Assembly: GCA_963803805.1 (NCBI GenBank) | Contig: CAWDOD010000011.1 | Span: forward strand, 480,001-544,000 | Length of the DNA stretch: 64,000 nt | Direction: 5' to 3' | DNA from: an uncultured cyanobacterium | Lineage (GTDB): Bacteria > Cyanobacteriota > Cyanobacteriia > Cyanobacteriales > CAWCAG01 | Shown here: piece after piece, positions 1 through 64,000 of the stretch | How the letters are laid out: each line of letters begins with the position of its first letter | Position numbering within the stretch: the first letter of the stretch is position 1 | Position numbers and translations under genes: made by a program | Notes under the pieces: generated by a model | What the model was told of the DNA's origin: nothing | What the model saw: only the letters and a program-made list of their open reading frames with translations | The model's database searches: none

Positions 1-182
1 ATCGTATCTTCGTGATCTTCCAACGCCTCCATAGCCGTAGTAAATATCCTGGTACAGGTATTGGCTTAGCTATCTGTAAAAAAATTGTGGAGAGACATAA
101 AGGTAAAATTTGGTTAGATTCAAAACTAGGGGAAGGTAGTACTTTTTACTTCTCTTTTCCTTTTCTTAAGCAAGATATGTAA
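1..182 (+). CDS. C-terminal end of a sensor histidine kinase (HATPase_c), Cph1/phytochrome-like; 5' partial
   Basis: The frame from nt 3 reads [53 protein letters not shown]...DM*. FQRLH plus GTGIGL is typical of Cph1-type kinases, and an Rcp1-like gene follows directly. The sensor domain lies outside the window. Confidence 0.85.
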
Positions 183-186
183 TTAA

Positions 187-639
187 ATGAACCAAAATAC
201 CTCAATGCACAAGAAATCCTGGGAAATTCTTTTAGTAGAAGACTCTCCTACTGATGCTGACTTGACAGCAGAAGCTTTTAGTGAAAGCGATCTTGTTAAT
301 AAACTTCATATAGTAGAGGATGGAGTCGAAGCCTTAAAATTTCTACGCCGTCAGGGACAATACAGTAATGAGGTACATCCAGACGTTATCCTACTAGACT
401 TAAACCTACCTAAAAAAAATGGCCACGAAGTACTCGCAGAAATTAAAGAAGATTCTGAACTAAGGTCAATTCCAGTAGTAGTCCTGACTACCTCTGCGGC
501 TGAAGAAGATGTTCTTAAAAGCTATCAACTTCATGGCAACTGCTATATTACCAAACCCGTTGAACTAGATCGTTTTATTGAGGTGGTGAGTTCAATCGAG
601 GATTTTTGGTTATCTACAGTGAAATTACCGTCCCAGTAA
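187..639 (+). CDS. rcp1: Single-domain response regulator, Rcp1 type
   Basis: ILLVEDS...[14 protein letters not shown]...[23 protein letters not shown]...FWLSTVKLP, the Rcp1 subfamily pattern. Lies 4 nt after the kinase. Confidence 0.85.
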
Positions 640-646
640 AAATTAT

Positions 647-3163
647 ATGATCGCAGAAGTTCTCAAAATCCTGCTCGTAGAAGATAATTTTGTTGACGCG
701 GATCTCCTCCAAGAAAATCTGGAGGAAGCAGATAACGTTCAATGGGAATTGGTTCATGTTGAAACCCTTAGAGAAGGACTACAAAAGCTAACGAAAGAAG
801 AGTTTAGTATTGTTTTATTAGACTTATCTCTCCCCGATGAACAGGGACTGGCAACAGTGAGGCGTACCCATGCCGCAGTACCAGAAACCCCCATAGTTGT
901 CTTAACGGGTCTTAATGATGAAGAAGCGGCCTTAGAAGCAGTTAGGGAAGGGGCCCAGGATTATTTGATTAAAGGGGAATTTCATGGCAGCTTATTAATG
1001 AGGGCCCTGCGTTATGCCATTGAACGGGGACAAATGCTTCAGTGTTTACGACGTAGCGAAGAAAGATATGCTCTAGCAGTGCGTGGCGCGAAGGACGGAC
1101 TTTGGGATTGGGATATTTTAACTAACCAAATCTACTTTTCCCCCCGTTGGAAGAGGATGCTGGGGTGTAGTGAAGAAGAATTGTGGCAAGAGCCAGAAGA
1201 ATGGTTTAATCGCGTCCATCCCCAAGACTTAGCTGAGTTACAAACAGCCATTGTTAGTCATTTAAGGGGAGATACTTCTCACTTAGAAAATGAGCATCGT
1301 ATTCTACATCAAGATCAAAGCTATCGTTGGATGCTCTGTCGAGGACAGGCAATTTGGGATACCCAAGGAAAAGCTTATCGCCTCGCTGGTTCCCAAACTG
1401 ATATCACCGAACGCAAAGCCTTAGAACAGGCTATTTTCCAAGAAAAAGAACTTGCTCAAGTTACCTTAACTTCTATTGGGGATGCTGTTATCACCACAGA
1501 TGTAGCGGGAAGAATTGAATCTTTTAATCCAGCAGCACAAAAGCTTACAGGTTGGTCTTTCCCAGAGGTTAAAGGCAAGCTGATGGGGGAAGTATGCCAT
1601 ATTTTCGACGAAATCACTCGCCAACCCGCAGCTAACCCTGCTGAAATTGCCATCAAAGAAGGAAGAGTAGTTAATTCTTCCCATCACCTAATTTTAGTTT
1701 CTCGCCAAGGACAGGAATTTGCTATAGATGATTCTAGCGCACCGATTCGGGCTAGGGATGGGGAAATTGTTGGTGCAGTAGTGGTATTCATAGATATCAC
1801 AGAAGAGCGTAATATGGCAAAAAAAATGTCTTGGCAAGCTAACCATGATCCTTTAACTGGTTTGGTTAATCGCCGAGAATTTGGTCGCCGAGTTGAGACT
1901 GCCCTACAAGATGCTAAAAGCAAAAGTTATCAACACGCCCTTTGTTATTTAGATTTAGATCGCTTTAAAATTGTTAATGATACCTGTGGTCATGCGGCTG
2001 GGGATGAACTGTTGCGACAAATTACTGTGTTGTTGCAAAGCAAGGTGCGTAAAAGCGATACTCTGGCGCGATTGGGAGGGGACGAATTTGGGGTCTTGTT
2101 ATACCAATGTCCCATTGAAAAAGCTTTAGAATTAGCTAATACTTTACGCTCAGCTATTTATGAATTTCGCTTTGCTTGGCAAGATAAGCTATTTGCTGTG
2201 GGAGTTAGTATTGGGTTGGTAGCTATTCATTCGGAGACAAAAAGTTTAGATAGCGTTTTACAAGCAGCAGATACAGCCTGTTATACAGCCAAGAATCATG
2301 GACGTAATCGTGTTAGCTTAGCCCCGGTAAAGGAAGAAGCCGGGGAACCAAGATTTGCAGAGATACAGTGGTTATCTCGCCTTACTGAAGCTTTAGAAAG
2401 AAATCATTTTTGCTTATATTACCAACCTATTGCTCCTTTAAATACTAACTCTAAAAAAGAGAAACATTATGAGTTGTTTTTGCGTTTAGTTGAAGGAGAA
2501 AGACTTATTCCACCAATGGCTTTTATCCCCGCAGCAGAACGCTATAATTTGATGTCTGCTATTGATCGCTGGGTTGTCCATCGCATCTTTAGCCATTTAA
2601 CAGCAACCCCCTATTTGACCGAAAACCAAGCTTGGTTAGGCAAAAAAGAGGTTTTTTATAATGGTAGTTTGCCTACTTCTAATCAAGAAGAAGTTATTTA
2701 TACAATTAATATCTCTAATGCTAGTATCAACGATGAAGGATTTAGGGATTTTTTACATGAGCAATTTACTTTATATAAAGTTTCTCCCCGTTGTATTTGT
2801 TTTGAGATAACCGAAACCATCGCCATTACTAATTTTAGTAAAACAGCAGAGTTGATGCGCGAGTTTAAATCTTTAGGTTGTCGCTTCTCTTTAGATAATT
2901 TTGGTAGCGGCTTTTCTTCTTTAGCTTACTTAAAAAACTTGCCTCTAGATTATCTCAAAATTGATGGTAACTTTATTAAAAATGCTAACAATCCCATAGA
3001 TTTATCAATCATTCACGCTATTAATAGTATTGGTAAAGCTATGGGAGTAGAGACTATTGCTGAGTTCGTTGAGAATGAAGAAACCTTAACTCATATTAAA
3101 TCTTTAGGTCTAAGTTATGCCCAAGGGTTTGCGATCGCAGAACCTTGTTTGTTTTTGAATTGA
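647..3163 (+). CDS. REC-PAS-PAS-GGDEF-EAL c-di-GMP enzyme
   Basis: N-terminal REC, PAS/PAC (GLWDWD...YFSPRW), intact ARLGGDEF. The EAL domain has variant motifs (YELFLRL, SLDNFGSG). Confidence 0.9.
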   Translation: MIAEVLKILLVEDNFVDADLLQENLEEADNVQWELVHVETLREGLQKLTKEEFSIVLLDLSLPDEQGLATVRRTHAAVPETPIVVLTGLNDEEAALEAVREGAQDYLIKGEFHGSLLMRALRYAIERGQMLQCLRRSEERYALAVRGAKDGLWDWDILTNQIYFSPRWKRMLGCSEEELWQEPEEWFNRVHPQDLAELQTAIVSHLRGDTSHLENEHRILHQDQSYRWMLCRGQAIWDTQGKAYRLAGSQTDITERKALEQAIFQEKELAQVTLTSIGDAVITTDVAGRIESFNPAAQKLTGWSFPEVKGKLMGEVCHIFDEITRQPAANPAEIAIKEGRVVNSSHHLILVSRQGQEFAIDDSSAPIRARDGEIVGAVVVFIDITEERNMAKKMSWQANHDPLTGLVNRREFGRRVETALQDAKSKSYQHALCYLDLDRFKIVNDTCGHAAGDELLRQITVLLQSKVRKSDTLARLGGDEFGVLLYQCPIEKALELANTLRSAIYEFRFAWQDKLFAVGVSIGLVAIHSETKSLDSVLQAADTACYTAKNHGRNRVSLAPVKEEAGEPRFAEIQWLSRLTEALERNHFCLYYQPIAPLNTNSKKEKHYELFLRLVEGERLIPPMAFIPAAERYNLMSAIDRWVVHRIFSHLTATPYLTENQAWLGKKEVFYNGSLPTSNQEEVIYTINISNASINDEGFRDFLHEQFTLYKVSPRCICFEITETIAITNFSKTAELMREFKSLGCRFSLDNFGSGFSSLAYLKNLPLDYLKIDGNFIKNANNPIDLSIIHAINSIGKAMGVETIAEFVENEETLTHIKSLGLSYAQGFAIAEPCLFLN

Positions 3164-3233
3164 AGAAAGCGATAAGTTAAGTAATAAGTAATAAGTTGAG
3201 GATATACTGTTCCCCCTTCCATAAAGTTATTAA

Positions 3234-3267
3234 CAACTAGCAACTAGCCATTAGCCATTAGCCATTA
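3234..3267. repeat. Heptamer tandem array (CAACTAG)2(CCATTAG)2CCATTA, STRR-like
   Basis: Read directly from the sequence. The first 28 bp are identical to 59449-59476. Confidence 0.85.
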
Positions 3268-5183
3268 AAAATCTCTACAGGTTCAATTTCTTCTGCTGGT
3301 TTGAAACCAAAAACTTGGGAATAGAAATAAAATTCTCCATCTAGGGCGCGTTTAATATTTTCAGCCTTTCGGAAACCGTGTTGTTCCCCAGAAAAAGTTA
3401 TATAAGCAACAGGTATACCTTTACTTTTAATTGCTTCTACCATCTTTTGGGCTTGGTTAGGAGGGGTTATTTCATCTTCTAGACCTTGGAAAAATATTAC
3501 AGGACAGGACAGTTTTTCTGTAAAATGAAGCGGCGATCGCGCCATATATAAGTCCTTTTCTTGAGGATATTTCCCCACTAACCTATCTAAATATCGCGAT
3601 TCAAATTTATGGGTTTCTTTGGCTAGAACTTCTAAATCACTGACCCCATAATAACTAGCCCCTGCTTTAAAAACATTCAAAAAAGTCAAAGCACATAAAG
3701 TAGTATAACCCCCGGCACTGCCTCCAGAAATTGCTAATCTTTCCCCATCAACTTTACCCTGTGTTATCAAATACTTGGCAGCATTAGCACAGTCGTTAAC
3801 ATCAACTATACCCCACTGTCCATCTAGCCTCTGGCGATACTCCTTACCATAACCACTACTACCACCATAATTAACATCCACTACCCCAAAACCCCGACTC
3901 GTCCAGTATTGCGTCTTTAGGCTTAAGGTAGGAGAAGCTGCGGCTGTGGGGCCACCATGACTTTTTACTAACAAGGGGGGAACTTCCCCTGGGGGTGGGG
4001 TGTAATCTTGATTTTGGGGAGGATAGTACCAAGCATAGGCAGTTAAGTTGTTTTCTGTAGGGAAAGCTATTTCTTGGGGAAGAGAAAGATAACCAGAATC
4101 TATAGCTAAATCACTACTGGTTTTAATTACCGCAATCTCTCCTGCTTGCCATTGCAATACAGCCGCAGATTCCGTTGGTGATCCTCCTAAAAAGAAAAGT
4201 TTGTGGGGAGTTACTTGGAGATAATCAATACTCGTATAAGGAGTATTGATAACTTGCCCTGATTTTGTATTAAGATCCAAACTTGCTAAATAACTTCTGC
4301 CACCTTGAAAATAGGTGCAAACCAATTTATCTGGGGAGGAGAAGCCATACATAGACAAACCAAAAACCCAATGAGGATAGCCAAACTCTGCCTCCATCTC
4401 CCACAATGTCTCAACTTCCCCATTACCGTTGTAGCGATATAAATTCCACCAACCTGTGGAATCGCTGGCAAAATACAATTTACCATCAGGACTCCACCGA
4501 GGTTCAAAAATAGCTTCTTCTTCTCCTCCAGCAAGACATTGCACATTATCCAAACAACCGTCTTCTTGAATCTCCCCTACCCACAACTGTGTCGCATCCC
4601 AAGGTAAATTAGGATGTTGCCAATCTAACCAAACTAACTTAGAACCATCGGGGCTAAGGCGAGGGGAAGCATAGAAGTCACTACCAGAAATCAAGGTTTG
4701 TACTTCTCCCGACTCAATATCAACACTAACTAAACTATTAACAGGTTCAGATTCTCCCTCCAGACGTTCCTCACAAACACAAATCAAGCGATTATGCGAC
4801 CTATCCAAAACGGCATCAGCGTAGCGTCGTGGGGACTCTGAGGTTAAGGGTTGAGGTTCAGCACCAATTTTTTGTTTGTAAAGCCGTTGATCAACAAAAT
4901 TACTAAAATAAACTGTCCCCTCAGTCACAAAAAATGCACCGCCACCATATTCATGGACACGGGTACGGACATTGTAGGGTGCAGGGGTAATATCAGCGAC
5001 CTTTCCCTCTTTATCTCTTTGTACCAAGACATTGCGCCCCCCTTCACCAGGTCTTCCTTCCAACCAATAAAGATTGTCGCCATCAACAGCAATGCTGCCT
5101 AACCTAATACTTCCCGCAACAATTAAATCCGAGGTAATCGGAGATTTCCAAGAACCAAAAGGAACAGTTTTTTTATTAATCAT
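3258..5183 (-). CDS. S9 family (prolyl oligopeptidase/acylaminoacyl) peptidase
   Basis: PFGSWKSPI N-terminus, HGGP, nucleophile GGSAGG, QGLED, EQHGF. Confidence 0.92.
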   Translation of the reverse strand: MINKKTVPFGSWKSPITSDLIVAGSIRLGSIAVDGDNLYWLEGRPGEGGRNVLVQRDKEGKVADITPAPYNVRTRVHEYGGGAFFVTEGTVYFSNFVDQRLYKQKIGAEPQPLTSESPRRYADAVLDRSHNRLICVCEERLEGESEPVNSLVSVDIESGEVQTLISGSDFYASPRLSPDGSKLVWLDWQHPNLPWDATQLWVGEIQEDGCLDNVQCLAGGEEEAIFEPRWSPDGKLYFASDSTGWWNLYRYNGNGEVETLWEMEAEFGYPHWVFGLSMYGFSSPDKLVCTYFQGGRSYLASLDLNTKSGQVINTPYTSIDYLQVTPHKLFFLGGSPTESAAVLQWQAGEIAVIKTSSDLAIDSGYLSLPQEIAFPTENNLTAYAWYYPPQNQDYTPPPGEVPPLLVKSHGGPTAAASPTLSLKTQYWTSRGFGVVDVNYGGSSGYGKEYRQRLDGQWGIVDVNDCANAAKYLITQGKVDGERLAISGGSAGGYTTLCALTFLNVFKAGASYYGVSDLEVLAKETHKFESRYLDRLVGKYPQEKDLYMARSPLHFTEKLSCPVIFFQGLEDEITPPNQAQKMVEAIKSKGIPVAYITFSGEQHGFRKAENIKRALDGEFYFYSQVFGFKPAEEIEPVEIFNG

Positions 5184-5274
5184 TTATTATTAAACATTTG
5201 TCATTTTCTCATAGTCAGGCTTTAGTATACTCATAATCATTGCCTTGTGATACTTTCGGTCGCAAAAGACCTAC

Positions 5275-5577
5275 TTACTCATTTTTGGATTGTTGCCAAT
5301 GCTCCATCTCTTCATTAATAAAGTGATTAACTAAATCCTGGTAAATCTTTTCAATTACATCAGCATTTAATCCTTCCTCCTCTGCCCAAACTCGACGTTG
5401 CTTTAACATCATTGGCAAGCGTTCAGGCGCTCTGACAGTTGTTTCACTTATCTTAAACTTAGTAGCCGCTTTAACGTAGGTGAAACGCTGCCCAAATAGC
5501 GCAATAACTTGACGATCTAAGCGATCTATTTCCCCTCGAATATCTGCAATGTTTTTACATTGATCGGGTGTCTTCAT
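5275..5577 (-). CDS. Isochorismate-pyruvate lyase / AroQ chorismate mutase (PchB-like)
   Basis: MKTPDQC..IADIRGEIDRLDRQVI...RFTYVKAATKFK.....VRAPER closely follows the PchB pattern. Confidence 0.85.
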   Translation of the reverse strand: MKTPDQCKNIADIRGEIDRLDRQVIALFGQRFTYVKAATKFKISETTVRAPERLPMMLKQRRVWAEEEGLNADVIEKIYQDLVNHFINEEMEHWQQSKNE

Positions 5578-5682
5578 AGGCTTACATTATCCCCTTAAAA
5601 AAATGATCAATATGGGTATCAAGCACAATCATAGTCCCATTTTCTAGTCGTCCTGGGCTACTGGTTCAGTTGATCGCAACTT

Positions 5683-6141
5683 TTAACTTTCACTAATAAC
5701 TGACAACTGGTCATTTAAAATTGACTCAGGAACCCTACCAACGAGAGTTCTATTTACCTTTTTCTGGGAGTCAATAAAAGTAAATTGAGGTACGCCCGTA
5801 ACACGATATTCTTTAATTAAACCTTGCCATTGGGGTTCATCAATATTAATGGTGACAAAATCAATCTTCTCTCCGTAGCGATGGTAAAAATCGCTGATTA
5901 AAGGAGCCATGGCTTGGCAAGTCGTACACCAATCTGCATAAAACTCCAATAGCATGGGTTTATCATTGGGCAATGCTTCTTCATAAGGAACAGAATTTTG
6001 GGCCATCCTCTTCATGGCTGCCAAACCTGTAACTGAAGAATTACTTTGCATAGCCGCCATATCTGCTTGGTTAGCAAAAAAAGCCCCCACCAGAAATAAA
6101 GCGATAATTATGGCAATTATTAAAGAGCGAAGTTTAGTCAT
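5683..6141 (-). CDS. Membrane-anchored thioredoxin-like protein (TxlA/HCF164-like)
   Basis: N-terminal hydrophobic anchor, EFYADWCTTC, GVPQF. Confidence 0.8.
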   Translation of the reverse strand: MTKLRSLIIAIIIALFLVGAFFANQADMAAMQSNSSVTGLAAMKRMAQNSVPYEEALPNDKPMLLEFYADWCTTCQAMAPLISDFYHRYGEKIDFVTINIDEPQWQGLIKEYRVTGVPQFTFIDSQKKVNRTLVGRVPESILNDQLSVISES

Positions 6142-6277
6142 TGGTTAATAAATTAGGAAATTGTTTGTTAGTCGGTGTAGATAACTATTATTCAAGATAC
6201 AAATTGTGCTACACAATTTCCACGGTAACTGTTTAACTGATAATTCTGCCGCTATTTTCTGGAGTAAATCTTAACTT

Positions 6278-7063
6278 ATGAATCTTCGCCAATTAATACT
6301 CTTCCTAGGAATCATGCTTGGCGGGTTTGCACCTATCATTCCTACAGCCGCTAGCACATCTTTGCCTAATTTGTCTCAAACTACACCCCCATGGGAGATT
6401 AGTCTCAAATTTCCCTCTGGGGATGAGAGGCGAGGTGGCCCAAGTCGGACAGCAGGGGCAGGAAGACGCTCTGTCCCTTCTGCTGAGGAGCTTTGTGTTG
6501 ACACAAGTAAGCCACGTCTTACGGTATTAATGCCAAAAAATAATATTGGTACAACTATTGCTCCTAATCCCAACATGGTCTGGTTTGTACCGAAAAGCAC
6601 AGCGACTGAAGCAGAGTTTGTTATTGTCAATCAGGATTTACGTCAAGAAGTTTACTTTGCAAGTTTTAAGATTCCTGAAGGGGAGAATATTGTCAAACTT
6701 GAACTTCCTGAAGAGTTGGAGTTAGAAAAAGGAACCAACTATTCTTGGTCTTTAGCCCTAGTCTGTGATTTCCAAGATAGGAGTAAAGATGAAGTAGTTA
6801 GAGGATTATTGGAACGTCAAGAATTAGAGAAGTCTTTAGAAGTTCAACTTGAAGAGCAAGCAGAAGAGCCTTTCAAGAAGGTAGAAACCTATGCCAAGGC
6901 TAAAGCCTGGAACGAAACTTTATTAAGTATTTTATCTCTTCGGGAAAAATACCCCCAAGAATGGCGAGATTTTCTTGCTTCTGTGGAATTGGCCGATTTA
7001 GCAGATTTTCCTGTAGTAGAAATTGAAGAAGTTGTCGAAGAGATTATAGGGACAGATAATTAA
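6278..7063 (+). CDS. DUF928-domain secreted protein
   Basis: Signal peptide, P..T.GAGRR...C motif, G.T....P....FVP, Y.W..ALVC. Sits upstream of a CHASE2 gene, which is a common pairing. Confidence 0.8.
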   Translation: MNLRQLILFLGIMLGGFAPIIPTAASTSLPNLSQTTPPWEISLKFPSGDERRGGPSRTAGAGRRSVPSAEELCVDTSKPRLTVLMPKNNIGTTIAPNPNMVWFVPKSTATEAEFVIVNQDLRQEVYFASFKIPEGENIVKLELPEELELEKGTNYSWSLALVCDFQDRSKDEVVRGLLERQELEKSLEVQLEEQAEEPFKKVETYAKAKAWNETLLSILSLREKYPQEWRDFLASVELADLADFPVVEIEEVVEEIIGTDN

Positions 7064-7116
7064 AATGGTGGGATGATGGAAAAAATATGAGCGATTAGCA
7101 ATTAGCAATCAACATA

Positions 7117-9369
7117 ATGACAACATGGACTAGCCTCAAAAAGCTATTTTGGCGAGGACGAGGAGTGTGGATTGTTGCTCCTTCTGTGGCCCTTTTAGTC
7201 ATTTTTATACGTTACATGGGCTTGTTACAAGGGTTAGAGTGGGCATTTTTTGATTTGTATATGCGTCTGCGCCCCCCAGAAACAAGAGATGAGCGCATTG
7301 CTATTGTGGGCATTGATGAAGCTGACATTCAAGAATTTAATAAAGCAATCCTTCCTGATCATATTTATGCCGAACTGCTACAGAAATTGCAAGCAATGCA
7401 GCCTAAAGCTATTGGGTTAGATATTTATCGAGATGTTCCTGTTGACGAAGGCAAAGAAGAATTGGCTAAGGTTTTTGCTGATTTTGACAATATTATTGGC
7501 ATAGAAAAAGTTATTGGAGATCAAGAAACTGAAGTAGTTGCCCCGCCACCGATTTTAAAAAAGAAGGGGCAAGTGGGGGCTAACGATTTAATTTTAGATA
7601 GCGATGGGCGAGTGCGACGCACCCTTGTTTATCTTAGTGATCGCGAAGGTAATTCAATTCCTAGTTTTGGCTTTTATTTAGCAGCCCTCTACCTTGATAA
7701 AAAAGGAATTCCCCTAGAAGTTGTAGAAACCCCAGAAGGTGACTTATGGAAATTAAAAGAAAGAGTTTTACTTCCCTTCACTAGTAACTATGGTGGTTAC
7801 GTTAGAGCCGATGATGGGGGATATCAGGTGATGTTGAACTATCGCGGTGGTAATAAGTCTTTTGAGATGGTTTCTCTTCGGGATGTCTTAGCTGATAAAC
7901 TTCCTCCTGATTGGGGGCGCGATCGCCTCATTTTAATTGGTGCAGTGGGAGAAAGTTCTAGGGATGCTTTTTTTACTCCCTATAGTAGTGGTTTACTGGA
8001 TTTCCCTGAGTCTATGGCGGGGGTAGAAATCCATGCTCATTTGGCTAGTCAAATTATTAGTAGCGTTATTGAGGATCGCCCTTTAATTAACACTTGGACA
8101 GAGCCGTTAGAGTTTTTCTGGATTGCGCTTTGGGCTTTGGTTGGGGCTTATTTAACTTGGAAATTGCGTTCTGTAGGTAAGATTGTTTTTTTATCTTTAA
8201 GTACTCATGTGGTTGCTGCGATAATTTTGGTGGGCAGTAGCTATGGCGCTTTTTTATTGGGTTGGTGGATTCCAGTTATACCACCAATAGTAGCTTTGCT
8301 TGGCTCGGCCGCAGTTATTACAAGTTATATTGCCTATACTGCTGGGTCAATTCGTCAAACCTTTGGACGCTATCTTAACAAGGAAGTGGTTGCTAGCTTG
8401 CTTGAAAGTCCTGAAGGCTTGAAAATGGGGGGACAGAGGCGCAAGGTTACTATTTTAGTTTCGGATTTGCGAGGATTTACTTCCACTTCAGAAAGATTAC
8501 CTCCAGAAGAAGTTGTGAAGATCCTGAACTTCTATCTTGGTGCGATGGCAGATGTTATTACTAAATATCAAGGTACTATTGATGAGTTTATGGGGGATGG
8601 TATTTTAGTTCTGTTTGGCGCACCAACAGCGAGGGAAGATGATGCTACCAAGGCGATCGCCTGTGCTGTTGATATGCAGTTAGGGATGACTTCTATTAAT
8701 GCTCAAATGCAGAAGTGGGGTTTGCGCCCTTTGGAAATGGGTATTGGCATTAATACTGGGGAGGTGGTGGTTGGTAATATTGGCTCAGAAAAACGGACTA
8801 AATATGGGGTGGTGGGAAACCAAGTTAATTTAGCCTATCGCATTGAATCCTATACTATCGGTGGACAAATTCTCGTTTCACAATCAACTTTAAATGAAGC
8901 TAGTACCACAGATATAAATATTCATCAGCAAAAACAAGTTCAACCAAAAGGAGTGAAACAGCCCATTAATATTTATGAGGTAGTGGGCATAGGTCAACCT
9001 TACAATCTTTTGTTGGCTCAACAAAAGGAAACCTTTTTTCAGATCCCCGACTTTTTGCCAATTGAGTATACAGTTTTGGAGGGCAAACATCTAGGAGAAA
9101 ATGTTTTTCAGGGTCAGGTGATAGAGTTATCTTCAAAAAGTGCCAAGGTTATTTCTCAAAGCAATCAAAAAGAACATATTCCTCCTATGCTGACTAATAT
9201 AAAACTAAACTTGCTTAATGTTAGTATTGATGAAGAAGGGGAAGATATTTACGCTAAAGTTTTAGACCAAACTAGTTCATTAGGTAGTTTTTATATTACT
9301 TTTACCTCTGTGCCACCGGAAGCTGCAAGCAAATTAAATGATATTTATAAATCTATTGAATACAGGTAA
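7117..9369 (+). CDS. CHASE2-domain class III adenylate cyclase with a C-terminal PilZ-like extension
   Basis: CHASE2 (IAIVGIDE, GLDIYRD, GVEIHAH), 3 TM, cyclase motifs SDLRGFT, FMGDGI, GNIGSEKRTKYGVVGNQVNLAYRIES. Confidence 0.9.
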   Translation: MTTWTSLKKLFWRGRGVWIVAPSVALLVIFIRYMGLLQGLEWAFFDLYMRLRPPETRDERIAIVGIDEADIQEFNKAILPDHIYAELLQKLQAMQPKAIGLDIYRDVPVDEGKEELAKVFADFDNIIGIEKVIGDQETEVVAPPPILKKKGQVGANDLILDSDGRVRRTLVYLSDREGNSIPSFGFYLAALYLDKKGIPLEVVETPEGDLWKLKERVLLPFTSNYGGYVRADDGGYQVMLNYRGGNKSFEMVSLRDVLADKLPPDWGRDRLILIGAVGESSRDAFFTPYSSGLLDFPESMAGVEIHAHLASQIISSVIEDRPLINTWTEPLEFFWIALWALVGAYLTWKLRSVGKIVFLSLSTHVVAAIILVGSSYGAFLLGWWIPVIPPIVALLGSAAVITSYIAYTAGSIRQTFGRYLNKEVVASLLESPEGLKMGGQRRKVTILVSDLRGFTSTSERLPPEEVVKILNFYLGAMADVITKYQGTIDEFMGDGILVLFGAPTAREDDATKAIACAVDMQLGMTSINAQMQKWGLRPLEMGIGINTGEVVVGNIGSEKRTKYGVVGNQVNLAYRIESYTIGGQILVSQSTLNEASTTDINIHQQKQVQPKGVKQPINIYEVVGIGQPYNLLLAQQKETFFQIPDFLPIEYTVLEGKHLGENVFQGQVIELSSKSAKVISQSNQKEHIPPMLTNIKLNLLNVSIDEEGEDIYAKVLDQTSSLGSFYITFTSVPPEAASKLNDIYKSIEYR

Positions 9370-9617
9370 GGTTTTAGGTATTGATTTTGTCTGAAAATAA
9401 TCATAGATAATTTAATTTTCTTAAGATTATTTAAGGCTTGTTTTATGGTATTATTTTAATCGTGAACAGTTATTTTCATGATGGAAGTGGTGAAAGGATA
9501 ATTTGAGAGTCAATATTCCCATTATGATAAATTGATTATACAATAAAATTATCCGCAAAAGTCAAACAATAACAAATTTGCAGCCAATTTTATTTAGTTT
9601 ATTTTACAAACTATCTG

Positions 9618-11066
9618 ATGCAGCAATTATTTGAGAGTATATTTCGCCAGTCTCTACATATCTTTAATAGTAACATCTTAAAAATTGGCGACACTTACAT
9701 TTCTCTGAGTTCTATTTTTCAATTAATATTCTCTTCATTAATTGTTCTTTTCTTAGCTCGCATTGTCAAGAGATTTCTTAGAAATAGGTTATTACTCAAA
9801 CTAGGTATTGATGAGGGAAACCGCGAAGCCTTATCAACTATAATCAGTTATAGCTTAGCTACAATCGGCTTAATTACCGTCTTACAAACCACAGGCTTTA
9901 ATCTTGCCTCCCTCGCTGTTATTGCAGGGGGATTGGGGGTAGGAATTGGTTTCGGATTGCAGGATATTACCAAAGACTTTGTAAGCGGTTTAACCTTACT
10001 TTTAGAAAGAAGTCTTAAGGTAGGAGATTTTGTTGAATTTGATGGCTTATCAGGTTATATCAAAGCTATATCACTACGTTCAACAATTATTCGTACTAGG
10101 GAAGGAGGAGATGTTTTAGTTCCTAATAGCAGGTTAGTGGAAAGCAAAATTCTTAATTGGAGTTACGACAGCTATATTGGTCGTATTGATATTCCGGTAG
10201 GAGTGGGCTATGATAGCGACCCAGTTATAGTTACTGAGACTTTGCTTAATTCAGCTTATATGGAACCTCGTATTTTGGCTGAACCGATAACTAAGGTAAT
10301 CTTTCAAAATTTTGGTGACAATTCTCTTAATTTCGAGCTTCGTGTTTGGGTTGATAGAATTGATCAAGAACCAGAAATTAGAAGCTCCTTGAATTTTATT
10401 ATTGAGTACAATCTCCGTCAACAAGGAATTACAGTACCTTTTCCCCAAAGAGATTTATGGTTACGAAATCCAGAGGTATTGCGTCCTTTACATTATCACC
10501 AAAAAGATACTCAAGAAGTTGCTTCGATTCCCTATTCTTCAGGCAAATCTCAAAATTCCACCCTTCCCCTTAAAGAATTGCTACGTCAGGTAAAATATTT
10601 CCAGAATTTCACTGATTTAGAGTTGCGGAAGCTAATTGAAGTAGGCTATCGTAAGCGCTTATCTACTCAGAATATGCTATTTAAAGAAGGAGAAGCCGGA
10701 GATACTTTTTATATTATTCTTTCTGGTTCGGTAGAAGTATTTGTAGAAAAAATAGACAAACATCTTACTACTCTTGGTGCAGGAGATTTTTTAGGAGAAC
10801 TAGCTTTAATGTTAGGTGTACCACGTACAGCTTCTGTCAGGGCAAAAGAAGATACAATTTTATTTGTCATTAATCATAAATCTTTTAAGAAATTGCTTCA
10901 TGAACATCCGGATTTATTAGAGGTGGTTGTTAAAGAGTTAGAAAAACATCAAGAGGAGTTGAGTCAACGAGAAATTCAATTAAAAGAGTTAGGTACAATA
11001 GATGATGATGAAAAAAATCCTGTTAGTTGGGTAAGGAAAAGGTTTAAAAGTTTGTTTGGGCTTTGA
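9618..11066 (+). CDS. MscS mechanosensitive channel fused to a cyclic-nucleotide-binding domain
   Basis: GVGIGFGLQD, KVGDFVE, VPNS, PFPQRD, then a cNMP domain (LGELALMLGVPRTASV). Confidence 0.9.
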   Translation: MQQLFESIFRQSLHIFNSNILKIGDTYISLSSIFQLIFSSLIVLFLARIVKRFLRNRLLLKLGIDEGNREALSTIISYSLATIGLITVLQTTGFNLASLAVIAGGLGVGIGFGLQDITKDFVSGLTLLLERSLKVGDFVEFDGLSGYIKAISLRSTIIRTREGGDVLVPNSRLVESKILNWSYDSYIGRIDIPVGVGYDSDPVIVTETLLNSAYMEPRILAEPITKVIFQNFGDNSLNFELRVWVDRIDQEPEIRSSLNFIIEYNLRQQGITVPFPQRDLWLRNPEVLRPLHYHQKDTQEVASIPYSSGKSQNSTLPLKELLRQVKYFQNFTDLELRKLIEVGYRKRLSTQNMLFKEGEAGDTFYIILSGSVEVFVEKIDKHLTTLGAGDFLGELALMLGVPRTASVRAKEDTILFVINHKSFKKLLHEHPDLLEVVVKELEKHQEELSQREIQLKELGTIDDDEKNPVSWVRKRFKSLFGL

Positions 11067-11235
11067 AAGATTACTAATAGCTAATAGCTAATGACTAGTT
11101 GAGATGTTGATTATATTGGGAAAGGGTAATATATGATCTTAAGAGAGAATATAACTTAATTACTTGTTACTTATTACTTCTCCCATTTCCTTTTTTTAAG
11201 TTATCTTAGAAACAAATTTATTAGGGAGAGTTACC

Positions 11236-12117
11236 GTGGACTCGGCAAGTCATCAGAAAATTGTCGGCTACTTCATTGAAGAAGCTAAAGAGCATCTAGA
11301 AACCATCGAACAAGCAATGTCGGATCTTTCTTCGGTTATAGAAGAGCCAGAAAGAATCAATGAGCTGTTTCGTGCTGCTCACTCTGTTAAAGGAGGGGCT
11401 GCTATGCTAGGCTTCACTAGCGTACAAAAAACTGCCCATAAATTGGAAGATGCTTTTAAAATTCTTAAAGAAAACAATATCAATGTAGACAGCAAATTAG
11501 AAGGGCTGTTTTTTAAAGGTTATGACACTTTACAAGATTTGATTGATCGCCTACAAAGACCTTTTGGTTTACCCGATGATGAAGCAGAACAAATCTTACA
11601 AGAAGCCCAGCCTACCTTCAACCAATTACAAGCTCATTTAGATGTTTTAGTTAGTGGTGGTGTACCAGAACAAGTAGCGGTTGCTTCCTCTTCACCAGAT
11701 ATAGCTTCTCAGGCAAAACCTTTATTATTGGAGATGTTGCAGCTATTTAAACAAAAAGCCACACCCCAAAGTCGCCAAAAACTGCAACAAATATGCGATC
11801 GCCTAAGAAACTTAGCACCGACAGCCCCAAACTGGCAAACTCTGCTCAAAACCATCAAAGCGGCGATCACTAACCCCAAACATTCTTACCATACCCTCGC
11901 CCCAGCCATCATCAAAGAACTCAAGCAAGGCAGCGATTTACTCCATTTGGGCAAAGAAGACCAAATTAGCCCTAGTCAGAGCTTACAACAGCTTGCCAAA
12001 GCCAAGCAGCCTCAAATTCTTATACCAGTAGAACCCCAAGCAGCGGCCAAAACCTTACTCCAAGCTTTTAATCAACAACAGGTATCTCAGATTGTACAAT
12101 TACTTCAAGTCAAATAA
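11236..12117 (+). CDS. Hpt (CheA P1-like) domain protein
   Basis: FIEEAKEHL...LFRAAHSVKGGAAMLG...AHKLED. No kinase or CheW domain follows. Confidence 0.85.
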   Translation: MDSASHQKIVGYFIEEAKEHLETIEQAMSDLSSVIEEPERINELFRAAHSVKGGAAMLGFTSVQKTAHKLEDAFKILKENNINVDSKLEGLFFKGYDTLQDLIDRLQRPFGLPDDEAEQILQEAQPTFNQLQAHLDVLVSGGVPEQVAVASSSPDIASQAKPLLLEMLQLFKQKATPQSRQKLQQICDRLRNLAPTAPNWQTLLKTIKAAITNPKHSYHTLAPAIIKELKQGSDLLHLGKEDQISPSQSLQQLAKAKQPQILIPVEPQAAAKTLLQAFNQQQVSQIVQLLQVK

Positions 12118-12147
12118 GCTGTTCAAACCGATTTTGTCTAACCGCTA

Positions 12148-12463
12148 ATGTTCCAAATACTTTACTACCTGGTTCATACCCTAGGGCCATTCTTCCAACG
12201 GATTGGCTTTCCTTTTCGTCTGGATATTTCTAGTAATCTTAGGCTGGAGTCTTGTTAGTGCAATACGAGATACCATAACTAGAGCCAAAGAAATGCACCA
12301 AATTCCTTGTAGCAACTGTAAATTCTTCACCAACGATCATCGTCTCAAATGTACAGTAAGCCCTAGCATTGCCAACACCGAACAGGCGATAAATTGCGGT
12401 GATTATCGCCTCAATCAAACTCCTTTGATGCAGGCAATTGAGAAATTAGAAGAAAGGGTTTAA
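12148..12463 (+). pseudogene. Small cyanobacterial membrane protein with a Cys-rich tail; apparent +1 frameshift near 12190-12210 (possible sequence error)
   Basis: The ATG at 12148 reads MFQILYYLVHTLGPFFQRIG. The +1 frame continues FLFVWIFLVILGWSL...HQIPCSNCKFFTNDHRLKCTV. Confidence 0.55.
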
Positions 12464-12606
12464 TGTTCAATTTTCAATCTTTATGGGGAACACAAGCTTA
12501 CAAATATTCTTCTTACTTATTGAAGATACTTAGTGAAATCGGCAATTCTTCTGGGAATCGCCTAAACTATTAACTGAACTAGAAATTGCGGTTAAACTAG
12601 CTCCTT

Positions 12607-14484
12607 ATGAAGTCTCAGCAGAATCAAACTCCTCATCGCCTTTTTTCCCTGCCAATACTCAAACTCATAGGAAGTGCTAGCACCTTTTTAATAGCTCTTA
12701 CTTGCAGTATTTCTCCCGCTACAGCCGCTGAACGCCTAATTCTGCGTCTTGGCCCTTTTGAACGTTCTGTGGCTGTAGAAGACTTAGAAGGATTTGCTAA
12801 CACTGGGGAAATTCCTTCTAGTTTGAGAATCTACTCTCCTGTATTAACCCCTCAAATAGGAGAATTACTCTCACGACAATTACAAGTAGACCCTAGTGTT
12901 GCTGGTAAATTCATTGATGAATTGCTTAGTTCTGCTGATGGTGATCGCCTCCTTTCACAACTCAAAGCGGCCCTGCCAGAAAGTAGCATCGAACAACTCA
13001 AAGCTGGCATTTACTTAGCCCTGCGCCAAGCTAATGGTATCAGTGCTATCAGTTTTTTACGAGCTTACCCAGAAGAGGAATTAGTAGTTGATGCTACTGC
13101 GGCGGCTAGCATTGCTTTGCAATTCAATACTGCCAATTTACAAAGCCAAATGCTTGCTCCTTTATTAGAAAAGGAATTAAAAGTAGCCAACCAACAACAA
13201 GTTTTAGCTTCCCTACCTAAAAATATTAAACCCCAAGTAATGGGTTCTGAGCAAGTAAGTCAGACCAACTTAACCCTAAAAGATGAGGAAAGAAAACGGG
13301 CGATCGCTGTAGAAATTTACTACAGTGAACAGGAGAGTCGTGGCCCTTTGATAGTTATGTCCCACGGCTTCGCTTCCAATCGCTTTTTCTTAGATTACTT
13401 AGCTAAACACCTAGCTTCCCACGGTTTTACCGTAGTTACTTTAGATCATCCCGGTAGTGACATTGAATCTATTGCCGAGATTTCTTTAGGGCTAGGAGGA
13501 GATAAACTATTACCCGCCTCAGAATTTATTGAACGCCCCCAAGATGTTAGCTTTTTGCTAGATGAATTAGAGGAAATGTCTCAGGGGAATGCCTACGCTG
13601 CCCAGAAAATTAATACCAAAGAAGTTGCAATCATCGGTCACTCTTTAGGAGGTTATACTGCCTTAGCCCTTGCGGGTGGAGAACTGGATATTAAAGCCTT
13701 AGCCTCTTTTTGTGCTAACCGCACTCCTTTAGGACGTTCTCCGGCTGATTGGTTACAATGTGCTGCTGCTAATTTAGCCGAAATTGTCGGCAAAGATACT
13801 CTTTCATTGAAAGATGACAGGATTGTGCGAGGTATCGCTTTAAATCCTTTAGTAGGGCAGCTTTTTGGGGAAAAGGGACTAGAAAAGATAGATCAGCCAT
13901 TCATGATACTCACGGGTACAGAAGATGCAATTACCCCTTCTTTAGATCACCAACTGCGCCCCTTCAACAAACTCAAAGGTGAAAAATATCTCCTTGTTGC
14001 TGTGGGTGCAACCCATATGAGTGTTAATGATATGCGTAACCTTAATAGTGAAATGGGGCAAAGTACCCTGGTTAAGGAAGTTATGGGAGAAGAAGCCGAA
14101 CCAGTACGCCAGCTTTTGCGGGGTATGAGTTTAGCTTTCCTAAACCAGTCAACCTCAGAAGCCTCAACCTATGAAGATTTTCTACAGCCAGCTTATGTCC
14201 AATCTTTCTCTTCTCCTACAATTAAGATGCGTATGACAAGCAAGTTACCCAACACTTTGGATACTTGGTTAACCGCAATTAATTTTGGTGGGGAAGGTAT
14301 TATTACAAAAGCCCCTCAGAAGCCTCGTCCTCAAAGGTTTACCAGCCGTTTTTTCCCTAAATTCCCCAATCCCTTTGCTACTAAGAAGAAAAAGATCATG
14401 CCCCAAGCGAGAAATTGTAACAGTGAGTTAGATTCCTATCTTGATGAGATGTTACATGATTATGATCGCAAGGGCTTTAGTTAG
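12607..14484 (+). CDS. DUF1400 + alpha/beta hydrolase (dienelactone hydrolase-like)
   Basis: Signal peptide ending AAERL, DUF1400-like N-terminal domain, SHGF, DHPGS, nucleophile GHSLGG. Confidence 0.85.
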   Translation: MKSQQNQTPHRLFSLPILKLIGSASTFLIALTCSISPATAAERLILRLGPFERSVAVEDLEGFANTGEIPSSLRIYSPVLTPQIGELLSRQLQVDPSVAGKFIDELLSSADGDRLLSQLKAALPESSIEQLKAGIYLALRQANGISAISFLRAYPEEELVVDATAAASIALQFNTANLQSQMLAPLLEKELKVANQQQVLASLPKNIKPQVMGSEQVSQTNLTLKDEERKRAIAVEIYYSEQESRGPLIVMSHGFASNRFFLDYLAKHLASHGFTVVTLDHPGSDIESIAEISLGLGGDKLLPASEFIERPQDVSFLLDELEEMSQGNAYAAQKINTKEVAIIGHSLGGYTALALAGGELDIKALASFCANRTPLGRSPADWLQCAAANLAEIVGKDTLSLKDDRIVRGIALNPLVGQLFGEKGLEKIDQPFMILTGTEDAITPSLDHQLRPFNKLKGEKYLLVAVGATHMSVNDMRNLNSEMGQSTLVKEVMGEEAEPVRQLLRGMSLAFLNQSTSEASTYEDFLQPAYVQSFSSPTIKMRMTSKLPNTLDTWLTAINFGGEGIITKAPQKPRPQRFTSRFFPKFPNPFATKKKKIMPQARNCNSELDSYLDEMLHDYDRKGFS

Positions 14485-14658
14485 GGTGACTTTAAAAAAA
14501 TGCAAGTTAAAATTGACTGCGATAGATTTTCAAATAAGTTTTGCTGACATTTATCAAAGAGTTAATTTCTCTGTTCAAGAAGATAATGCTCATGGCTAAT
14601 GCTTTAGTCTTAAGTTGATGGATAGTTTTCTCCTTTCCCTTTACCCCTTACCCGTCAA

Positions 14659-16416
14659 TTGAAAATTGACAGACTGCTTGCTTTACTTTTAATTCTTCTT
14701 AGCTTAGTTGCGATCGCACCAATGTTGGAACGCAATTATCCTCTCAATCATTCCACTCATTTTAATCTTAGTTGGGCATTTCAATACCAGAAGCAGTTCT
14801 TCGCCGGTCAGTTTTATCCCCGTTGGTTGGAATATTCTAACTTTGGTTTTGGTAACGCTACCTTTGCTTTTTATCCCCCCCTTTCGATGGTAGCAACCCT
14901 GCCTTTCCGTTTCTTGGGATTGGGGTTAGGGGGTTCTCTAATTGCTAGTATGGCTTTGGCTATTGTTTTTTTGGGTTGGGGAATGTACACCTATAGCCGT
15001 TATTTTTACCCTCTTGGCATTGCCGTAATTGTTGCCGGGGTAGGGATGTTAAGCCCTTATTTCATGGTAGATATTTATCAACGGGGGGCTATTGCTGAAG
15101 TCTGGGGCATTACTACTTTACCTTGGATTTTATGGGCTTCTCAAAGAGTAGTGAAACAACCCAAAAATTCTCAAAATATTTTACTTCTAGCCTTTATCTA
15201 CGGTTTACTAATTCTTTCCCACTTACCTACTTTATTAATATTTACTTGTGTGTGGCTATTTTTGCCTTGGTTTTTTGGTAGTTGGCAAGGGGTAAAAAGT
15301 TGCTACGGAGGATTTATTTTAGCCTGTAGCTGGACTGCTTTTTATTTATTACCGGTAATTGGCGATCGCAGATTTATTCAAATTGATACCTTCAACACTT
15401 TCACCGAATATCTTCCTCAACATCGCCTACTCTTAGAAATATCTAGGAATTGGGCAATTAAGTTTAGTGATCATTGGTTTGATCAACAACTCATCGTCCC
15501 TTGGTTAACCATGGTGGCAGTAGTAAGTTTGGGGATAGTTGTTCAATTTTGCCATAGAAGTAGGAATACTAAAAACATAGCTGCATTTTGGCTATTCATA
15601 AGCCTGGTGGCTCTTTTTATGACTACTAATCTCTTAACTTGGGTATATCAAATACTAGTACCCCTACAACGCATTCAGTTTTCTTGGCGTTGGTTAAGTT
15701 TAACCACAGTAACCGTTCCTTTACTTCTAGGATCTTTGCTACATCAAGCCGGGGCGAGGGGATCTTCCAAGGAAGAATTTTCAGATTCTCCTTATCATCT
15801 CATCCCTTGGGTAGGAAGGGGGGCGTTAAGTCTCGCCACCTGGAGTTTGGTCATTATCACTATCGTACAAGGAGTAAAAGTAACCCAAAAAGTAGATTAT
15901 CAGCCAGAAGCGATCGCTCATTTTGCTAGCTTAGCCGCAGCTAAAGAGTTTCCTTATGAACCTCACCAAGGTTTTGGCAATAGCTTGATGAACTGGCACT
16001 ATGTTTTCGCCGATGGTTTAGCCTTAATTGATGTGCCAGAATATCGGGCAAAAGAAGCCACTTTGGCAATGCCTCCCCAGAAGTTTTATCCCTTACTAGC
16101 TTGGCAAGATGGCACTATAACTAACTTAACTATCCAAAACTGGGACTATGGTAAGCGCCAGTTGGAAGTTACTAATTTAACTCCTTCTTCCCGTAAAGTA
16201 CAGTTACGAACTTTCTACTATCCTGGTTGGCAAACAAAAATAGATGGGGAAAAAGTACCGACAAAAGCAAGTTCTTCCGGACAATTAGAAGTTTCTATTC
16301 CTCCAGGAAAACACCAAGTAAAAATTTTTTATAGAGGAACCTTAATGTATTTAGTAGGGAGAGTGATTACTCTATTAACAACCCTTGGCTGTGTTATTAA
16401 AAGCTTAAATCAATAA
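14659..16416 (+). CDS. Polytopic membrane protein, PTPS-related/YfhO-like (GT-C-type glycosyltransferase superfamily)
   Basis: GQFYPRW...GFGNATFAFYPPL, RGAIAE, IQFSWRWL, C-terminal FYYPGW...IPPGKH. Confidence 0.75.
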   Translation: MKIDRLLALLLILLSLVAIAPMLERNYPLNHSTHFNLSWAFQYQKQFFAGQFYPRWLEYSNFGFGNATFAFYPPLSMVATLPFRFLGLGLGGSLIASMALAIVFLGWGMYTYSRYFYPLGIAVIVAGVGMLSPYFMVDIYQRGAIAEVWGITTLPWILWASQRVVKQPKNSQNILLLAFIYGLLILSHLPTLLIFTCVWLFLPWFFGSWQGVKSCYGGFILACSWTAFYLLPVIGDRRFIQIDTFNTFTEYLPQHRLLLEISRNWAIKFSDHWFDQQLIVPWLTMVAVVSLGIVVQFCHRSRNTKNIAAFWLFISLVALFMTTNLLTWVYQILVPLQRIQFSWRWLSLTTVTVPLLLGSLLHQAGARGSSKEEFSDSPYHLIPWVGRGALSLATWSLVIITIVQGVKVTQKVDYQPEAIAHFASLAAAKEFPYEPHQGFGNSLMNWHYVFADGLALIDVPEYRAKEATLAMPPQKFYPLLAWQDGTITNLTIQNWDYGKRQLEVTNLTPSSRKVQLRTFYYPGWQTKIDGEKVPTKASSSGQLEVSIPPGKHQVKIFYRGTLMYLVGRVITLLTTLGCVIKSLNQ

Positions 16417-16553
16417 CTGATTTTTACCTACAATTGGACTTATCCAGAAGCAAGATTAAAATAGTAACTATAGCAATTCCAATCATTCCTAAAACCCTGT
16501 ATTTCTTGACTCTATTGCCTATTCCCTATTACCTAATTTCCTAAATAGACTTC

Positions 16554-17651
16554 ATGACTAAAATTCTCGTAATTGAAGACCAAGAAGACATCCGCGAAAT
16601 TGTCTGTGAAATCTTAATGGCAGAAGATTTTGAGGTTATTGATGCTGAAAATGGGGAGGTTGGTGTCAAATTAGCACGAACAGAAATCCCGGATTTGATC
16701 ATCTGCGACATTATGATGCCAAAACTAGATGGTTATGGTGTCCTGCAAGAACTGCGCAAGAATCCTAGCACCAATACTGTACCTTTTATTTTTCTTACTG
16801 CTAAAGCTTCTAAATCTGATCTCCGTCAAGGAATGCAATTAGGAGCAGATGATTATCTTAGCAAACCCTTTAGTCGAGAAGAGTTGCTAGGGGCAATCAC
16901 CGCTAGGCAGAAGAAACAAAAAGCGATTGATCAACAATCTCAACAACAACTTGATGAATTAAGGGGAAATCTTACCCGCTCTCTTCCTCACGAACTTCAC
17001 ACCCCCCTTAATGGTATCCTCGGCTTCTCACAAATTCTTATCGAAGACTACGATACTACCCCAAGGGATGATGCTTTAAAAATGCTCAAGCACATCTATG
17101 ATTCTGGTGAAAGATTATACCGAATAACACAGAATTTTCTTCTTTATGCTGAGTTAGAGTTGTGGGAAAAAGATCCCCAATCTCAAGGGCAACTGATCAC
17201 AAAAGAAGAAATGGTTGTCTATACAGAAAAGATGATCGCTCAACTTTGTCTTAAGCAAGCTGACGAGGTACAAAGAACAACTGATTTAATTTTAGAGTTA
17301 GAGCCTTTTGCTGTTAATATTTCTGAGGGGCAACTAACAAAAATCATTAAAGAAGTTTTGGATAATGCTTTTAAGTTTTCTGCTCCTGGAACTCCTGTAT
17401 CTGTCCGAACTAGTTCTCACCAAGAAATAGTAGAAATTTCTATTTGTAACTTGGGGATCGGTATGACAGCCGAGCAAATTGCTAAGCTAGGGGCTTATAT
17501 GCAATTTGAACGTAAAATTCACGAGCAACAAGGGTCAGGTTTAGGGTTGATTATCGCAAAGCGTCTAACAGAATTAAATCAGGGTAGATTAACGATCAAA
17601 AGCGTGCCAAATCAAGAAACCAATGTACAAATCACTTTACAAAAAGAGTAA
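16554..17651 (+). CDS. REC-HisKA-HATPase hybrid kinase
   Basis: REC (DLIICDIMMP), H-box LPHELHTPLNG, N-box DNAFKFS, GSGLGL. Confidence 0.9.
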   Translation: MTKILVIEDQEDIREIVCEILMAEDFEVIDAENGEVGVKLARTEIPDLIICDIMMPKLDGYGVLQELRKNPSTNTVPFIFLTAKASKSDLRQGMQLGADDYLSKPFSREELLGAITARQKKQKAIDQQSQQQLDELRGNLTRSLPHELHTPLNGILGFSQILIEDYDTTPRDDALKMLKHIYDSGERLYRITQNFLLYAELELWEKDPQSQGQLITKEEMVVYTEKMIAQLCLKQADEVQRTTDLILELEPFAVNISEGQLTKIIKEVLDNAFKFSAPGTPVSVRTSSHQEIVEISICNLGIGMTAEQIAKLGAYMQFERKIHEQQGSGLGLIIAKRLTELNQGRLTIKSVPNQETNVQITLQKE

Positions 17652-17766
17652 GGTATAAATCTTAAACAAATAGCCAACCTTTAGCCGTTGTTTACCATCA
17701 TAAACAATAACTAATACCTGGTTTTCCTAAGCTTTCCTACATTGATATTGACCAAAATAATTAGAT

Positions 17767-19491
17767 ATGACCAAAATTCTTGTAATAGAAGACCAGGAAG
17801 ATATCCGCGATATCATGGGTGAGATTCTGATGGCAGAAGGTTTTAATGTCGTTGATGCAGAAGATGGTTGTCTGGGGGTTCAAACCGCCCTACAGCATAA
17901 ACCAGACTTGATTATTTGCGATATTATGATGCCGGAGATGGATGGTTATAGTGTACTTACCACCTTAAGAGATAATCCTCTCAGCGCTGATATTCCTTTT
18001 ATTTTTCTAACTGCTAAAGTTAGCAAAATGGATATGCGACAAGGTATGGAGTTGGGGGCAGAGGATTACTTAACAAAACCTTTTACAAGGGCTGAATTGT
18101 TGGCTGCGGTTAATGTTCAATTGGAAAAATTGAGCAAGCGCCAAGCCATTAATCTTCGTCTCAAAGAGGTGGAAGCGCAACTGAAAAAGTTAGCTTATTA
18201 TGATAGCTTGACCGAATTACCCAATCAACTTTTATTACGAGAGCAATTCAATCAAATTAAGGAATTAGCTAGTAACAATGAACAGATCACTGCTATATTA
18301 ACTATTGATTTAGATCGGACTTCTCATCTTAACACCGGTTGGGGAAAAGTTTACGGCGATTCTTTAATTAAGGCGATCGCTAAACGACTTCTTTCCTATG
18401 TTGGCGAAGGCGATATAGTGGCAAAGTTAAGTACTAGTGATTTTGCGGTTATTTTCACCTTTATTGATGATAAGTCTGAAGCTGAAGTGAGAGCTAAGGC
18501 TATTTTAAACGCTCTAGCTAATCCTTTTATTTTAGATAGCAAACAAGTTTTTGTTACTGCTAGTATTGGTATGAGCTTCTATCCAGAAGACGAAGAGAAT
18601 ATTGATAGCTTAATTAAAAATGCTAGGGCGGCTATGTGGCAAGCTCAGAGGCAAGGAGGCAATCTTTGTCAAGTTTATACCCCAGAAATAAACACCCGTT
18701 CCCAAAGGCAATTACAGCTAGAGGGGAGTCTTTATACCGCCTTAGAAAATTCTGAATTTGAGATTCACTACCAACCTCAAGTAGAGTTGAAGACAGGAAA
18801 GATTGTTGGTGCAGAAGCCTTATTACGTTGGCATCATCCTGAGTTGGGTTCAATTTCTCCAACAGAATTTATTCCCATTGCAGAAGAAACTGGTTGGATT
18901 ATTCCCATTGGGGAATGGGTATTAAAAAAAGCTTGTCAGCAACTACAAAAGTGGACTGAAGAAGTAGGCAGTTTTCGAGTGGCTGTTAACCTTTCTGCCC
19001 GCCAATTTTCTCAAGAGAGTTTGCGAGAGACAATAGCACAAATCCTTCAACAGACAGATATTAAACCAGAGTTTTTAGAATTAGAAATTACTGAAAGCTT
19101 ATTGATGCAAGATATTGATAATGCTATTATTACTTTACAGGAACTGCAAAAGTTAGGTATTACTATTTCTATTGATGATTTTGGTACGGGATATTCTTCT
19201 TTAGGCTATTTAAAACAGTTTCCTTTTAATAACTTAAAAATTGACCGTTGTTTTGTTCGCAATATTAACCTTGATGATAAAGATATTGCTATCACTCAAG
19301 CAATTATCAATATGGCCCATACTCTTAACTTAAAGGTGATTGCTGAAGGGGTAGAAACTCAGGGAGAATTAGATTTTCTTCGCGAACATAAATGTGATGA
19401 AATACAAGGCTATTTCTTTAGCCGCCCTGTACCAGCCCAAGAGTTAAGTTCTTTGATTCGTCAAGATAAGCGTTTATTAATTGATAATTGA
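17767..19491 (+). CDS. REC-GGDEF(degenerate)-EAL phosphodiesterase
   Basis: REC domain. The GGDEF position reads STSDF. EAL motifs are intact: AEALLRW, ELEITE, DDFGTGYSSL, LKIDR, AEGVE. Confidence 0.9.
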   Translation: MTKILVIEDQEDIRDIMGEILMAEGFNVVDAEDGCLGVQTALQHKPDLIICDIMMPEMDGYSVLTTLRDNPLSADIPFIFLTAKVSKMDMRQGMELGAEDYLTKPFTRAELLAAVNVQLEKLSKRQAINLRLKEVEAQLKKLAYYDSLTELPNQLLLREQFNQIKELASNNEQITAILTIDLDRTSHLNTGWGKVYGDSLIKAIAKRLLSYVGEGDIVAKLSTSDFAVIFTFIDDKSEAEVRAKAILNALANPFILDSKQVFVTASIGMSFYPEDEENIDSLIKNARAAMWQAQRQGGNLCQVYTPEINTRSQRQLQLEGSLYTALENSEFEIHYQPQVELKTGKIVGAEALLRWHHPELGSISPTEFIPIAEETGWIIPIGEWVLKKACQQLQKWTEEVGSFRVAVNLSARQFSQESLRETIAQILQQTDIKPEFLELEITESLLMQDIDNAIITLQELQKLGITISIDDFGTGYSSLGYLKQFPFNNLKIDRCFVRNINLDDKDIAITQAIINMAHTLNLKVIAEGVETQGELDFLREHKCDEIQGYFFSRPVPAQELSSLIRQDKRLLIDN

Positions 19492-19503
19492 TAATTAATG
19501 ATT

Positions 19504-19878
19504 TCAAGTCCAAGTACCAACAACTACTCTAACAGTACCATCATCTAAAACTTCTTCTGTTTCTATGTCAAAACCTTGTTCTTGTACAGATTGCATTAGG
19601 GTTTTATGGGCATATTTTTGGCTAATTTTATTAATAAAGTCACGCTGATTAATCTTTGCACCCCAAAAATCAGCAACGATTTCATAGTTTTCACCGTTAC
19701 GGCGAAAACCTAAATCATAACCGTTACTTTGACGAATGACATATTCTGCTTCTGTGGTATTACCTTGATAACCCCGTACGTTAGTTTGGGATTCCACTTG
19801 ATAGCCACATTCTTGCAAAACTTGGTGTAGAATTTCGCCGTTTTTGATTTCAACTTTGATGGTGGTGAAATGAGACAT
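19504..19878 (-). CDS. DUF1257 (Ycf35-like) protein
   Basis: MSHFTTIKVEIK...VRGYQG...YDLGF...YEIVADFW...QKYA. Confidence 0.85.
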   Translation of the reverse strand: MSHFTTIKVEIKNGEILHQVLQECGYQVESQTNVRGYQGNTTEAEYVIRQSNGYDLGFRRNGENYEIVADFWGAKINQRDFINKISQKYAHKTLMQSVQEQGFDIETEEVLDDGTVRVVVGTWT

Positions 19879-19921
19879 AATATTATGAAAAATTTGTGAT
19901 TAAACATCTATGATTTTGGCA

Positions 19922-20329
19922 TCACATCCATTTAGCAACAACAACTCTAATTGTGCCATCTTCTAAGGTTTCTTCTTCTTCAATGGCGAAACCTTCTACC
20001 GGGGCAGTTGCCATCAGAGTATGATAGCCATAGCGTTGGGTTAATTGGTTTAACCAATCTTGGGAATATTTGGTGCGATCATACTCAGAAATAATTGCTT
20101 CAAAGTTACCATCACTTTGCTGTTTGAAACCAATGTCATTACTCCATTTTCCAATAGAGTGACGGCGAATAACCACTTCTGCGGTTTGTTCTCGTACATC
20201 TCCTTGATAACCGTAAAGATTTTGCGCTTCTTGGTGTACTTCTACTTGATTAAAACCAACATCATCTAAGGCTTTCACCAAAGCATCAACATCGCGAATT
20301 TCTGTTCTAATTGCCGTAAAGTGGGACAT
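19922..20329 (-). CDS. DUF1257 (Ycf35-like) protein, second paralog
   Basis: MSHFTAIRTEI...GYQGD...NDIGF...IISEYD...QRYG...DGTIRVVV. Confidence 0.8.
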   Translation of the reverse strand: MSHFTAIRTEIRDVDALVKALDDVGFNQVEVHQEAQNLYGYQGDVREQTAEVVIRRHSIGKWSNDIGFKQQSDGNFEAIISEYDRTKYSQDWLNQLTQRYGYHTLMATAPVEGFAIEEEETLEDGTIRVVVAKWM

Positions 20330-20488
20330 AGTTAAGAAACCTCCTTTCCTATTCTAAACTTTTTATCAAAGATCATCGACAACTGATTCTTAAAAGCAAT
20401 GGCAAGCTACACACGGATAACTAATCATTTATGCCTAACGGCAATGGTGAGCTATACATTGATAATTGAGCTAATTGATCATTAACAA

Positions 20489-22081
20489 TTAATCAACTTC
20501 CAAAGGTCCAATTCCGCGCTGAATGCTGAATTTTTTTAACTCTTCTATTAATTGAGTATCCTGAGAAGCTGTCCTCGCCCCAGCTTCTGCTGCCCAATGT
20601 TTCAAATCTTCAATTTGTTGGCGGGCGATCGCCGCTAAGGGGACGGTTTCGTCAATAGCTTTTAAAATATCTTCAGTATTAAAATCCCGCCTTTGCCCGT
20701 TAATAATACTACCAAAAGCATTGTGCATACCATCAACAATTACTTGTTCAATTTCTGCACCGCTAAAATCTTGAGCTAATTTCGCCAACTTGTTGAGGTC
20801 AAATTCTCGCAAACGGCTAGGGCGTAAAGGTTGTAAGTGAACTCGGAAAATATCTTCTCTTTCTTTTTCTGTGGGTAGATTTAAGAAAAAGATTTCGTCA
20901 AAGCGTCCTTTTCGTAATAATTCTGCGGGTAAAATACGGACATTATTGGCTGTGGCGACAATAAATACCGGGGCTGTCTTTTCTTGCATCCAAGTAATCA
21001 AGCTACCAAATACCCTACGGGTTGTCCCAGAATCTCCATCAATACCGCTAGTTATATTGCCAAAGGCTTTGTCAATTTCATCAATCCACAGCACACAAGG
21101 AGCCATGGCTTCGGAGATAGCAATCATCCGTCGCACACTAGCTTCACTTTGCCCGACGATACCACCAAATAAGCGTCCTGTATCTAAACGTAACAAAGGC
21201 AAACGCCATTCATGGGCAATGGTTTTAGCAGAGAGAGATTTTCCTGTACCTTGAATACCCACAAGCAAAATACCTTTAGGGTTAGGAATACCATAACGCC
21301 TTGCTTCTTCGGTAAAAGCATCTTGGCGCATTCTTACCCATTGTTTGAGGTTTTCTAATCCTCCTACAGATTTGAGGGATTCTTGGGCGTTGTAAAATTC
21401 TAGGATACCCGTTTGCCGCACAGCTTGTTTTTTCTGAGCCAAAACCCCATCAATATCCGACTCATCTACCTGCTGTTTGGCGGCTAATCCTTTGGCTAAA
21501 ACACGGCAAATGCGGGCGCGGCTTAACCCCTGACAAGCTTTGACTAACTGTTCTTTAGCTAATCCAGTCACCTTCAACTTAGCCGGCACAACTAACTGAG
21601 TAATTAAATAATCAATTTCTTTAACATTGGGTAAAGGAAAATCAATTACCGTCGCTTCCTCGCTAAACTCCGCAGGAACTTCTAAAGTATGACTAGTAAG
21701 AATCAAAGTTTTGCGATCGCGCTTTAATTCTTTAGTGAGATTCTTAATTTCCCTTACCACTGGGGCATTACGATCTAAACCAGGATTTTGTAAAATATAG
21801 TGCAGATCCCGCAACACAAAAATAGTTGCTTCCTGGCTAGAAACTTTATTAATGCGCCCCAGGGCAGCCATAACAGAACCCTTATCAGAACCATTATCAC
21901 TCCAACCCCTAACCAAATCCCACAATAGCAGCTTGCGTGGTGGCTGAGATTGGGCAGCGACAGCATCAAGGACTTCTTCTACGGGTTCTTCTTCTACCGC
22001 TACTATATAAATTAAAGGATACCTCGCCCGAATCATCAAATCAATTTCTTCGACTAAGGCTTGATGGGGTTTGGGAGTCAT
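20489..22081 (-). CDS. ycf46: Ycf46-family AAA+ ATPase
   Basis: IRARYPLIYI..EEE N-terminus, VGGLENLKQW, Walker A GIQGTGKS, WIDEIDKAF, LLRKGRFDEIFF. Confidence 0.85.
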   Translation of the reverse strand: MTPKPHQALVEEIDLMIRARYPLIYIVAVEEEPVEEVLDAVAAQSQPPRKLLLWDLVRGWSDNGSDKGSVMAALGRINKVSSQEATIFVLRDLHYILQNPGLDRNAPVVREIKNLTKELKRDRKTLILTSHTLEVPAEFSEEATVIDFPLPNVKEIDYLITQLVVPAKLKVTGLAKEQLVKACQGLSRARICRVLAKGLAAKQQVDESDIDGVLAQKKQAVRQTGILEFYNAQESLKSVGGLENLKQWVRMRQDAFTEEARRYGIPNPKGILLVGIQGTGKSLSAKTIAHEWRLPLLRLDTGRLFGGIVGQSEASVRRMIAISEAMAPCVLWIDEIDKAFGNITSGIDGDSGTTRRVFGSLITWMQEKTAPVFIVATANNVRILPAELLRKGRFDEIFFLNLPTEKEREDIFRVHLQPLRPSRLREFDLNKLAKLAQDFSGAEIEQVIVDGMHNAFGSIINGQRRDFNTEDILKAIDETVPLAAIARQQIEDLKHWAAEAGARTASQDTQLIEELKKFSIQRGIGPLEVD

Positions 22082-22191
22082 CGGTTATCAGTTATCAATG
22101 AACAATAGACTTTATCGGTAATAAGCACGGCTTGCTGTTGCCGTTAGGCATTAGTTACCAGTTTAGTTTAGTTTAATTTAACTTATAAAAA

Positions 22192-23088
22192 TTGTTATTG
22201 ATTATGAAAGCCATCTTGCTTTCTTTGGCTAAACCATTTAGATTTTCTTCCTTCTGGCTTGTGGCTATAGCTGCAATCTTAAACACTATTTATTTGATTG
22301 TAATTTGGAGAATCAAAGATACTTCTCACTTTGGTATGAGTCTTATTTTTGGTATTGCAGTTTGCTCTCTTCTTTGGGAAAAACGTCATCACTTCAAAAG
22401 AGAAACAACCGTTATTCCTGGTTTTTTCGGAGGATTACTGATTGCTTTAATCTTCTGGAGAAGTATCGCCATAATAAATATGAGCTTTCTACCTTCTTTC
22501 CCTCAATACCTTTTACCGCTTTTACCGCTACGACTGATACCTTTTATCACTTGTCTGGCAATTGTTTTACTTACTTCTGGTTTCAGAGGTTTGAAACAAT
22601 ACTGGCAAGAACTAATTATCTTTTTCACTTTGGGAATTAAAGTATTAATTTATCCTTTTGTAGATCCTTCTCCTATTGTTGCTAAGTTTTCTTCTTTACT
22701 CCTTATCTATTTAGGATTTGATGTATCAATCCAAGGAGAAAAAATAATTCTCCCGACAGGAGGTATAACAGTACTACAAGACTGCTCTGGCTTGGAAAGT
22801 ATGCTTTATCTTTTTGGCTTAGCTATAATCTTTCTCTTCATGTTTCCTTTGGCCAATTGGCGTAAAAGAATCCTGGTTTTAATAGCTGCTATCCTGTTAG
22901 GATTTGCTATTAACGGAGTCAGGGTTGCTTTCTTAGCTGCTTTAGTTGCTTCCCATCATCAAAAAGCTTTTACTTACTGGCATATAGAAGGTGGTTCTTT
23001 GATTTTTGGAGGGATTTCTGTATTAGCATTTGGCGTATTCTGTTTAGTTTTACTCCAGCAAGAAACCTTGGGAGAAGGTAATAGGTAA
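22192..23088 (+). CDS. crtA: Cyanoexosortase A (PEP-CTERM sorting enzyme)
   Basis: Multi-TM protein with exosortase catalytic motifs DCSG, INGVRV and YWH. The N-terminal SLLWEKRH pattern fits cyanoexosortase A. True start may be the ATG at 22204. Confidence 0.75.
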   Translation: MLLIMKAILLSLAKPFRFSSFWLVAIAAILNTIYLIVIWRIKDTSHFGMSLIFGIAVCSLLWEKRHHFKRETTVIPGFFGGLLIALIFWRSIAIINMSFLPSFPQYLLPLLPLRLIPFITCLAIVLLTSGFRGLKQYWQELIIFFTLGIKVLIYPFVDPSPIVAKFSSLLLIYLGFDVSIQGEKIILPTGGITVLQDCSGLESMLYLFGLAIIFLFMFPLANWRKRILVLIAAILLGFAINGVRVAFLAALVASHHQKAFTYWHIEGGSLIFGGISVLAFGVFCLVLLQQETLGEGNR

Positions 23089-23145
23089 GCAATCAAAATC
23101 ACCCTCTATTTCTATGTCTTTTGCGTAAGTCCTGTTAATATTTTA

Positions 23146-23207
23146 GTCAGGAGGGGCTTGTTAAGATTTTTGATGAGTAAATCAACTTTAGTAAAACCCG
23201 TCCCTAC
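23146..23207 (-). repeat. GTAG-type REP-like palindrome
   Basis: The minus strand reads GTAGGGACGGGTTTT...ACAAGCCCCTCCTGAC, an imperfect inverted repeat. Confidence 0.55.
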
Positions 23208-23244
23208 CTTACCCAACTTTTAATTAACGCTGCTTCCTTTTCCA

Positions 23245-24795
23245 ATGAACCTAACAGAAGAAATACTTTCTCAACAACCCGATAATATTCTCCAACGTTT
23301 GCGAGGGGCAGATGGGGTTTGGCAAAGTTTAAAGGAGGGTAATACTACTATTCCTCAAGTTGTGGTAGAAAGTGATGAATTTTTGGCAGAGGTGGATTGG
23401 GATGTGGTTATTTGTGGGGGAACTTTGGGAATTTTTATTGCTGCTGCCTTGCAAAAACAGGGTTGGCGAGTGGCGGTAATTGAACGAGAAATTTTGCGAG
23501 GTAGGGATCAGGAGTGGAATATTTCTCGCCAGGAATTGGATGTTTTTCTAGAGTTAGATTTGCTTTCTCAAGCAGAATTGGTGGAGGCGATCGCTACAGA
23601 ATATAATCCGGCACGGGTAAGTTTTTTTGAAGGGGCGGAAGTTTGGGTAGAAGATGTTCTTAATATTGGTGTTGATCCTGTCTTTCTTTTAGCAACATTA
23701 AAAGAAAAATTTCTTAGTTTGGGGGGCAAGTTATGGGAAAAAACTCCTTTTACCAAAGCTACGGTTCATCCTGATGGTGTGTTAATTGAAGCAGGGGAAG
23801 TTAAGTTTAAAACCCGCTTACTAATTGATGGTATGGGTAACTTTTCTCCTATTGCTAAACAAGCTAGAAAAGGAGAGAAACCCGAAGGAGTATGTTTGGT
23901 GGTGGGGAGTTGTGCTAAGGGTTATCCGGACAATAAAACTGGGGATTTGATTGTTTCTTTCACTCCCATTACTAATCAATGTCAATATTTTTGGGAAGCT
24001 TTTCCAGCTAGGGATGGGAGAACAACTTATTTATTTACCTATTTAGATGCTCATCCCCAACGTTTTAGCTTAGAGTTTCTCATGGATGAGTACTTGCGGC
24101 TTTTACCAGCATATCAGGGGGTAGAACTGTCGCAATTACAATTTGAACGTTTTCTATTTGGTTTCTTTCCTGCCTACCGTCAAAGCCCTTTACGGCTACC
24201 CTGGAGTCGTATTCTCCCTATTGGTGATAGTAGTGGTTCCCAATCTCCAGTAAGTTTTGGCGGTTTTGGTTCAATGATTCGCCATCTTAAGCGGTTGAGT
24301 TGTGGGATTAATGAAGCTTTGCAAGAAGAACAATTGAGTAATAAATCCTTGGTTTTATTGCAACCTTACCAACCAAATATAGCGGTTACGTGGTTATTTC
24401 AACGTACCATGAGTGTGGGAATTGAGCAGAATTTAGCCCCGAATCAAATTAACCAATTATTGAGTGGTGTATTTGAGAATATGGATAAGTTAGGGGATGA
24501 AGTGTTGCGCCCTTTTTTACAGGATGTTGTACAGTTTTCTGCCCTTTCTCAAACTCTATTGTTAACCTCTTTAACTAAACCAGGTTTAGTCGTTCCGGTA
24601 ATTCCCCAAGCGGGAATAATGACTCTTTTAGATTGGTTAATTCATTATTTTAATTTAGGGATTTACCGCTTTTTATATTCTTTTAGTAAAGTATTAATAC
24701 CACTAACTAAAAATTTAAGTTCCCAGCAACAATATTATTGGCATCGTTATATTGATAGTTGGTTTTATGGTTCGGGACAAGATTATGAAGGATAG
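23245..24795 (+). CDS. cruP: FAD-dependent oxidoreductase, CruA/CruP lycopene cyclase family (CruP-like)
   Basis: DVVICGGTLG, GRDQEWNISR, QYFWEAFP, GDSSGSQSPVSFGGFG, YGSGQDY C-terminus; 516 aa. Confidence 0.7.
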   Translation: MNLTEEILSQQPDNILQRLRGADGVWQSLKEGNTTIPQVVVESDEFLAEVDWDVVICGGTLGIFIAAALQKQGWRVAVIEREILRGRDQEWNISRQELDVFLELDLLSQAELVEAIATEYNPARVSFFEGAEVWVEDVLNIGVDPVFLLATLKEKFLSLGGKLWEKTPFTKATVHPDGVLIEAGEVKFKTRLLIDGMGNFSPIAKQARKGEKPEGVCLVVGSCAKGYPDNKTGDLIVSFTPITNQCQYFWEAFPARDGRTTYLFTYLDAHPQRFSLEFLMDEYLRLLPAYQGVELSQLQFERFLFGFFPAYRQSPLRLPWSRILPIGDSSGSQSPVSFGGFGSMIRHLKRLSCGINEALQEEQLSNKSLVLLQPYQPNIAVTWLFQRTMSVGIEQNLAPNQINQLLSGVFENMDKLGDEVLRPFLQDVVQFSALSQTLLLTSLTKPGLVVPVIPQAGIMTLLDWLIHYFNLGIYRFLYSFSKVLIPLTKNLSSQQQYYWHRYIDSWFYGSGQDYEG

Positions 24796-24863
24796 GTTTT
24801 TAAGGCAGAACAAAAAATATTAATACAATCACGAACCTTATTCGCAACCTAGCTAAAAACTAT

Positions 24864-26063
24864 ATGCAAGAGATTATTACAATTGAAGGGGGTTTAGGGC
24901 CAATTCAGGCTTCATCCTCTCCCCTAAGTTTAGAAATTTCACCTTTAACAGTATTTATTGGGCCGCAAGGAACAGGCAAATCTCTTGTTAGCCAACTTTT
25001 ATATTTTTTTCGTAACACTAAATACTTATTTTATAACTATTTTAACCAAGAAGAGCCACAAAAAACGGTAAGAGAAGTTTTAGACGGTATTCGTGCAGGG
25101 GAACTGACAAATAGAGCTTTAGCTTCATTTTTGACTACTGATAGAGTATCTGTTCAATACCAAAGAGAACAAATTGAGCGTCAAACTAATTTTTACAAAA
25201 TTAATCGTCAAATTAACGCTGGAGGTTCATTTAGAAATGAAGTAGATCAATGGAGTAGAGAGTTAGCTGAAAATCCTTTACTTGCCGGTAAAATAACTCC
25301 TAATGCCCTATTTATTCCTGCAGAACGTACTTTTTTCTCTCGATTTATTAATGCCGAGCCAACAATTTTTGGTAACGCTTCTTTAGCTATAACTATGCAA
25401 GAGTTTGCTAAAATACTTTTAAGTAAAGTAGCAGAAATCCACATTTTATGGGAGAATGATCCAGAACAAAAACCTCCTCAAGCTCAAGAGATTGATAACT
25501 TAATTACAGCTTCTTTAGGGGGAAGGGTGGCATCAGCTAGAAGAGGCCCCTATGCCCGTAAATGGCAGTGGATACCCAAAAACAGTGAACAAGAATTAGA
25601 GATAGAAATGGCTTCTTCTGGTCAAATGGGAAGTTGGCCTTTAATTGCAACTGCACAGGCTTTATTTGCTTGGCCTAAATTAGAAAGACCTTTATTTATA
25701 CATATAGAAGAACCAGAAACCCATCTCCATCCTGCGGCTCAAGTTGCCATTGTTAAAGTTATCGCCTATTTGGTAAATCAAGGTTTTCATTTAGTAGTGA
25801 CCACTCACTCAATTGTAGTACTATATTTGCTCAATAATTTAACTTTGGCTGAGCAACAATTGGGAAATAAAGCAGTAGAAAATTTCCCTGAGACTCAAGC
25901 AAGAATCTCTCCTAAAAATATCTCTGCTTACCTTTTTAATAATGGTGAAGTAAGTAATATAGTTGACAATTCAGGACAAATAGATGAAGGATTATTGAGT
26001 AGTGTACTTGGAGATTTAGAAGTGGAATTTAATCACTTACAAACTTATGGACTTTGGGAATAA
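24864..26063 (+). CDS. ABC-type ATPase (AAA_15/AAA_21-like)
   Basis: Walker A GPQGTGKS, FIPAER, signature ASSGQ, Walker B IEEPETHLHP, VTTHS. No TM segments. Confidence 0.85.
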   Translation: MQEIITIEGGLGPIQASSSPLSLEISPLTVFIGPQGTGKSLVSQLLYFFRNTKYLFYNYFNQEEPQKTVREVLDGIRAGELTNRALASFLTTDRVSVQYQREQIERQTNFYKINRQINAGGSFRNEVDQWSRELAENPLLAGKITPNALFIPAERTFFSRFINAEPTIFGNASLAITMQEFAKILLSKVAEIHILWENDPEQKPPQAQEIDNLITASLGGRVASARRGPYARKWQWIPKNSEQELEIEMASSGQMGSWPLIATAQALFAWPKLERPLFIHIEEPETHLHPAAQVAIVKVIAYLVNQGFHLVVTTHSIVVLYLLNNLTLAEQQLGNKAVENFPETQARISPKNISAYLFNNGEVSNIVDNSGQIDEGLLSSVLGDLEVEFNHLQTYGLWE

Positions 26064-26069
26064 CTAAAA

Positions 26070-26700
26070 GTGAGAAGAAGGTCTTTAGGAAAAAACAAGT
26101 CTTTACCTTGCACAGGATCTGAACTTCCTAAAGGATTTAATTCTGTTTTTTGTACCGCTTCAGCAACTTGCTTAGATGATTGCTGTTTGCTACTACAGAT
26201 AGAGGATGAAGTGATATTATATGACCAACCAAATAAAGCTTACTATTGGGTAATATTGCAAGCAGATGAAATTCAGTTAGTAGCCTGTAATTTAGAAGGA
26301 TATGCAGATTTAGCTGCTAAAAGTAATCATTGGCAAGGTAGACGCGCTGACTACTTGATTGCAGGTTGGTACGGGGGGAATTGTTATCAATAATGAAAAA
26401 CAAGCTGAGGATAAATTGGCACAACTTGAGGAAAGTATAGATCAGGTTATGTATCAGCTTAATAGTCACATTGATAATTCTTCTCTATTCACAGAAGCTT
26501 GTGATAAACCTAATCAATATAGAGTAATTGGTGTGGTAATAGCCCCTGCTGGCATACGTGGTATATCAAGAAATAAGTATAGTAAAAGAATTAGGAAAGA
26601 TAACTACAACGCCTTCCTGACGATGATGCCTCCTGAACGTTTGAAAGAGTGCCAAATTACTTGGGGCCAATTATTAAGAAGTATTGTCGAGGATAATTAA
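26070..26700 (+). pseudogene. Partner of the ATPase, nuclease-like, split into two overlapping frames
   Basis: ORF1 ends RRADYLIAGWYGGNCYQ*. The +1 frame continues EKQAEDKLAQLEESI. The junction is at or next to a G6 run (26373-26378). Confidence 0.55.
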
Positions 26701-26800
26701 CTTTAATCAAGTGTTAGCATGGTAGGGATTTTTACCAGCTTTTTAGTTTCAATATGCTTCTACCGTCGTTGAAACCTGTAGCATAAAGGAAACTTGCTTA

Positions 26801-27742
26801 ATGACTTGGAAAAGAATTTTTTTAACCTTCACTATTTTAGGGGCAGTACTTTGTACTTTATTTTCCTTAGCAGGTTATTTAGGAGGGTTTGAACGCTGGT
26901 TAGAATTAACAGTTCATTTTCGCTTCCAGTATTTGATTTTAAGCGTAATCTTGCTAATTATACTGGCTATTTTTCGTCAAGGAAAGTGGTGTTTACTGTG
27001 TTTATTTTGTATCAGTCTTAATGCAGTAGAGGTTGTACCTTGGTACATGAATAATTCAAAAGTGAATACGTCTCAATCTGGAGAGACTATTAAGGTGATA
27101 CAAAGTAATATTTTGAGTAGTAATCAGAATTATGCTGAATTTATTAACTTAGTTAAAGCAGAAAAGCCTCAGATATTAGTAGTTCAAGAATTAAATGAAC
27201 CTTGGGCAAAAGAATTAGAAAGTATTAACAATATTTTACCCCATAGTTTTGTTCTGCCCCAAGAAAACAATTTTGGTATGGGAATTTATAGCAGCTTTCC
27301 TTTAGAAAATCAGTCAACAAAGTGGCTAACCGCCCAGATTCCAGAATTAATTGCTGATATAGAAGTTGCCGGGAAAACAATTAACTTAACCGCTATTCAT
27401 CCTGTACCACCGATTAATGAGTCTTACTTTTACTTACGTAACCAACAGCTAGAAGAAACTAGTAAATATCTTCAACAAAGTAATGTGGAAAAAATTGTTT
27501 TAGGAGACTTAAATTTAACGATGTGGTCGCCTATTTATCGCAGCTTTGTTCGTACTACAGGTTTGGTAAATGCTCGTTTAGGATTTGGTGTCTTACCAAC
27601 TTGGCCAACTAATATTTTACCCCTACGGATTCCTTTAGACCATTGTTTGGTTAGTCCAGAAATAACGGTTGCTAATATAAAAGTTGGTGCAAATATTGGC
27701 TCAGATCATTTGCCTTTAATAGCTGAATTAGTAATATATTAA
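26801..27742 (+). CDS. Membrane-anchored endonuclease/exonuclease/phosphatase (EEP) family protein
   Basis: 3 N-terminal TM, VVQE, HPVPP, GDLN.TMWS, PTWP, LDHCLV, GSDH. Confidence 0.88.
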   Translation: MTWKRIFLTFTILGAVLCTLFSLAGYLGGFERWLELTVHFRFQYLILSVILLIILAIFRQGKWCLLCLFCISLNAVEVVPWYMNNSKVNTSQSGETIKVIQSNILSSNQNYAEFINLVKAEKPQILVVQELNEPWAKELESINNILPHSFVLPQENNFGMGIYSSFPLENQSTKWLTAQIPELIADIEVAGKTINLTAIHPVPPINESYFYLRNQQLEETSKYLQQSNVEKIVLGDLNLTMWSPIYRSFVRTTGLVNARLGFGVLPTWPTNILPLRIPLDHCLVSPEITVANIKVGANIGSDHLPLIAELVIY

Positions 27743-27762
27743 CTAATCAGGAAACGGCATTT

Positions 27763-27965
27763 GTAAGTTGGGTTAGGGATCAGCGTAACCCAAAAGCTAG
27801 TAATATTAAAGGTTAGCTATAGATGATAGTTTTTTTGTTAAACCAGGTATATCAAGGTTTATAGTAAATACAAATCACAAAACCTAATATTTCTTTTGTT
27901 GGGTTACCGCAAGACAGAGTTGTTGTGTATTTCGCTTTGATATCTTTACGCTTAACCCAACCTAC
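27763..27965. repeat. Inverted pair of GTAG-type REP palindromes (REPIN-like)
   Basis: Left arm GTAAGTTGGGTTA-GGGATCAGCG-TAACCCAA at 27763-27793. Right arm GTTGGGTTA...TAACCCAACCTAC at 27898-27965, which reads GTAGGTTGGGTTA on the minus strand. Confidence 0.7.
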
Positions 27966-28045
27966 TTAATGCTAAAGTTAGTAAAAATGTTGGCTTCAAA
28001 AAGCTTATTAGCCATTCGCCATGAACAGTCAGCCAAAGTGCCAAT

Positions 28046-31000
28046 ATGTTAAATCAGTCCCTTGAGCAGCGTTTTAGTTTTTCTGCTTGGAAAATACGCA
28101 GACTTACCCGTTTGCTTATTTTAGCAGTTTCAATTTTAGCTCTCAATATTCAAGTAATTACTTTAGCTAGTTCTTTATTTTTAAACAAAGTTGGCTCAGA
28201 AAAATTACCTTTATTTTTTATCTTAATTGGTTTAGTTTCTGTCCCCGCCTATGCTTTATTTTCTCCTTTAGTAGACCGTTATAGCCGTCCTCAACTTTTT
28301 CGCTATGTCCTTTTCATCGGCATAGTAGTCATTTTACTAATGCGCCTAGCAATTAATTCAGGTAGCTTAGTAATTTATTATCTCCTGTTCATCTTTGCCA
28401 GTTTTTCCTGGGATTCTCAAGTAAATATTCTTTGGCCTAGCTTACTTAATGATTATCTTACTTCCTTAGAATATAAACGCTACACTTCCTTAATTGGTAT
28501 GGCTCAAGCGGTAGGCATCCTACTAGGAGGTGCATTAGTTAGTGTTATTTCTGCCTATCTTCCGACTAGAAATATCCTCATTGCCCTGCCTTTAATGTAT
28601 GGGTTGGTTATTCTACAATTATTCCTTTTGGAAAGGTCAGAAAGGCGTTTAGAAAGCAATACCAAAGAAGAATCCGTAGGCATTTGGCAGACTTTGAAAA
28701 CTTTTCCTGAACAAGTTAAAAACTACCAAATTATTTTCTTTCTTGCTGCTAGTAGTTTTTTAGTGGTTATTTTAATTGTTATTGCTGAGTATGAATGTTT
28801 TAGTGTCTATTCCCAAACCTTCACCGATGACCAAGAATTAACTCGTTTCTTAGGTTTATTGAGGGTGGTTTATAGTGTTGTGCAACTCTTCGTCCTCTAC
28901 GGTTTCACCCAGCCTCTATTACAAAGATTGGGGGTAGGAACAATGAGTTTAGTTTATCCCATCACTACCTTAATTAGCTTCATTTCCTTGGGGTTAAACT
29001 TTTCTCTTCCTGCGGCGATCGCAACTAGTGTTAACAGCGAATCTTTAAATAAAAGTATTAACCTACCTGTTCATAACCTCAACTATAACGCCGTCCCCTA
29101 TCAAATAATTGGTAGAGTTAGGGCTTTTAGCGATGGCTTTCTCTATGCTTTAGGACAAATTTCTGCCGGAGTATTACTTTGGGCTGCCCATTCCTTCTTA
29201 ACCTTGGTACAAATTACTTGGTTAGGTATTGCCCTCAGCCTCCTGTTTTTCCTCCTGCGTTATCCCATGGGGAAAAAGTACTTTGAATCTTTAGAAGGAA
29301 TGCTTCGTTCTGGTTCTGTTAATCTAGATGATATTAGTGAAGGTTTAACGCAACTTCCCCCTCAATCAAGTTCTGTCATTAAAGAATTAATTACCAGCGA
29401 AGAACGTTATACAAAAATTAAAGGGTTGGAATTAGCCATAGGTTTAGGGCAACCTAGCCAATTCTTAGAAGATGTGGAAGAATTATTTCCTAATGCCCAT
29501 CCAGATGTGCGAGATGCTAGCGTTAAACTACTCAGCAGCAACCCCGACACAGAAACAATTAATCGTTGTCAAGAACTATTAAAAGCCCAAAATCATTCCT
29601 TAAAAGCATTAGGTTTAGAAGTCCTCATCGCCAGTCAACATCATCTTGATGAAGAACAAATACGCAGTTGCCTGAAAGATAATAGCCAAGAAATTCGTGC
29701 CTTAGCCTCCGTCGCCGCCACTCAAACTGAGGCGATCACCAATCCAGAAATTAAACAAACCTGTGCCAAATTATGGCAATCTGAATTAGATCAAACCACT
29801 GGAAAAGCCATCGTTAGGGTAGTTGCTTTTGGAGGTGGTAGAGAGTTAATTCATCCCCTCAAAGAAATTCTTTTACGGGGTAGTGGGGAGGTGATTAGGA
29901 AAGGATTAGAAGCTTTAGCCAACATCGCCCGTCCCCAGGATGAAGAATTGGCACAAATAGCCGTAACCCAATTAAACCATCCTGATCCCACCGTTAGAGC
30001 CACCGCCTTTGAAGTCTTAAGAATAGCCCGTAGTGAAGAAATGTTGAACTATGTGGTTAATGGCTTAGAAGATCATGACTCCCAAGTGCGACAAAAAGCG
30101 GCTATGGCACTGGCGGCATATGGTGAACAGGGTTTATCCTTAGCTAAGGAAAGTCTCCTCTCTGCTAACCAAAATCTCGTAGAAGCGGCGATCGCCGCCA
30201 TAGGTCAAATTCGTATTAGAAAGGCTAGCGACATCCTCTACGACTATCTCAGCCCCGACTTCCAAGAAATTTCCCATACCCGTCAGTGGCAACAAAAAAT
30301 CCCCCTCCATACCCCAAGCTGGCAACCATTAGCCATTGCCATCGCCGACTATCACCAGCGCTTAATTCAACGGGTACTCTACGTCCTTTCCTGCTTAGGA
30401 CACGCCCGCACCGTTAATACTGTCAAACGCCTACTTTATAGCACCGATAAAAGGGAATTAGCCAACGCTATAGAAACCTTAGCCTCTTTAAGAGATCGAC
30501 GTTTTGTACTCCCTTTAATGCCTATTTTAGAGGGTTTAGCCAACGAAGAAGCCCCAGGAACACCTATTTCAGCCAACTCTTTTTGGATGCGGACAAAAGG
30601 TTATAAGCTACTCTTAGAAGCCCTCGAAGCCAAAGATCGCTGGATCAGGATCGGGGCTTTAATTGCCTTAGCGGGGCTTTCTTCTGCTTTAAGCAAAGAT
30701 CCAGATCCCTTAGTTAAAGCAGTTGCTAAAGAGATTTTTCGTCCTTTAGATGAACAACCAGCTTCCCTGAACTTTTTTATGAAACGCTTACTTTTACTAA
30801 AAAAGGTTGCACTTTTTAAAAACCTCTCTTTAGATGAGCTATTATTAATCGACCGTGCCTTAGAACAAGAGCAATTCTTAGCCGGAGAAACCATCTTCAC
30901 CGAAGGCAGTTGGGGAGAACATTTTTATATTATTGCTGAAGGGAAAGTACGTATTGTTAAAAAGGTGGAAGAAGAAGAAAGGGATCTGACTTTTTTAATT

Positions 31001-31243
31001 CCCGGACAACATTTTGGTGAAGTTGCTTTATTTGATGATGCCCCCCGGTGGAATGGTGCGATCGCAGTGGAAGATTGTACTTTATTTAAGTTAGAAAAAA
31101 GTAGTTTTATTAGCTTAATTACCCAACGTCCTCACATTGTTTTAGAAATCTGTCGCTTTTTCAGCCAGCGTTTACGAGAAACCGACAAATACTTTCCGGT
31201 TAAGTTATTGGCTGCGTCGGGAGAGTTATTGGGTAATCGCTAA
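28046..31243 (+). CDS. MFS/NTT-like transporter fused to HEAT repeats and a cNMP-binding domain
   Basis: About 12 TM in the N-terminal 410 aa (FLNKVGSEKLP), HEAT-like repeats (LEDHDSQVRQKAAMAL), C-terminal cNMP domain (FGEVALFDDAPR). Confidence 0.8.
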   Translation: MLNQSLEQRFSFSAWKIRRLTRLLILAVSILALNIQVITLASSLFLNKVGSEKLPLFFILIGLVSVPAYALFSPLVDRYSRPQLFRYVLFIGIVVILLMRLAINSGSLVIYYLLFIFASFSWDSQVNILWPSLLNDYLTSLEYKRYTSLIGMAQAVGILLGGALVSVISAYLPTRNILIALPLMYGLVILQLFLLERSERRLESNTKEESVGIWQTLKTFPEQVKNYQIIFFLAASSFLVVILIVIAEYECFSVYSQTFTDDQELTRFLGLLRVVYSVVQLFVLYGFTQPLLQRLGVGTMSLVYPITTLISFISLGLNFSLPAAIATSVNSESLNKSINLPVHNLNYNAVPYQIIGRVRAFSDGFLYALGQISAGVLLWAAHSFLTLVQITWLGIALSLLFFLLRYPMGKKYFESLEGMLRSGSVNLDDISEGLTQLPPQSSSVIKELITSEERYTKIKGLELAIGLGQPSQFLEDVEELFPNAHPDVRDASVKLLSSNPDTETINRCQELLKAQNHSLKALGLEVLIASQHHLDEEQIRSCLKDNSQEIRALASVAATQTEAITNPEIKQTCAKLWQSELDQTTGKAIVRVVAFGGGRELIHPLKEILLRGSGEVIRKGLEALANIARPQDEELAQIAVTQLNHPDPTVRATAFEVLRIARSEEMLNYVVNGLEDHDSQVRQKAAMALAAYGEQGLSLAKESLLSANQNLVEAAIAAIGQIRIRKASDILYDYLSPDFQEISHTRQWQQKIPLHTPSWQPLAIAIADYHQRLIQRVLYVLSCLGHARTVNTVKRLLYSTDKRELANAIETLASLRDRRFVLPLMPILEGLANEEAPGTPISANSFWMRTKGYKLLLEALEAKDRWIRIGALIALAGLSSALSKDPDPLVKAVAKEIFRPLDEQPASLNFFMKRLLLLKKVALFKNLSLDELLLIDRALEQEQFLAGETIFTEGSWGEHFYIIAEGKVRIVKKVEEEERDLTFLIPGQHFGEVALFDDAPRWNGAIAVEDCTLFKLEKSSFISLITQRPHIVLEICRFFSQRLRETDKYFPVKLLAASGELLGNR

Positions 31244-31547
31244 TTGCTAGTTGCTAGTAACATATATAAATCGCTGTCGGTGTCAATATAGAAATGGCGC
31301 GATCGCAAAGACAATCAGGCAGCTATTAGTAAGTTAGGGGAATATAGGCAACTATCTCATTTAGTGAGAACTTACATTAATTTTTGTACTAAGTGGGTTG
31401 ATGGCTTATTTGATTAGAACTTACGCAGTAAAATGACAAATAAAGAGTTGAAGCTATCGGGTTCGTGTGATAGTCAATAGTCAACAGTTTACTGCTTATA
31501 GGTTTCAGTATTCAAAGATATCCCAAGCTTATTGCGTAGTGCTATAC

Positions 31548-34026
31548 ATGAAGTTCCAGAAACAGCCTTTAACTACTAAAGTCGCTACCTCCTTCCTGTT
31601 TCTTTCTCTTCTCACAGTAGGAGTTGTAGGAGGAGTAGCTCATATTAGGGCTAGGGAAGCTCTCAAACAAGCAGCTTTTGACCGACTTAATGTTACTGCA
31701 AGATTAAAAGAAAAAGAAATTGCCCGTTGGTTTGAAAATCAGCAACGGGACTTTCTTTTAACGACTCAATTTCCTGATGTACAAGAGAATCTACAAATAC
31801 TGACTAATCCCACCGCTTCCAAAACTCAACAGCAAGATGCTTATGGCTTACTTTCAAAATACCTTGGTAAAGTAATCACTTTTAAACCTAACTTCAGAAA
31901 AATTTCCCTCCTTAACCGCAGTAACCAAATTATTCTCTCCACCAAAAAAGCGAATGAGGGGAATTATGAAATTGGTACAAACTTAACTTATATTGAGGAA
32001 GTTGAGTCAGGAGATACCTTTGCACCCATCTTTTATGTTTCCCCCATGACAGGCAAACCCGCAGTCACCTTAGCTACACCTTTAAAGAATCAAGCAGGGG
32101 ATCGCCAAGGGATGATTTTAACAGAGCTTAACCTAGAACAAATTGATGGCATTGTCAGAGAAAGTATGGGCTTGGGGGAAAGCGGAGAGACATATTTAGT
32201 TGGTTCACTCATAACTAAAAATGTTTTTATTTCTAAAGCAAATACTCCTAATCCTAACCAACAAAACTCTGAAGGTATAACCAGCCAAGGTATTGATCGG
32301 GCAATGAGTGGCGAAAGTGGTACTCAGTTGTATCGCAATTATGCAGGAGTCCCGGTAATTGGGGTTTATCGTTGGTTGAATGATCAAGATATTGCTTTGT
32401 TGGTGGAAATGGAACAAAAGGAGGCTTTTACTCCAGCTAGAGAGCTTGCTGTCACTATTGTTTTAGTAGGGCTAGCCGCAGCAGCTATTTTGTTGGTAGG
32501 AGTGTATTGGTTATCTCGCCAGTTAACCCTGTCTCGGCAGCAACTGGAAATTAAAGCCCAAGAAGCAGATACTGCAAACCGCGCTAAGAGCGAGTTTTTA
32601 GCGAATATGAGTCATGAATTGCGTACTCCCCTTAATGCTATTCTTGGTTTTGCTCAACTGCTAGATCGTGATACGACTTTAAGTTCTCAACAAAAGGATT
32701 TTTTAGCTACCATTAACCGTAGCGGTGAACATCTCCTCGATTTAATTAATGATGTGCTGCAAATGTCGAAAATTGAGGCGGGTAAAACAGTTTTAGCCCC
32801 AGAAGTTTTTGACTTGCATAGTCTTTTGCAAACTCTCCATTCCCTGTTCCAAGTTAGGGCAGCAGCAAAAGGACTAACCCTTAATTTTCATCTTGATCCT
32901 GACTTACCCCAACATATTCTTACCGATGAAGGCAAACTGCGCCAAGTTTTAATCAACCTGTTAAGCAATGGGATTAAATTTACCCCAAAAGGAAGCGTAA
33001 CCTTAACAGCAAACTGCAAACAATGGCAAAAATCTCTCCCAGCCTATCCCCTTACTTCCTCACCTCCTCAGCCTAAAATCTTTCGTCTGTGTTTCGGTGT
33101 TGAAGATAGTGGCATCGGCATTGCCGAAGCAGAATTAGACCAGCTTTTTCGTCCTTTTGTACAAACAGCTAGCGGTGTCAAAACTCAAGGTGGTACAGGC
33201 TTAGGACTAACAATTAGCCGTAAATTCATTCAATTAATGGGGGGGGGATATTCAAGTTCAGAGTAGTTTGGGAAAGGGTTCTAACTTTCAATTTACCATC
33301 AAAGTTACTATTGCCCAACCAAAGGTAGTTGCAGAATCTTTAACCGAAAGGAGAGTGGTGAAAATTGCTCCTCACCAACCAACTTACCGCTTGTTAGTTG
33401 CTGATGACAAAGAAGAAAATCGTAACCTTTTAGTACAACTGCTGCAAACCGTTGGTTTCCAAACTCAAACAGCTACTAATGGGGCTGAGGCGATCGCCCA
33501 ATGGCAAACCTGGCAACCTGATTTAATTTGGATGGATATGCGGATGCCTGTTGTAGATGGTTATGAAGCAACCAGGAAAATTAAGGCCCAAGCAACTTCT
33601 TCTCAACAAAAAGCTAAAATTATTGCCCTCACTGCTGCGGTTTTTGCAGAACAACAGGAGCATATTTTAAAGGCGGGTTGCGATGATATTGTTCGCAAAC
33701 CTTTCCGGGAAAAGATTATTTTTGAAAAAATAGCTCAACACATAGGAGTTAAATATATCTATGAAGGGGAATCTCAGTCTCCCTTGCCCGAAGCAACCCC
33801 AACAGCCTTAAACTCTGAAACCTTAAAAATAATGCCCCCAGAATGGCAAGAAAAACTCTATCAAGCCGCCGTTGAGGTAGATGGAGAGGCGATTTCCCAG
33901 TTAATAGAGCAAATTCCGTCCCATAGGGAGTCTTTGGTTACAGGACTAGCACAGTTAAATCGCAGTTATGATTTTGATGGGATTATCGAATTGTTGCAAG
34001 GTATGACGAAAAAAATTGACAATTGA
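31548..34026 (+). pseudogene. Cache-HisKA-HATPase-REC hybrid kinase interrupted by a +1 frameshift in a G9 run (may be an assembly error)
   Basis: ANMSHELRTPLNAILG and GTGLGL, then ATG-G8-ATA at 33237-33250. A G8 run would read LMGGDIQVQSSLGKGSNFQF and join the REC ORF 33268-34026. Likely start is the ATG at 31548. Confidence 0.85.
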
Positions 34027-34044
34027 CAATTTGGATTCAACACA

Positions 34045-34171
34045 TAAGCTGTCAGGCATTTAATTTACTTATTAGGTTTGATGGGGAGATAGGGAGATAG
34101 GGAGATGGGGGGAGGGTTTTAGGGCTTATTTCCTAGTTGAGTAATACACAGTTTAAATGCACATCAGCTTA
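34045..34171. mobile_element. MITE-like element, 127 bp, terminal inverted repeats with TA ends
   Basis: Left TAAGCTGTCAGGCATTTAA; the right end reverse-complemented is TAAGCTGATGTGCATTTAA. Interior carries GGGAGAT(A/G) octamer repeats. Confidence 0.7.
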
Positions 34172-34248
34172 CTCTCATGGCAATTTTCATATTTCTATTA
34201 GCCATTAGCAAAAGTAAGAATAAACACTCCTTTATATAGAACTAGTTT

Positions 34249-35004
34249 ATGAATTTTCCGGTTTATTTACAGCTTGGTACTTGGCAAATTCATCCTCATC
34301 CTATCTTTGAATTATTGGGTTATGTAGTTGCTTTCCGCTTATTATTGAGACGTAATTTGCGTCGAGGAGATACTATTTCTTTTAGTCAACGTAGTTCTGT
34401 CGTTGTGGGGGGAATGTTAGGTGCTTTATTGGGAGCAAAGTTATTAGTTTTAATACAACATATTTATTTAATAGAACAAAGCTGGGCAAAATTACTATTA
34501 TTATTGGTACAAGGAAAAACTATTGTTGGTGCATTGCTCGGAGGATTGATTGGGGTTGAGTTAACTAAAAAGATCATAGGTGTAAAACGTTCAACAGGAG
34601 ATGTTTTTGTTTATCCTTTAATTGTTGGTATGGCTATTGGTAGGATTGGTTGCTTTTTAACAGGATTAAGCGATCGCACCTATGGTATAGCCACAAGTTT
34701 ACCTTGGGGAGTTGATTTTGGCGACGGTATTCTTCGACATCCTACACAAATTTATGAAATCATTTTTCTAATTGCCTTGCTGATTAGTTTGAGAATTTGC
34801 CAAAAGTATTTAACAGTTGAGGGGGATTTGTTTAAGTGGTTTATGACAATTTATTTAAGCTTCCGTTTCTTAATTGATTTCCTCAAACCAGATTTTCATC
34901 TCCTATTAGGTTTAAGTGCAGTTCAAATAGCTTGTTTAGCAGGATTAATTTATTATCTAATTAAGCAACTTTCTTCGCAAAAAGCTGAAGAAAAAAACTA
35001 TTGA
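34249..35004 (+). CDS. Prolipoprotein diacylglyceryl transferase (Lgt) family protein, divergent paralog
   Basis: About 7 TM. GRIGCFLTG, LPWGVDF, RHPTQIYE and RFLIDFLK match Lgt motifs. The canonical HGG motif is absent (GKTIVGALLGG at that position). Confidence 0.85.
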   Translation: MNFPVYLQLGTWQIHPHPIFELLGYVVAFRLLLRRNLRRGDTISFSQRSSVVVGGMLGALLGAKLLVLIQHIYLIEQSWAKLLLLLVQGKTIVGALLGGLIGVELTKKIIGVKRSTGDVFVYPLIVGMAIGRIGCFLTGLSDRTYGIATSLPWGVDFGDGILRHPTQIYEIIFLIALLISLRICQKYLTVEGDLFKWFMTIYLSFRFLIDFLKPDFHLLLGLSAVQIACLAGLIYYLIKQLSSQKAEEKNY

Positions 35005-35093
35005 TAATAGAGAGATAGCCAATCTAAAACTCGGCTTCTCGAAAATACTTGGAAAATGGGCTACCTTTACAAATTATAATTGATAACTGAAAA

Positions 35094-36503
35094 ATGCCTA
35101 CTCGTAACTACCTATTCCATTCCTTAACCAATAGTGTTTGTTCCCAATGTTTAACCAAAGTTGAAGCAAAGATTATTTTCCGCAACGATAAAGTTTATTT
35201 ACTTAAAAACTGCCTCCATCATGGTAGAGAAGAAGTTTTAATAGCTGATGATGTTGAGTATTACAAAAAATCCCTAGAATTCATTAAACCAGGAGACTTA
35301 CCTCTCAAGTTTAATACTCCAATTAAATATGGTTGTCCTTATGATTGTGGTTTGTGTCCTGATCATGAACAACATAGTTGTTTGACGTTAATTGAAATTA
35401 GCGATCGCTGTAATCTTTCTTGTCCTATTTGTTATGCCGATTCTGGTCAAGCAGAATTTTCTTCTCTTTCTCAACAGAGGAGAAAACATCGTAGTTTAAC
35501 TGAAATAAATCGGATGTTGGAAGTAATTGTAGCTAACGAAGGAGAACCACAAGTTGTCCAACTTAGTGGCGGTGAACCAACTATTCATCCTGAATTTTTC
35601 GCCATTATGGATTTGGTTAAAACTAAACCCATTCAACATTTAATGATTAATACCAATGGCATAAAAATTGCTCAAGATCGAGAATTTTGCCAGAGATTGA
35701 GTCAATATATGCCGGGGATTGAAATTTATTTACAGTTTGATAGCTTTGAATCAGAATCCTTAAAAGAGTTACGGGGAGTAGATTTAAGAACTATTCGAGA
35801 ACAAGCGATCGCCCACCTTAATGAGTTTAATATTTCCACTAATTTAGTTGTTACTTTGAAAAAAGGACTTAACGACAAAGAAATAGGTAAAATTATTGAA
35901 TATGCGGTAGGGCAAAAAGCAGTACGTGGAGTCACATTTCAACCTATTCAAGCAGCAGGAAGATTAGAAGGATTTGCTCCAGCCAAAGATAGATACACCC
36001 TAACAGAAGTTAGGCGTTCAATTCTAGAGCAAAGTAACTATTTCAAACCAGAAGATATTTTACCTATTCCTTGCCATCCAGACTGTCTAGCAATGGCCTA
36101 TGGCTTAAAAGTAAAGGGTGAGATTATACCTCTAACAAGTTTGTTGCAACCCCAAGAATATGTTGACATTGCCCCGAATAGCATCCTTTATGAACAAGAC
36201 GAAGATTTAAAAAAGAAAATCTTCGACCTATTTTCCACTCGCCATTCTCCTCAATCTGCCACCACTTCCTTAAAACAATTACTTTGTTGTTTACCAATGC
36301 TTCCTGTTCCCCAAGGTATCACCTACGAAAATATTTTTCGTATTACTATTGTCCAATTTCTAGACCGTTATAACTTTGATGTTCGTTCGGTAAAACGCTC
36401 TTGCATTCACATAGTTCATCCTGATGGGAGGATTATTCCTTTTGATACTTTTAATATGTTTTATCGCCCCGGTATTAAAATAGAGAACAGAACAATAAGT
36501 TAA
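35094..36503 (+). CDS. Radical SAM enzyme, tetraether synthase (Tes/GDGT-MAS, MJ0619)-like
   Basis: CSQC...KNCLHHG, GCPYDCGLCPDHEQH, radical SAM CNLSCPIC, QLSGGEPT, NTNG, YLQFD, RGVTFQP, PCHPDC, SCIHIVHPDGRIIPF. Confidence 0.85.
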   Translation: MPTRNYLFHSLTNSVCSQCLTKVEAKIIFRNDKVYLLKNCLHHGREEVLIADDVEYYKKSLEFIKPGDLPLKFNTPIKYGCPYDCGLCPDHEQHSCLTLIEISDRCNLSCPICYADSGQAEFSSLSQQRRKHRSLTEINRMLEVIVANEGEPQVVQLSGGEPTIHPEFFAIMDLVKTKPIQHLMINTNGIKIAQDREFCQRLSQYMPGIEIYLQFDSFESESLKELRGVDLRTIREQAIAHLNEFNISTNLVVTLKKGLNDKEIGKIIEYAVGQKAVRGVTFQPIQAAGRLEGFAPAKDRYTLTEVRRSILEQSNYFKPEDILPIPCHPDCLAMAYGLKVKGEIIPLTSLLQPQEYVDIAPNSILYEQDEDLKKKIFDLFSTRHSPQSATTSLKQLLCCLPMLPVPQGITYENIFRITIVQFLDRYNFDVRSVKRSCIHIVHPDGRIIPFDTFNMFYRPGIKIENRTIS

Positions 36504-36542
36504 AGAGAGTGTTTTAATCTTTGGTATCTCAAATCAAACATT

Positions 36543-36857
36543 ATGTCTCAAAATAATGAAAGCTTCAAAATATTCCTCGGCGTTGTTATTTTATTTGCCT
36601 TTCATATTGCTGCTATTGTTGCTTATTGTCTGATTGCTTTATTGCTAAATACTGGTTTATATGATTCTAGTGTTGCTATCTTTGCCTTTCTAATTTTTGG
36701 TATTGGCATATCCCAAATTATATATGTAATCCCAATAGTAATAATTTTAAGATCCCGTAGAGAGTTTGCTTTAATGAAAGGAGTAATTATTGGTGCTGTC
36801 ATTACCGCCCTCTTAAACGGTGGTTGCTGGTTATTATTGACTCTCCCCTCTACATAA
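36543..36857 (+). CDS. Small 3-TM membrane protein with a C-terminal LLNGGC motif
   Basis: 104 aa with three hydrophobic segments and a basic RSRR loop before the third. Starts 39 nt after the radical SAM gene. Confidence 0.8.
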   Translation: MSQNNESFKIFLGVVILFAFHIAAIVAYCLIALLLNTGLYDSSVAIFAFLIFGIGISQIIYVIPIVIILRSRREFALMKGVIIGAVITALLNGGCWLLLTLPST

Positions 36858-37051
36858 CCAAGGAATCTGAAATAGTAAATGTTTGCTATAGGTAGTGAGA
36901 GTTAAGGATAAAACTTTTGCCTCTTGCCTTCTTCGATTAGCAAGATTTATCTCGTAACTACAATGCTAAAATAACTTCTAACAAGTCAATAATTTAGAGT
37001 CAGCTTTACTTAATCTCTTTTTGTTACCAATAGAGAGAAAAAAGCCAAATA

Positions 37052-37984
37052 ATGAAACTATACCAAAACCCCTCTCAATGGCAAGTAGCAACAATCCTTT
37101 GTATTGGCGTATTTGCTATTTCCACAGCCGCCATCTTTATTCGTTTAGCCATCGAAACTGCTCAAATAAAAGGAATCGGTTTTAGCCTTTTTATTGCCGC
37201 TTCTCGCCTCACCTTAGCTTCTTTAGTCCTTATTCCCACTATCCCTTTTTTAGAGCAAAAAACCATTCCCAAAAAGGGATTTTATTATGCCACTGCTGCG
37301 GGAATTTGCTTGGCTTTACACTTTGCTACTTGGATTACTTCTCTCTCCTTTACCTCCATAGCAGCCTCCACAACCTTAGTAACCACAAATCCGATTTGGG
37401 TAGCCTTATTTTCTTGGCTTTGGTATCAAGTCAAACCCCACAAATTAACCATAATTGGTATTGGCATCGCTTTACTAGGAAGCCTGATTATTGTCGGTGG
37501 TGATACTGGGGAAACAGAGGTTAGTACAAATCCTTTATTAGGTAACTTCCTGGCTTTAATAGGGGCTTGGATGGCTAGTCTTTACTTACTTTTAGCCCGT
37601 GAAGCCCAAAACGAAAGTTTTAGCACTGGAAGTTATGTAACCATCGTTTATAGTACAGCCGCAGTAGTACTTTTGCCTTTGCCTTTACTATTCGGAATAA
37701 GCTACTTTGGTTATCCGAGCGACGTGTATCTCTACATTTTACTAATGGCTATATTATCCCAGGTAGTAGGTCACACTAGCTTGAATTGGGCAGTACGCTG
37801 GCTTTCTCCTACCTTAGTAACCTTAGCAATTCTCCTCGAACCCATCGGCTCAAGTTTAATGGGATTTGCTATTTTTGGTGAAATTCCTCATAATCTAGTC
37901 CTGTTAGGGGCTGGAGTCGTACTAATGGGTGTGGCTTTAGCCATTTTTGGTGTCACAGAAGAAGAGCAAAAAAATTATCCTTAA
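37052..37984 (+). CDS. DMT/EamA family transporter
   Basis: About 10 TM in two repeats; LALHFATWITSL..TSIA, GHTSLNWA, LLEPIGS. Confidence 0.9.
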   Translation: MKLYQNPSQWQVATILCIGVFAISTAAIFIRLAIETAQIKGIGFSLFIAASRLTLASLVLIPTIPFLEQKTIPKKGFYYATAAGICLALHFATWITSLSFTSIAASTTLVTTNPIWVALFSWLWYQVKPHKLTIIGIGIALLGSLIIVGGDTGETEVSTNPLLGNFLALIGAWMASLYLLLAREAQNESFSTGSYVTIVYSTAAVVLLPLPLLFGISYFGYPSDVYLYILLMAILSQVVGHTSLNWAVRWLSPTLVTLAILLEPIGSSLMGFAIFGEIPHNLVLLGAGVVLMGVALAIFGVTEEEQKNYP

Positions 37985-38055
37985 CTAGAAGAATTTGGTT
38001 AAAGTCCCACATCGGGTAATAATTAAAAAGATTGGTTGGTAAAAGGAATCATTGC

Positions 38056-38985
38056 ATGGTAACGACGGACGGACGACCTGCCCCCCCAAAAACGCCCTCA
38101 GTCTTTGATGTTAAGGGTTATTTACAAGAGCAAAAGCAGATTGTTAATCAAGCTTTAGACTGCTCTGTTCCCGTGACTGAGCCGATAAAAATTTATGAAG
38201 CAATGCGCTATTCCCTGTTAGCCGGGGGGAAGCGCCTGCGTCCTATTCTTTGTCTGGCAACTTGTAACATGATGGGAGGGACATCAGAAATGGCCATGCC
38301 CACTGCTTGCGCCTTAGAAATGATCCATACCATGTCCTTAATCCACGATGATCTTCCTGCCATGGATGACGACGATTATCGCCGGGGTAAGTTGACAAAT
38401 CACAAAGTTTATGGTGAAGATATCGCTATTTTAGCAGGGGACGGCTTACTATCCTATGCTTTTGAATATATTGCTACTCAAACTAAAGGTGTAGAAGCAT
38501 CCCAACTTCTCCAAGTCGTTGCTCATTTAGCCCGTGCTGTGGGTGCAGGGGGTTTAGTTGGTGGGCAAGTTATTGATTTAGAGTCAGAAGGAAAGTCAGA
38601 TATTTCCTTAGATACTCTCAACTATATTCATACCCATAAAACAGGTGCTTTATTAGAAGCTTGTGTAATTTGCGGAGCTACTTTAGCGAAGGCATCTTCC
38701 CAAGATACACAAAGACTTTCTAACTACGCTCGTAATATTGGCTTAGCATTTCAGATTATTGATGATATCTTAGACATCACAGCAACTAAAGAGGAACTAG
38801 GCAAAACTGCTGGCAAGGATCTTCAAGCTCAAAAAGCAACTTATCCTAGCTTGTGGGGATTAGAAGAGTCGAGGAAACAAGCCCAAAAATTGGTAGATAA
38901 GGCTATTGCCCAATTAGAACCCTATGGGAAAAAAGCTTTACCTTTACAAGCGATCGCTCAATTTATTACTGCTCGTAAAAACTAA
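38056..38985 (+). CDS. crtE: Geranylgeranyl diphosphate synthase
   Basis: [52 protein letters not shown]. The ATG at 38056 is preferred over the TTG at 38032. Confidence 0.93.
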
Positions 38986-39033
38986 GTTTTCCCTTTTTAT
39001 TTTGCTTAAATTGCCGATTTTAAATGAGATACC

Positions 39034-39489
39034 ATGCAAGATTTTAACAACATCTTAGACAATAATGTCCTACTGATGGCTGTCCTTGCTTGTCTGAGCG
39101 CTCAAGGATTGAAATTGGTGATTGAGTGGATTAGACATCGCAAGGTAGATATTAAGTATTTGGTTAGTACAGGGGGAATGCCTAGCGCTCACTCAGCCTT
39201 AGTTGGAGCCTTAGCCACAGGAGTGGGGCAAACTATGGGCTGGTCTAGTCCTGATTTTGCGATCGCTTGTCTTTTTGCTGTGATTGTTATGTATGATGCC
39301 GCCGGAGTACGCCAAGCAGCCGGAAAACAAGCTCGTATTCTTAATCAAATTATTGATGAGTTATTTCAGGAAGATAAAGAATTTGATGAAGAAAGGTTAA
39401 AAGAATTATTAGGTCATACTCCTTTCCAAGTTTTGGTAGGTTTGGCTTTAGGAATTGGTATTTCTCTGATGTTAGGAAAAATTTGGTAA
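39034..39489 (+). CDS. Divergent PAP2 family protein (DUF212)
   Basis: TGGMPSAHSA, VMYDAAGVRQAAG, LKELLGHTP. Usual neighbour of crtE in cyanobacteria. Confidence 0.9.
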   Translation: MQDFNNILDNNVLLMAVLACLSAQGLKLVIEWIRHRKVDIKYLVSTGGMPSAHSALVGALATGVGQTMGWSSPDFAIACLFAVIVMYDAAGVRQAAGKQARILNQIIDELFQEDKEFDEERLKELLGHTPFQVLVGLALGIGISLMLGKIW

Positions 39490-39552
39490 TATTTAGTTTC
39501 AACAACAACTTAATTGAGTGTACAATAGCTAGCTAAACTCTCCTCACTAAAG

Positions 39553-40539
39553 ATGAGATTCATTAGTCCTAAAACCGACTTTGCCTTCAAGAAAATATTT
39601 AGCTCCGATGGGAGTCAAGATATTCTCATCTCTTTCCTCAATGCCACCATCTACTCTGGGGATTCTGTCATTGAAGACTTGAAAATTATTGACCCTTATA
39701 ACCCTAGTGACACAGTTGATTTAAAAGATAGCTATCTTGATGTTAAAGCAGTATTGAAAGATGGCACAAGCGTTATTATTGAGATGCAGGTCTGGAATGT
39801 AGAGGCTTTTAAAAAACGAGTAGTTTATAACCTTTGCAAAACTTACGGTAATCAACTTAAATCAGGACAAGGATATTCTGACCTTAGTCCAGTTATTGCT
39901 TTAACTATCACTGACTTTACTTTATTTTCCTTAAGCCAAAAAGTAATTACTCGTTTCTATTTCCAAGAAGAAGAAGAAAAAATTGCTTATCAAGAGGGAG
40001 AGTTAAAACTAGTATTTATAGAATTGCCTAAGTTTGACAAAAAACTAGAAAATTTAGAAAGCGTTACAGATAAATGGATTTATTTTATTAAAGAAGCACC
40101 AAATTTAGAAGTGATTCCAGAAAAAATGGGGGAAATACCCCAGATTAAAAAAGCCTTGAACATAGCAAATCAAGCGAGCTTAAGCGGAGAAGAATTAGAG
40201 AAGTTACATAAACAGGAAATGTTTATTGCTGACCGTCAGGGGGCTATGAGTTTAGCGAAAAAACAAGGTCGAGAAGAAGGTCGAGAAGAAGGCAGAGAAG
40301 AGGGCAGAGAAGAGGGCAGAGAAGAGGGCAGAGAAGAAGGCAGAGAAGAAGGTTTACTTGAGGGAGAAAGAAACCTATTACTACGACAAATTCAACATCG
40401 TTTTGGAGAATTATCCCCAGAGGTAATCGCTTCTTTTGAAGCACTAGATGCTCAAGGATTAGGGAATTTAGGAGAAGCAATCTGGGAGTTTAGAACTAAT
40501 AATGATTTAGTTCAATGGTTGCAAAACTACTCTCTCTAA
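39553..40539 (+). CDS. Rpn family PD-(D/E)xK nuclease (putative transposase) with a DUF4351-like C-terminus
   Basis: FISPKTDFAFKKIF, LDVKA...IIEMQ, FIELPKF, DKWIYF, GREE repeats, LLRQIQHRFG. Confidence 0.88.
   Translation: MRFISPKTDFAFKKIFSSDGSQDILISFLNATIYSGDSVIEDLKIIDPYNPSDTVDLKDSYLDVKAVLKDGTSVIIEMQVWNVEAFKKRVVYNLCKTYGNQLKSGQGYSDLSPVIALTITDFTLFSLSQKVITRFYFQEEEEKIAYQEGELKLVFIELPKFDKKLENLESVTDKWIYFIKEAPNLEVIPEKMGEIPQIKKALNIANQASLSGEELEKLHKQEMFIADRQGAMSLAKKQGREEGREEGREEGREEGREEGREEGREEGLLEGERNLLLRQIQHRFGELSPEVIASFEALDAQGLGNLGEAIWEFRTNNDLVQWLQNYSL
40267..40350 (+). repeat. 12-bp coding tandem repeat x7 (GREE)
   Basis: GGTCGAGAAGAA x2, GGCAGAGAAGAG x3, GGCAGAGAAGAA x2. Confidence 0.9.
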
Positions 40540-40568
40540 TAGTCTTAGCAACTTAGCAACTCACAATT

Positions 40569-42281
40569 TCATTTTCTTCCTTTGAGGAAATAGGTAGTCA
40601 TCTTCCCTTTACCCTTAATAGCAATCTTGCCTCTTTTCTCTAAATAATACTTATCCTTAAGTAGTTGGTGTGTTGTTTCTGTAACTTGGATTTCTCCGGC
40701 AAGCCCTTGGGATTCCATGCGGCTAGCAACATTAACGGCATCTCCCCAAAGATCATAAACGAATTTCTTCAAGCCGATTACCCCAGCAACCACCGAACCT
40801 GTGTTGATGCCGATGCGTATTTGGAAAGGACGGCCATTGACTTCTCTAAACTTAGCAATCTCTTCTTGCATCGCTAGGGCCATTTCAGCGATCGCTTCGG
40901 CATGGTTAGCCGCAGGTACAGGTAAACCCCCCACTACTAAATAAGCGTCCCCAATGGTTTTGATTTTTTCTAAGCCATACTTATCTGCAAGGCGATCAAA
41001 AGCAGAAACTATTTCATTCAATAAATTTACTAATTCTGTAGGGCTTAGTAAGGAAGCTAGTTGAGTAAAGTTAACCAAATCAGCAAAGAGAATTGTCACC
41101 TGCTCAAAACGTCTGGCAATGGAACCAGGATTCTGTTTCAGTTCTTCAGCAATTTTTTGCGGCAAAATATTTAGTATAAGGCGTTCAGACTTTTCTTTTT
41201 CTAAGCGTAGTTCTGATTCAGCCTTCTGGCGTTCTTGAATTTCTACTTGTAGTTGTCCATTAAGCTGATTGAGTTGGGCATTATCACCCTTGAGGCGTTT
41301 ATTTAAGTTCTCAATTTTCTCATTAGCTTGGGAAAGTTGATTAATATAGATAATTTCGCGATCTCGCAAGCGTTTTTTTTCTAAACAGGCACTAATTCTC
41401 GCTTGTAACAAAACGGAGTTACAGGGTTTAGGTAAATAGTCCACTGCCCCCATTTCAATACATTTAACTGCACTATCTAATTCTCCTAAAGAAGAGATGA
41501 CAATGGTGGGTATATGTCGCCAAGCTGGGTTAGCTTTAAGATGTTTCAAGACCTCGTAACCATTCATCTGGGGCATAATGACATCAAGAATGATTAAATC
41601 GTAATTATTCTTAGCCAACATCTCTAAAGCTTGTTGCCCATTGACACTAGTAGCTACGCTATAGCTTTGTTTTTCTAGTTGGCGAGAGAGCAAGTCTCTG
41701 TTGGTAGGATTGTCATCTACGACTAGAATATGACTTGAGGTTAAGTTCTGCTCTAAATTGCCACTGACCTGAATTTCTAGTTTTTCTATTAAGTTTTCTT
41801 CTAAACTTTCTTCAGAAATAACCTCTTGCCATTTATGCTGAGCAAGGGTGCTGAGATTTTCAATCATTGCTGATAAATCTTGGGCTGCGGCACTTATTTT
41901 ATCTAAATCCGAGCGCATTTCTTGAGAATTGAGTTTCTCAAACAATAACTGACAATAACTAGTAATTTTATTTAAAGGCGGTTGCAACTCTTTTTTAATT
42001 TCTTCTTGATATCTAGCTAAATCTAAACTAAAATCCTCAGAAATCAGGGAAACAGGATTAAGGATAGTATTAATAGAATCAAGTATTTCTTGGCCACAAA
42101 CATTAACTTCTTCTAGCTCTTCTTGACCTTTTTGTTGCTCAATATCTGCTAATTCTTCCAGTAAAATTTCACTATAACCATTAACAGCATTCATAGGAGT
42201 ACGCAATTCGTGCCGTAGGTAAGCTAAGATAGTTTGCTGAACTTGAGTTTCTTTCGGAATAGCAAAATTGCTGTCACTCAT
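40569..42281 (-). CDS. Class III adenylate cyclase: HisKA-like pair + REC + cyclase
   Basis: LRHELRTPMNAV, REC (DLIILDVIMP), FADLVNFT, EKIKTIGDAY, YDLWGDAVNVASRMES. Confidence 0.9.
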   Translation of the reverse strand: MSDSNFAIPKETQVQQTILAYLRHELRTPMNAVNGYSEILLEELADIEQQKGQEELEEVNVCGQEILDSINTILNPVSLISEDFSLDLARYQEEIKKELQPPLNKITSYCQLLFEKLNSQEMRSDLDKISAAAQDLSAMIENLSTLAQHKWQEVISEESLEENLIEKLEIQVSGNLEQNLTSSHILVVDDNPTNRDLLSRQLEKQSYSVATSVNGQQALEMLAKNNYDLIILDVIMPQMNGYEVLKHLKANPAWRHIPTIVISSLGELDSAVKCIEMGAVDYLPKPCNSVLLQARISACLEKKRLRDREIIYINQLSQANEKIENLNKRLKGDNAQLNQLNGQLQVEIQERQKAESELRLEKEKSERLILNILPQKIAEELKQNPGSIARRFEQVTILFADLVNFTQLASLLSPTELVNLLNEIVSAFDRLADKYGLEKIKTIGDAYLVVGGLPVPAANHAEAIAEMALAMQEEIAKFREVNGRPFQIRIGINTGSVVAGVIGLKKFVYDLWGDAVNVASRMESQGLAGEIQVTETTHQLLKDKYYLEKRGKIAIKGKGKMTTYFLKGRK

Positions 42282-42652
42282 GGATTTGCTTTTGTTAATA
42301 GAGCTTCAATCTTAGCTAAAAGATTCTTTAAGTTGATGGGTTTAGTATCATAATCATCACAACCGGCTGCCAAAGCTTTCTCGCGATCGCCTGACATAGC
42401 ATGGGCTGTTAAAGCAATTATGGGAATAGCCTGGGTTTGAGGATTGGCTTTAATTTTGCCTGTGGCTTCCCAACCATCCAACACCGGCAAACTCATATCC
42501 ATCAAAATAAGGTCTGGGCTTTCGCTACTAGCCATTGCCACCCCCTCAGCCCCATCTACAGCAATAGTTACTTCATATTGTCTTCGCTGTAAACGCCGAG
42601 AAAGCATATCACGATTCATTTCATTATCTTCCACTAAAAGAATTTTAGCCAT
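42278..42652 (-). CDS. Single-domain response regulator (DivK-like)
   Basis: ILLVEDNEMNRDML...DLILMDMSLP...ALTAHAMSGDREKAL.AGCDDYDTKP. Overlaps the cyclase start by 4 nt. Confidence 0.92.
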   Translation of the reverse strand: MAKILLVEDNEMNRDMLSRRLQRRQYEVTIAVDGAEGVAMASSESPDLILMDMSLPVLDGWEATGKIKANPQTQAIPIIALTAHAMSGDREKALAAGCDDYDTKPINLKNLLAKIEALLTKANP

Positions 42653-42666
42653 AGCTTTGCCTTTGT

Positions 42667-45369
42667 TTAAATTGTTTGGGATAGAAGTTTGGTTACTTCC
42701 GATGCTAAATTTTCCTCATCGCGACCACATCTTTGGATAATCTTTTCGGCATATCCGTTTAGACGTTGGCGGTCTTCTAAAGTCAAATCTTTAGCTGTTA
42801 AGATAATTATGGGAATTGATTGCCACTCTTTGTTTTCATGTAACTGTTCCACTAATTCAAAGCCATCCATTTCCGGCATCATTAAGTCGAGAATTAGAAC
42901 TTGGGGCAAAGAAGCTGCAATTTTTTCTAGGGCAATTTGTCCATTCTCTGCTTCCTCTACCTGCCACCCTTCTTGTTCTAAGTGACGACTGATGATTTCG
43001 CGATTATCCTTGACATCATCAACCACCATAATCACCTGAGAAGAATTATCTGATTTATACTTGTGCAGAATTTTGCTCAAGCGATGGCGATCAATCGGTT
43101 TAGAGAGATAGTCTTTGGCCCCCAAAGCATAACCCAGCTTTTTATTATCTACCATAGTAGTCATAACCACAGGAATATTAGCTAATTCTGGGTCAGCTTT
43201 GAGTTGAGTAAGAATCGACCAACCATCAACTTTAGGCATCATGACATCTAAAATAATCGCTTGAGGTTGCAGTTCCTTGGCCAAGAGTAAGCCTTTTTCA
43301 CCATCAGAGGCTAAAGTGACATTGAACCCTTCTTTAGTTAAATGACGCTGCATTAATTCCCTGGCTGCGGGATCATCATCAATTACCAAGATGCGATTGA
43401 TTTGAGCAGGAATTGGAGGGTTTTGCAGAGATAGGGCAGATAAATCCTCTTCTGGAGAAGCTTTAACCTGGGCTGGTAAATGAATGGTGAAGTTAGAACC
43501 TTTACCACACTCGCTGGTAACTTCGATTTTCCCCCCCATTATTTCACAAAACTTTTTGGTGATAGCAAGTCCCAATCCTGTACCACCAAACTTGCGAGTA
43601 GTAGAAGTATCAGCTTGGCTAAAAGCTTGAAATAGCTTAGCCATTTGCTCAGCACTCATACCAATACCTGTATCTTTAACTTCAAATTTAAGCCAATCTA
43701 GATTTTGCTTTTGGTAACGCTCAACAGTAAGATGAATTTGGCCATTTTCTGTAAACTTGCTGGCATTACTGAGCAAATTAAACAGATTTTGTCTGAGCTT
43801 AGTAATATCTATTTCCATATTACCAATATTCTCTGGGCAACTAAGAATTAAGGTGTTGGCATTTTTATTGATCAAAGGTTGAATAGTCGCCACCACATCA
43901 TCAATTTCTTGTTTGATGTTGCAGGTTTCTAGATACAACTCCATCTTACCTGCTTCAATTTTAGATAAGTCGAGGATGTCATTGATTAAACCAAGGAGAT
44001 GTTCCCCAGAACTTTGAATTTTATCTAAGTCAGGGACAAACTCTTCTGGTTCTAAGTCTTCAGCCTCTTCAATTAACATCTCGCTATAGCCGATAATGGC
44101 ATTGAGGGGAGTTCGCAATTCATGGCTCATGTTAGCTAGAAAAGTACTTTTAGCTTTATTAGCTTTCTCTGCTTCTGCCATACTTGCTTTCAACTGTGCG
44201 GTGCGTTTTTCAACCTTTTGTTCTAAGGTGCGATTAGCGTTAGCTAATTGTTCACGGGCATGGTTAAGGGCTTGATTTTTGCTTTCTAGTTTCAAAAAAG
44301 ATTCCTGTAGTTGTTGGGCCATGCGGTTGAAGGTTCTAGCTAAGATGCCTAACTCATCTTTACGCTTTACAGGTACTCTTTGTTCTAGTTTGCCGTCGGC
44401 AAGGGTTGTGGCTGCTTCTGTAAGTTCAGTAATGGGTTGCACTAGGCGATCAGCAGCAAACCAAGTAACTAAACAAACACTTAACATCGCTAGCCCTGTT
44501 ACTACGCAAGCAAAATAGACGAATAGTCTTTCTTGTTGTAAAACCTCTGCTTCTTGTTGCAGCACAATAATTCCCCAATCACTATTCAGAGGGACAGTAT
44601 AAGACAACCAACGCACTCCTTTCTCATCTTGGAAAATAAAACGACCTTCTTTGCCTTTCAACCAGCGACGCACCGGAGGATAATCTCGATAATTTACTAA
44701 TTCATCAGCAACAGCTAGTTCCGAATGAGTATCAGATTCAATATGGGGATGGGCTAAGATATTCCCCTTGTCGTCCACCAAAAAAGCGTGGCCTGTTTTG
44801 CCAACTGTGACATTATCTATTTGTTTGGTTAACTCTTGTAGGCTGGTGCAAACTACTCCCACACCAAGGATAATTTCTTGTTGGTGAATGGGTGTAGAAA
44901 GGCAAATACCCGGTTGGTTGGTAGTGCGACTAATTAAGGTTTGGCGGGTAATTTCTTTGCCATTAACCGCTTTCAAAAACCACTGGCGATCGCTATAATC
45001 TTTGTTAGCTTCATCGTCTTGACGAGCAACATTAACGCCCTGCAAATCTGTTGTAGCAATTAAATACATCTCCGGATAAATTTGAGCCATCGCTTCCAAG
45101 ATCGGCTTCTGCCTTTGGGCATCCATGCTCACAATGCCCGGTTGTACGCTGAGATTTTCTAAAGCGGAAACCACCATTTTGTCCCAGGTTTCCAGGTTAT
45201 CTGCTAAAGCCAGAGCCGTTTTTCCTAAGTTTTCTTGGGCGTGATCGCGTAAAATTTGAGCAGCACGGAAGCTAGGAAACAATATAGCTGCTAACATCGG
45301 AGGAACTACAGCTAGCAGGATGAGGAGAGTCAGGCGTAAACGTAGGTTGCCGAAGGATGGCTTTTTCAT
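42667..45369 (-). CDS. Cache-HAMP-HisKA-HATPase-REC-REC hybrid kinase
   Basis: 2 TM flanking a Cache domain (YSDRQWF), HAMP (DELGILARTFNRM), ANMSHELRTPLNAIIG, GGTGLGL, two REC domains. The ATG at 45369 is preferred over the TTG at 45408. Confidence 0.9.
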   Translation of the reverse strand: MKKPSFGNLRLRLTLLILLAVVPPMLAAILFPSFRAAQILRDHAQENLGKTALALADNLETWDKMVVSALENLSVQPGIVSMDAQRQKPILEAMAQIYPEMYLIATTDLQGVNVARQDDEANKDYSDRQWFLKAVNGKEITRQTLISRTTNQPGICLSTPIHQQEIILGVGVVCTSLQELTKQIDNVTVGKTGHAFLVDDKGNILAHPHIESDTHSELAVADELVNYRDYPPVRRWLKGKEGRFIFQDEKGVRWLSYTVPLNSDWGIIVLQQEAEVLQQERLFVYFACVVTGLAMLSVCLVTWFAADRLVQPITELTEAATTLADGKLEQRVPVKRKDELGILARTFNRMAQQLQESFLKLESKNQALNHAREQLANANRTLEQKVEKRTAQLKASMAEAEKANKAKSTFLANMSHELRTPLNAIIGYSEMLIEEAEDLEPEEFVPDLDKIQSSGEHLLGLINDILDLSKIEAGKMELYLETCNIKQEIDDVVATIQPLINKNANTLILSCPENIGNMEIDITKLRQNLFNLLSNASKFTENGQIHLTVERYQKQNLDWLKFEVKDTGIGMSAEQMAKLFQAFSQADTSTTRKFGGTGLGLAITKKFCEIMGGKIEVTSECGKGSNFTIHLPAQVKASPEEDLSALSLQNPPIPAQINRILVIDDDPAARELMQRHLTKEGFNVTLASDGEKGLLLAKELQPQAIILDVMMPKVDGWSILTQLKADPELANIPVVMTTMVDNKKLGYALGAKDYLSKPIDRHRLSKILHKYKSDNSSQVIMVVDDVKDNREIISRHLEQEGWQVEEAENGQIALEKIAASLPQVLILDLMMPEMDGFELVEQLHENKEWQSIPIIILTAKDLTLEDRQRLNGYAEKIIQRCGRDEENLASEVTKLLSQTI

Positions 45370-45401
45370 TTGATTAACTAAGTCATTAAAGTAAGTCAGT
45401 T

Positions 45402-46379
45402 TTAACAATTACTGCTACAAATCCATTTCTCCATCTCCTCATCTCCCCACCTCCCCGTCTTCAAGTCTCCCTGAGTAGGTGCTGCCAATAAGTTACTCAA
45501 TTTTGTTAAGGTTAAATCAGGACAATTTTTTTTCATTTGTTTACCGAGGGTATTGGTTGCACTAATCTCTATGACCTTTTTTATGCCTGCTGTAGATAGT
45601 TGTGTAGAAATACCTTGCCACTGAACAGGTTGCACCATCTGGGCGATGAGGTTTTGTTTAAGGTGAGGGATGTTGGTGCTATTGTACAGTCCTTTACTGC
45701 CCAGGAGAGGAAATTGCAGTGGTTTGAAAGGAGTAGCATTTAAAATAGGTTGAAATTTTGCTGCTGTGGTAGTTAATAAAGGAGAGTGGAAAGCAGCACT
45801 AACATTTAATTTATTGGTATGTCTAACTTTGATTTTGTTTAACAAAGAGGTTACACCTTCCGGGGTTCCAGAAACAATTACTCTATTAAGGTCGTCATTA
45901 GCCCGCCAAACCTTGGGGCTGTTTTGCAATGCCTGGACTAATTGTTGCCGATTAAAGCCAACTAAACTCACCATCACCCCCGGAGGCGCTTTAGCCATTA
46001 ATTCTGCTCGACTTTTGGTTAAATACAATCCTGTTTCAAAGTTAAAGGCTCCTGCGGCATAAAGGGCTGCATATTCCCCCAAGCTATAGCCGGCGAGGAG
46101 ATGGGGTTGATAGCCCTTTTGTCGTAACAGATCGATTAAGATGGTTGCAAAAACAAATAAACAAGGTTGAGTGTAAAGGGTTTGGGATAACCTCTTGATG
46201 GGACTTTGCCATAACTCAGCCACAGACCAACCTAAAATTCCTTGGGCTTGTTGCAATCTTTTTTTTGTTAAGGTTAAATGCAGTAAGTCTTTGCCCATGC
46301 CAGTCATTTGGGAACCTTGACCAGGAAATATCCAAACAGTTTTGATGTTTTCTGGAGATTGGTAGTTAATGAAACTCAT
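45402..46379 (-). CDS. Malonyl-CoA:ACP transacylase (FabD)-like acyltransferase
   Basis: WIFPGQGSQ..GMG, TQP, GYSLGEY, SRAELM, LNVSAAFHS, QMVQPVQW. Confidence 0.85.
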   Translation of the reverse strand: MSFINYQSPENIKTVWIFPGQGSQMTGMGKDLLHLTLTKKRLQQAQGILGWSVAELWQSPIKRLSQTLYTQPCLFVFATILIDLLRQKGYQPHLLAGYSLGEYAALYAAGAFNFETGLYLTKSRAELMAKAPPGVMVSLVGFNRQQLVQALQNSPKVWRANDDLNRVIVSGTPEGVTSLLNKIKVRHTNKLNVSAAFHSPLLTTTAAKFQPILNATPFKPLQFPLLGSKGLYNSTNIPHLKQNLIAQMVQPVQWQGISTQLSTAGIKKVIEISATNTLGKQMKKNCPDLTLTKLSNLLAAPTQGDLKTGRWGDEEMEKWICSSNC

Positions 46380-46548
46380 AGTTGCTCTGGCATCTACCTT
46401 GGCTCTAAAGTTCTATAGTTGTTAAAACCTAACTCAATTTACTTCAAGGCAGCAAGGCTATTTTTCGGGAGTAAGGTTCTGTTTTATGGAAAACTTTATT
46501 TATTAAATTTTGATAAAGTTCAAGAGATATTTTTAAGGGCGATCGCTT

Positions 46549-46708
46549 GTAGGGGCAGGTTTATTCAGAAGAGGTTGCCCAAGAAAGTGATGCAAATGCT
46601 GAAGATATTCGTGCTGTTGTAAAAAGAGCTTTTACTTACTAAAATCTGGTAGGTTAGATGTTTACCTTCTTTTGTTCTTCTAAAGAAAGCTCCCAACCCC
46701 GCTCCGAC
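46549..46708 (+). repeat. Degenerate GTAG-type REP-like element
   Basis: GTAGGGGCAGGTTT at 46549 and AACCCCGCTCCGAC ending at 46708. The ends resemble those of the 23146-23207 element. Confidence 0.4.
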
Positions 46709-46832
46709 TGAAAAAATTTTGTTGAAACTGAATTTTATCTAATGAGATAATTATAACATAAATTGTGGTTTCCTGCTTCAATTATGAACCCTAAATTTTT
46801 AAAATCTGCTCTTGATAACATTGGTATAACCT

Positions 46833-47438
46833 ATGACCTATAGCCCATCCAAAATACTAAGCTTTGAAGAGTTTATCGCCCAACACGGGGACAATACCCG
46901 CTACGAACTCATTGATGGAGAAATAAGAGATATGGAACCTACTGGTCTTCATGAAGCTGTGGCTGGGAGTATTGCCGGTAGAATTTATGTCGAGATTTTT
47001 CAAGGGAAACTTAATTGGTTAGTTCCCAAAAATTGTTTAATTAAACCTTTATATGCTGAAGCTACAGCACTACGTCCTGATGTGGTGGTTTTAGATCGAG
47101 AAAAGCTGCTTCAAGAACCACTCTGGCAAAAAGAACCTGTGATTTGTAATGGGGATACTATCAAGTTAGTAGCCGAGGTAGTTAGTAGCAATTGGCAAGA
47201 TGATTATGCTCGAAAAGTAGAAGAATACGCTTTTTTAAAGATTCCAGAATATTGGATTGTGGATTTCCGGGGTTTGGGTGGGCTGCAATTTATCGGCAAC
47301 CCGAAGCAACCAACCTTGACAGTTTGTCAGCTAGTAGAGGGCGTATATCAGCACCAACAATATCGCTTAGGGCAAGGAATTGCTTCTAAGTTATTTCCTC
47401 AGTTAAAATTACGACTAGATGATTTGATGCTTGTCTAA
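46833..47438 (+). CDS. Uma2 family endonuclease
   Basis: YELIDGEI, RPDVVV, LVAEVVS, DDYARKVEEY...IPEYWIVD. Confidence 0.9.
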   Translation: MTYSPSKILSFEEFIAQHGDNTRYELIDGEIRDMEPTGLHEAVAGSIAGRIYVEIFQGKLNWLVPKNCLIKPLYAEATALRPDVVVLDREKLLQEPLWQKEPVICNGDTIKLVAEVVSSNWQDDYARKVEEYAFLKIPEYWIVDFRGLGGLQFIGNPKQPTLTVCQLVEGVYQHQQYRLGQGIASKLFPQLKLRLDDLMLV

Positions 47439-47508
47439 CCTTCGTCTTCAAAACTCAGTATAAGATTTTAGCAACTAGCGACTAGCCATTAGCTTATCGC
47501 TTAGCGTC

Positions 47509-47799
47509 CTACCTTATGGCTTGTTTTATAGCAGCTTCCAAGCCTTGCTTATCTAAATTAGTAATAATAAACACTTCCTGAACAGATTTTCCTTGCCGAG
47601 CGATCGCTTTATAACCACCACGAATAGGTACAGAAACTTTTAACTTAATTTTAGGACAATGACTTCTAGAGCGACTAATAACAGCAGGAGTCACAGTGCG
47701 GATACCTTCACATTTAATCAATCTTTCTAAAATAGGAATTAAACCGGATATATGGGTAGAATGATTCCAAACTAATCTGCCCCTAGACTCATGAGCCAT
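47509..47799 (-). CDS. DUF2103 protein
   Basis: GRLVWNHSTHISGLIPIL...VSVPIRGGYK.IARQGKSVQEVFI. Confidence 0.8.
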   Translation of the reverse strand: MAHESRGRLVWNHSTHISGLIPILERLIKCEGIRTVTPAVISRSRSHCPKIKLKVSVPIRGGYKAIARQGKSVQEVFIITNLDKQGLEAAIKQAIR

Positions 47800-47803
47800 T
47801 ATG

Positions 47804-48133
47804 CTAAGCTTCCTCCAAAGGAGCCATGGTTAAACCGGCACGACTTAACTGTTGATGATATAATTCTGCGGGTTCTTGGGGGCCAATCCAGACAATCGCT
47901 TGTCCTTCAAAATGAACTTGGTTGGTTAATTCCCAGGCGCGATTGCTGGTCATATTAGGAATATATTTCATCAAGCATTCAGAAACGTGCTGAAAGGTAT
48001 TAAAGTCATCATCAAGAACAATTACCTTATAGTTAGGGTAAGGCTTGCGAGTAGTTTGATTAGTTTTTTCTGGGGTAACGACAGGGGAAGTCGTTGCTTT
48101 GATAGTTTCTGTTTTAATCATATTTACTAGCAT
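47804..48133 (-). CDS. clpS: ATP-dependent Clp protease adaptor ClpS
   Basis: YKVIVLDDDFNTFQHV...QVHFEGQAIVW...AELY. Start could also be the ATG at 48121. Confidence 0.9.
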   Translation of the reverse strand: MLVNMIKTETIKATTSPVVTPEKTNQTTRKPYPNYKVIVLDDDFNTFQHVSECLMKYIPNMTSNRAWELTNQVHFEGQAIVWIGPQEPAELYHQQLSRAGLTMAPLEEA

Positions 48134-48208
48134 AGTGAACAGAAAACAATCTTATCTCGTTGCCTACCAGACTACTTTACCATTTTCTCTTTTTAAGCAA
48201 GGGCTGGT

Positions 48209-49828
48209 TTATGTATATTTTTGAATTACCTTACCGTAGTCTAGTTTAATGAGGCGGTCTGCAACCTCAAAATAGCTATCATCATGACTAATAACTAAAA
48301 CTGTTTTGCCCTGCTCTTTTAATTGGGGTAAAAATTGGGTATAAAAAACTTTCTTAAAAGTAGGATCTTGATCTGCTGCCCACTCATCAAAAAGATAAAT
48401 TGGCCTATCTTCTAAGTAAGCAGTCAGTAAAGCTAGTCGCTTTCTTTGACCTTGAGAAAGGTCAGTAGTGGAGAGTTGACCTCGATTAATTTTAACCTTT
48501 GATTCTAGTTGTAATTGTTGAAGATAGTTTTGTGCTTGCTGGTCTAAGTTGGGTTTAGCAAACCCCAAAAGTCGCTCAAATAAATAGAAGTCAGAAAAAA
48601 TTACTGCAAAGTGCTGACGATACCACTCTCTATTATCTTGCTTAATTAATTGTTGATCAAAATAAATGCTTCCTGCTTGGGGAAAATAAAGTCCTGTGAT
48701 TAACTTAGCTAGGGTAGATTTGCCGCTACCGTTACCACCGATAATAAAGACTATTTCCCCTGGTTGTAATTCTAAATCTAATGGTCCTAAAGTGAAATTA
48801 ACATCTTCTTGTTGATTAGAGTAGGTGTGAATTACTCCTTTCAGTTGTAAATGTCGCCATTCAAAGTTAAGAGGAGGTGGCTGAGTTGCAACTTCTGAGC
48901 AATTTGTTAAAGATAAATCTAGCATCGTGATTTTTTGGAGAGCAATATCAGCTTTGCTAAGTAAAGGAAGTTTGTTAACAATATTCTCCATTGGTCCACT
49001 TAAGTAAGTGAAAGTTAATACATAACCAGATAAAGTTTGGGGAGAAATTGTTAGGAAGTTGGGTAAGATAAACAACACTAAGCCAATAGCAAAAAAGAGA
49101 ATTAGTTTTCCCCAACTATCAGTGGTAGCAAATAGAGTTAGTCCTTTGATATTATGGTGTTTAAACTGATTAGCCGTGATTTGTAAATCTTCTTTTAAAA
49201 AGTCTTGACGACGTTGATAGTGAAGTTTGAGTTCTTTGGTTCCTTCGGTAATGGTACGAAAATGTTTGAAGAGTAAATCCTGTTCATCACGGGCGAGGGC
49301 AAGTAAGTACCTTCCTTTAGTTAATAGCAACCGACAACTAATTAAAGCGAGGAAAGATAAACCCATCACCAGAAATAAAACTTGCCAAGAAAGCCATGTA
49401 ATATAAATTAAACAACCTGCAACTACTGCTAAGTTAATAAACAGAAAAGGTAAAACATAAACAGCGTTGGCAATAGTTTGAATATCTTCAGTTAGGGTTG
49501 CTAAAAGTCGAGGGGAACCCAACTTTTCTAAATGAGTTAGTTCAGTAGCTAAAATTTGCCGACTCAAGCGTATTTGTAGTTGGAAAACTGACTCCTGAGA
49601 AAGTTTGATTAGGACTACTCGCGTGATAATACTTGTAAATAGAACTACCATTGCTAGTCCTGCGAAACTCCAGGCTATAGTGACGGGTGTAGTATTAATT
49701 CCATCTCCGAAAGTTTTACTAATTAAAGCAATTAAACCTGCACTACTTCCCCCACTAATGAACCCCATCAAAACTGCAATTACGACTAGTTGCCAGGAAG
49801 ATTTCGACAGGAAATAGATTAGTTTCAT
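48209..49828 (-). CDS. Cyclic peptide export ABC transporter (PvdE/SyrD/YojI family)
   Basis: TM domain plus GGNGSGKST, FSDFYLF, LSQGQRKRLAL, FDEWAADQDP. Confidence 0.9.
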   Translation of the reverse strand: MKLIYFLSKSSWQLVVIAVLMGFISGGSSAGLIALISKTFGDGINTTPVTIAWSFAGLAMVVLFTSIITRVVLIKLSQESVFQLQIRLSRQILATELTHLEKLGSPRLLATLTEDIQTIANAVYVLPFLFINLAVVAGCLIYITWLSWQVLFLVMGLSFLALISCRLLLTKGRYLLALARDEQDLLFKHFRTITEGTKELKLHYQRRQDFLKEDLQITANQFKHHNIKGLTLFATTDSWGKLILFFAIGLVLFILPNFLTISPQTLSGYVLTFTYLSGPMENIVNKLPLLSKADIALQKITMLDLSLTNCSEVATQPPPLNFEWRHLQLKGVIHTYSNQQEDVNFTLGPLDLELQPGEIVFIIGGNGSGKSTLAKLITGLYFPQAGSIYFDQQLIKQDNREWYRQHFAVIFSDFYLFERLLGFAKPNLDQQAQNYLQQLQLESKVKINRGQLSTTDLSQGQRKRLALLTAYLEDRPIYLFDEWAADQDPTFKKVFYTQFLPQLKEQGKTVLVISHDDSYFEVADRLIKLDYGKVIQKYT

Positions 49829-49882
49829 TGAGTAATAGCTACGGCAATTATGACAAGTTAAAATAGTTTAGCATTTGAGGAT

Positions 49883-50003
49883 TAAGCTCAGACGCATTTA
49901 AAGGATAGATTATTGAATTAGCCAAAATAAGCTGTGGTTTTTACCCATTAACCCATTACCTATTACTTCGCCCCCATAGGTGAGCTAAATGACTAATAAC
50001 TTA
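49883..50003. mobile_element. MITE-like element, 121 bp, same TIR family as 34045-34171
   Basis: Left TAAGCTCAGACGCATTTA; the right end reverse-complemented is TAAGTTATTAGTCATTTA. Interior carries TTACC(C/T)A repeats. Confidence 0.55.
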
Positions 50004-50176
50004 TCACCTATCAAATCTGTTCACCATTTTCCAACTTCTGTAACAAATCTTCCGCAATTTCATACCATTGTTCGCGATACTGTTTATCTTGTTCTTCTCC
50101 GGTTAAAGTATAATCTTTTAATTGGGGATTTTGAGCGTAGAAAGTTTTGTTGACTTGGTCGTAGAAAGCTTTTTCT

Positions 50177-51475
50177 TCAAGAATCAATTGTGTTAAGGCG
50201 AGTGATTATTTTTGCTTGCCTTTCTTGCTCTGTTAAGCTTAAATTTTCATCTTGCTGAGTTGGCAAAGCTTCTTCTTGACTAGTAGAAGCAAAAGGCCAA
50301 GGAATTAAGGCAAATACTTGTTTGATGCCCCAAGTACCAAGACTTATTAATAGGGCAATGCCAATGCCGAAAGAAATTATTTTTAAAACACTATTACTAC
50401 TTAAATTTTTCCTTAATACTTTGTTGCCTCCTTGGTTGATTTTGCCAAAAGAAGTTAGAGAAGTTAACATTGTCTGTAGAGGGCGGGCTGGGGCTACAAC
50501 TACAGTACGAAGCTTAGAAACAGCTTGGTTTAAGACTCCACCATTATGCTTAATAGTAGGAGAAGAAATAGGAGTTGATGCAGCAGTTGTTGTAGCTTGG
50601 TAAGTTTTTTGTTGAGGAAGAGAGGCAAAGGTATTATTATTTCTTAAAGCTTCTAAAGCTTCTTGTGCTGATGAATAGCGATCGCGCGGACGGTAAGCTA
50701 GCATTTTAGTTAAAAACTCCCGAAAACTGGGACTAGCCTTAACAGTTTGTAGGTTCCAAGTAGCGTTAGAACTTTCGTAAAGCTCCCCAGGTTCTCGGTT
50801 GGTTAATAGTACTAATACTGTAGCCCCCAAAGCATAGAGATCGCTACTAGGGGAGATTTCTCCAAACTGCATTTGTTCTTCTGGGGCGTAACCATCTTTA
50901 CCAATGATTGTTCCTATTGGTACTTGGTTAGGGTTAGAACCGACACTAATAGCCACCTGTTTAACAGAACCAAAATCAATTAAAATTGGTAACTTATCTT
51001 TGTTTCGTAAAATAATATTATCAGGGGAAATATCGCGGTGAATTACATTTTGGTTGTGAATATATTGCAATACAGGAAGTAACTTAAATAGTAATTGCAC
51101 CATATCCGCTTCACTAAAGCGCTTACCTGCCTTTAAAAGTTGAGAGTAGCTTTGTCCTTCGATATAATCTTGCACCAAAAACAAAGACTCTTTGTTGCCA
51201 GTGTTTACTTTGAGCATTTCCCGGAAACAAGGTATTTGAGAATGATTAAGGCGGTAAAGCATTCCTGCTTCCCTCTCAAACAATTCCTTCGCTTTATGCC
51301 ATTCCTGATTATTCTGGACTTGAGGAACAAACTCTTTAAGGACACAAGACTCGTGAAAACGGTTAGTATTCTCTGCCAAATAAGTTCTACCAAATCCCCC
51401 CTGTCCCAACTCTCGTACAATACAATAACGGTTTTCTATAATTGATCCAGGACTAAGCACAGAGGAAGTGTACAT
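50177..51475 (-). CDS. Hanks-type Ser/Thr protein kinase with a TM segment; C-terminus probably continues to 50011 across a frameshift
   Basis: LGQGGFGRTY, CVLKEF, IHRDISPDN, LIDFG, GYAPEEQ, SDLYALG. Confidence 0.9.
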   Translation of the reverse strand: MYTSSVLSPGSIIENRYCIVRELGQGGFGRTYLAENTNRFHESCVLKEFVPQVQNNQEWHKAKELFEREAGMLYRLNHSQIPCFREMLKVNTGNKESLFLVQDYIEGQSYSQLLKAGKRFSEADMVQLLFKLLPVLQYIHNQNVIHRDISPDNIILRNKDKLPILIDFGSVKQVAISVGSNPNQVPIGTIIGKDGYAPEEQMQFGEISPSSDLYALGATVLVLLTNREPGELYESSNATWNLQTVKASPSFREFLTKMLAYRPRDRYSSAQEALEALRNNNTFASLPQQKTYQATTTAASTPISSPTIKHNGGVLNQAVSKLRTVVVAPARPLQTMLTSLTSFGKINQGGNKVLRKNLSSNSVLKIISFGIGIALLISLGTWGIKQVFALIPWPFASTSQEEALPTQQDENLSLTEQERQAKIITRLNTIDS

Positions 51476-51735
51476 AATAATATTGATGAAAAATCAAATT
51501 AAAAGTAAAAAGATCGGTTACAGGCTATTTTAACTAACTACATTATCCAACCCTAAATCTACGGACACGGAAAAAATGGTTTAGCAATTAGTTAGTACCA
51601 TGAGGTACACCCTAGACTCTGGTTTTTACACTGTTGCTAGTGGCTAATGGCTAATCGCTAATAATGATAGGAGATAGGCAATAATATTTATACTTATTAC
51701 TTATTACTTACTACTTCCCCCACTCCCTTCTTCAT

Positions 51736-53952
51736 ATGAGTTCTTCCCAGCCTCCTAACAAACCCCAAACTCAGATTGGTCAAATCTTTAACCAAGCGAC
51801 GCAAATTGTCCAAAAAGCCCTGGCTATTAAACCAGGGGCCAAAGTTGCGGAACTATGGGTACAAGAAGCTAATGCACAAAAGGCTAAAGTACATAAATTA
51901 CTCGGCGATCGCTATTTTTTGGGACGCAGCTCCCAAGATGCTGATATTGTAGTTCCTAACCCGGTGGTTAGTAAGAAGCATTTGTCCTTAACTAGGGATA
52001 GTAAGCGCCCCCGTAAGTTTATGATTCGGGATGAACATTCTACTAATGGTATTTATTTGGGTAGAAGAAGGCTAAAATCCTTGCTATTGCGCCACGGTGA
52101 TATTCTGACATTGGGACCACCGGAACTTAAAGATGCAGTCAGGGTTCAATATCATAATCCTCCACCCCTGATTATTCTTATTTTGCGCTACTTACTTTAT
52201 GGTTTGGGGGGAGTTTCTGGTTTAATTGTGCTGTGGATGGCGATTGTTTGGGCAAAATACCCCGTAGGTAGGATGCCCCCTGGAGTACAAGGTCCAGTAA
52301 TTGTTTATTCTAGGGATAATGAACCTTTAAGGGAATTACGTAATAATTCCCACCAAGAAATAGGGCGCTTAAAAGAGTTTTCCCCTTATTTACCCAAAGC
52401 CTTACTCGCCTCAGAAGATAGTCGCTATCACTGGCATTTTGGAGTTGATCCCTTGGGTATTGCAGGGGCTTTGCGAAGAGGTTTTGGGGGAGGGAGCACC
52501 CTCACCCAACAGGTAGCCCGTAGCCTTTTCCCGGAAGTGGGGAGAGAAAATACCATTGGGCGTAAAATTCGGGAGATGATTGTCGCTTTTAAACTAGAAA
52601 CTTTTTATAGTAAAGACAAAATCATCAGAACCTATTTAAACAGGGTTTACTTAGGAGTTGATAGTTATGGTTTTGAAGATGCGGCGCAGTTTTACTTTGA
52701 TAAATCAGCGAGGGATTTAGATATTTCTGAAGCTGCTACCTTAGTGGCGATTTTACCCGCCCCCAACAGTTTTAATCCTGTACAGGATTATGAAACTGCT
52801 ATTAAGTTGCGTAACCGCATTATCACCCGCATGGTTGATCAAGGTAAAATTAGCGAAGAGGAAGGTTCTAGGGCAAGGCGATCGCGCATCGAAGTTAGTC
52901 CTGAAGCCCGAAGAATCCTTGGCAGCACCAAAGCCCCCTACTTTTATAGCTATATTTTTACTGAATTAGAAGAACTGTTAGGAGAAGATTTAGCCGAAGA
53001 AGGCAACTTTATTGTCCAAACTTCCTTGGATTTAAACGCTCAATCACAAGCCGATGCTGCTTTGCGTGACGGAGTTAATAATACAGGTTCTCGCCTGGGT
53101 TTTTCCCAAGGGGCAGTTGTTACCCTCAATACCAGCAATGCCGAAATTATTGCTATGACAGGGGGTGTGGATTATGGGCAAAGTCAGTTTAACCGTGCTT
53201 ACCAGTCCCAACGACAACCAGGTTCCACTTTTAAGGTTTTCGCCTATGCTGCTGCCATTGAACAGGGCATTTCTCCTGGCAAAGCTTACTCCTGCGCCCC
53301 TTTAACCTGGCAAGGACAAAGGTACAAAGGCTGTGAACGTAGTAGTGGTGCAGTGAATATGTATACAGGCTTGGCACAATCGGAAAATGCGATCGCCCTG
53401 CGTATTGCCCAGGATGTGGGTTTAGACAAGACTATTGCTATGGCTAGAAAGTTGGGGATTAAATCTAAGCTAGTGGAGACTCCTGGCTTGGTTTTGGGGC
53501 AAAGTGAAGTTAATGTTTTAGAAATTACTGGGGCTTATGCAACCTTCGCCAATAATGGAGTTTGGAACCGTCCCCACGGCATTCGTCGTGTCCTTGATAG
53601 TAGTGATTGCGAAGACAGCAAGAATCCAGAAACCTGTCGCGTAATTTACTCCTATGACCAAGATAGCAGTCGGGGTATCCAAGCAATTTCTACGGGTGTG
53701 GCGAGTACCATGAATAGCCTCTTGCGAGGGGTTATTGGCGGTACAGGGGCTGCTGCCGCTATTGGTAAAGGAGAAGCGGGTAAAACAGGGACTACTAACC
53801 GCAATGTGGATATGTGGTTTATTGGTTATGTACCTAGCGCTCAGCTAGTAACTGGAGTATGGTTAGGTAATGATGATCCCATTGCTACTAGGGGCAGTAG
53901 CGCTCAAGCTGCGAGGATTTGGGCTAATTATATGGGGCAGATTACCCAATAA
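51736..53952 (+). CDS. FHA-domain class A penicillin-binding protein (transglycosylase-transpeptidase)
   Basis: FHA (LGRSS..ADI....VVSKKH, STNG), TM, ASEDSRY, GGSTLTQQ, RKIRE, QPGSTFK, SEN, GKTGTT. Confidence 0.9.
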   Translation: MSSSQPPNKPQTQIGQIFNQATQIVQKALAIKPGAKVAELWVQEANAQKAKVHKLLGDRYFLGRSSQDADIVVPNPVVSKKHLSLTRDSKRPRKFMIRDEHSTNGIYLGRRRLKSLLLRHGDILTLGPPELKDAVRVQYHNPPPLIILILRYLLYGLGGVSGLIVLWMAIVWAKYPVGRMPPGVQGPVIVYSRDNEPLRELRNNSHQEIGRLKEFSPYLPKALLASEDSRYHWHFGVDPLGIAGALRRGFGGGSTLTQQVARSLFPEVGRENTIGRKIREMIVAFKLETFYSKDKIIRTYLNRVYLGVDSYGFEDAAQFYFDKSARDLDISEAATLVAILPAPNSFNPVQDYETAIKLRNRIITRMVDQGKISEEEGSRARRSRIEVSPEARRILGSTKAPYFYSYIFTELEELLGEDLAEEGNFIVQTSLDLNAQSQADAALRDGVNNTGSRLGFSQGAVVTLNTSNAEIIAMTGGVDYGQSQFNRAYQSQRQPGSTFKVFAYAAAIEQGISPGKAYSCAPLTWQGQRYKGCERSSGAVNMYTGLAQSENAIALRIAQDVGLDKTIAMARKLGIKSKLVETPGLVLGQSEVNVLEITGAYATFANNGVWNRPHGIRRVLDSSDCEDSKNPETCRVIYSYDQDSSRGIQAISTGVASTMNSLLRGVIGGTGAAAAIGKGEAGKTGTTNRNVDMWFIGYVPSAQLVTGVWLGNDDPIATRGSSAQAARIWANYMGQITQ

Positions 53953-54040
53953 TTGGGAGTGAAGAGTAGGCAGCAAGGACTAGGGGGCTAGGGAGTTAGG
54001 CAATGAAACTGTTATCTATTACCCAATTCCCAATTCCCTA

Positions 54041-54634
54041 TTACTTTGCAGCTTTCTGAAAGCGACGCTTGACAAAGTAACCACCAAGTATGAGCAAACC
54101 TCCCATTGTGGTGGGTTCAGGAACAGATTGAGGGTCATTATCATTATCTTGAGTGGGCCATTCTGCTTGATCTTGAGCGCAATCGGCAGCACTATTGACA
54201 CCAGAATCACCTACTATAGCATCGGCATCTAAACAAGTCCTTACACCACCTACACCTTCTACCTCAATGCCTAAATCTGCTTCTACTCCAACTTCAACAA
54301 TATTCTCACCACCAACCACAACTTCTCCTTCTAAGAAACCTTCTTTCTGAATTGCTTCTTCAATGTTGTGTAAATCAGGGATTTCTAAATCTTCAAGCTC
54401 GTTTACACCAACCTCAGTGTAGGAATCTGAACCTAACCCAGCCAGACTGTCTATTTCAGTATCGCTGCTTTCACCTAAAAAGGCATCAAGTCCATCTTCA
54501 GTAGTAGCTCCTAAAGTACTCTCAAGAGTATTAGTTAGTGTTCCACCTAAAGAAGTCAAAGCGGATGCGGAAGGCGCAAAGACTCCAGTTAAGGTTGTAG
54601 CAGCGATCGCGGTGGCAAAAAATAACTTGTTCAT
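54041..54634 (-). CDS. PEP-CTERM surface protein, highly acidic
   Basis: Signal peptide ending ASA. C-terminal VPEPTTMGGLLILGGYFVKRR (PEP, TM, basic tail). Confidence 0.88.
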   Translation of the reverse strand: MNKLFFATAIAATTLTGVFAPSASALTSLGGTLTNTLESTLGATTEDGLDAFLGESSDTEIDSLAGLGSDSYTEVGVNELEDLEIPDLHNIEEAIQKEGFLEGEVVVGGENIVEVGVEADLGIEVEGVGGVRTCLDADAIVGDSGVNSAADCAQDQAEWPTQDNDNDPQSVPEPTTMGGLLILGGYFVKRRFQKAAK

Positions 54635-54869
54635 GATTTCTCCTGGTTTGAATCGTTTGTTTTTTAGCTATACCTCATTGTGAAATGCTCATGTTTACAG
54701 TTAGGTATGCGCTATGGTTGCGTTCACGTGTTACTTGAAATTAATGTTTACGCAGACAAGATTTTCTGGTTTTTGATATCAAATTCTACTAAAATCACTC
54801 TTTTATTGTGTTGAAGATACGTGGATTTTGGGGAGTAGAAATTATCATAATTACTAAATATCCTCACAA

Positions 54870-54902
54870 GGTGCGTTACGCTTACAGCTAACGACACCCT
54901 AC
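54870..54902 (-). repeat. GTAG-type REP-like palindrome
   Basis: The minus strand reads GTAGGGTGTCGTTAGCTGTAAGCGTAACGCACC, with the stem GGTG(T)CGTTA/TAACGCACC. Confidence 0.6.
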
Positions 54903-54979
54903 GAAAATTAATAGATTTGAGATTGATTATATTTACTTGAACTGTTCTTTTATAGGAACCATTCTCAATTCAAAATAGA

Positions 54980-57433
54980 TTAAGTTAACACCACACCACT
55001 ACTCATACGTTCATATCTTTCTTTTAACTCTTGACGCAAAGAAGACCAACGCCCTAAACTTTTATCTGCAAGCATCAACTTTTCGGCTGCTTCACGGGCA
55101 ATAACTAGAACCTCTTTATCTTCAACTAAACTGGCTAAAGCGAAGTCTGGTAAACCAGATTGGCGTTTCCCCAACACCTCTCCGGGGCCACGAAAACGCA
55201 TATCCATCTCGGAAATAAAGAAGCCGTCTTGAGATTGTTCTAAAACTTGCAAACGCTGCCTGGCATCAGGATTTTTGCTACTACTCATTAATAAACAGTA
55301 GGATTTGTGGGAACCACGCCCGACTCGCCCCCTCAATTGGTGCAGTTGCGATAAGCCAAAGCGTTCGGCATTTTCGATTAACATTACCGTAGCGTTGGGA
55401 ACATCTACTCCTACTTCAATAACTGTGGTAGAAACAATGATTTGAGTTTCATTGTTTCGGAAAGCATTTAAGGATTCATCTTTATCTGCTGAACTCATGC
55501 GCCCGTGGAGTAAACCAACTTTAAATTCTGGGAAGATAGTTTCCTGTAACTTTTCCTGTTCTTCCACCGCTGAACGCACATCTAGTTTTTCTGACTCTTC
55601 AATTAAAGGCAAAATCACATAGCATTGTCGCCCTTGGGCAATTTCTCGGCGAATTAAGTCATAGGCATCTCGCCGTTGCTTCCCAGCTAAAACTGTGGTT
55701 TGAATTGGTTGTCTGCCTGGGGGGAGTTCGTCGATTTGGGAAACATCTAAATCTCCGTGCAAAGTCAAAGCCAAGGTGCGGGGAATGGGGGTTGCTGTCA
55801 TAGTGAGAACGTGGGGAGATTTACCTTTGTCTAATAACCTCGCCCTTTGTTGTACCCCAAAGCGGTGTTGTTCATCGATGACGACTAAACCAAGTTTTTG
55901 GAAGTTAACAGGATCTTGAATGAGGGCGTGGGTTCCCACTAAGAGGGGGAGTTCTCCTGTTTCTAATTGGTTGTGAATTTCCCGACGTTTAGCAACTTTA
56001 GTTGAACCGGTGAGCAATTCTACAGGTAAATGCAAAAGGTTAAACCAGCTTACTAGTTTACGATAATGTTGTTCTGCTAATACCTCTGTTGGGGCCATTA
56101 AGGCTGCTTGATAGCCAGATTGAATAGCTGTGAGGATCGCAAATACAGAAACAACGGTTTTTCCTGAACCGACATCCCCTTGTACTAAGCGATTCATAGG
56201 AGTAGGGGATTGCAATTCTTGTAAAATATCGTTGGTAACACGCTTTTGGGCATCGGTTAACTCAAAGGGTAATAGTTGATTAAACTGTTCAATTAGCTTA
56301 CCTGTGGGGGAAAAAACAGCACTGCTTTGATTTTGCTTTTGTTGTTGACGACGGGAAAGGAAACCGAGTTGTAGGTAAAAGAATTCGTCGAAAACCAAGC
56401 GCCTCCTCGCCAAAGCCAGACTTTCTTTACTATCAGGGAAATGAATTTGGCAAATGGCATCTTTTAAACCCATAAACCCATAGCTATTAATTAAAGCTGG
56501 GGGCAAGGGATCTTTAATTTGGTTAATGGCAGGCAAAACCTCAACTATTGCCCGCCTCACCACATCTGCTGTGACTCCTTCAGCTAAAGGATATACAGGA
56601 ACCACCCTGCCAATTTTTAAAGAGTCTATATTCGCCCCAGGATGGTCAATCACCTCTAATTCTGGGGTGTCGAGGTTGAATCCGTATTTATTCTGTTTAA
56701 CCAACCCTGAAGCGGCTACTATTGAGCCGTTGGGAAATTGCCGCTTCATTTTATGTTGCCAGCCTCGGTTAGCGTAGCGCATCCCGGCATAAAAACGGTT
56801 GAGTTTGATTTGTCCGGTATTATCTTTGAGTACTAATTCAAAGATGGTTAATTTCTTGTTTTTAGGGCTAGAAAAACAGTTGCAACGCTTCACAGCCCCC
56901 ACAATAGTTACCGTTTCTCCAACTTCCAGGTTTTTGATTTTCACCTGACGGGCATAATCAATGTAGTCACGGGGGTAGTAAAAGAGTAAATCCCTAACTG
57001 TGGTTAAGCCTAGACGTTCGAGGTAAGCTCCTTTTTGTTTACCAATTTTAGGAATTTCTTTTAAAAGCTTGTTTAAAGTTAAGGTTTTGTAGCTATAACC
57101 TTGTTGAGTTGCTGCCACAGGAGTGGTACGGGGAGTTTTTGCTTGAGGAACCTCTACTTGAGGAGGATGTTGTAATTGCTGAATTAATCTCCTGGCTTCT
57201 GCGACTACGTGCTGCCGTTGGGTTATGCTTAAGCTAGGATAGCGAGCAAAATCCCCACTAAGATCCTGCCAACGCCTTCTTTGCTCCGTATTCATACCCA
57301 AAGGGCGTTTACCGAAATTTAAACACAGGAACTCGCTGAAGCGATAGTGATTTCCCATTAAATCAGAAAAACCTCGTTCCGCTTCTACAGAGAGAGCTTT
57401 TTGTAAAGCAACCCAATCTGGCGTTTCCTTCAT
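54980..57433 (-). CDS. recG: ATP-dependent DNA helicase RecG
   Basis: MNRLVQGDVGSGKT, APTEVLAEQH, DEQHRFG, MTATPIPRTL, QLHQLRGRVGRG. Confidence 0.97.
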   Translation of the reverse strand: MKETPDWVALQKALSVEAERGFSDLMGNHYRFSEFLCLNFGKRPLGMNTEQRRRWQDLSGDFARYPSLSITQRQHVVAEARRLIQQLQHPPQVEVPQAKTPRTTPVAATQQGYSYKTLTLNKLLKEIPKIGKQKGAYLERLGLTTVRDLLFYYPRDYIDYARQVKIKNLEVGETVTIVGAVKRCNCFSSPKNKKLTIFELVLKDNTGQIKLNRFYAGMRYANRGWQHKMKRQFPNGSIVAASGLVKQNKYGFNLDTPELEVIDHPGANIDSLKIGRVVPVYPLAEGVTADVVRRAIVEVLPAINQIKDPLPPALINSYGFMGLKDAICQIHFPDSKESLALARRRLVFDEFFYLQLGFLSRRQQQKQNQSSAVFSPTGKLIEQFNQLLPFELTDAQKRVTNDILQELQSPTPMNRLVQGDVGSGKTVVSVFAILTAIQSGYQAALMAPTEVLAEQHYRKLVSWFNLLHLPVELLTGSTKVAKRREIHNQLETGELPLLVGTHALIQDPVNFQKLGLVVIDEQHRFGVQQRARLLDKGKSPHVLTMTATPIPRTLALTLHGDLDVSQIDELPPGRQPIQTTVLAGKQRRDAYDLIRREIAQGRQCYVILPLIEESEKLDVRSAVEEQEKLQETIFPEFKVGLLHGRMSSADKDESLNAFRNNETQIIVSTTVIEVGVDVPNATVMLIENAERFGLSQLHQLRGRVGRGSHKSYCLLMSSSKNPDARQRLQVLEQSQDGFFISEMDMRFRGPGEVLGKRQSGLPDFALASLVEDKEVLVIAREAAEKLMLADKSLGRWSSLRQELKERYERMSSGVVLT

Positions 57434-57525
57434 TTGTTTTTTTACGTCAATATACTCTCTATATTTTAGGCGGGAAGGTTAGGGGGGTTAATTAAAAATT
57501 AAAAATTGACACCTAAAGTTGAATC

Positions 57526-58374
57526 ATGAAACGAAAGATTCTTTGGACAGTATTATTAGCCATCAGTACCAGTTTTATAAATAGCTGTACTCCAAAAACT
57601 GGGCAACCTACAGGAGTAGTGACAACCCAGCAAGAAGTTAAGATTACAGGTTCAGGTAGTACTTATCCTGCCTTAGAAAGTTTAGTTAGTGCTTACGAAG
57701 CTGAAAATCAAGCTGCTGAAATTACCTTTTTACCCCAAAGCCAGTCAGATAGTGGCATTGTTGCAGTGAATCAAGGATTAGTGAATTTGGGGGGAGTTAG
57801 TAGAAAGTTAAAGCCCCAAGAAAAAAGTGACTCCATTGAATATCGAGAATTAGCCAAAGATGCTTTGGTAGTGGCTACCCATTCTAGTGTTGAAGATGTG
57901 ACAAACCTAAATACAGAGCAACTTAAAGGTATATATAGTGGAGAAATAACTAATTGGCAAGAAGTTGGGGGGCCAAATGCAGAAATTGTGGTGCTGGATC
58001 GACCGGAGGATGAGTCGGGAAAGCGTCTGTTAAGGGAATACTACTTGGGTAAAGAACTCAAGAATGCCCCAGAAGCAATAATTATGCGCCAAGAAGGAGA
58101 ATTAATTGAGGCGGTGGAAGATACTGCCTATAGTATCGGCGCTTTTTCCCTTGCCTACGCGATCGCCAATGATCTGTCAGTTAACCGTCTTAGTCTTGAT
58201 GGGGTTGAACCCACAGCAGCTAATGTTAAAGCCAATAAGTATGAAATGGTACGCAACATTGGTATTATTTATAACCCCAAGCCTTCAAAAGAAACTCAGA
58301 AGTTTCTTGACTTTATTTTTAGTGAAGAAGGAGCAAAGCAATTACAAGAAAACGGTTTTATTTCTTCTTTTTGA
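57526..58374 (+). CDS. PstS-like phosphate-binding lipoprotein
   Basis: Lipobox FINSC, ITGSGST, LAKDAL, IYSGEITNWQEVGG. Confidence 0.8.
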   Translation: MKRKILWTVLLAISTSFINSCTPKTGQPTGVVTTQQEVKITGSGSTYPALESLVSAYEAENQAAEITFLPQSQSDSGIVAVNQGLVNLGGVSRKLKPQEKSDSIEYRELAKDALVVATHSSVEDVTNLNTEQLKGIYSGEITNWQEVGGPNAEIVVLDRPEDESGKRLLREYYLGKELKNAPEAIIMRQEGELIEAVEDTAYSIGAFSLAYAIANDLSVNRLSLDGVEPTAANVKANKYEMVRNIGIIYNPKPSKETQKFLDFIFSEEGAKQLQENGFISSF

Positions 58375-58382
58375 GCAGAGGT

Positions 58383-59381
58383 TTATGGATTGACGGGCGA
58401 CTCAATTTTAGAACCATAGGCTTTACTAAGGGAGCGCTGATAACTAGGATCATAATGATAAGTTAATAAATCTCCTACCAATTCTCGCCACTTACCCTGA
58501 TCAATAAAACTATACCACTGAGCGATTTTTGCTTTACCGTAGCGGGATGTTAGCATCTTCAGTTTATCTTTCAAAAAGTCAGGATTGGCGATTAAGTGGG
58601 GATATTCTTGCAACAACCCATCAATTCTTGCTTCTAAAGGTAATTGAACTTCTACGCAACTTCCTTGCTTCATCATTTCCCAAAGGACAGGAGGTAAATA
58701 ACATTTACCAATTTTGTTACTTTCGGACTCTACCCAAACTGGCTTTTGAGGAGAAAATTGCTTGAATTTTTCTAGGAGTAGGGATTCAAAACGCTTTTGG
58801 GAAGGTTGAGATTGAGGTTCCCCAAGCCAAGCTTCCCCTAACAAAGAACCACGATGATTAGCGAGTGCTTCTAAGTCTAAGACTTGTGTACCTTGATTAG
58901 CTAAATTTTGCAAAATATAAGTTTTGCCTGTACCAGTTAAACCGCACAACACCTTATAGGTAAACTGTTGTGGCAATTGAGAAAGTTGTCCCCTTACATA
59001 GGCGCGATAGGTTTTGTAACCCCCTTCAATGATGGTTGTACGCCAGCCAATTTGCGATAAAATAACTGCCATACTATAGGAACGCTGCCCCCCACGCCAA
59101 CAATAAACCAGGGGATAATAATCTTTCCCCTTGTGAGCAAAATGATTACTGAGGTAGCCAGACATATTTTTGGCAACTAAAGCCGCACCAACTTTACGGG
59201 CAGCAAAGGGAGACTCTTGTTTATAGATGGTTCCCACCTTCTCCCTTTCAGTGTCATTAAGTACCGGTAAATTAATCGCCCCAGGAAAATAATCTTCTCT
59301 AAACTCACTTTCTGAGCGTACATCAATAATGTCACTGTAAGTTTCTTGCCAAGGGGTTTTAGTATAAACTGGCGATCGCAC
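58383..59381 (-). CDS. mnmH: tRNA 2-selenouridine synthase
   Basis: Rhodanese IIDVRSESEF...YCWRGGQRS, GGYK.YR, P-loop GLTGTGKT, LANHRGS, ESESNKIG. Confidence 0.92.
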   Translation of the reverse strand: MRSPVYTKTPWQETYSDIIDVRSESEFREDYFPGAINLPVLNDTEREKVGTIYKQESPFAARKVGAALVAKNMSGYLSNHFAHKGKDYYPLVYCWRGGQRSYSMAVILSQIGWRTTIIEGGYKTYRAYVRGQLSQLPQQFTYKVLCGLTGTGKTYILQNLANQGTQVLDLEALANHRGSLLGEAWLGEPQSQPSQKRFESLLLEKFKQFSPQKPVWVESESNKIGKCYLPPVLWEMMKQGSCVEVQLPLEARIDGLLQEYPHLIANPDFLKDKLKMLTSRYGKAKIAQWYSFIDQGKWRELVGDLLTYHYDPSYQRSLSKAYGSKIESPVNP

Positions 59382-59411
59382 CTTTTTTTTAATCTGTTGA
59401 ATGTTTGCTAT

Positions 59412-59476
59412 GGAGGGGAGATGGGGAGATGGGGGGATAGGGAGAAAACAACTAGCAACTAGCCATTAGCCATTAG
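59412..59476. repeat. Compound tandem repeat: GGGAGAT(G/A)-type octamers followed by (CAACTAG)2(CCATTAG)2
   Basis: Read directly from the sequence. The same units occur at 34082-34112 and 3234-3261. Confidence 0.8.
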
Positions 59477-59989
59477 CTAATTCCCCGCATTCTTCTGAGC
59501 ATATTGCAAATACCCTTCATATTCTCCCGCTTTTTCCTGTGCTACTTGATAGTTAGTATCTCCTTGAGGGACAGCTTTCATGAGGGCGATCGCATTTTGC
59601 CAAAGGGTTGCTACGTTTTGCCACTCTTGCTGAGTTTGTGCTGTTTGGGTTAAATTAGCTGCTTCTTGAGCATTTTTAACTGCATCATAGAAAGGAACTT
59701 CTGAAGCTGGGGCATTTGCTGGGGCGGCAGCAGCAGGAGATTCTGTTTCTGTAGGAGAGGCTTCTGTTGTAGCAGGAGACTCAGTTGTAGCAGGAGACTC
59801 AGTTGTAGCAGGAGACTCAGTTGTAGCAGGAGACTCTGTAGCAACAGGGGCTTCACCCGCAGGAGGTTCAGTAACTACTTCAGCATCACCGCCACTATTA
59901 GCAAAAAAGATATTATAAACTTGCCATAATCCTAAGCCAACGGCAATTACTGCTAAGACAGCGAGAAGATATTTAAAAGGTTTCGACAT
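59477..59989 (-). CDS. Membrane-anchored hypothetical protein with an ATTESP linker and a helical C-terminal domain
   Basis: N-terminal TM, Pro/Thr/Ala-rich repeat linker, C-terminal A...TQTAQT.QEW..VA..W..AI.LMKAVP domain. Confidence 0.8.
   Translation of the reverse strand: MSKPFKYLLAVLAVIAVGLGLWQVYNIFFANSGGDAEVVTEPPAGEAPVATESPATTESPATTESPATTESPATTEASPTETESPAAAAPANAPASEVPFYDAVKNAQEAANLTQTAQTQQEWQNVATLWQNAIALMKAVPQGDTNYQVAQEKAGEYEGYLQYAQKNAGN
59765..59843 (-). repeat. 18-bp coding tandem repeat (ATTESP), about 4 copies
   Basis: GTTGTAGCAGGAGACTCA is repeated on the plus strand. Confidence 0.9.
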
Positions 59990-60033
59990 TTGCTTTCCTG
60001 AAATTATAAATTAGCTAGTTTAAAAGGAAGTAA

Positions 60034-60133
60034 CTAGTGGCCTGTCAATTTTCAATTGACGGGTATAAGGGGAAAAGGGCAATATGTTTGTTTTTTCAAG
60101 CTATTCCCAAATTCAATCTAGACAAACCACTAG
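60034..60133. mobile_element. MITE-like element, 100 bp
   Basis: Left CTAGTGGCCTGTC; the right end reverse-complemented is CTAGTGGTTTGTC (11 of 13 match). No ORF inside. Confidence 0.65.
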
Positions 60134-60163
60134 GAGGCAATATACCCAATTTTTTGGTTTAAG

Positions 60164-61927
60164 TTAATAACCTAAAGTTAAAGCACCGGGTTTACGAGGG
60201 TCAGAAGCCCCGTATAATTTACCTTCTATGCTCATAACACTTTGTGTACTTCCCATAGCCTCTTGAACATTGACTTCATAACCTTTCTCCTTTAACAAAC
60301 TAATAGTATCCTCGTTTAACCCCCGCTCTATCCTCAATTCATCTGGCAACCATTGATGATGAACCCTTACCGCATTAGTTGCTGTGGCGATATTCATTTT
60401 GTGGTCAATTACATTCATAATAATTTGGAGGGTAGTAGTAATAATACGACTGCCCCCAGGACTACCGGTAACTAAAAACGGTTCACCATCTTTGGTAACA
60501 ATGGTGGGTGTCATGGAACTCAGCATTCTTTTTTCTGGTTCAATGGCATTAAATTCTCCACCAATTAAACCATAGGCATTAGGTACTCCAGATTTAGCAG
60601 AGAAATCATCCATTTGATTATTTAATAAAATCCCTGTTCCTGGCACAACAATACCGCTACCGTAGCTAAAATTTAAAGTATAAGTGTTAGATACAGCATT
60701 ACCATAACTATCAACAATAGAATAATGGGTCGTTTCATTGCTCTCTTGTGACTGAAGGTTGCCAGGAGCAATATTTTGACTGGGAGTTGCTTGGTTCAAG
60801 TTGATTTTTGCTGCTAATTGACGGGCGTAACTTTGAGAAGTTAACCAAGCTATGGGAACCTCAACAAAATCACTATCTCCTAAATAGCGGGAACGATCTG
60901 CGTAGGCAAATTTCATGGTTTCTGCCATTAAATGAATAGTTTGGGCGGTATTATGCCCTGACTTTTCAATGGGGAATTTTTCTAGAACATTTAACATCTG
61001 TACCAAATGAACCCCTCCTGAACTAGGGGGAGGCATAGAATAAATTTGGTAGCCGCGATAATTCCCCTTAATTGGTTGGCGAATTACTGGTTCGTAAGCT
61101 GCTAAATCTTCTTTAGTAATTAACCCCCCCTCAGCCTTCATCTCCATCACAATTTTGTCAGCAATGGAACCTTGGTAAAAGGCTTTTTCTCCTTCAGTTG
61201 CAATTAATTTTAGGCTATTAGCAAGGTCTTTTTGTACTAGTATATCCCCAATTTTGTAAGGGATTTTTCCTTCCTTAAAAAAGATTTCTCGACTAGCAGG
61301 GTGCAAGTATAAATACTTTTTCATCCCCAACAAAGAGTCCCTTAAATCTCCATCAACTATAAAACCTTTTTCTGCTAAGTCAATAGCTGGTTGTAAAGCA
61401 CGTTCTAAAGAAATTGTCCCGTATTTTTCTAAAGCTAAACTCATCCCCGCAACAGTTCCCGGTACTCCCACTGCTAAATGACTAAACCGCGACTTTTCTT
61501 GATCAACTTCCCCATTAGCATCAAGGAACATATCCCTAGTTGCTGCTTGGGGGGCTTTTTCTCGGTAGTCAATGGCAATGGTTTCGTTACCCTCCCTTAA
61601 ATGAATGAGCATAAACCCCCCACCCCCAACATTACCTGCCCGTGGTAAGGTTACAGCTAAGGTGAAAGCAACGGTTACTGCTGCATCAACGGCATTTCCC
61701 CCCTCTTGTAAAACTTGCAATCCTGCCTTAGTTGCTAGGGCTTCTTGAGAAGCAACCATACCCTTTTCACTAACCACAGGATGAAATATGTCTTCATAGC
61801 TATAAATAGCGCTTTCTTGAGCTAAGCTACTCTTAGGAAGAAGTTGGCAGAAAAACATAAGCAAGAAGAAAATTTTTCTTCTGCCTAAACTGGTAATTAT
61901 TAAGTAAATATTCTTACTAAAAAACAT
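60164..61927 (-). CDS. ggt: Gamma-glutamyltransferase
   Basis: GGNAVDAAV, IDYREKAP, PPPSSGG, cleavage site ETTHYS, LLNNQMDDF, LSSMTP, GSPGGSRI. Confidence 0.95.
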   Translation of the reverse strand: MFFSKNIYLIITSLGRRKIFFLLMFFCQLLPKSSLAQESAIYSYEDIFHPVVSEKGMVASQEALATKAGLQVLQEGGNAVDAAVTVAFTLAVTLPRAGNVGGGGFMLIHLREGNETIAIDYREKAPQAATRDMFLDANGEVDQEKSRFSHLAVGVPGTVAGMSLALEKYGTISLERALQPAIDLAEKGFIVDGDLRDSLLGMKKYLYLHPASREIFFKEGKIPYKIGDILVQKDLANSLKLIATEGEKAFYQGSIADKIVMEMKAEGGLITKEDLAAYEPVIRQPIKGNYRGYQIYSMPPPSSGGVHLVQMLNVLEKFPIEKSGHNTAQTIHLMAETMKFAYADRSRYLGDSDFVEVPIAWLTSQSYARQLAAKINLNQATPSQNIAPGNLQSQESNETTHYSIVDSYGNAVSNTYTLNFSYGSGIVVPGTGILLNNQMDDFSAKSGVPNAYGLIGGEFNAIEPEKRMLSSMTPTIVTKDGEPFLVTGSPGGSRIITTTLQIIMNVIDHKMNIATATNAVRVHHQWLPDELRIERGLNEDTISLLKEKGYEVNVQEAMGSTQSVMSIEGKLYGASDPRKPGALTLGY

Positions 61928-62137
61928 GAGGTTTGCTTATTTTTTAAATTGGCTAAATTTGCTTAGTGATTCTACTAATTTAAGTACTTTTTCTTACCCG
62001 AAAGATAGTTATCAAGAAAAAATCTTAAATCAACCCTAAACGTATACGCAATAATCTACATCAGCCTTACACAATAAATATAAATAGTCTAGATAAAAAC
62101 TTACATCTTTTTTTAGCCCTACAGAAAATAAGCAATC

Positions 62138-63472
62138 ATGCATCTGAATAATCCCCCTAACTCTCTTTCTGTGATAGAGACTAATTGTAATAATCAACCT
62201 CAAGTATCTGATTTTATGGCAACGGATATTATCCAAGCTAAGGCGACGGCTTTGGGGGTAGAAATAGTGCAGCAGATGGCAGAAAATAGCGTTGGTTATG
62301 TAGTTATCACAGAAATTAATAATTCTTCTTTAACTGTACCTATTGGTATTATTACTAACCAAGATATTGTCCAACTTATAGCTAGGGGACAAGATTTACA
62401 AAAAGTATTAGCACAAACAGTTATGAGTAGTTCTTTGTTTTGTACAAAATCTTCTACTCATCTCCGGCTAGCTTACCAAGAAATGGTTCAGCAGCAGATT
62501 AGCCATTTAGTAGTAGTAGGAAGTCAAGGAGAATTACAAGGAGTTATTACAGAAAGCAATTTGCTTAAAGGACTAGCTAATTTATCAGACTATAGCCTAG
62601 AATGTCAGCTAGAAAAGCAGCCAAAAATTAATCACCTCAAACAATTTACAGAGCAACTAGGAATCGCTGTTGAACAACACGAGCTTTATCAAAATGTTCA
62701 ACAAGAATTAGCAGAAAGTAAACAAGTTGAATCTTCTTTAAAAAAGCTCAATGAAAATTTACAACTTTCCCTCAAAGAACGCACGAATGCTTTAGAAATA
62801 GCTCAATCAGAAGTAAACAAAGAAGCGATTATTTTTGCTCAAGTAGAAAGAGCCTGGCAACAAACCAATGCTCAACTACAAGCTGTTTTAGATGCTGTAC
62901 CGGGTTGTATTTCTTGGATTAGTGCTGATTTAAAATATTTAGGAGTTAATCGGCAGTTAGCAGAACTTTCTAATGCTTCTCCCGAAGAATTTATTAACCA
63001 ACCCATTGATGTTTTTGATTCTTACGATGTCTTCACTAATTACACAAAACAGTTTTTTGCTAGCTCTTTACAACAAGATTTTAAAGAGATTGAAGTAATA
63101 CAAAACGATGTTACGGTGACTTACTTAATTGTGGCTAGAAAGTATTGTCAAGGACAAGCCGCAGTATTTGTTGGTATTGACATTAGTGAACGCAAGCAAG
63201 CAGAGCAAGAATTACAAAAAGCATTAGCAAAAGAAAAGGAACTCAACGAACTCAAAACTCGTTTTGTAACGACAACTTCCCACGAGTTTCGCACTCCTTT
63301 AACCACTATATTAGGTGCTACAGAATTGCTAAGCCATTATAGTCATCTCTGGGATGAAGAAAAAAAGCAACGCTACCTAACTCGCATTCAAACTAAGGTA
63401 GAATATATGACCAAGATGTTAGATGATATTTTACTAATTAGCCAAACAGATTCGAGAACACGCTATTTTTGA
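62138..63472 (+). CDS. CBS-PAS-HisKA protein lacking the HATPase domain
   Basis: CBS pair (GIITNQDIV, GVITESNL), PAS (YLGVN...VGIDISERK), H-box SHEFRTPL, then a stop about 60 aa later. Confidence 0.75.
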   Translation: MHLNNPPNSLSVIETNCNNQPQVSDFMATDIIQAKATALGVEIVQQMAENSVGYVVITEINNSSLTVPIGIITNQDIVQLIARGQDLQKVLAQTVMSSSLFCTKSSTHLRLAYQEMVQQQISHLVVVGSQGELQGVITESNLLKGLANLSDYSLECQLEKQPKINHLKQFTEQLGIAVEQHELYQNVQQELAESKQVESSLKKLNENLQLSLKERTNALEIAQSEVNKEAIIFAQVERAWQQTNAQLQAVLDAVPGCISWISADLKYLGVNRQLAELSNASPEEFINQPIDVFDSYDVFTNYTKQFFASSLQQDFKEIEVIQNDVTVTYLIVARKYCQGQAAVFVGIDISERKQAEQELQKALAKEKELNELKTRFVTTTSHEFRTPLTTILGATELLSHYSHLWDEEKKQRYLTRIQTKVEYMTKMLDDILLISQTDSRTRYF

Positions 63473-63519
63473 TAATTGTACGGCTTTACCTTTGTGGTAG
63501 ACTAAATTGATAATTAGAG

Positions 63520-64000
63520 TTAAGTCCCAAAAGCGCGATCCCCTGCATCTCCTAAACCAGGAACAATAAAACCTTGCTCATTTAATGCTTCATCAATAAT
63601 TGCTGTATAAATATTGAGACTGGGGTAAGTTTGTCCCAACTTTTGTAAGGCTGGCGGTGCTGCTACTACAGAAATTATTCTCATTAAACCAGGATCTGCA
63701 CCACTATTAGTTAATTTTTCCATCGCTGCCATAATAGAACCCCCAGTAGCTAACATAGGTTCTAAAATAATGATACGGGTTTGAGGGAGAAACTGTTTGG
63801 GTAAATTATCTAAATAGCAACTTGGTTTGAGGGTTTCTTCATTTCTGGATAAACCAAGATGATAGGTTGAAACTATAGGTAAAACAGTCTGTGCGCCATC
63901 TAACAAAGCTAACCCTGCCCGTAAAATTGGGACAACAGCTATGGGTACTTGAGGATCAATCGTTACCCCTGAAGCCTGGGCTAGGGGGGTTTGGACTTGC
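63520..64000 (-). CDS. upp: Uracil phosphoribosyltransferase; 5' partial
   Basis: The frame is open to the window edge: VVPILRAGL...PMLATGGS...FIVPGLGDAGDRAFGT. Confidence 0.95.
   Translation of the reverse strand, partial: QVQTPLAQASGVTIDPQVPIAVVPILRAGLALLDGAQTVLPIVSTYHLGLSRNEETLKPSCYLDNLPKQFLPQTRIIILEPMLATGGSIMAAMEKLTNSGADPGLMRIISVVAAPPALQKLGQTYPSLNIYTAIIDEALNEQGFIVPGLGDAGDRAFGT

Follow-up and report, generated by a model that had tools for sequence, protein, structure and literature searches.

A conserved bacterial gene cassette of a divergent Lgt paralogue, a Tes-like radical SAM enzyme and interchangeable cysteine-bearing membrane partners

Why should an Lgt-family gene, a radical SAM gene and a gene for a small membrane protein lie side by side, and could their products act on one another? 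The question is raised by three genes in a 64-kb window, the window being the whole stretch of DNA that was analysed. All positions are those of the window, and all features are on the + strand. The Lgt-family gene (ORF 1, 34249-35004) encodes 251 aa and was recognised from the ORF listing and a match to Pfam LGT. The radical SAM gene (ORF 2, 35094-36503) encodes 469 aa, for which profile and fold matches indicate the GDGT-MAS/Tes fold. The third gene (ORF 3, 36543-36857) encodes a small, three-helix membrane protein of 104 aa, here called the W-type partner. The first-pass annotation had described three co-oriented genes with gaps of 89 and 39 nt. The ORF list bears out these coordinates exactly, with 89 nt between ORFs 1 and 2 (35005-35093) and 39 nt between ORFs 2 and 3 (36504-36542). 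The start codons of all three genes are consistent with the conserved N-termini in alignments of their relatives. No terminator-like site is present between the three genes. The sole hairpin, at 36200-36225, falls inside ORF 2, and the number of sites found, 2, equals the 2.0 expected.

The arrangement is not particular to this window. A scan for relatives of the radical SAM protein gives at least 557 that are confirmed, and 80 loci, spanning at least six phyla, were kept for neighbourhood analysis. The first-pass annotation had set the synteny of the three genes as the decisive check, and the synteny passes it strongly. The Lgt paralogue is co-oriented with the radical SAM gene and upstream of it in 74 of the 80 loci, or 74 of the 77 that are assessable, as three of the six loci without the paralogue have less than 50 bp of upstream sequence. 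In L007, L024 and L072, the paralogue is absent despite at least 5.8 kb of upstream sequence. In 60 of the 74 loci, no more than 200 nt separate the two genes. A small partner gene from any of four families is present in 72 of the 80 loci. Six loci (L002, L007, L009, L028, L055 and L059), whose flank on the side in question is 1.8 kb or longer, have no partner of the four families within 6 kb. Because the same gene order recurs in that many related loci from several phyla, the three-gene arrangement is far beyond chance.

The two enzymes form the conserved core of the arrangement, and the small partner can be exchanged. The enzymes are much better conserved, with mean column identities of 72% and 50%, against 27% in the partner. 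All-against-all clustering of the 2101 ORFs of the loci finds no further specifically conserved neighbour gene, and no protease, transporter, recognition-element, lsp or lnt gene that is conserved or linked nearby. Orthologous radical SAM enzymes with the Lgt paralogue are seen in Cyanobacteria, Paenibacillaceae, Bacillaceae and Planctomycetota. The radical SAM family also occurs in Acidobacteriaceae, and all acidobacterial members seen sit in the cassette. The earlier picture of a lipid-transfer enzyme, a lipid-coupling enzyme and their substrate in one operon holds for the linkage of the two enzymes. It does not hold for a fixed small partner, which is interchangeable and is missing from the six flanked loci. 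The cassette is almost certainly real, and it is widespread and uncharacterised. A literature search found no publication on the Lgt paralogue/radical SAM/partner cassette, in keeping with the earlier statement that the pathway had not been characterised.

ORF 1 matches Pfam LGT (PF01790) with an E-value of 7.9e-28 and 97.8 bits, against a cut-off of 24.9. It scores far under the cut-offs of the NCBIfam lgt equivalog models (65.7 versus 334 bits for NF000778 and 51.8 versus 118.9 for TIGR00544). The AlphaFold2 model of ORF 1 has a mean pLDDT of 89.6. In a Foldseek search, this model has a single significant PDB match, E. coli Lgt 5AZB (E 3.4e-7, TMq 0.62, 22% identity). By these profile scores and the predicted structure, ORF 1 is an Lgt-fold integral membrane enzyme of a distinct paralogous subfamily and very probably not the housekeeping Lgt.

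Within the paralogue family, 52 positions are near-invariant among 71 sequences. In the alignment to 5AZB, E. coli R143, Y235, R239, E202, P197 and R246 correspond to ORF 1 R132, Y202, R206, E170, P165 and K213, all of which are conserved. The E. coli residues are described as binding the diacylglycerol moiety or as intolerant of mutation, with R143 and R239 as essential arginines that belong, like Y235, to the diacylglycerol site (PMC4728403). R132-I-G134-C135 (codons at 34642..34653 by the same alignment) corresponds to the beginning of the Lgt signature motif. All of 35 aligned sequences carry R132, G134 and C135, and the three residues are at least 95% conserved in the 71. Three other E. 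coli residues are replaced, Y26 by H17, H103 by L97 and N146 by C135, and each replacement is invariant in the paralogue family. Mutation of Y26 or H103 is reported to inactivate E. coli Lgt, and N146 is given as a conserved network residue of its signature motif (PMC4728403). Transferase activity in ORF 1 may therefore be lost or altered. The alignment is ambiguous at E. coli E151, for which the invariant D142 is a candidate equivalent. The description of the gene as a divergent Lgt is thus borne out by the Pfam match, the equivalog scores below cut-off and the three replaced residues. ORF 1 shares with E. coli Lgt (5AZB/5AZC) the fold, the Pfam domain, the diacylglycerol/phosphate-binding residues and the GGL part of the HGGL motif. 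It differs in its low identity, in scoring below every NCBIfam lgt cut-off, in a shortened periplasmic head domain, and in being paired with a radical SAM enzyme without linked lsp or lnt.

ORF 2 contains the Pfam domains Radical_SAM (PF04055) and HMPTM/MJ0619 zinc ribbon (PF23545). Among solved structures, the closest to it is GDGT-MAS 7TOL, with an E-value of 1.5e-61 by phmmer and a profile E-value of 1.8e-83 over residues 11-458. The AlphaFold2 model has a mean pLDDT of 76.5, with residues 356-403, including C398 and C399, below 50. In Foldseek, the model matches 7TOL/7TOM with an E-value of 2e-33 and TMq of 0.78-0.79 over 499 columns, and the next match has a TMq of 0.38. At 160 of its 469 residues, conservation among 80 sequences is 97% or higher. 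All 80 retain without exception the C16-x2-C19-x20-C40-x2-H43 motif of rubredoxin type, the ligands of the N-terminal cluster (C81/C85/C88/H91) and the radical SAM motif C106/C110/C113. The last of these, C106-x3-C110-x2-C113, is the [4Fe-4S] motif (codons at 35409..35432) and aligns with the CX3CX2C of GDGT-MAS. GDGT-MAS is described as having all three matching motifs, namely CX2CX20CX2H, an N-terminal cluster bound by three Cys and one His, and CX3CX2C (PMC9433317). The first-pass annotation had called this gene tetraether-synthase-like. That description stands, with the GDGT-MAS fold along the whole length and the metal motifs of the N-terminal and radical SAM parts retained.

The C-terminal part of ORF 2 is less similar to GDGT-MAS. 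GDGT-MAS Met439, Tyr459 and Cys470 align to V420, I440 and D451 in ORF 2. Met439 and Tyr459 are reported as completely conserved in 1000 archaeal GDGT-MAS homologues, and the M439A and Y459F/L variants are reported to remain active (PMC9433317). Because these variants are active, V420 and I440 concern membership of the family and not capability. Four invariant Cys residues of ORF 2 (C96, C327, C398 and C399) have no counterpart in GDGT-MAS. In the region of the C-terminal cluster, only C437 has a Cys opposite it in GDGT-MAS, whose C438 and C470 are replaced by I419 and D451. To judge from conservation, C327, C398, C399 and C437 could form a C-terminal cluster. In GDGT-MAS, the C-terminal [4Fe-4S] site is described as carrying a C-S intermediate of the substrate (PMC9433317). 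This region appears to be rebuilt in ORF 2, and tail-to-tail C-C coupling is therefore not to be assumed. It is doubtful that such coupling is the step carried out by ORF 2.

Three known radical SAM systems may be compared with ORF 2. Tes/GDGT-MAS (MJ0619; 7TOL, 7TOM) shares the full-length, four-domain fold and the three metal-binding motifs. ORF 2 differs from it in scoring below the NCBIfam Tes cut-off (NF045702, 275.4 versus 450 bits), in V420/I440/D451, and in the extra invariant C96 and new C327/C398/C399. Its hosts are largely aerobic bacteria with ester lipids and not archaea, and its gene is fixed beside the Lgt paralogue. TrsS (NF045646) is the best-scoring NCBIfam model for ORF 2, nearly along the full length (309.7 bits, E 2.5e-92), although this is well below the cut-off of 490 and the ORF is read without a selenocysteine codon. 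TrsS is a radical SAM (seleno)protein that appears as a table row in PMC13188914. Mss of Thermotoga and Thermoanaerobacter likewise belongs to the radical SAM enzymes and links lipid tails to each other, and it is described as a proven bacterial route to membrane-spanning lipids (PMC13159169, PMC13459092). Mss is set apart from ORF 2 by its description, which makes it only remotely related to Tes and reports no link to Lgt (PMC13159169).

ORF 3 matches no named family in Pfam or NCBIfam. Hydropathy gives three hydrophobic segments, and the N-terminus is predicted to be inside and the C-terminus outside. By the positive-inside rule, the basic loop RSRREFALMK before helix 3 is probably cytoplasmic. 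The W-type family HMM matches an ORF in 49 of the 80 loci, and this ORF is 3' of the radical SAM gene in 48 of the 48 loci where order can be distinguished. L020 is left out of this count since a masked run blurs the two genes. In a library of 1.84 billion proteins, W-type relatives number 1712 representatives at E<=1e-3, and the only names they bear in public records are 'hypothetical protein' and those of evident mis-hits.

Cys95 of ORF 3 (codon at 36825..36827) is the candidate modification site, judged by conservation among relatives. It is nine residues before the C-terminus in the motif N-[GAS]-[GAS]-C-[WFY]. All 35 sequences of alignment A2 have the Cys, as do 258 of 261 database relatives, in which the tail past the Cys has a median of 9 residues. 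Other conserved residues in the 261 relatives are Q58 and P64 (261 each) and N92 (254). Counted back from the Cys, position -3 is Asn in 254 of these relatives, -2 is Gly in 182 and -1 is Gly, Ala or Ser in 241. The Cys is probably the functional site.

The first-pass annotation had described Cys95 as lipobox-like and as following a transmembrane helix. The lipobox is described as [LVI][ASTVI][GAS]C at the end of an N-terminal signal peptide (PMC8038367, PMC12462473). ORF 3 has N-G-G at -3 to -1, which fits the canonical lipobox at -1 only. The near-invariance of the Cys and the fit at -1 agree with the earlier description, but -3 and -2 do not match and the Cys is internal to the C-terminal helix. 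The Cys does not follow the helix; it is inside the third helix, near its outer end. ORF 3 is ruled out as a canonical lipoprotein precursor, since its Cys comes at position 95 in a chain of 104, within the third helix, and -3 is Asn. A lipoprotein-like geometry nevertheless appears to be present, with a basic stretch, a hydrophobic helix, small residues and Cys. As in the signal peptides of E. coli Lgt substrates, the putative acceptor Cys would lie where a hydrophobic helix that runs from inside to outside, with basic residues before it, reaches its outer end. It would differ from those substrates in belonging to a small polytopic protein, in a helix that is C-terminal or internal, without sign of cleavage.

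The partners fall into four mutually unrelated families. The W-type is followed in frequency by a B-box zinc finger with a C-terminal helix (13 of the 80 loci; Cys in 13 of 13), an acidobacterial two-helix type (8 loci; Cys in 16 of 16 sequences) and a planctomycete zinc ribbon type (2 loci). All four have a near-invariant Cys at an equal depth in the membrane, towards the outer end of a helix that runs from inside to outside. Among B-box and acidobacterial partners, the residue at -1 is Leu or Ile, which is non-canonical for a lipobox. Tandem copies are found, with two partners in 9 of the 49 W-type loci and one to three in acidobacterial loci. A quick tree of the radical SAM protein places the B-box loci (12 rows, SH-aLRT 100) within the W-type Paenibacillaceae. 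It follows that the partner was exchanged and that the enzymes remained orthologous.

The predicted complex of the Lgt paralogue and its partner has a score of 0.58, compared with 0.00 for the best of 3 controls; in a calibration on 157 solved complexes and 215 mismatched pairs, 116 and 2, respectively, attained the mark, and the passes at 0.60 or below were only 18 of the solved complexes plus both of those mismatched pairs. The prediction runs agree in at least 93% of contacts, with a partner pLDDT of at least 76. This modelling gives weak support to a complex between the two proteins.

The likeliest reading of the locus, with a probability somewhat short of even, is that it is one copy of a membrane cassette in which the paralogue S-lipidates the Cys and the radical SAM enzyme modifies lipid tail ends. 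For the first of these steps, lipidation of the partner Cys by the Lgt paralogue, the chances are about even. The paralogue would bind a phosphoglycerolipid, most likely phosphatidylglycerol, at an Lgt-like active site in the outer leaflet and would move the diacylglyceryl unit onto the Cys95 thiol to give a thioether. The changes on the acceptor side (L for H103, H for Y26 and C for N146) would suit a non-canonical, uncleaved, intramembrane acceptor instead of a lipobox in a signal peptide. The cytoplasmic Tes-like enzyme would abstract hydrogen at the terminal carbon of a lipid tail held in a hydrophobic tunnel, followed by coupling or functionalisation. GDGT-MAS is reported to bind phospholipids, including archaetidylglycerol and E. 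coli lipids, with the end of a lipid tail 3.5 Å from the 5'-carbon of 5'-deoxyadenosine (PMC9433317).

The order of these steps would be constrained, because the radical SAM enzyme is placed in the cytoplasm and the Cys on the outer-leaflet side. Because of this topology, the favoured order would have the radical SAM enzyme act first, on an inner-leaflet phospholipid, to give a macrocyclic or membrane-spanning lipid. The Lgt paralogue would then fix one end of that lipid to the partner Cys. The reverse order is possible. The first-pass annotation had proposed that the paralogue lipidates Cys95 and that the radical SAM enzyme modifies the chains. Synteny, the Cys in four families, the lipid-binding residues and the fold speak for this proposal, but the motif is non-canonical, the C-terminal cluster appears to be rebuilt, and the enzyme and the Cys are on opposite sides. 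The most specific product, a small, uncleaved membrane protein tethered by a thioether at a near-C-terminal Cys to a tail-joined or sulfur-functionalised glycerolipid, would be a new protein-lipid modification and is rather unlikely.

To our knowledge, Lgt has so far been regarded as serving lipoprotein biogenesis alone, and Tes as a lipid enzyme of archaea whose bacterial relatives are orphans. The pairing of an Lgt paralogue, a Tes-like enzyme and a Cys partner in at least 557 species genomes from several phyla would mean that a widespread modification pathway has been overlooked. If the proposal is true, protein S-lipidation extends to internal, uncleaved sites, in bacteria that are largely aerobic and range from Cyanobacteria to Paenibacillaceae and Acidobacteriota. 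The cassette is a genetically tractable bacterial entry to Tes-type radical chemistry, and the hypothesis can be tested with three genes, one point mutant and mass spectrometry.

The alternative that survives best is a pathway confined to lipids. In this pathway, the enzymes remodel phospholipids, for example into macrocyclic or membrane-spanning lipids, or move diacylglyceryl to a non-protein acceptor, the partner is a scaffold, a membrane anchor for the soluble enzyme or a regulator, and its Cys is structural or redox-active. Such a pathway is unlikely. It would fit the constant two-enzyme core, the flanked loci without a partner and the far better conservation of the enzymes. Glycerolipids are the substrates of both enzyme families, and bacterial Tes homologues have been proposed to make membrane-spanning lipids (PMC8941075). 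However, the near-invariant Cys is the sole feature common to four unrelated partners, for which a reactive site is a better fit than a scaffold. Tandem partners and a swap within one enzyme clade are substrate-like behaviour, and the small residues flanking the Cys are left unexplained by a scaffold role.

A RiPP-like maturation system would fit the small genes, which are tandem and variable and adjoin a radical SAM gene. The radical SAM enzyme would then modify the small protein, for example by a Cys thioether or crosslink, and the Lgt-fold protein would lipidate, export or give immunity. The model of ORF 2 does have weaker Foldseek matches to the peptide maturases SkfB and SuiB (E about 1e-9), but these are to the generic radical SAM core (TMq 0.37-0.38, versus 0.78 for full-length GDGT-MAS). 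The partners are integral membrane proteins in which the helices are best conserved, and not a leader/core pair, and the conserved protease, transporter or recognition-element gene is missing from the neighbourhood. This explanation is quite improbable.

It is very improbable that ORF 2 is the bacterial counterpart of Tes as a synthase of branched GDGTs or iso-diabolic acid, with the Lgt-like gene as a bystander. The orthologue and the Lgt paralogue also occur together in Cyanobacteria, Paenibacillaceae, Bacillaceae and Planctomycetota, and we know of no report that these groups produce lipids of the brGDGT or iso-diabolic-acid type. The archaeal Met439 and Tyr459 are V420 and I440 in ORF 2, and of 14 acidobacterial producers of iso-diabolic acid, only 3 are reported to have Tes homologues that were detected (PMC13159169). 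In favour of such a synthase are the Tes fold of ORF 2, the occurrence of the family in Acidobacteriaceae, and the proposal of this role by Zeng et al., with an Edaphobacter aggregans homologue at 32% identity (PMC8941075). Acidobacterial Tes homologues serve as candidate brGDGT synthases in that source. If the proposed lipidation of the partner is true, many of the 'bacterial Tes homologues' that are taken to mark brGDGT producers have another function, which bears on palaeoclimate proxies.

A housekeeping lgt that lies by chance beside an unrelated radical SAM gene and a small hypothetical gene is hardly credible: no second LGT-domain ORF is found within the 64-kb window, which would suit it, as would the public names, but the linkage is kept across phyla, the equivalog scores are far under their cut-offs, Y26, H103 and N146 are replaced, and the 22% identity of ORF 1 to E. 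coli Lgt contrasts with the 48% reported for sll1187, the single Lgt of Synechocystis (PMC8038367). The closest relatives of ORF 1 carry only the public name 'prolipoprotein diacylglyceryl transferase', and public records thus call the Lgt paralogues plain Lgt.

The three genes of the cassette are all on the plus strand. ORF 1 (34249-35004) encodes a 251 aa Lgt paralogue that matches Pfam LGT (E 7.9e-28), ORF 2 (35094-36503) a 469 aa protein with a Radical_SAM domain and the zinc ribbon of the MJ0619/HMPTM family, and ORF 3 (36543-36857) a 104 aa protein that matches nothing in Pfam or NCBIfam. The ORF list confirms the co-oriented arrangement described in the first-pass annotation, with gaps of exactly 89 and 39 nt. 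A promoter/terminator scan, the results of which were at chance level, found no terminator-like site between these ORFs. The G+C content of the three-gene region is 0.34-0.36, slightly lower than that of its flanks (about 0.40-0.42), and the nearest relatives of all three products are cyanobacterial proteins. The downstream genes for an EamA transporter, a CrtE GGPP synthase and a DUF212 protein (37052-39489) were considered as cassette members and rejected. None of the 80 related loci described below contains a relative of these genes, and an isoprenoid link to the cassette is rejected as well.

This is a genuine, widespread and uncharacterised cassette. When one genome was scanned per species, at least 557 relatives of its radical SAM protein were confirmed; 80 loci, with handles prefixed L, were kept. 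Identity to the window's radical SAM protein is 71-79% in the Cyanobacteria, 60-67% in the Paenibacillaceae, Bacillaceae and relatives, 62-66% in the Planctomycetota, 55-59% in the Acidobacteriaceae and 59-62% in two Pseudomonadota and a Kapaibacterium. In phmmer searches with the window proteins as queries, a co-oriented Lgt paralogue is upstream of the radical SAM gene in 74 of the 80 loci, at a distance of 200 nt or less in 60 of these 74. Three of the six remaining loci (L020, L030 and L034) have less than 50 bp of upstream sequence; in the other three (L007, L024 and L072), each with at least 5.8 kb upstream, the Lgt paralogue is indeed missing nearby. When the 2101 ORFs of 90 aa or more from the 80 loci were clustered all against all, no further specifically conserved neighbour emerged. 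The clustering recovered only the two enzymes, opposite-strand shadow ORFs and promiscuous families such as kinases and ABC ATPases, and no lsp, lnt, protease or transporter gene. An apparent fusion of the radical SAM and partner genes in L020 is an artefact because the ORF spans a masked stretch. Locus L022, labelled as an Actinomycetota MAG, carries a cassette 78% identical to that of the window and falls within the cyanobacterial clade of the radical SAM tree; it is probably a mis-binned cyanobacterial contig.

A small partner protein from one of four families is encoded in 72 of the 80 loci. The W-type family, to which ORF 3 belongs, has profile matches in 49 loci. The W-type gene is downstream of the radical SAM gene in all 48 loci where both genes are separable, and nine of the 49 loci contain two tandem copies. 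Most loci without a W-type protein contain another small membrane protein inside the cassette. In 13 loci (Paenibacillus, Saccharibacillus), a B-box zinc finger with one C-terminal helix is encoded upstream of the Lgt paralogue. In eight loci (Acidobacteriaceae), one to three tandem two-helix proteins are encoded between the two enzymes, and in two loci (Planctomycetota) a multi-helix zinc ribbon protein occupies the same position. Pfam and NCBIfam have no model for the Lgt paralogue or the partners, and the only named family found in the partners is the B-box zinc finger of the Paenibacillus type (27.5 bits, cut-off 24.1). A library of 1.84 billion proteins contains 1712 W-type representatives at E<=1e-3, and none of the family's public records has an informative name. 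An Atlas search with the partners returned unnamed cyanobacterial clusters and one auto-named 'Lipoprotein family protein' (score 0.94), which is taken as a lead only.

In two of the eight loci without a partner (L003 and L080), the sequence runs out at the radical SAM stop codon. The other six (L002, L007, L009, L028, L055 and L059) have no member of the four families. Two of these six have a small Cys-bearing membrane ORF downstream of the radical SAM gene. In L028 (7707-8102, Chamaesiphon) it encodes a DUF4870 membrane protein with a helix ending in SITCG, and in L055 (1867-2166, Parabeggiatoa) a 99-aa membrane protein ending in FPTCLVIGKI. These may represent fifth and sixth partner types. 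In three of the eight acidobacterial loci (L012:5420-5989, L017:5359-5907 and L018:1501-2067), the interval between the two enzyme genes also includes an ORF of 182-189 aa. This ORF has a canonical-looking lipoprotein signal (LACGACFLPP) and a weak match to the ABC_trans_aux lipoprotein (E 0.006). It may be a further substrate.

Each partner family has a conserved Cys. All 35 aligned W-type sequences from the loci keep Cys95, Q58 and P64. Of 261 database relatives, 258 have Cys95; the consensus is N-[GAS]-[GAS]-C-[WFY], and the Cys is followed by a median of 9 residues. Among the W-type ORFs of the loci, two depart from Cys95, namely the protein of L033 and the second of the L072 copies. In the B-box type, the Cys is found in 13 of 13 proteins within the motif L-[TA]-[IL]-C-[GA], 6-9 residues from the end. 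In the acidobacterial type, the first helix ends in G-[LA]-C-[GF] and the Cys is found in 16 of 16 proteins, and in the zinc ribbon type a Cys is near the C-terminus. The first-pass annotation had described Cys95 as lipobox-like. A correction to this description is that the motif is non-canonical and internal. The three larger partner families share an order in which a hydrophobic helix, with the Cys 15-22 residues in, comes after either a basic stretch or a cytoplasmic zinc finger. By the positive-inside rule, this order would place the Cys on the outer-leaflet side, where the lipobox Cys of a lipoprotein sits. A quick tree of the radical SAM sequences puts the B-box loci (12 rows, SH-aLRT 100) inside the W-type Paenibacillaceae. 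This pattern points to replacement of the partner while the enzymes stayed orthologous, but kinship alone groups partner labels in the tree and the nesting counts as supporting evidence only.

Among proteins of solved structure, the radical SAM protein is most similar to GDGT-MAS, the archaeal tetraether synthase Tes (PDB 7TOL/7TOM), with a phmmer E of 1.5e-61 and a profile E of 1.8e-83 over residues 11-458. The AlphaFold2 model of ORF 2 (mean pLDDT 76.5, below 50 in residues 356-403) matches 7TOL with a TMq of 0.78, and the next match has 0.38. Conservation in the family is extreme: at 160 of its 469 positions, the 80 sequences show at least 97% identity. Three sets of ligands described for GDGT-MAS in the available part of PMC9433317 are invariant in 80 of 80: the rubredoxin-type C16-x2-C19-x20-C40-x2-H43, the N-terminal cluster ligands C81/C85/C88/H91 and the radical SAM motif C106/C110/C113. 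The C-terminal region is different. Met439 and Tyr459 of GDGT-MAS, which according to the same source are completely conserved in archaeal homologues yet dispensable for activity, are V420 and I440 in ORF 2. Cys438 and Cys470 are I419 and D451, and the family has new invariant Cys at 96, 327, 398 and 399. The C-terminal domain of GDGT-MAS holds the cluster whose sulfur forms a C-S intermediate (PMC9433317, same part). At the level of aligned residues this cluster site is rewired in ORF 2, which corrects the earlier reading of the enzyme, and the radical step may therefore end otherwise. ORF 2 scores below the cut-offs of both NCBIfam models, TrsS (309.7, cut-off 490) and Tes (275.4, cut-off 450). 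Judged by sequence, it belongs to an unnamed third subfamily beside these two. A literature search on TrsS found nothing beyond a table row.

The Lgt paralogue scores 65.7 bits against the NCBIfam lgt equivalog (cut-off 334). The sole significant PDB match of its AlphaFold2 model (mean pLDDT 89.6) is E. coli Lgt (E 3.4e-7, TMq 0.62, 22% identity). In the alignment and conservation tables, R143, Y235, R239, E202, P197 and R246 of E. coli Lgt correspond to R132, Y202, R206, E170, P165 and K213 of the paralogue, which are kept and invariant. E. coli Y26, H103 and N146 are replaced by H17, L97 and C135, and each substitute is invariant. In the sections available of PMC4728403, the diacylglycerol site of the E. 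coli enzyme is lined by R143 and R239, both intolerant to mutation. The proposed lipobox-binding site there is the HGGL region, and the active site faces the periplasm. We read the paralogue as having probably kept the donor-lipid side and altered the acceptor side. The one Lgt reported in Synechocystis, sll1187, is 48% identical to the E. coli enzyme (PMC8038367, in part), and the paralogue is therefore not its orthologue. In public records, the closest relatives of the paralogue (P0242-P0360) are named plain 'prolipoprotein diacylglyceryl transferase' and only some are named 'family protein'. The plain name is probably an over-annotation of a distinct subfamily.

The central idea of the first-pass annotation, that the Lgt paralogue acts on the partner Cys together with a lipid-tail radical enzyme, gains substantial comparative support and stands as an inference. 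The paralogue would move a diacylglyceryl unit from a phosphoglycerolipid to the partner Cys, and the cytoplasmic Tes-like enzyme would take hydrogen from the terminus of a lipid tail and couple or functionalise the tail. The favoured order is modification of an inner-leaflet lipid followed by transfer to the Cys, because the radical SAM enzyme is cytoplasmic and the Cys is predicted on the outer side. A complex prediction for the paralogue and the partner weakly suggests that they associate. Its score was 0.58 (best of three controls 0.00). In the benchmark, 116 of 157 solved complexes attained the mark, as did 2 of 215 mismatches; with a score of 0.60 or less, only 18 of the 157 complexes did so, together with both passing mismatches. 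At least 93% of contacts are shared between runs, with a partner pLDDT of at least 76.

A further correction concerns the partner, which is interchangeable and sometimes absent nearby. The strongest rival is a lipid-only pathway in which the small proteins are scaffolds; the absence of a partner from six loci with flanking sequence speaks for it, and the conserved Cys against it. A second rival is a brGDGT-type synthase. Bacterial Tes homologues were noted before and proposed as brGDGT synthases (PMC8941075, in part). As reported in the available parts of other papers, Tes homologues occur in only 3 of 14 iso-diabolic acid-producing acidobacteria (PMC13159169) and the proven bacterial enzyme is Mss, which is remotely related to Tes (PMC13159169, PMC13459092, PMC13274423). 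The available parts of these three papers and of PMC8941075 do not mention an Lgt neighbour. A search of the literature on Lgt/diacylglyceryl with radical SAM, Tes homologues and brGDGT, covering main texts, found no paper on the cassette; bacterial Tes homologues are listed in the supplements of PMC8941075, and these lists may be relevant to the distribution of the cassette. A third rival is a RiPP-like peptide maturase, with a small protein encoded beside a radical SAM enzyme; the closest structure is GDGT-MAS, and no protease or transporter was among the conserved neighbours in the ORF clustering. The weakest rival is that ORF 1 is a housekeeping lgt and a bystander. The 64-kb window contains no second Lgt gene, such as an sll1187 orthologue, which speaks for this rival; the recurrent synteny and the low equivalog score make it very unlikely.

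The window is dense in signalling genes, including GGDEF/EAL proteins, adenylate cyclases and kinases. Upstream of the cassette, a frameshift at about 33255-33270, adjoining a run of Gly codons, divides a hybrid histidine kinase gene (31467-34026, plus strand) in two. Frame 3 ends in LMGGGYSSSE*, and frame 1 contains the remaining ATPase domain ('...GGDIQVQSSLGKGSNFQFTIKV') followed by the receiver domain. The possible explanations are a sequencing error, a pseudogene and a slippage site. An unusual 1065-aa fusion (28046-31243, plus strand) combines an MFS transporter domain, HEAT repeats and a C-terminal cyclic-nucleotide-binding domain. Downstream, a PD-(D/E)XK transposase-family/DUF4351 protein (39553-40539, plus strand) contains about seven tandem 'GREE' repeats. 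An exosortase gene is present at 22192-23088.
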